Source of the DNA: Octopus sinensis
Lineage: Eukaryota
Length of the DNA stretch: 64,000 bases
Direction: 5' to 3'
NCBI RefSeq assembly: GCF_006345805.1
Contig: NC_043001.1
Location: forward strand, 43,834,001-43,898,000
Part shown: in pieces, positions 1-64,000 of the stretch
How positions within the stretch are numbered: the first letter of the stretch is position 1
Layout: each line of letters opens with the position of its first letter
Position numbers and translations under genes: made by a program
Notes under the pieces: model-generated
The model's input: only the letters and a program-made list of their open reading frames with translations
What the model was told of the DNA's origin: nothing
Database searches by the model: none

Positions 1-463
1 CTTCCTTTCTTACTTACAAAACAAAGCCACTTTCTAACTGATTATGGTATTTTGTGTCCTTTGCTACAAGCTAGTACTTTTGTCTTTGCTTTATTGTCCT
101 TTAATTCTTACTAGTTGATACATACCTATTTAATGAATTTCTCATTAAATTTTTCTGCCGGTCTTAACCTTTTCTATATGACCTAATACATGATCTGAAC
201 TTCTCTCAGAAATTATATCTAACTTGCTCAGCCCCTACCAAACTTCATAAAGACTGCTACCATTTAGGTGTCTTTCATTTCTAGTATGTCATGGCACTTT
301 TAACATTGTTGCAATCAGACCAAAAAGAATATATATAAAAAGAAAAGCCATGATTATTTCAGTAAGAGCAAATATAACATTAGACCTATTATAATTCTAT
401 CTCGAAATATATGCCAGTGGACTAAATTTGTCCTATTTAGATGTTAGGTGATGTCCTCTGAAC

Positions 464-504
<41 letters not shown>

Positions 505-508
505 TATA

Positions 509-901
509 TCTTTATATATAAAAGTGAAGTTGTGTGTCTGTCTCCTACAATTTAGATTCCTAACTACTCCCACATTTTGTGGTGGAGTGTAACCAAAAGC
601 GCGTATCTTATAGTTGTGATTCATATCGAGTCCTTCTGGGTATTAGCGCGTGTCTACGATGAGTCTACGATTTAAAAAAAAATTTACCATCATTTTTTCC
701 CATTTTTAATGCATTTTTTTGCTATTATATAAGGGAAGTAACTCTCTAAAAATGTATTATTAAATCTCAGAACAAAAAGCTACAGTAACACCCCCCTTTA
801 TGGTTAGCCATATTGAGATGGCTATTATACTTTACATCTCTAAAAATGCTTATATAGTTATTTCCCTTACAAACCCGAGCAATGCCGGGCGATACTGCTA
901 G
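509..901 (+). mobile_element. Non-autonomous Helitron-like element
   Basis: 5' TC, 3' hairpin CCCGAGCAATGCCGGG followed by CTAG; inserted between A and T, no TSD. Confidence 0.75.
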
Positions 902-917
902 TATATATATATATATA

Positions 918-1315
918 TATTATATATTTGAAAAAATGAATAGAAATGGTTTTTCTGATAATTTTTCCACTTTAATAATTAGATATTTATGTAAACTTCA
1001 TCATCATCATCGTTTAACGTCTGTTCTCCAGGCTCGCATGGGTTGGACAGTTCAACCGGGATCTGGGAAGCCAGAAGCCTGCACCAGGCTCCAGTCTGAT
1101 CTGGCAGTGTTTCTACAGCTGGATGCTCTTCATAATGCCAACCACTCCGTGAGTGTAGTGGGTGCTTTTTACGTGCCAGGCGAGGCTGGCAACGGCCATG
1201 ATTGGATTAGTGCTTTTTACGTGCCACCGGCACGGAAGCCAGTCAAAACACTTAATTATTTAAGTGGAAAAATTACTAGAAAATCCATTTCTATTCATTT
1301 TTTCAAACATATAAT
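918..1315. repeat. Palindromic element with ~70-bp inverted arms, split by a SINE insertion
   Basis: ttgaaaaaatgaatagaaatgg...ttccactttaataatt (~925-982) is the reverse complement of ~1250-1312. Confidence 0.7.
999..1246 (-). mobile_element. SINE/LINE 3' tail ending in (GAT)n (family C)
   Basis: Homologous to 10925..11135, 29745..30100 and 57715..58085; ends in TTAAACGATGATGATG. Confidence 0.75.
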
Positions 1316-1348
1316 ACTGTAACAGGTATTTTCTATTTCTTATTCTAC

Positions 1349-1349
<1 letters not shown>

Positions 1350-1379
<30 letters not shown>

Positions 1380-2170
1380 GGGCATAAGCACACATGCATG
1401 TAAGTACACACAAACACATAGGAACACACACACACAGAGGAATGCACACACACAACCCCATGTACACACGCATACACAAACTCACGTACACACACACATA
1501 CACACACATGCACATACACACACACATGCACACACACGAATGCACACATACCTAACACAACCCCACGCACACATGCACGTACAAAAAGCGCATATATGCC
1601 TCCACACAAAACCCCTCACACACACGCACATACACATGTGCACTGCACACACATACACATGCGCACTGCACACACATACACATGCAAATACACAAAATAC
1701 ATATGCACACACATGCACACAAATAAACCCATACATACCTCCCACAAACAACACATACATGCACACAATTATACATACATGGACATATGCACATACACAC
1801 ACTCACACACACAGTAATGCACATTTACTCCACAGACACAACCCCATGCACACATATACACACATGCACATACATATACATACACACACATGCACACAGA
1901 CACAGGCACACACTGCACACAAAACACACACACACACACAACATATACATACATGCACACATATATACTTCAAACTACCTGTTAAACACCTTTCTACTGA
2001 CCATTTTCCTACATAAAAGACAGCCACTCCTACTATAAAATCTTACTGTAAATTCTTCCTATGACATTAAGCGACATATAGTCCACTAACACACATATAA
2101 ACAGCCAAAACCACACACACACACACATACGCACACACACGTTATTATCATACACACATACTCACACACA
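1350..2170. repeat. Degenerate (CA)n/(TA)n microsatellite tract
   Basis: Seen directly; source of the spurious HT/CV-rich ORFs. Confidence 0.9.
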
Positions 2171-2199
2171 GACCTGCGTGCGTGCATATACCCACACAC

Positions 2200-2460
2200 A
2201 TACCTCCTCTTGCGCTCTCCTGTCTTAGAAAGAACTTGTTTCTTCACCCATTCCCTTATAGTCATTTCAAAATGTAACCATGTGTGAATCGTTGGCAATT
2301 TTCTTCCTCTGTCTTCTCTTCTTTTGGACTTTCCTCTATTTCTGAAGAAGAGCCTTGCTCAAAACATTAAATCCTCTTTCTTTCCTTTCCTGAGCATCTG
2401 ATAATACGTTACTTGTACCTCTTCCTCGTGTTGTTGTTTTTTTTATGTTTGGAGTCACTA
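2200..2460 (+). mobile_element. Short HHR-bearing repeat (Penelope-like pLTR-type), decayed
   Basis: CTGAAGA-A-GAGC-ctt-GCTC-(A)AAAC at 2342-2365; homologous to the copies at 22090, 54410 and 62480. Confidence 0.6.
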
Positions 2461-2630
2461 TATATATATATAGTAAGAGGAGGGATATAATATCCAGGCA
2501 GATACCAAATTTCTTTGAGTAAAATGCCAAGGCTGGTTCATTCAAATGGTGCATTTTTCGATAAACCTCCTTTAGCTCCCATTTGATGTTACACTTTATT
2601 TCTTGGCTACATAGAATGTAAAGTACAATA

Positions 2631-3680
2631 TTGATAATAAGGAGAATGAAGAATTTGAACATTCAAACTTTGTTCTTTACCAGTTAGTTTATTCATAATA
2701 ATTGTCCAACACATGTTTTGATTGCACTGACTGCATATTAATATGCAGTGATTTATGCATTATGCATTATTAGTATGACCACTTCAGGATATATAAGTAT
2801 GACACTGAAGAGTAATTTTCCTCTGCTTTTAGTTTGAATTGGGTTTGATACTAGTAGTAAACTATGACATTCCTTGAGATGCTTTCTCAACTGACTGGGT
2901 AAAATCCAGCTGCAGTGTTTGTTGAAGTTGGCAGATGTTCTTTGGTAGTTGGGCTGAGGGTGGTGGTGGTGGTATTTATTAGAATACTTATTTTTGATTG
3001 ATTCTACATACTTTATAGTCACAAGGTAATAATAAAGATGCATATAAGGAATATAAGAATAGAGTTCAATTTATAAGATTATATTTAATATAACCTAAAA
3101 ACACTTTAAAGCAGTCATAATAATTAGTTAGAGGAACTTAAAATGCAACTGACTACTTCCTTTAATAACCATGTAGTTCTTACTGCCTAGTAAGTATCTA
3201 CTACTACTACTATTAAGAACTTCACAAAAAGTCAAATGATATAATCAACTCTGAAATCCATCAATATGCCTTGTGACTATAAAGTATGTTGAATCAATCA
3301 AACAACAAGTATTCTATAATTAACCCCTCCCAGCCCAACTACCCAAGAACATCTGCCAACTTCAACAAACACTGCTGCTGCTGCTGGATTTTATCTAAAC
3401 TGTTGAGAAAACTTTTCATCAAGGAATGTTATGGTTTACTACTACTACTACTACTCTCAAGCCTAATTCAAACTAATAATGGAGGAAAATTCCTCTTCAA
3501 ACAATGTCATACTTATATGCCCTGAAGTGGTCATCCTAATAATGCATAAATCACTGCATATTAATATGCAACAATATGCAGTTAGTGTGCAATCAAAACA
3601 CATATTGGACAATTATTATAAATAAACTAACTCGAAATAAACATAAAGTTTGTTCAAATTCTTCATTGTCCTTATCAAGT
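2631..3680. repeat. Diverged inverted repeat, ~400-bp arms (2631-3026 / 3269-3680)
   Basis: Arms are reverse-complementary along their length; ORF-track peptides 2753..3043(-) and 3286..3525(+) share QPNYxRTSANFNKHC. Confidence 0.85.
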
Positions 3681-4916
3681 CATTAAGAATGAAATGTCTG
3701 ATTTTGAACTGAAAGTTAATTTTACTCTATCTCAACAAAAAGCAATGCAATTAATCAAAGTATGCACCTAAATTATCAACACAATTTTGCCATTTTATTG
3801 GTAGCTTATTTATGCCAGTAGCAAAGAATTCTGGAGAGCAAGAGGTGATGAAATCACCAAAGGCTGTTTTCGCATCTTCTTCAGATTTGTTGTCTAAAGC
3901 CTGGAAAATGCGATAGTCAGTTGATGCAAGGTCTGGTGAATATGGTGGATGACTTCCAAGTTCAGTTCCTATAACTTGAGTAGCGTTCTTTGTGCAACAT
4001 GTAGTCGAGCATTGTCTTGGCTTCTCTCTATTGACCAATCTCAGTTGTTTAATTGCAAGTTCGCTCATCATTTCATCCAGTTGGTTGATGTATACATCTG
4101 CTGTAATTGACTTGCCAGGTCTCACAAAGCTGTAGTGGATGATACCAGCACTGCATCACCAAACTGACACCATTAGGTTTTTTGGTGACCATTCTTTTTT
4201 GGTTTGTGTTTTGGCACTTCGTCTCTATCCAACCACCATGCAGAATGCTTGCTATTGTTGAAAAGAATCCATTTTTCATCACATGTAACAATATGATGCA
4301 AAAATGGTTCGCTTTTATGCTGTGACAGCAAAGAACAGGAAATTTCAAGATGAAATGTCATTTGATGCTCTTTCAGTTTGTGTGGTACCCACTTGTCCAG
4401 CTTCTTTACTTTACTGATTTGTTTCAGATGGTCCAATACAGTTGGAATTGAAACATCAAACCTTGCTGCTAACTCATGTGTGGTTTGAGATGTATCCACT
4501 TCCACTACAATTTTCAGCTCATCATTATCTATCTTAGATTCAGGTCTACCATGGGGCTGATTTTCAAGAATAAAGTCACCAGACTGGAACTTCTCAAACC
4601 ACCCATGTACAGTGTGTTCATTTGCTACATCTTCACCAAACACTTCATTCATGTTTCGAGCTGTCTGGGATGCATTGATTCCATGACGGAACTCATATTC
4701 ATAAAGAACATGAATGTTTGATCTATCCATGTGTTCACAAAAATTAATTTACAAGAGAAAACTCACAAATAATCAGGCACCATGAACTGCATTTCAAAAA
4801 GTGATGATGTAACTTTTGAAATGTAAAACAAAGAATTGTTAGGATAAAACATTAGAGTTAATGACTGTCAAACTTGGTGCTTAAGAAAATTGAACATTTC
4901 ATTCTTAATAACCTGA
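3675..4916 (-). mobile_element. Mariner transposon, near full length, with frameshifted transposase (3751..4730)
   Basis: TIRs tcaagtcattaagaatgaaatgt / acatttcattcttaataacctga flanked by TA. HTH region, WVPHKL, TCDEKW and HPPYSPDLASTDY motifs. Confidence 0.93.
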
Positions 4917-5733
4917 TATATATATGTATATGTATATTTATATATATAGATATAAAAGAAAACACTACTAAGTCTCATCTTTCATTGTAATCGTATTTGC
5001 TGTGATGATAATGATAGTATTGATAATGTAGTTGTTGTATTATTAAGATAAATAGGAGAGTATAAATAATGAGATGTATGTGTTTGTGTGTGTGTGTGTA
5101 TATGTATGTATATATCTAGCTACATATATATATGTGTATGTGTGTCTTCTTGCCTTGACATCATGTGGTCGTTGTAAAAGCATGTTACTGTCATACAAAC
5201 GGTATCATTTGTTTCCAGTTTTCTGTAAAAATACATCCAAGCATGGGAAAATACGATGTTGGTTGGAAAGAGATCAAGGCTGGTGACAGGAAGAGCATTT
5301 TACTGCAGAAAATCTTCCTTAATAAATTCTGTCTAACTCATGCAAGCATTAAAACAATGTTGATGATAATGATGACGTTTAAGTTAAACTGAATCAGGTA
5401 TTCTTGTCTGATCCGCATTCTAAGATTCTATGACTGAAAAGAAAAGTCGAATCTTCGTTAATTTTTTTATTGTAATTCCATTGATATCTAGGATGCATTA
5501 AAGAACAATAAATCAACTCCAGAACATGAATGGTATTTTATTACATTGTTAGTAGAAGGATGAAGAACAATCTCATCAAAATTTGATCTCAGAATGTCAA
5601 AAAAGGAAATAGCTAAAATCTGTAAGCTATTTTATTTGATGTAATACCAATTCTGCTAGTTACCACCATTAATGGAACAGAGATGGAATTAAATACTGCG
5701 AAGAATTTAATGTGCTGCCACTTCTCTACCACC

Positions 5734-5764
<31 letters not shown>

Positions 5765-5929
5765 TACTCTGGAAGCTATAAGGTGTTACTCGGATACTCA
5801 ATTATGGGTCCACCACATTCGATAGCTGTTTTGTCATCTCATTCTTCTTATTAATGCTCTGTACTCAACTAACGCTTTGTCCAGAAGCATATGTATATTG
5901 TATTCAACACCATGTTATTAGTAATGCAA

Positions 5930-6200
<271 letters not shown>

Positions 6201-6642
6201 ATATCAGTATATTAGATGGGCTTTAACCTGTTTTTGCATACTAAATCCATTCACAGGGCTTCTGTTGGTCTGGGGGTTTTGTTACAGTTGCTAGTAGTAG
6301 TGGTGGTGGTGGTGGTGGTGGTGGCGTTAGTAGTAGTAGTAGTAGTAAGAGGAGAATAAATAAACAATTAAACCATGTTAAGCTGACACGACAGTTTTGT
6401 TTCGGAAACAATAATTTGGGGAAATATTTATTAAGTTTATTATAATGAAAGACGGAAAATTAGATTATCATTTATCATTTTCACTTTATTACATTGGAAG
6501 ATCATAAGAAAGATGAAAAGGTTTGGAAAACGAAAAACAAATCTTCCAACAAGATAGTTTTATCATTTTTTGACATTATTTTTCTATTAACCCCCAAAAT
6601 ATATGTGTGCATATATATATATATATATCCACACACACATAA

Positions 6643-6674
<32 letters not shown>

Positions 6675-6734
6675 GTAAGTATGTATATGTATATATAAAT
6701 ATATACGTATATGTGTACATATGAACACATATAC

Positions 6735-6886
<152 letters not shown>

Positions 6887-7160
6887 TATGAATAATTGAA
6901 GGGATACCTTCAAGATACAAATCAAGATACCGCATTGCACATACCAGTATATGTAGTACACAACATTTAAAAAATGGTGCTGTAGCATATTGCTTAAGTT
7001 CCAGAAACATGCGAAAGACATGTACGTATAAAAAAATAAACTGAGGCACGAAAATTAAGTCCAGTTTTCAGAATATAAACTTTGGACTCAGGCATGAGTT
7101 TCTAGAGACATATCTTAAAAATTATACACTCATTATATATGAGTATGCATGAATCTATAT

Positions 7161-7204
<44 letters not shown>

Positions 7205-7223
7205 TATATATATATATATATAT

Positions 7224-7272
<49 letters not shown>

Positions 7273-7757
7273 ATATATATATATATATATATATTCTCAA
7301 AGAACATTTGCTATCGAACTTTACATTTAAACATATGCATGAAAAAACGTAATTGAACAAAAGATAATTTGCATTTGTAGAGAGATTTATGCCTCAATAT
7401 AGAATGTATAATGACACACATTCAGATGCTGTGAGATTAATGTAAAACACACACATATATATATATATATGCATTGATCAATTTATCAACATGGTCTTCT
7501 GCACCATACTTTCATGACATTTTGTCTTGCCAGTTATAGGACACTGTATTTCGGCATTTTGATATCTCTAATGCCATTCTTGTTTTGCAGTTTCAATGCT
7601 GTTGGTGTTCACCTCCTCAAGATGGATTCCTGTCATTAGTTTCTCAGACTATGGACCTCTGCTGCAGTGTATAATTTTGTCTGTTTTTTGCCTATTGTTC
7701 TATTGCCAAAAATTTGAGCAGATCAGATGCTTCACAACAGAGTCTCCAAACCATGAT

Positions 7758-39810
<32,053 letters not shown>

Positions 39811-39975
39811 ATTTCTCACTCACAAAGAAAGCTGTAAAACAGAAAAATATAGTTTAGTTTTAAAACTCTTAAAATGGTTTAAATTTATGGCTTTTTGTAA
39901 GGCTAGTGTTTATGGCTCTTTCATAGGTAACACACACAAAAAAACATTTAAAAATTTTTTATTAACTAACCTAAT

Positions 39976-40038
<63 letters not shown>

Positions 40039-40092
40039 TGTTATCTATGTTGAACTTTTAAACTTAGTATTCAATACCTGTTACAAATAAGA

Positions 40093-40131
<39 letters not shown>

Positions 40132-40739
40132 CATACTGCAAAATGGTTTGATTCTAATTTATTAAGCCTTCTTTCCTCATCTTGAGGCCCTGTTCATTCC
40201 TTTTCCCTCTTCTCTTCTTTTATTTTATGTATTTGTATCCACTCTGATGAAGCTCTGGTTAATTACCTTTTATTAATTATTATTGTATTATCCAGGTTTG
40301 TTATAAATATATATTGAAGGTAATAATACAATTGTTTTGTTTCATTAAACAGTCTTTATTAAAAAAATAAGTGAAAGAAATAATTGTTCTTAAAAATTTG
40401 AATTGAATCACTTTTCTGTAAATCAAATTGTAAACTAGGATTTTAGAAGATTTAATTTGCTGAATGAAAATCTCAAAAGACCTGGAACTTTTGATGTTAA
40501 CTTCTACCAATTAGCATCATATTTGTTGATTGTATTCAACAGGTATGAGTTCTCTAAATGGCCTAGAAATTCCTTGATTGTAGCCACTATGCAAATAATT
40601 AGTTCTGGCTTTAAGAACTAATAATATGGCCCCTGAACAGAATCTACATATCACTTACATGTTACAATTGCTCTTTTTTCTTAACTACTACAATACATCA
40701 CGTTGTATTTCAGGTTTTCAAGATTACAGTCTTTCCATC

Positions 40740-41070
40740 CATCTATCCATCAAACTGTTTTCATCACACACTGTTCCTGGGAGGTTTGTGAGGATAGAGT
40801 TCTTGGGCACTTCAAATATTGGGTCCTATTAAAAGCTACTGTCATTACACTTTCCTGCTGAATTTCCAAGCATGACCAACTGAGACTATGCATATTATCC
40901 AACAATTTTGTTCTTGGTTTATCCCTAGGTCTCATGCCAGTCGGTTGAGCTTCAAGAACCCATCTTATGATCCTTTCCTATGACATTTTAACCACATGTC
41001 CATAGCACTGGAGTTGTGAGCTCTCAATGTAAAGTAGTGGCTCAAACTGGAGAGACCCCCGATCTCTGAG
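40740..41070 (-). mobile_element. RTE-like LINE 3' fragment, decayed
   Basis: LQCYGHVVKM...GMRPRDKPRTKLLD resembles the RTE motifs LRWxGHVxRM and GxRxRGRPxxxW. Confidence 0.65.
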
Positions 41071-41627
41071 CTATGCACCTGTCAAGTAATGTGATTCCAT
41101 AGATTTTTTGGAGGAATCCCATTTCGGCCACTTGTATTTGTGATTGTACTCTTTTGATAAATACCCACAATTTATGATCATTGGTGAGAGTTGGCACAGA
41201 AACTGAATTGTAAAATCAATTAACATAGGTAAACAATTGCAAAATATAAAAGTGCACATACATATATGTCTCCCACGTTACTCCTCTCCTACACTCATAT
41301 GCACACACATAATGTATATATGTTTTGCCTTGCAAAGATCCATAGCTAAAAATTATTTTTGAGTAAAGCTAAATAATGTATACCGGAAGTACACATGGAA
41401 ATTTGTTGTTTTATTCATTTTCTAATTTGCCTTTTTTATTTATTTTTATAAGTTTTATTATGTCAGAAGTTTTGATTATGTCTTAAATTTAATTTCATTA
41501 AGATTATTTAAAACAAAACATGAGTGGCATGACAAGCAGAATAATGTTCTATAAGGAGTTATGTATTCTATTTATGTATTCATAACATATAAGGTGGAAT
41601 CTACTTTCACAAATGCATACATATACA

Positions 41628-41684
<57 letters not shown>

Positions 41685-41701
41685 GGGTGTGTTGCCACTG
41701 A

Positions 41702-41753
41702 ACATCTGATGAGAAAGATGCATCTTACACATCCATGAAACTTTAAGTCATGT
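41702..41753 (+). ncRNA. Type-I hammerhead ribozyme, canonical core, GUC site
   Basis: ACAT|CTGATGA|GAAAGATGCATCTTACACATCCAT|GAAA|CTTTAAG|TC|ATGT; stem II is imperfect; predicted cleavage after 41749. Confidence 0.7.
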
Positions 41754-42130
41754 AGATCTGAGTCAGACTGTTATTAAATACATGTAGCTCCAACCAAATG
41801 CATTGAACGCTTCTTTCTTTCATTTGTTCACTCACACACACACACACATGCAATTCTTACATGAATTTATATAAAGAAGTATACATTTTTGTAGCTTTGT
41901 CAGAAAAAAAAATGGCAGTACTCATATCTTTCTTGCAGCCCCCACTGAGACTAATAAGAGAGAAAAAAAAAGTCAATAAACTACAACTCATGAAATTAAT
42001 GCCATAGGAAGCAATGTTTCAAGGTTTTGACAAGTTTTCTCCAGATTGAAGAACTGGTTCTAATGCTTGCTACAAAAAGGAAATTGACTCCGTTTAAACC
42101 ACAGACTCTGTCTACAGAATGAATTGAACA

Positions 42131-42231
42131 ACAATTCTTCTGATGAGTCAGATGTGACCAGATAAAATTAGGAGTTGTTTGTCAGTTTAACTGATGAATA
42201 AACTGACGAACAATCCTTAGTTTCATCTGGT
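42131..42231. repeat. Palindromic element with an HHR-like relic
   Basis: ccagataaaattaggagttgtttgtcagttta / taaactgacgaacaatccttagtttcatctgg are inverted; CTGATGA-GTC at 42140 is flanked by complementary acaattctt / aggagttgt. Confidence 0.55.
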
Positions 42232-43275
42232 TATTTAATCACGATGTTAATTTACTGATGATGCAAATAGCTGCCCAGCTAAATAAAAATCTATCATAAG
42301 CAACAGAAGCAGTATTAGATTAAAAAAAAATATCTATATATCATATTAATAGTTTTAAACACTGCTCATCCATAAGAAATATTATCTCTGGACCAATACC
42401 ATAGTAAATTTGCCTTTCATGATATATTTACATTAAATATGACACATAGACAGCTATTTTAATCTAATATAATTTATGTTGCATATAACAGATTCTTATT
42501 CAGTCGGGAGCTATTTGCTGCACCAGTGATTTGTTATTCACTGTTTTACTGATATATATGACAAATTTTGTATAGGTATGCAGCTAGCTTCTAGTACTTG
42601 CTACTGATAACACCCAATAAGGCAGAAATGCTTCTAGCATTCTCAGTAGATGCTACTGGTATGATTTTAGTCTGCCTGATAAATATTGTGTTTTTAAACA
42701 GAGCACAACCATAAGAGGTGTTATTTCCACATTAAATTTGACTTTCAATGGTGTATTTACATTGAGTATGCTACATAGATGGCTATTAAAATGAAATCGT
42801 GTTGAGAAAAGAATATTTTGCTGCTTCAAAACTCACCAATTGATCAGGCAAATACCATCATCTCAATTTCATATACACACTCCAAACTGGTCTATTTATG
42901 GAACTGAGACATGATATTTGCCTGAAAGATCCTTTGGAGGCATCATATTTTAGGATGTTATCATTTTATTTACCTAATGAAATTAGTAGATGCAAAATAT
43001 TCAGCTTGTAAATGGCATTTAGTAAATATAATAATAAAAAAAAATACAGTAATAATATCCATGTGTAAGAGAATAAATTTATGTATTGTGTGTGTGTGCG
43101 TGTGTGTGTGCGTGTGTGTGTGCGTGTGTGTGTGCGTGCAAGTGTGTGTGTGTTTCTCCACGTTTGTGGACTGGAGCAATGAGTTATACCCCTTTATGGC
43201 AAAAGCTTTCTTTATCTCAGTTGATTTCATAAGTACCAGACAACTGGCAAGCATATATCTATATCTATATCTATG

Positions 43276-43358
<83 letters not shown>

Positions 43359-43419
43359 GTTTGTCTGTCTGTCTGGCTAGCTCGCTAGCTATGTGGATAC
43401 ACATATATATATACATACA

Positions 43420-43703
43420 CAGTGGCAGACTGGGCAAGTTGCTAGCTTGCCCGATGGCACCATTAGAATCCATATACAGGGGCCCAAGTTAGTATCTAAG
43501 GGGCCCATCTCCTCAAGTTTGAGAATTTTTTATTCACTCCTGGAAGAATGCATTAATTATTTCAGCCTGGCTGTTTTTGTAGACAGTTGAAAAAAATACT
43601 TTTAACAAAAAAAAAAAAAAGAAATTCAAAGATAGGATTGTAGTTGTGGGTGGGCTCCCTTAGTCTCCTGGCAACTAATATTTTTAGACCTAGTCCACCA
43701 CTA
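43420..43703. mobile_element. hAT-like MITE
   Basis: Imperfect TIRs cagtggcagactggg / cctagtccaccacta and an 8-bp near-TSD tacataca/tgcataca. Confidence 0.6.
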
Positions 43704-43955
43704 TGCATACATACTTACGCACATTATTTGTGAGTGGAACAATAAAAATATGCATGACTTTTCTCAAGTTCCAAATGTGAATTTGTGCTAACTACATCCC
43801 AAAGATGGAGCCTTGTATCTTTGTTGGAAACCAGTTCCCTCCTCAGTGGAAGATTTATAATAATTAAAAAATAGAAGAGACATACACACACATATATATA
43901 TATATATATATATGAAGAGATACACACACACACACAAATATATATATATATATAT

Positions 43956-44201
43956 AAATATTATTCGAGACAAAACCACTATTTTGCAAAACAAACAAGG
44001 AAAGACTTAATCAATACATAAAATTTTAATAAATAGTCATAATTTGACACTGAATTATTGGAAGTCCACCTGAAGATTGTCGATCAAGACAAGAAACGAT
44101 TGTAGTGGCGGTTTTTTTGACTATTTATTAAAATTTTATGTATTGATTAAGTCTTTCCTTGTTTGTTTTGCAAAATAGTGGTTTTGTCTCGAATAATATT
44201 T
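43956..44201. repeat. Perfect 84-bp inverted repeat enclosing a 78-nt loop
   Basis: 43956-44039 is the exact reverse complement of 44118-44201. Confidence 0.93.
44066..44108 (+). ncRNA. Minimal type-I hammerhead ribozyme, canonical core
   Basis: CCAC|CTGAAGA|TTGTC-gatcaa-GACAA|GAAA|CGATTG|TA|GTGG; all stems pair; predicted cleavage after 44104. Confidence 0.85.
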
Positions 44202-44699
44202 TATAATATTTTACTATAAAATCGATTTAATCCTAAATCTGATTTTTTCCCTGTAAATTTGGATTTATTCCCTAATATTTATTATTATATATATATATAT
44301 ATATATATATTGATCATAGAATAAACATCAAATTCGAGTCACCATACTGCAGACATTTGATTATATATAAATATTACCATGGTTCTTAAACATGTAAAAA
44401 TGTACATACACATAAAAACACAGAAGGTAAAAATATATATGCGAATAAAATACAAATATATAGAACAGCCTATCAGAAAGGTAAATATAAACAACTAACA
44501 ATTCATAAAAATTCTAAAGCGTGTCATGCTACTAAATAAACTAAGATAAAATAAAATATCAATCGACTAAAAATATCTTTAAAAAGTTTTTTTTATACTC
44601 CCTTCATACAAGAGTATGTCCAAAAATTTCAATTCTTAAAACCATGGTAGGTTAGAATCCATGAACAAAAAGAGTTCCACAAAATCAATTCAAACACAC

Positions 44700-44779
44700 C
44701 TTCGGCCACTTCGGGAGCTCATTACCATGGTTCGATTACATTTAAAGTGCATCACAGCAACGATCCCCTCATCAGGATG
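44700..44779 (-). ncRNA. Decayed hammerhead motif with long stem II
   Basis: Minus strand CATC|CTGATGA|GGG...CCC|GAAG..GGCC|GAAG; the 3' half of the core is mutated. Confidence 0.4.
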
Positions 44780-44827
44780 AACAGGAAACATGCACAGAAC
44801 AGAACTAAAAAGTTCATACCATATAAA

Positions 44828-44874
<47 letters not shown>

Positions 44875-45028
44875 GCGTGTGTGTGTGTGTACATATGTGT
44901 GTGCATGTCATTGTTCAGTTTTTTTTCAAGATTTCTTGTCAATAGAGAAAGAGCCGGTTTGTAACCTAGATCCAAGGCTTCTTCATTGGAATTTCAACAT
45001 CAACAACAGGGTATTTTTGTTTGTATGT

Positions 45029-45110
<82 letters not shown>

Positions 45111-45168
45111 TGTGTGTGTGTGTGTGTATGTATGTATCTTTGTATTTATGTATGTATGTATGTATGTA

Positions 45169-45385
45169 TGAGGGGGTGCTGAAAAGTTCCTGGCTTTAAG
45201 GGTATCAGGAAAAGTCTGGTTGGAAGCCCAACCTTCCGAGCTTCTTTACAGAGCTTAGAAAAACTGAAGGACCTCTGCAATCAGTGTATGAATCTGAGAG
45301 GGGGCATATGTTGAATAAAATCATAATTAGCTGATCCTTCTGTATTTTTTTTACTCAAAGCTAGGAACATTTCAGTTCACCATCA
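45169..45385. mobile_element. Mariner-derived MITE
   Basis: Inverted homolog of 14059..14273 with TIR gagggggtgctgaaaagttcc. Confidence 0.75.
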
Positions 45386-45764
45386 TATACTATCCTGTAT
45401 ATTCTGTGTCTGTGACTTATGAATTACAAACTTTGAATGTATGAGTTTACAATGAACACTTGCAATACTGAGAAATTTGAATGTGTAAATTAAAGCCCAA
45501 ATAAAATATTACTGATATATTCCTTAAAAGGGATATATTAATATATACCCATCTGTTTTCCAAGTAAGGTTTTCTATGAGGAATTACTACCCTTTGAGAT
45601 TGACTTGTGCAAGATTCCAACATCGACTGAGAATTTAGAAAAGTATTTCTTATGTCAGATCAGCACTGGCAGTCTGAGGGATTGAGAAATTTTGAAACCT
45701 TGAACATGAAGAAATATAATATATATGTCATCCTTACTTCTTCTTCTTCTTATTATTATTATAG

Positions 45765-45950
45765 AAACAAAGCTCAGATTTGGTCTTATTCCTTGTAGGA
45801 TTTATGTGGGTAGCAGGTTACCACCTGTAACCTTAGGTAGCCACACGTTTTTGGCAGTCTTTCAAGTGCTTAGAATCCTCCTGATAATCCTTGCTGTCCC
45901 TAAGAAGCAAATTTTCTCAAGGAGCTCTACCAGGCATTCTATTTCAATCT
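45765..45950 (-). mobile_element. R4/Dong-type LINE extreme 3' fragment
   Basis: LEKICFLGTARIIRRILST* on the minus strand, flanked by (TAT)n. Confidence 0.65.
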
Positions 45951-45951
45951 C

Positions 45952-45984
<33 letters not shown>

Positions 45985-45985
<1 letters not shown>

Positions 45986-46451
45986 TAGTTTTATTTTTAT
46001 AGCGTGCTTTCACTTCACTACCGAGCGCAGCTCTGTGTGCCTTGGGTATGTGCTGTGATTTGTTGTGATGCTCTGATGGTTATTGTATGGAAAGTGTTCT
46101 GCGTAGGATGTGTGCAGTGCCTAGTAGTGCAATTTTCTGTATGTTATATGTATTTGTAAGTCCTGGTGTTTTTGTTATGTATTTGTCTGAATATTTTTTT
46201 ATCATGCCTAATGCACCTACTATGATAGGAATTGTTTCTGTTTTCAGATTCCACATTCTAGTTACCTCTATTTCCAGGTCTTTGTATTTTGAGAGTTTCT
46301 CCATTTCTTTTAGAGACACGTTGTCATCAACCGGTATTGATACATCAATTAGAAAGCATTTTTTTTCTTCATGATCTCTGACAACTATATCTGGTCTGTT
46401 GGCCTTAATTTCTCTATCTGTGTGTATCGGCATATCCCAGAGTATGGTTGT
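45985..46451 (-). mobile_element. R4/Dong-type non-LTR retrotransposon 3' end with intact restriction-like endonuclease ORF (46080..46433)
   Basis: RPDIVV...LIDVS...EKLSKY...PIIVGALG...QKIALLGTAHILRR; (TAT)n on both sides. Confidence 0.88.
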
Positions 46452-46514
46452 ATTATTATTATTATTATTATAATTATTATTACTATTATTATTATTATTA
46501 TTATTATTATTATC

Positions 46515-48289
46515 TTATTGTCTTTGCTCAACTTCTAACGCTGGAGATGTACTATGGTATCAGCTGTTCACTACCAGTGAACTAAAGTAATGCCCAATAT
46601 TTGAGTGGTTCCAAGTAGTGCTGTTTTCTGCAAGTGCTCCACCCTTATTGCAGCCCTTATTTGTTTTGTGTACTTCTCAAGATTTTTATTCACTGTTCTC
46701 ATAGTTCCAACAATTTTTGGTACTGCAGCCACCGTTTTCAGTGACCACAACTGCTTAGCCTCCCAAGCTAACCTGTTATATCTGTCAACTTTTCTTTCTT
46801 CCTTATCTCATACCTTGTTGTCAGTTGGGCATACCTATATCTATAATCCAGCATTCTTTGCTTTCTTTCTCAATTAACATTATGTCTGGTTTCCTATTCT
46901 GTATTTGATGTAATTGGTTCTTAATGCTTGCTCTTGGGCAGCACAAATTAGAGTCTCTGTTTCCAGTTTTAAATTACTTTTAGTCATCCATAGCCATCTT
47001 TTGTCTTTGTCTTATCTTCAGCATCCCTATGAAATTGTCCATGCATTCTTTTCTTTATCCACCTATTTTCAGTTTCCTTCATTCTCAAGTGCTTGTACAG
47101 TGCTTTACCTTTGCAATCTTCCATCCCACACAAGCCTGATCTTCTTACTTCCAATAGTAGCGGTTCTGTGGCATTTTTTGCATACCATGCTATGTTGTTT
47201 CCTCTGCTCTAATGTTGTGTTCACATCCAATCAGTCCTCTTTCTCCTCTTTTTTTTGGTACGTACAGTCTGTCTGTGTCACTTTTTGGGTGGAGTATTCC
47301 ATATCTAGTCAGCAACTTCCTTGTCTTTCAGTCTAAGCTATTTAGTTCGTCTACTGTCCATACAATTACCCCTGCTCCATATCTAAGGAGTGAAACCGCC
47401 CAGGTGTTGATAGCTTCAATCTTACTCTGTCCGTTTAATTTCGACTTAAGGATCAGTCTTAGTCTGCACAAGTACTCAACCTTAAAATTTTCTTTCATTT
47501 CTTTCTCCATCAATTTATCCATTTCCAATATCTCCAAGTACTTATAACCCGTCTCTTCTATTTGCTTCATAACCTCCCCCGATGGTATCACTAGCCCGTC
47601 CATACATTTAATTTTGCCTCTCTTCAAGACTAACACACCCCACTTTTTCAGTCCGAACTCAATTCAGCACTGAAAGTATACACCATAAAGTTTGAGGTCA
47701 TCCATGAATAACAAATGGTAGACTTTTCGTTGGCAGCTTTTGAATACATGCCCAGCCTTTGCTTTCCTCAAAATCAGTGTTAGTGGTATCATGCACAGTA
47801 CAAAGATCAGTGGGGACAAACAGTCCCCTTGGAAGAGGCCTCTACTGAATTCTGTTGTTCCTAGACTTGTTCCATATGCTGTCAGTTCCGTCCTCCACTT
47901 CGCCATACTTTTTCTAAGTAATCTCTCAGCATTCAATGCAATACCAAATAGATTCATGCATTCCATAATCCAAGAATGTGGGATCATATCGTATGTCTTA
48001 CGACAATCGATCCATGACATGGCTAAGTTAGTTTTCCTGTGATGGTGTTACAATAAAAACACTGGTAATTGCGCAACCTGATAATCGCTACCTTATATGA
48101 GTGACAATGAAAAAACAAAATATTGTGAATAACAGTGGTAATGAAACTGAAGCCCTTGATGGTGATAGGGTTGCACTCGGCAGGCTCCAGCTTCTTGTTA
48201 TCCAGCAATGGACCAGTACACACAGCGTGGCTGGAACAAACAAGCCAATGCTGTGGTTATGGCGTGTTACTACCTGAGCAACTCTGTAG

Positions 48290-48290
<1 letters not shown>
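46515..48290 (-). mobile_element. R4/Dong-type LINE with decayed RT and RLE
   Basis: WIDCRKTYDMIPHSW, GLFQGDCLSPL, HLLFMDDLKLY, YKYL and AINTWAV motifs; bounded by (TAT)n. Confidence 0.88.
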
Positions 48291-48360
<70 letters not shown>

Positions 48361-48730
48361 TATTATTATTATTATTTATTTATTTATTTCCGATATGAGT
48401 AGTTTTGGAGCACGCCAAATAAAAAATGTATTAGTGGATCCGTAAAATGTACAGTATGTCTTCAGTACAGTTTTTCTCATATTTATAAATAACACACACA
48501 AACATGCACATTGGGTAATAATTACTTAGCAGCATTCTCATAAATTTATAATCTATCATGAAAAAAAAAAGAGAAAATGTAGACATAGATACACTGTCAA
48601 CGAAAATGGTACTGTCACAATTGCAACGCTTTGGTTATAAGCCTACTTGTCATATGTCTGTTCGATTATAGGCCGCCAAATGATATTTTCAACACTGTAG
48701 TATCAAATACACACACACACACACACACAC

Positions 48731-48935
48731 AATCCTTTCTACGATAGGCACAAGGCCTGATATATTTTAGGGGGAACTAAATCAACCTTGGTGCTCAACT
48801 AGCACTTATTTCATCTACCGAAAAGGATGAAAGGCAAGTCAAACTGGGCGGAATTTGAACTCAGAACATAAAGACAGACAAAATGCCGCCAAGCATTTTG
48901 CTTGGCGTGCTATCTACTCTACCAATTAGCCACCT
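48731..48935 (-). mobile_element. SINE family B
   Basis: aaaggatgaaaggcaagtc...gaatttgaactcagaac. Confidence 0.7.
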
Positions 48936-49978
48936 TACACACACACACACACACACAACACACACACACACACAACACACACACACACACACACACACCA
49001 CACACACACACACACACACTCATATATATATAATATGTAAACAAAGAGGTTGGCTACATTTAATGAAATTTAGAGTTAATGATCAAATGCATGATATTTT
49101 TAATTTATAATAACAACTTTCAAGGTATTCCTTAATAAATAGTGACGGAATTTTTATTTTTTAGAATGCATAAATTCTGATAAAAAAAAATTTTTTAAGG
49201 TTGTAGTAGAATGTTAAACTTTTCCAAGGGACATAAACTACACCTTCATGAGAAATTAATGTGGGTGGATGCATGCTTTATAATAGACTAATTGATTTTG
49301 TAATTGTTAACAATATCCTTTAAACGCCAATACATTTGGATGATGCAGTGGAAAGGCATTTTTCTGAGAGTCTGAATGTATGCATATTTTACGAGATAAT
49401 ATATGAAACGGATTTTTAGTAAACCCTATACACCTTTTATTTCACTATTATCTGCAGCGAAGAACTTAGCTCGATAAACCTATTGTTTTTGGGAGACGAA
49501 TATCGTTGAAAAGTTTATTGAAATTATATAGAAGACAATAATATTCTTCTTTAAACAAGTTTTTGTTACATCTACATTTTACCATGACGCTATTTTAATT
49601 AAAGCTCTCTTGATACAGATACTCTGAAGGGAAATATTTATTCAAAGAAATCCTGATGAAATTGAAAAAAACCCTTAAATCATAAGGTGGATTATACCAT
49701 GTAATATTTTACCTTCACTTTTTAAGTTTATGAATTTGCTTTGTTAGGTATATATTATATTTTATCTTTGAAGCCACTGTCATTTAATGCATCTTTGTAA
49801 AAATAAACGACAAAGTAAAAGGATTTCTCGTCGGAGGATAAGAAATGTGCTTTGTAATGTTCATTTTAAAGAATTATTAGGGGACCATTGGAATATATAA
49901 ATATATATATATATACTCACACATACATACATAGTCATACATACATACATACATACATACATATACATGTAATGTATA

Positions 49979-50810
49979 CAAGGTGGTATCAAACAGTTCC
50001 TGAACTAGTTCTGTAGCGCACCAACAGATGGCAGCACACGGTTGTGTGCTCAGTGAGAGCTAGCAGTGACCTTCAAGAGGCAGTGTGCCAAGTGACATCA
50101 CTGTGTTGACATTACAAGTTGTAAAATTTGTATTTTGTGATCACGTGTATACTGTAGTCTGTGATTTTTGTCATTGGCAGGAAGTTGGAACAAAGAACCA
50201 ACGTGAAATCTTACGTTTAACGTTGGAAGTCTGCTACAGAGACATTGAGCATGTTTTGGCAAGCTTACAGCAATAGGGCAATGGGTTGTGCTCAATGTTT
50301 CAGGTGGTACGGGCACTTCAACTGTTGCAGTTCAAACAAGAGCATGCTTATCGTTTTTTTCTATATCTGCGGTATTGTGCATCGAGGATTCGTCCCCCAC
50401 GGCCAAACTGTTAATCAAGAGTTCTACTGCGACGTTTTGAAGCGTTCGAGAGAGGACATTCGGCGAAAGCGACCGGATCTGTGGAGTGCAAAGAACTGGA
50501 TTCTTCACAATGACAATGCACCCTGTCTCCGAGCTCTCCTCACTCGTGAGTCTCTCGCCAAAAACAACATGGTGTCGCTTCTGCACCCTCACTATTCACC
50601 AGATTTATTACCTATGGACTTCCATCTCTTCCTCAAGATGAAAAGGCAGGTCCTCGACTCGCTTACGGAAAACGATTTCCAGGCCGAATTCCAAAAGTGG
50701 CAGGAACGCTGGAACCGGTGACTATTTCGAAAGTGATGTTAAAACTTAGGTAAACAAGTCATTTTTTATATTAAACATAACTTGTCCGGGAACTTTTTGA
50801 TACTAGCTCG
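49979..50810 (+). mobile_element. Internally deleted mariner
   Basis: TIRs aggtggtatcaaacagttcc / ggaactttttgatactagct; LHNDNAPC and HPHYSPDLLPMDF motifs. Confidence 0.85.
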
Positions 50811-50824
50811 AATATATATATGTA

Positions 50825-51530
50825 TGAGGTGGTATCAAAAAGTTCTGGGACTAGTTCTGTAGCGCACTAACAGATGGCAGCACACGGTTGCGTGCGCAGT
50901 AAGAGCTTGCAAGTGACCTTCATAAGTCAGTGTGCTGAGTGACATCGTTGTGTTTACTCCGCAAGTTGTGAAATTTGTGTTTTGTGATCACGTGTATACT
51001 GTAGTCTGTGATTTTTGTCAAAGAACTAACGTGAAATTTTACGTTGAACTTTGGAAGTCTGTTACAGAGACATTGAGCATGCTTACGGTGGCGAGGCAAT
51101 GGGTCGTACGCAATGTTTCAAGTGGCACGGGGGCTTCAAAAGCTCGAGCTGAAGGTCTCTGGAAGATGATGAGCGACCTGGAAGATCTAACACAAGCGTC
51201 ACCTCCGGAAGTGTGGAGAAAATTCATGAACTTTGCGTGAGGATCGTTGGAGGGCAATCAAGGACATTGCTGATATTGGTCTGTCGTACGGGTCCATGCA
51301 GGCAATCCTAACGTCTGAAGTGAACATGTAGCGTCTCTCTTCCAAGTTTGTCTGCCGCCTGCTGACCACTGAGCAGAAAGAATATCACGTCGAAGTCTGT
51401 CAAGATTTTCTTTTGCCGCTGGTGACCCATTCCTAATGTTGAGGATTACCACCGGCGACAAGGATTGGGTCTATGAGTACGTCCCTGAGATGAAGCAGCA
51501 GTCGTCACTATGGAACAGGCCTACACCTCC
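50825..51530 (+). mobile_element. Mariner 5' half, same family as 49979
   Basis: Shares the left TIR and ~250 bp with 49979; ITTGDKDWVYEYVPE motif near 51450. Confidence 0.8.
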
Positions 51531-52359
51531 AATGGAAGAAGCCTTAGCATCTCCCGTGAGAGAGTTGAAAAAATTCTGCACAATGAACTTGGCATGACGA
51601 AGGTTTCAGCTCGGTGGATGTGACATCTGAAGCCTGATCAAAAACGCACCAAGCTGATCACATCATGGAAAAATCTTACATTGTTTCAAGCAGATCAAGC
51701 TGGTTTCCTTGAACGTCATCTAAACTAGGGTGTATGTTGGGTTCAACACTTTGAGCCAGAGACAAAAACAAAACAAAGTAAAAAAACAATCCCCTCCTCA
51801 CCTACTCCAAAGAGAGCCAATGTCGTTTCATCTGCAGGAAAAGTGATGGCCTCAGATTTTTTGGGCTGTAAAAGATATTTTGTTTATTGATTATCTTCAA
51901 AAGGGTCACGCTATCAATGAAGGGTACTATACCAACTTCCTGAGGCAGTTACAAAGGGCTATCAAGACCAAACGCTCATGAAAACTGACGAAAGGGGCCT
52001 TGTTTCATCAGAACAATGCTCCAGAACACAAGCTATTGGTTTCAATGGTTGCTGTGCGTGACTGTGGCTTTGAACTGGTTGATCACCCTTCCTGACCCCA
52101 TTTGACTATCATCTCTTTCCCAACATGAAGAAACACTTTTTCTGGGAAGCAGTATCGCAGTGATAATGACTACGTATCTGCTGTTGACATTTTTTTACCA
52201 ACAGGATGACAGTTTCTTCAGCGATGGGATCCAAGTACTGCAACATATATGGAAGAAGTGTATGGTCTACAAGGGAACCTTTGTTGAAAAATAAAACTCA
52301 TTTAGTCACATTCTATGAGAGTTTGTTGGTCAGCCTATGAACTTTTCAACTGACCGTCG
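51530..52359 (+). mobile_element. Second mariner family, 3' part
   Basis: SARW, SAGKVMAS and HQNNAPEH motifs; right TIR ...aacttttcaactgaccgtcg|ta. Confidence 0.75.
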
Positions 52360-53055
52360 TATGTATGTATGTATGTATGTATGTATGTATGTATGTATGT
52401 ATGTATGTATGTATGTATGTATGTATGTATATATGATATGTATAATAAAATCAGTCTGTTATTTCTCATTAGTTACTTTAAAATTACACTCTTTTGTTGT
52501 CCAGATTGTAACTTCATAAGATCAACGCAACATAGCTTCAACTACTACTGCATATGTATATATGCCTGTGTGTGTATGTGTATGTGTATGTGTGAGTTTG
52601 TATGGTTGTAGGTACATAAGGTACATCCCAGCTGTTTCCCCATGAAGCATATTTCTTTATTACAATCTAGTATGTAGTTGCTGTCGCTGTTGTGTAGATG
52701 CAGTGTATATAAGAGAGATAAAAATTCTGGAAATACTATTTGCAATGTTATTGTAGAAGAAAACAGGAAGTTGGTAGATTTATTGGTATTATTAAATCAC
52801 CATTACAGACATTTCATTGGCTAATAGGAATTACAGAGTTTCACATGTTAGGTAAACATGCAAGGAATTTCCAATTAGAAATTCTTCAGACAGAGAAATT
52901 AGATAATATAGAGTATCATTTGATTTCAAATAATACTATAATGCTCAAGAATGCACACAAGTGCAGAGCGAAAGTGTTTCGTGGTGCTCGCGATTCCAAC
53001 GTTTCGCATTATCAGCAGTGTCAGGATCAGAATGGCTATCAGCTTGAAAACAGGC

Positions 53056-53297
53056 TCTCTTTACCCTCTTTTATTCTTTTTTACTCGTTTCAGTCATTTG
53101 ACTGCGGCCATGCTGGAGCACCGCCTTTAGTCGAGCAAATCGACCCCAGGACTTATTCTTTGTAAACCTAGTACTTATTCTATCGGTCTCTTTTGCTGAA
53201 CTGCTAAGTTATGGGGACGTAAACACACCAGCATCGGTTGTCAAGCGATATTGGCGGGGACAAACACAGACACACAAACACAAACACATACATATGT

Positions 53298-53335
<38 letters not shown>

Positions 53336-53497
53336 GCCAGGCTTCTTTCAGTTTCCGTCTGCCAAATCCACTCACAAGGCTTTGGTCGGCCCGAAGCTAT
53401 AGTAGAAGACACTTGCTCAAGGTGCCACGCAGTGGGACTGAACCCGGAACCATGTGGTTGGTAAGCAAGCTACTTACCACACAGCCACTCCTGCGCC
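53056..53497 (-). mobile_element. SINE family A, young copy
   Basis: CpG-rich, near reverse complement of 63198..63600. Confidence 0.88.
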
Positions 53498-53883
53498 CGT
53501 TCATTAAAAAAAAAAAACTTAAATTCTGTCTAGAAATTCTGATCACTTTTCAAACACAAAATGCATTTTAACAAAAACTGGTTATATAATCATTCAATGT
53601 GTCCATGCATTGAATATATAAATATATATGTATATAAATATACATATGTGCGTGTTTGTGCATGAATGTATGTAAATATGTGTCTGTGCATGTGTATACA
53701 AGTATAATTTCATGCATGTGTGTGTGTGTGTGCATGTGCGTGCGCATATATGTTTGTCTACTGAAAAACATGCATGTTAGTGAATGTAAATGTGATAAAA
53801 CTACTCAATCTCCAAACAGACATATACCTAAATAATGTGCACATATGCATGCACATACAAGTATGTGTATCTATCTATCTATC

Positions 53884-53947
<64 letters not shown>

Positions 53948-54037
53948 CCTATCTATAAACACGAGCATTTATGTGTTTATATATATATCTAGCAAGATCT
54001 CTCTCTCCCCGTTTCTGTCTGTCTGTCTCTCCCCCCC

Positions 54038-54076
<39 letters not shown>

Positions 54077-54409
54077 ACTATATTTATATGCACATACATA
54101 CAAGTATATACTTAAATATAAACTTATATGCACAAACACACACACACATACACACGCATACATATATATGTGTGTGTATTTTTGTGTATATATGAATAAA
54201 GTTAGGTATACGTTTATACACATATATGTATGATGCATCAATGTGTGTGAGAGTGTGAGTGTATGTGCGTGTGTGGGCACGCACTTGTGAGGGCATTATA
54301 TATATATATGTATATTTATACATACATACATACATACATACATACATACATACATACATACATACATACATACATACATACATACATACATACATACATA
54401 CATAAATAC

Positions 54410-54540
54410 ATCTCTGTGGAAGAGCGTAGGCTTGAAACGTTAAAGACTTTTTCACTTCCCGAGCGTTAAACTAATACATCTGTATGTTGTCTACATCACC
54501 TGTCTTCGTCTTTTGCTTTTTTTTGTGAATTCTCCATATG
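54410..54540 (+). mobile_element. Short HHR-like repeat with CTGT core variant
   Basis: CTGTGGA-A-GAGC-gtag-GCTT-GAAA-CGT; homologous to 62480..62660(-). Confidence 0.6.
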
Positions 54541-54585
54541 TGTATATATATATATATATATATAGATATATATATATATATAGTA

Positions 54586-54677
<92 letters not shown>

Positions 54678-54741
54678 ACGTATGTATGTATCCATGTATT
54701 ATATATGTATTATATGTATATATATATATATATATATATTC

Positions 54742-54775
<34 letters not shown>

Positions 54776-54881
54776 ATATATATATATATACATATAAGTA
54801 TATATAAATAAATATATTTATTCATACTCATACATACAGAGACACACACATATATATATACACATATACGTATGTGTGTAT

Positions 54882-54917
<36 letters not shown>

Positions 54918-55059
54918 TCTGTATGTATGAGTATGAATATATATACTTATTTATATATACTTATATGTATATATATACTGATATTAGCATATAAGGATAC
55001 ATGAATAAATAAATACGGGTATATATATATATATATAATATATATATATATAATATATA

Positions 55060-55105
<46 letters not shown>

Positions 55106-55117
55106 ATATATATATAT

Positions 55118-55160
<43 letters not shown>

Positions 55161-55192
55161 CACACACACACACACATATATAATATATATAT

Positions 55193-55305
<113 letters not shown>

Positions 55306-55350
55306 TCATACTCATACATACTCAATAGCGACATATACATATATATATAT

Positions 55351-55446
<96 letters not shown>

Positions 55447-55730
55447 TACTCATACATACTCAATAGCGACATATACATATATATATATTTAAATACATAT
55501 ACGTACATATATACATAATACATACATACTTATGTCTTCCTGGGGCTATAAACTACCGTAGCATCGTCCCATATGGGTCAGCCACATTTAGGTGGCAAAT
55601 ATACTTCACGATATATATATATAACTAATATTTCCACTTTCATCTATTATACTTAAATCTTATCTAGATTACAATTATTTAGTTGGAATCTTTATTATTA
55701 TTATTACTAATATTTTTGTTGTTGTTGTTG

Positions 55731-55766
<36 letters not shown>

Positions 55767-56788
55767 TATTATTATTATTATATTATTATTATTATTATTA
55801 TTATCATTATTACTATTATTTATTTATTCATTTATTTATTACACGATGGCAAGAAATGTCTCTTTTATACAGTAGAATTTCGCATTTATAAAAATTTTCG
55901 TAAAGAGAAAGAAACCCATACGAAAGAAAATTGTCATTTTTTCACTGTCAAAAAAAGGGCTAAATAGGAATCGAAGAGATAACAAAAGAAATATAACGCA
56001 AAGATGTTGGTGGAAGATTTTTGCTTTAAATTGAAGCATTTTGTGTAAAGGGCAGTTACATGAAATCAAAACGTTTTCTAACATCAATTTTGTGAAGTCA
56101 TTTCAAGTTTTCTTACCTTTCAAAAGAGCTGTTTGCAGCCTCCGCGATGTAGTCACACCAATATCCTCCAATTTGACCCAAAGTAGTTGGGTATTAGCTT
56201 TGACTTTTACAAACTGTTACTAATGCTGGTAAAGATTAACATTATAAATTTTCCCATCAGCTCTCAGTCTAATCCTGGATTATTATCTTTATTTTTTTTT
56301 CTACTCTGCTACTGTTGCATTAATCCAGATCGCTGTTGTATCAATAGCCGTTCCTCCCTGCCGGAGGCCATTACTGACATTTTAGCTTGAGCTTAACTGC
56401 TCCCAAGGATTGCGAGGTGTCTTAGTGACGTCAGAAATAAGACCAAGTCAAAGACTTTTCCAAACAATATCTCATGGGTTTTTGAAAGCTTGGCAATTTT
56501 TAGGTATAAATATTTTCATAGGAAAACCTTCACACAATCATTCTCTCTTTGATTTTCCATTATTATTTTTTCATCACCCTCTCATTTACTCATATCTTAC
56601 TTTTAGTCTCACTCTTAATCAACTTCTTGTTCTCACCTACCATATTATTTTAAGTAAATTCTCTCTCTTTAATAGTTTCTGGTTTCCCATTTCTTTTTAT
56701 TCATCCCTTTTTATCACTCCTTAATCTAATTTATCTGGGTCTGACTGAGTCTATTATTTCTATAGAGGGGAAATGAAATTATAACAAA

Positions 56789-57180
56789 CTAGCAGTATCC
56801 CCCGGCGTTGCTCGGGTTTCTTTCGATCCTTTAGAATTGCAATTTTTGAAAAGTAAAATTTTTGCATTATGTAGCTTGTTATTCTCTTTAAGTGAACATT
56901 TTCCTGGTTGAAATACACCGAAAAATGGCGACACAGCAGTAAAAAAATCGTAAAAAATAGGAATTTTCATATAAAAAAAGCACCTTTTTGATGTATATAA
57001 ATTTTGGTGTTATCATGGTCCGATTTGAATTTTTTCTCCTACGAAAGGAAGAGCAAGCCTTCTTTTATCATACTCTCAATTTTGGTCAACTTGCGCCGCA
57101 GGGTCTCGGAGGAAATAGTGTTAGTTGAAGACTACCAAACCTGCCATACACAAACAACATCAGCTTTATATATAGAGAGA
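56789..57180 (-). mobile_element. Non-autonomous Helitron-like element
   Basis: Minus strand reads 5' TCTCTCTATATATAAAG and 3' AAACCCGAGCAACGCCGGGGGATACTGCTAG|T, nearly the same 3' end as 509..901. Confidence 0.75.
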
Positions 57181-57714
57181 TTAAAAACACAGAAACCAAA
57201 CCTGAGATAATGTCTATTTTCTAAAAGATTTCTTTCCGTTTCTTTTCACTAGGTGGACCAGTGTCGATGATTCTTTGTCTTTTCATGAGTGCTAAACTAT
57301 TCTTGTGATTTCTAATGACTGGATCCAGTTTCTTGTTTTCGTGAAAATTGTAAAAGACGAAAAGTAGAACCCCATAAATACCAAACTGCTCAACCTTTAT
57401 TGTCCAACTTTCTTTTAAACCATCTTTTATTTATTTATTTATTTATTGATTGATTTTATGTGGGAATAAGTGACCCTTTTCTATTTTGAAAATACTTGGA
57501 ATCCAGTAAAAACATTCCTATTCGCAGAGCAGCTGATAAAATCCCACTTTTTCGTATTTTATCAAATTTCAAAAATCTTACAAAATCGTACGCGTCAAAA
57601 TTTACTATTTTCTATCTCTCACACACACACAAAAATAAATAAATAAAACTGTGATTTTTGAGGGATATTTAATTTCCCTTCTGATTCACTGTCAGGTTGG
57701 TTTATAGTACATCA

Positions 57715-58085
57715 ACATCAGCTATATCAAAATCAAGCCAAATGGAAATTACAGTTGTGAGCCCCGTGCCAGTAGCACGTAAAAAGCACCATCCGAATGT
57801 GGTCGATGCCAGTGCCGCCTTGACTGGCTTCCGTGCTGGTGGTACGTAAAAGGCACCATCCGATCGTGGTCGATGCCAGCTTCTCTGGCCCCTTGTGCCG
57901 GTGGCACGTAAAAAGCACCCACTACACTCATGGAGTGGTTGGCGTTAGGAAGGGCATCCAGCCGTAGAAACACTGCCAGATCAGATTGGGGCCTCGTGCA
58001 GCCTCGTAGCTTACCAGACCCCAGTCGAACCGTCCAACCCATGCCAGCATGGAAAACGGACGTTAAACGATGATGATGATGATGA
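57715..58085 (+). mobile_element. Family C SINE/LINE tail, young copy
   Basis: Three internal g(c/t)acgtaaaa(a/g)gcacc units, ending in gttaaacgatgatgatg. Confidence 0.8.
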
Positions 58086-58089
58086 TATG

Positions 58090-59545
<1,456 letters not shown>

Positions 59546-60179
59546 GGTCTGTGGAAACATCTTAAATTACTTTTGCTTGCCTTCCCTATCTCGTACCTGG
59601 TTGGATCTTGTTTTAACCATGTTGGAACTTTACTTCCCAAAAAGAATTGGACTGGATGTGACAAAACGAGGAGACTTGCGGCTAAAGTTGACATGTTTGG
59701 AACCGAATGTATCCGCACTAGCTGCAGCGCACCAGACACATGAAAAAGTTGTATTCTTTTCCTTTATGATACAATCATTAATTATTTTTGCATCGGTAGT
59801 TCTGATCAATGGTTCATTTGGGGAAAATTAAAATCAGTGTAAAAGAAAGCGCAAGTTTACCGAAGTCAATATGTCTGCATAATATAGAACTAACGTTAGA
59901 ATTTTATTGACACTAAAAGCAAAACTAAACCCACAATAAGGGATTTGTAAACAACCGCATATTTAGTCCAAACAGCACTAACAGGGCAACAAGTGTTCAA
60001 TATAGTGTGTGTGTCAAATGATACAAGCGGGGTTCTCCTAGGAGATTTAGTGTTATTTAGTTGGTGGAATGGGGTTGTGTCAGGTTTTTTCTTATACAAG
60101 TGGGCAATGGAGCATTTTTTGGCCGATAGGTGGGCGGTATTGCAATATGGCGCGAAAAGTTTGAGAAACACTGCCATAA

Positions 60180-60895
60180 CGCAATTCATTCTGTCAGAAA
60201 TTTAGAAATGACATGCTGTACTGCTTGGCATTCGCACCGGAAGCTCCAATACGAACATTTCAGAGTGTTTGGGTGTCAATTTGAGAACATGTACCAAGAG
60301 TGATAAGAATCAAACATCCAGTTAACATCATGGTGTTTGGAGTGATCACTAGTGATGGCGAGGTTATGCCTTTTTTCATCCTCCCACACGGCCGCAAACT
60401 CAACACGGAGGCCTATATCAAGTGCCTGGAGGAGGTAGTACTGCTCTGGGTCGACAAGGTGGCTGGCAACAGGACTCTGCACCATGCTACACAAGCAGGA
60501 GAACCCAGTCATAGCTGTAAGACAATTTCTGCGACCACATCACCCCTAACATCTGGCCACCTAACTCCTAAGACTGTAACCTCCTTGATTATTATGTGTG
60601 GGGCACTGTTGAGCGAGAAACCACCAAAACTCCTTGTAACACCAAAGATGAACTGAAGGCTAGGATTGTGGCAGCATTCACCCACTTAAACAAGGAGGCT
60701 GTCCAAAAGAGTTGTAGGAGATTCCAAAATTGCCTGGAGGCTGTGGTTGAAGCCAATTGCGATTTTATTGAATAAATTTATTCTTTACTATTACAAGATA
60801 TTTTTATGTAATTTTGGTAAAGATATCTGTTAAAATATGTCAGTGTTAATTTTATTTTTGCGTAATTTAGACAACAGTTTATTCACTGCACCCTG
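60180..60895 (+). mobile_element. Second, 5'-truncated copy of the deleted Tc1/maT-like element
   Basis: Homologous to 13350-14051 including the same internal junction; right TIR gcaccctg|ta. Confidence 0.85.
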
Positions 60896-61178
60896 TATAA
60901 AAACATATATGTATACATAAAATGTACAATAGTTTAGTAGGGAGTTTTACGTAGCAGTTTCACGGTCAAGCTTTTAACCTCCAGTATCTCTATCGATTAA
61001 AGCTTATCTCACCAATCTTATTATTCACCGATGTAGTTAATCATCCTAAGATCAATTGGTCAGATTATTTTGTTCATTTCACTAGACAATATTGCTAACA
61101 TACCTCCAAAGTTACTTTGGACAGACATGCGTACGCGCGCCCGTAAGGGTACAGAAACGTGCGCGCACACGCACGCAT

Positions 61179-61221
<43 letters not shown>

Positions 61222-61554
61222 TATGCGTGCGCATCTTTTCCTATTGGTATTTCTGTGAAGTTCGTTAATAATAGATTAAATGTATTTATATCTACTTGCT
61301 TATTATCTTCCCAACTGACCAACCAACCAACCGACCAACCAACCAACCTACCAACCAACCAACCAACCAACCAGCCAGCCAGCCAGCCAGTCACCCAACC
61401 GACCAGCCGACCAATCAACATAATAAAGAAAGACCATTTATGTGGTCTCATTACCTGCTACAAATAACAGCTAAATTTCCATTAAATTGCATCTTAATTT
61501 CTTGAAGAAGAGTAGATTAAATAATGTAGTCGCACACACACACACACACACACA

Positions 61555-62093
61555 TTCTTTTATTCTTTTGTTTGTTTCAGTCATTTGACTGTGCCCATGT
61601 TGGGGCACTGCCTTGAAGGGTTTTTGTCAAACAAATCGATCCCAGAACTTACTTCTTTTTTAAAGCTTGGTACTTATTTTACTGGTCTCTAATTGCCGAA
61701 TCGTTAAGTTACGAGGACGTAAACACAACAACACCGGTTGACAAGCGGTGGTGGGTGACAAACACAGACATAAAGACACACAAATATACACGCACGCACG
61801 CTACGCACGCACGCTACGCACGCACGCTACGCACGCACGCTACGCACGCACACACACTCACACACACATGACGCACTTCTTTCAGATTCCGTCAACCAAA
61901 TCCATTCACAAGGCTTTGGTCGGCTCGAGGCTATAACACACACACACACGACGGACTTCTTTCGGTTTCCGTCAACCAAATCCATTCACAAGGCTTTGGT
62001 CGGCTCGAGGCTATAGTAGAAGACGTTTGCCTAAGGTGTCACGCAGTGGGACTGAACAGAAAGCATGTGGTTGGGAAGCAAGCTTCTTACCAC
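61555..62093 (-). mobile_element. SINE family A with internal ~80-bp duplication
   Basis: ccgtcaaccaaatccattcacaaggctttggtcggctcgaggctata occurs twice. Confidence 0.82.
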
Positions 62094-62392
62094 ACCTAAT
62101 GGATACGAAGAACTTTCGTCAAGGTGACTCCAACTAAGAGGTATGCGCTGTGAGTGCTCAAATAGGTATACCACTAAAATTCCGGTTTGAACTGCTGTTG
62201 AAAGCGTGCTTTTGTGACTGCCTTTTCCAAAACGGCTAGAAGTAGCGTTCCTTTGAGTCGGTAAGTATAGATTAAAGCAGAAAAGAAAAGGCAAATAGTT
62301 TGGCAAAACTTGACAATACACCTTTTATTATATAGCTAAAATAAATGTGCTCAAGTCTTGCCAAACTGTTTGCCGTTTCTTTTCTACTTTAA

Positions 62393-62479
<87 letters not shown>

Positions 62480-62483
<4 letters not shown>

Positions 62484-62660
62484 AGAGTTTACGAAAAAAC
62501 AAAAGACGAAGACAGGTGGTGTACAAAACAAACAGATGTATTAGTATAACGCTCAGGAATAGAAAAAGTATTTTACGTTTCGAGCCTACGCTCTTCTACA
62601 GAAAGGGACACAGAAAAAACAAGGAGAGAAAAAAATGTCTGTAGTGGCTAACGATCTATC
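62480..62660 (-). mobile_element. Short HHR-like repeat with CTGT core variant
   Basis: Minus strand TTT|CTGTAGA|A-GAGC-gtag-GCTC|GAAA|CG|TA|AAA at ~62571-62604; flanked by (TA)n. Confidence 0.65.
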
Positions 62661-62677
62661 ATGTGTATATATATATA

Positions 62678-62721
<44 letters not shown>

Positions 62722-63197
62722 GTGTAGTGAATCTTGCAAGCTTGAAGTGGATTCGATCCACCATAGCCAAATTTAAATTAACAGTTCGACAGAACTTTTC
62801 TCAAGGTGGAACAATGGTTGTTTCAGTGACACCAGTTTAACATTTGCCAGATTGCCTTTAGCTAAGCCGAAATAATGTCTTCACCGTTTGACCCTTATAA
62901 CCTCTTCTACTTCACCAAAAGCTGAAATTGATGAAGACAAGTGATTACGAAATGTCAAGTAACTGACACTGTTTAGCACGTGACAAGATAATCGGAATAA
63001 TAATAATTAGCTCTTATATAACAAGGTCTATTTTTAAAAAAAAGATTTGATAAAGTCAACAAAATATATTAGAGGTACTTTATCCGCACATCCCGTTCCA
63101 TCAAACGACTTGATTTCTATGACATTTCCATATGTAATTAACAAAAAATACACGAGACACCAAGCAATCTTGTTTGTTCATTAATTATCTATCTATA

Positions 63198-63600
63198 GGC
63201 GCAGGAGTAGCTGTGTGGTAAGTAGCTTGCTAATCAACCACATGGTTCCGGGTTCAGTCCCACTGCGTGACATCTTGGGCAAGTGTCTTCTGCTATAGCC
63301 CCGGGCCGACCAATGCCTTGTGAGTGGATTTGGTAGACGGAAACTGAAAGAAGCCTGTCGTATATATGTATATATATATATATGTATGTGTGTCTGTGTT
63401 TGTTCCCCTAGCATTGCTTGACAACCGATGCTGGTGTGTTTACATCCCCGTCACTTAGCGGTTCGGCAAAAAGAGACCGATAGAATAAGTACTGGGCTTA
63501 CAAAGAATAAGTCCCGGGGTCGATTTGCTCGACTAAAGGCGGTGCTCCAGCATGGCCGCAGTCAAATGACTGAAACAAGTAAAAGAGAGTAAAAGAGAGA
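63198..63600 (+). mobile_element. SINE family A, young copy
   Basis: Full head, core, internal microsatellite and tail. Confidence 0.88.
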
Positions 63601-64000
63601 GTGTATGAAATAATTATGAGTTGATTGTTATTAGGAGAATGGACTGGAAGACGTTAATATCATGAAAGACATATTAAACGATGAAAATTTGTTGAGCAAT
63701 TAATTGTTATTATTCAGTCTGTGTGTGTGTGTGTGTGTGTGTGTGCATATTATCTTTATTGATATGTATATATGTCTATTCGTATGTATTTGCACACGAT
63801 TTTATGCAAATTTGTGAATTCAGGCTTACACAGATGCGTGCGCGTACACACACGCACGCACGAATACACACACACACGCATAGGAAATTAAATAAATGAT
63901 AAATGAAGCCGAAATTATGTGCAATGAGCTTCATTAGCTTACAGCTGTTTCTGCTATAAGAAGCAGTGCACTCGGATCTGAGTGCTTGTGAATCACCTTA

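What the first reader, a model, noticed from the sequence alone, without database searches (positions are those of the whole stretch)
43956..44201. Intact hammerhead displayed in the loop of a perfect 84-bp hairpin
Seen: zero-mismatch arms (so young or homogenised) enclose a 78-nt loop in which a fully paired HHR sits. Stem III CGATTG is one change from the palindrome CGATCG. The unit is flanked by (TA)n, and a decayed opposite-strand HHR lies 600 nt away. Inference: the transcript would be a long dsRNA stem opened by self-cleavage (siRNA/ADAR substrate or retrotransposition intermediate). This is the cleanest example of the fold-back ribozyme element.
Basis: partly seen in the sequence, partly recalled or inferred. 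Interest (0 to 1): 0.75.

Follow-up and report, generated by a model that had tools for sequence, protein, structure and literature searches.

The report
Spliced Penelope retrotransposon two-armed stub
This hairpin is one lopsided copy among roughly a thousand short stubs of a young Penelope-like jumping gene, likely made by copying one spliced, uncut RNA twice from two fixed start points, so the ribozyme in the loop is likely an accident of insertion, though the family is a useful record of how these elements build mirror-image ends.

Summary
The 84-bp perfect arms and the minimal hammerhead are real, but the unit is longer (43956-44285, with an 84-nt one-sided tail) and is not a dedicated fold-back ribozyme element. 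It is a stub of an 8-kb Penelope-like retrotransposon with Hydra-clade motifs (RT fold, GIY-YIG-like end, DKT, CxCX5C, (TA)n target). The loop starts with the element's exon 1 joined to the hammerhead exon at GT-AG sites, which points to spliced sense RNA as template (1429 exact spliced junctions). In 50 of 51 two-armed stubs one arm starts at leader 170-176 and the other at 249-252, and both arms share alleles. Only 5 of 62 loci enclose a single hammerhead; most are full palindromes. 2143 copies cross the scissile bond intact; 45 end within two bases of it, with no spike, so the mobilised RNA was mostly uncleaved. Stem III is 2 bp (8 bp as a dimer) and helix I is not predicted to form in the hairpin. 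Cleavage, expression, editing and siRNA are untested. The layout is published; this scan noted it before in other families of this genome.

The parts
43939..43955 (.). left (TA)n target tract; the last few bases cannot be told from the outer end of the left arm
43956..44039 (-). short inverted arm: copy of leader positions 168 to 85, from the inner (tail-less) start site
44037..44039 (.). TCA microhomology shared by the end of the inverted arm and leader positions 4-6
44037..44056 (+). exon 1 of the element's leader (positions 4-23); in long copies it is followed by a GT donor
44057..44285 (+). exon 2: hammerhead, arm and tail; in long copies preceded by a pyrimidine tract and AG acceptor; splice junction at 44056/44057
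44066..44108 (+). minimal type I hammerhead motif of Hydra-clade style; helix I 44066-69/44105-08, helix II 44077-81/44088-92 (U-A next to the core), predicted cut 44104/44105
44096..44103 (+). helix III octamer, 2 bp as a monomer, predicted 8-bp self-duplex with two G-U pairs (-5.8 kcal/mol)
44112..44118 (+). run of seven T where short partner arms most often stop
   Evidence: hand tally
44118..44201 (+). right arm (leader 85-168); the inner start site lies just behind it at about 44203-44209
44202..44285 (+). one-sided tail between the two start sites; outer start site at about 44282-44285; in long copies it runs on into the ORF
44286..44310 (.). right (TA)n target tract, shared with the end of the older neighbouring repeat
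44311..44790 (-). neighbour, not part of the stub: older unrelated repeat (76-81% like two other loci) with a decayed long-helix-II hammerhead at 44697-44779

Best explanation
The hairpin is a 330-bp stub of an 8-kb Penelope-like retrotransposon family, made of the element's intron-less leader (exon 1, hammerhead motif, arm, tail) joined head-to-head to a shorter inverted copy of the same leader in a (TA)n tract, and it likely arose when the element's enzyme copied one spliced, uncleaved sense RNA from both ends of a DNA cut. Shown: family identity, the GT-AG junction, two fixed outer ends used one per arm, shared alleles of the two arms, read-through of the scissile bond. Inferred: the protein (as a dimer, by analogy with the anole element) cuts both strands of (TA)n; one DNA end primes at the outer site (leader about 252, giving the tailed arm), the other at the inner site (about 172); the two cDNAs are joined by short microhomology. 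Usually both reach the RNA 5' end and give a full palindrome with two hammerheads; here the tail-less arm stops at the U7 run (or was trimmed back to it) and was joined through TCA, leaving one hammerhead unpaired. The hammerhead is likely off as a monomer and would need a partner (8-bp helix III duplex) or protein to cut.
For: Long copies carry the same hammerhead-arm-tail at both ends of an 8.0-kb unit with an ORF that starts right behind the tail. The middle ORF piece folds as a reverse transcriptase (top Foldseek hits all RTs, best E 3.7e-6) and has 84 relatives of about 700 aa; the last piece aligns with a relative whose GIY-YIG passes Pfam; DKT, CxCX5C, (TA)n and hammerhead style match the Hydra clade. 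Exon 1 is followed by GT and exon 2 preceded by AG in 3 of 3 long copies examined; 1429 spliced against 726 unspliced exact junctions, controls 0. Of 62 loci, 51 are two-armed; in 50 one arm starts at 170-176 and the other at 249-252, never the same site twice. Arm alleles agree in 25 of 25, 34 of 34 and 39 of 39 loci at three markers, expected 0.42-0.67. 2143 copies span the cut site; true ends at leader 70, 71, 72, 73 number 13, 8, 15, 9. Two RT start sites bounding the tail, extension of both strands and use of uncleaved RNA were shown in vitro for an anole Penelope element (PMC11167929).
Against: The three ORF pieces hit nothing in Pfam and the RT piece nothing among solved-structure sequences; the structure model is of moderate quality (pLDDT 74, 7 sequences). 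No unbroken ORF was seen: L073 has it in three frames and other copies are more broken. The RWK motif is KWK here and the C-terminal CxH is not met. The element is three times longer than published Hydra families. The data do not separate premature stop from later one-sided deletion of a full palindrome, nor fully exclude fold-back copying: one recurrent centre joint keeps leader +1 on the tailed arm in 7 sampled loci against 1-2 the other way. Ends at the cut site are slightly more frequent than next door (15, one a tandem duplicate, against 8-13), so a small cleaved fraction is not excluded. No public contig listed spans this locus's own joint. Splicing is read from DNA only.
Confidence: 0.72

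Rival explanations
1. Same family and template, but this copy was inserted as a full two-hammerhead palindrome and later lost 84 bases on one side of the centre by microhomology-mediated deletion.
For: Full palindromes are the commonest form (42 of 62 loci); the joint is a 3-nt microhomology; some arms show internal deletions; perfect palindromes are deletion-prone (general knowledge).
Against: The copy is identical to another locus over 249 bases, so little time has passed; stops pile up about fourfold at the U7 run (30 in 8 positions against 14-17 in 16 positions either side, hand tally), and the same joint recurs in flipped form with another exon-1 allele. Neither point excludes deletion.
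Confidence: 0.12
2. One cDNA reaches the RNA 5' end, folds back, copies itself, and the endonuclease resolves the hairpin at a fixed site, leaving the tail on one side (self-priming, as proposed for rotifer Penelope elements).
For: Explains shared alleles and the recurring centre joint with +1 mostly on the tailed arm; the tail was ascribed to endonuclease resolution in PMC8557442 and self-priming in PMC3846280.
Against: Eight loci hold only a tail-less arm between (TA)n tracts; in L085 and L090 the tail-less arm is nearly full length while the tailed arm covers almost none of it. The published version needs an antisense template, which would not be spliced, whereas both arms carry the spliced junction in most stubs.
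Confidence: 0.1
3. One reading: arm-loop-arm is itself a mobile fold-back ribozyme element whose transcript is a long stem opened by self-cleavage.
For: 30 near-full-length matches; the exact joint occurs at 5 of 38 matches; the core is well conserved (72 of 93 identical but for one helix III base).
Against: The 30 were picked for likeness to this copy; in an architecture-blind sample the form is 5 of 62, joints differ, the loop flips relative to the tail; two of the five identical joints share flanks and two are flipped with other alleles; helix I is not predicted in the hairpin; ends do not mark the cut site.
Confidence: 0.04
4. The inversion at this locus is an assembly or long-read chimera.
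For: No listed public contig spans this joint; long copies show many one-base indels typical of noisy reads.
Against: The two arms end at two fixed, different sites in 50 of 51 loci, which read chimeras would not do; a contig of an independent run holds a related arm-to-exon-1 joint, and loose ends in other runs show (TA)n at the inner site.
Confidence: 0.02

Closest known systems
Hydra clade of C-terminal EN+ Penelope-like elements (Craig et al. 2021, PMC8557442; read: abstract, passages, section 11, supplement search rows and part 2)
   Same: RT then GIY-YIG-like domain, DKT, CxCX5C linker, CxxC before the conserved E, (TA)n target, hammerhead with an extra base on each side of helix II and a short palindromic helix III; partial tandem plus inverted 5'-truncated copy plus one-sided tail (their Fig. 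2 legend).
   Different: Unit 8.0 kb with a 5.2-kb untranslated part holding two or three promoter/exon-1 repeats, against under 3 kb; tail about 80 nt against 30-40; Asn-rich stretch between RT and linker; hammerhead unlike that listed for Hydra-1_Obim, so a different family; spliced leader stubs are not described in the parts read.
Poseidon element PAc of the green anole (Frangieh et al. 2024, PMC11167929; read: parts 1-2 of 4)
   Same: Two reverse-transcription start sites bound the tail; both DNA strands are cut and extended; AT-rich target; uncleaved RNA is the main template.
   Different: In PAc the start sites lie inside the ORF and 7-40 nt apart; here they lie upstream of the ORF about 80 nt apart. 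The parts read do not show that one insertion uses one site per arm; the 50 of 51 pairing here adds that.
Penelope elements of Adineta vaga (Arkhipova et al. 2013, PMC3846280; read: passages, Discussion)
   Same: Head-to-head inverted pLTR, tail on one side, TCACT-like initiator, microhomology joints, Asn-rich ORF inserts.
   Different: They propose self-priming on an antisense template to explain intron retention; the stubs here are spliced in both arms, which needs sense RNA.
Minimal hammerheads of metazoan PLEs (Cervera and De la Pena 2014, PMC4209133; read: parts 1-2 of 4)
   Same: Short helix I, palindromic helix III suited to dimers, low or no monomer cleavage, intron end next to helix I (D. 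virilis), pairs of motifs on opposite strands 100-700 bp apart (S. mansoni).
   Different: The pair next to the core is U-A, not G10.1-C11.1; activity untested here.
Metazoan non-LTR retrozymes (PMC7229834, passages; bioRxiv 10.64898/2026.07.22.740005, part 1 of 5)
   Same: Short non-coding units with a type I hammerhead that depend on PLEs.
   Different: Retrozymes are head-to-tail tandem units cut to circles; these stubs are head-to-head, begin at a fixed 5' end before the hammerhead and are direct leader copies of an ORF-bearing element.

Membership tests
Penelope-like element, EN+ | Single ORF with reverse transcriptase | tested here: met
   YRDD motif, RT fold by Foldseek; Pfam and PDB sequence searches blank; ORF broken in the copies seen
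Penelope-like element, EN+ | C-terminal GIY-YIG endonuclease | tested here: inconclusive
   VYIGS motif; aligns (E 1e-12) with P0073 up to the start of its Pfam-passing GIY-YIG stretch; no direct Pfam hit
Penelope-like element, EN+ | Partial tandem forming pLTRs with a hammerhead | tested here: met
   L072, L073: hammerhead-arm at both ends of the 7.9-8.0 kb unit
Penelope-like element, EN+ | Inverted 5'-truncated copy and one-sided tail | tested here: met
   50 of 51 two-armed stubs; also long copies L073, L075, L076
Hydra clade | DKT in place of DKG | tested here: met
   SDKTRN in the first ORF piece (feature)
Hydra clade | CxCX5C linker | tested here: met
   CTCRDKSNC in the third piece
Hydra clade | RWK motif | tested here: inconclusive
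   KWK in this family, RWK in 4 of 4 full-length relatives viewed
Hydra clade | CCHH absent; CxxC and CxH beside the conserved E and N | tested here: inconclusive
   No CCHH seen and CYLC before E present; the last motif reads CRN, not CxH
Hydra clade | (TA)n insertion preference | tested here: met
   nearly all flanks
Hydra clade | Length generally under 3 kb | tested here: not met
   8.0 kb; the paper gives this as a tendency
Hydra clade | Placement in the RT phylogeny | not tested
   no tree with the reference sequences was built
Hammerhead ribozyme, type I minimal | Core CUGANGA, GAAA, UH with helices I and II | tested here: met
   no Rfam match
Hammerhead ribozyme, type I minimal | G10.1-C11.1 pair | tested here: not met
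   U-A; the same holds for many listed Hydra motifs
Hammerhead ribozyme, type I minimal | Self-cleavage | not testable with these tools
   genomic ends show no spike at the cut site
Non-LTR retrozyme | Head-to-tail tandem units each with a hammerhead | tested here: not met
   head-to-head stubs; tandem arrays seen (L029, L056, L064) lack the hammerhead in the repeat unit
MITE / foldback DNA transposon | Terminal inverted repeats at both ends with a fixed interior | tested here: not met
   tail outside the repeat on one side only; inner joint variable; interior flips

The most novel reading that the evidence does not exclude
This family is an in vivo record that a Penelope-type enzyme primes the two ends of one DNA break at two different fixed sites on one spliced, uncleaved sense RNA, one site per strand, with the hammerhead held silent in the mobilised RNA; its stacked promoter/exon-1 repeats make it a factory that has seeded several hundred perfect 170-bp palindromes across the genome, ready-made double-stranded RNA wherever they are transcribed.
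Probability: 0.5. Interest if true: 0.6.

Novelty: new member of a known kind. Interest (0 to 1): 0.36.

Why it matters
The locus itself is ordinary in kind. The family matters modestly: how Penelope-like elements form inverted ends, keep introns and use their hammerhead is called unresolved in PMC8557442 and PMC3846280. Here about a thousand near-identical young stubs give counts that bear on all three: one start site per arm, a spliced sense template (against the antisense-template idea, at least for stubs), and an uncleaved template. They also give exact coordinates for an in vitro priming test. Searches for 'Penelope-like' with 'twin priming' or 'pLTR', 'octopus' with 'hammerhead ribozyme' and searches listed no paper whose title or abstract start states the one-site-per-arm rule; subscription journals and bioRxiv supplements were not covered.

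Tried and rejected
Rfam: no family at gathering score in the window; at E up to 5 or 10 only microsatellite and long-hairpin microRNA models. Pfam on three ORF pieces and PDB sequences on one: blank. The RVT_1 hit of P0084 was dropped as support because it lies in a fused part that does not align with our protein. Idea that short arms end at the hammerhead cut: tested and not supported; the five arm-to-exon-1 joints there all share a CAC(T) microhomology. Idea of a cap-derived G at the 5' end: 9 of 19 arms have G before +1 but most are templated by the partner arm, so not claimed. Idea that splicing switches the hammerhead on: helix I is predicted in the spliced and not the unspliced upstream context, but downstream sequence disrupts it in both; inconclusive. 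Expression: no RNA holder listed on record; only contigs could be laid on the window stretch, which show neither ends nor levels; the splice was not seen in RNA and stays open. MITE reading rejected (see membership). Link to the neighbouring decayed hammerhead rejected: no sequence likeness to the family. Look-ups of earlier findings near the locus and by sequence returned nothing. No host gene was recognised in the window's long ORFs; introns were not modelled.

Full report
Observation. The arms 43956-44039 and 44118-44201 pair over 84 bases without a mismatch around a 78-nt loop; the 246-nt RNA folds at -133 kcal/mol, z = -21.5. The loop holds a type I hammerhead layout at 44066-44108 with the cut predicted after 44104. 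It is a minimal motif: helix I 4 bp, helix II 5 bp with U-A next to the core, helix III 2 bp. Alone, helices I and II are predicted (0.6-0.95) and helix III is not (0.04); inside the hairpin helix I falls to 0.01 or less and the hammerhead fold is 7.4 kcal/mol above the minimum. Rfam does not recognise it. The helix III octamer is fully self-complementary in RNA with two G-U pairs; among 93 family motifs 65 have CGATTG, 22 the perfect palindrome CAATTG, 6 other and none CGATCG. That fits a dimer-dependent motif as described for Penelope-like elements (PMC4209133).

The unit is larger than reported. All 30 best copies carry the same 84-85 nt on one side only; all 40 scored matches to it are 100% identical, of 653 candidates. 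In 9 of those 30 loci the loop points the other way relative to this tail, and further copies are complete palindromes with two hammerheads.

Parent element. Copies in which the hammerhead is preceded by long T-rich sequence led to L073 and L072, where hammerhead-arm-tail stands at both ends of a 7.9-8.0 kb unit. The ORF starts about 65 nt behind the tail and spans 2.5 kb, in three frames in L073. It shows KWK, DKT, YRDD, an Asn-rich stretch, CxCX5C, VYIGS and CYLC. Pfam and PDB sequence searches were blank, but the middle piece has 84 relatives of about 700 aa at up to 41% identity, models as an RT, and the last piece aligns with a relative whose GIY-YIG passes Pfam. These motifs, the (TA)n target and the hammerhead style are those of the Hydra clade, though no tree was built, the element is far longer, and its hammerhead differs from that of Hydra-1_Obim.

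The loop begins with a spliced exon. Window 44037-44056 occurs two or three times in the untranslated part of long copies, each time followed by GT (GTAAGT in the exact copies), while the hammerhead exon is preceded by a pyrimidine tract and AG, 1.8 kb behind the last donor (3 of 3 long copies). I took this lead from earlier notes on other families and checked it here. Exact counts: 1429 spliced junctions, 726 unspliced, reversed-pattern controls 0. Stub 5' ends cluster at an initiator-like site (leader +1); 1 of 62 loci (L101) extends upstream of it while still spliced. The window copy matches the leader of L032 at 249 of 249 bases.

Census. I fetched 62 of the 65 distinct places among the first 100 listed junction matches (all on contig C1; three palindromic places left out). 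51 are two-armed and head-to-head; in 50 one arm starts at leader 170-176 and the other at 249-252, never twice at the same site; the exception (L138) lacks its outer end. 11 show one arm (8 inner-site, 3 outer-site). 42 have both arms through the whole hammerhead; 5 enclose a single hammerhead as here; 4 are otherwise truncated. The two arms share alleles in 25 of 25, 34 of 34 and 39 of 39 loci, permutation p below 1 in 20000. Scaling 65 places per 100 matches gives about 900-1000 stub loci, a rough lower bound. The sample is conditional on one intact spliced junction.

Does cleavage matter? 2143 copies run through the scissile bond with an exact pattern. Arms that truly end at leader 70, 71, 72 (the cut) and 73 number 13 of 29, 8 of 13, 15 of 22 (one a tandem duplicate) and 9 of 26 pattern matches, the rest being point changes. 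A hand tally of arm-to-exon-1 joints gives 17 ends at leader 55-70, 5 at 71-72 (all with a CAC(T) microhomology), 5 at 73-77, 30 at 78-85 and 14 at 86-101 (two ends further in left out, some are internal deletions). The hot spot is the U7 run, where the window's arm stops, not the cut site. The mobilised RNA was therefore mostly uncleaved, as for the anole element in vitro; a small cleaved fraction is not excluded.

Mechanism. Most likely the element's protein binds the spliced transcript, cuts both strands of (TA)n, primes one end at the outer site and the other at the inner site, and the two cDNAs are joined by microhomology. Initiation at the 5' copy of the leader gives stubs; initiation at the 3' copy of a long transcript gives long copies. 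The two start sites and two-strand extension are shown in vitro for another clade; one site per arm is inferred from the census. Later deletion and fold-back copying remain as rivals. Spliced arms argue against the antisense template proposed in PMC3846280, for stubs at least.

Neighbour. The decayed hammerhead at 44697-44779 belongs to an older repeat, 76-81% like two other loci and unlike this family; a relative keeps the GAAA and the cleavage triplet that the window copy has lost. The two elements meet tail to tail at one (TA)n tract, which a shared target preference explains.

Independent data. Public contigs hold the element in several studies, with (TA)n loose ends at the inner site, the unspliced acceptor, and one arm-to-exon-1 joint; none listed spans this locus's joint, and none is on record as RNA.

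Verdict. Real, young, ordinary in kind: a new family of a known clade with a published layout. The counts on start-site pairing, splicing and non-cleavage are its value; this scan reached similar readings for other families of the genome, which is not independent support. Interest 0.36.

Noticed in passing
L073:3500-8700: The 5.2-kb untranslated part holds two or three copies of a 0.7-1.1 kb repeat, each with an initiator-like site, exon 1 and a donor; stubs carry at least three exon-1 alleles. Unusual length for a Hydra-like element.
   Followed up: partly
L081, L093, L110, L140 (centre of the stub), L070: 35-607 nt of non-family sequence lies between the two arms; in L070 178 nt replace both hammerheads. 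Could be captured RNA or DNA filler; not identified.
   Followed up: partly
L029/L080, L056/L057, L064-L066: Head-to-tail arrays (periods about 266, 297, 320 bp) of arm, tail and ORF start without the hammerhead.
   Followed up: no
L205/L206, L219/L220: Both arms of one insertion share a private change in helix III, as expected if both were copied from one template.
   Followed up: no
L073:2520-2790: Asn-rich stretch between RT thumb and linker, like the inserts described in rotifer Penelope ORFs (PMC3846280).
   Followed up: no
window 44311-44790 (-): Older (TA)n-ending repeat with a decayed hammerhead whose helix II region is 56 nt long; related copies in L072 and L224, both near this family's ends.
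   Followed up: partly
window 2645-3667: Nested inverted repeats of 17-32 perfect bases forming a degenerate 1-kb foldback next to a mariner-like transposase remnant at 3754-4748 (-) (family name recalled from the sequence, not from a call).
   Followed up: no
window 15430-15780: A second long perfect inverted repeat (83 bp), made mostly of microsatellite around a short repeat fragment.
   Followed up: no
window 46083-48047 (-), 50221-50718 (+), 60285-60653 (+): Remnants of a non-LTR reverse transcriptase with a C-terminal nuclease-like part, and of two mariner-like transposases (names recalled, not from a call).
   Followed up: no
L074:1-7043: A 7-kb array of a 44-bp unit directly upstream of a 5'-truncated long copy.
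   Followed up: no
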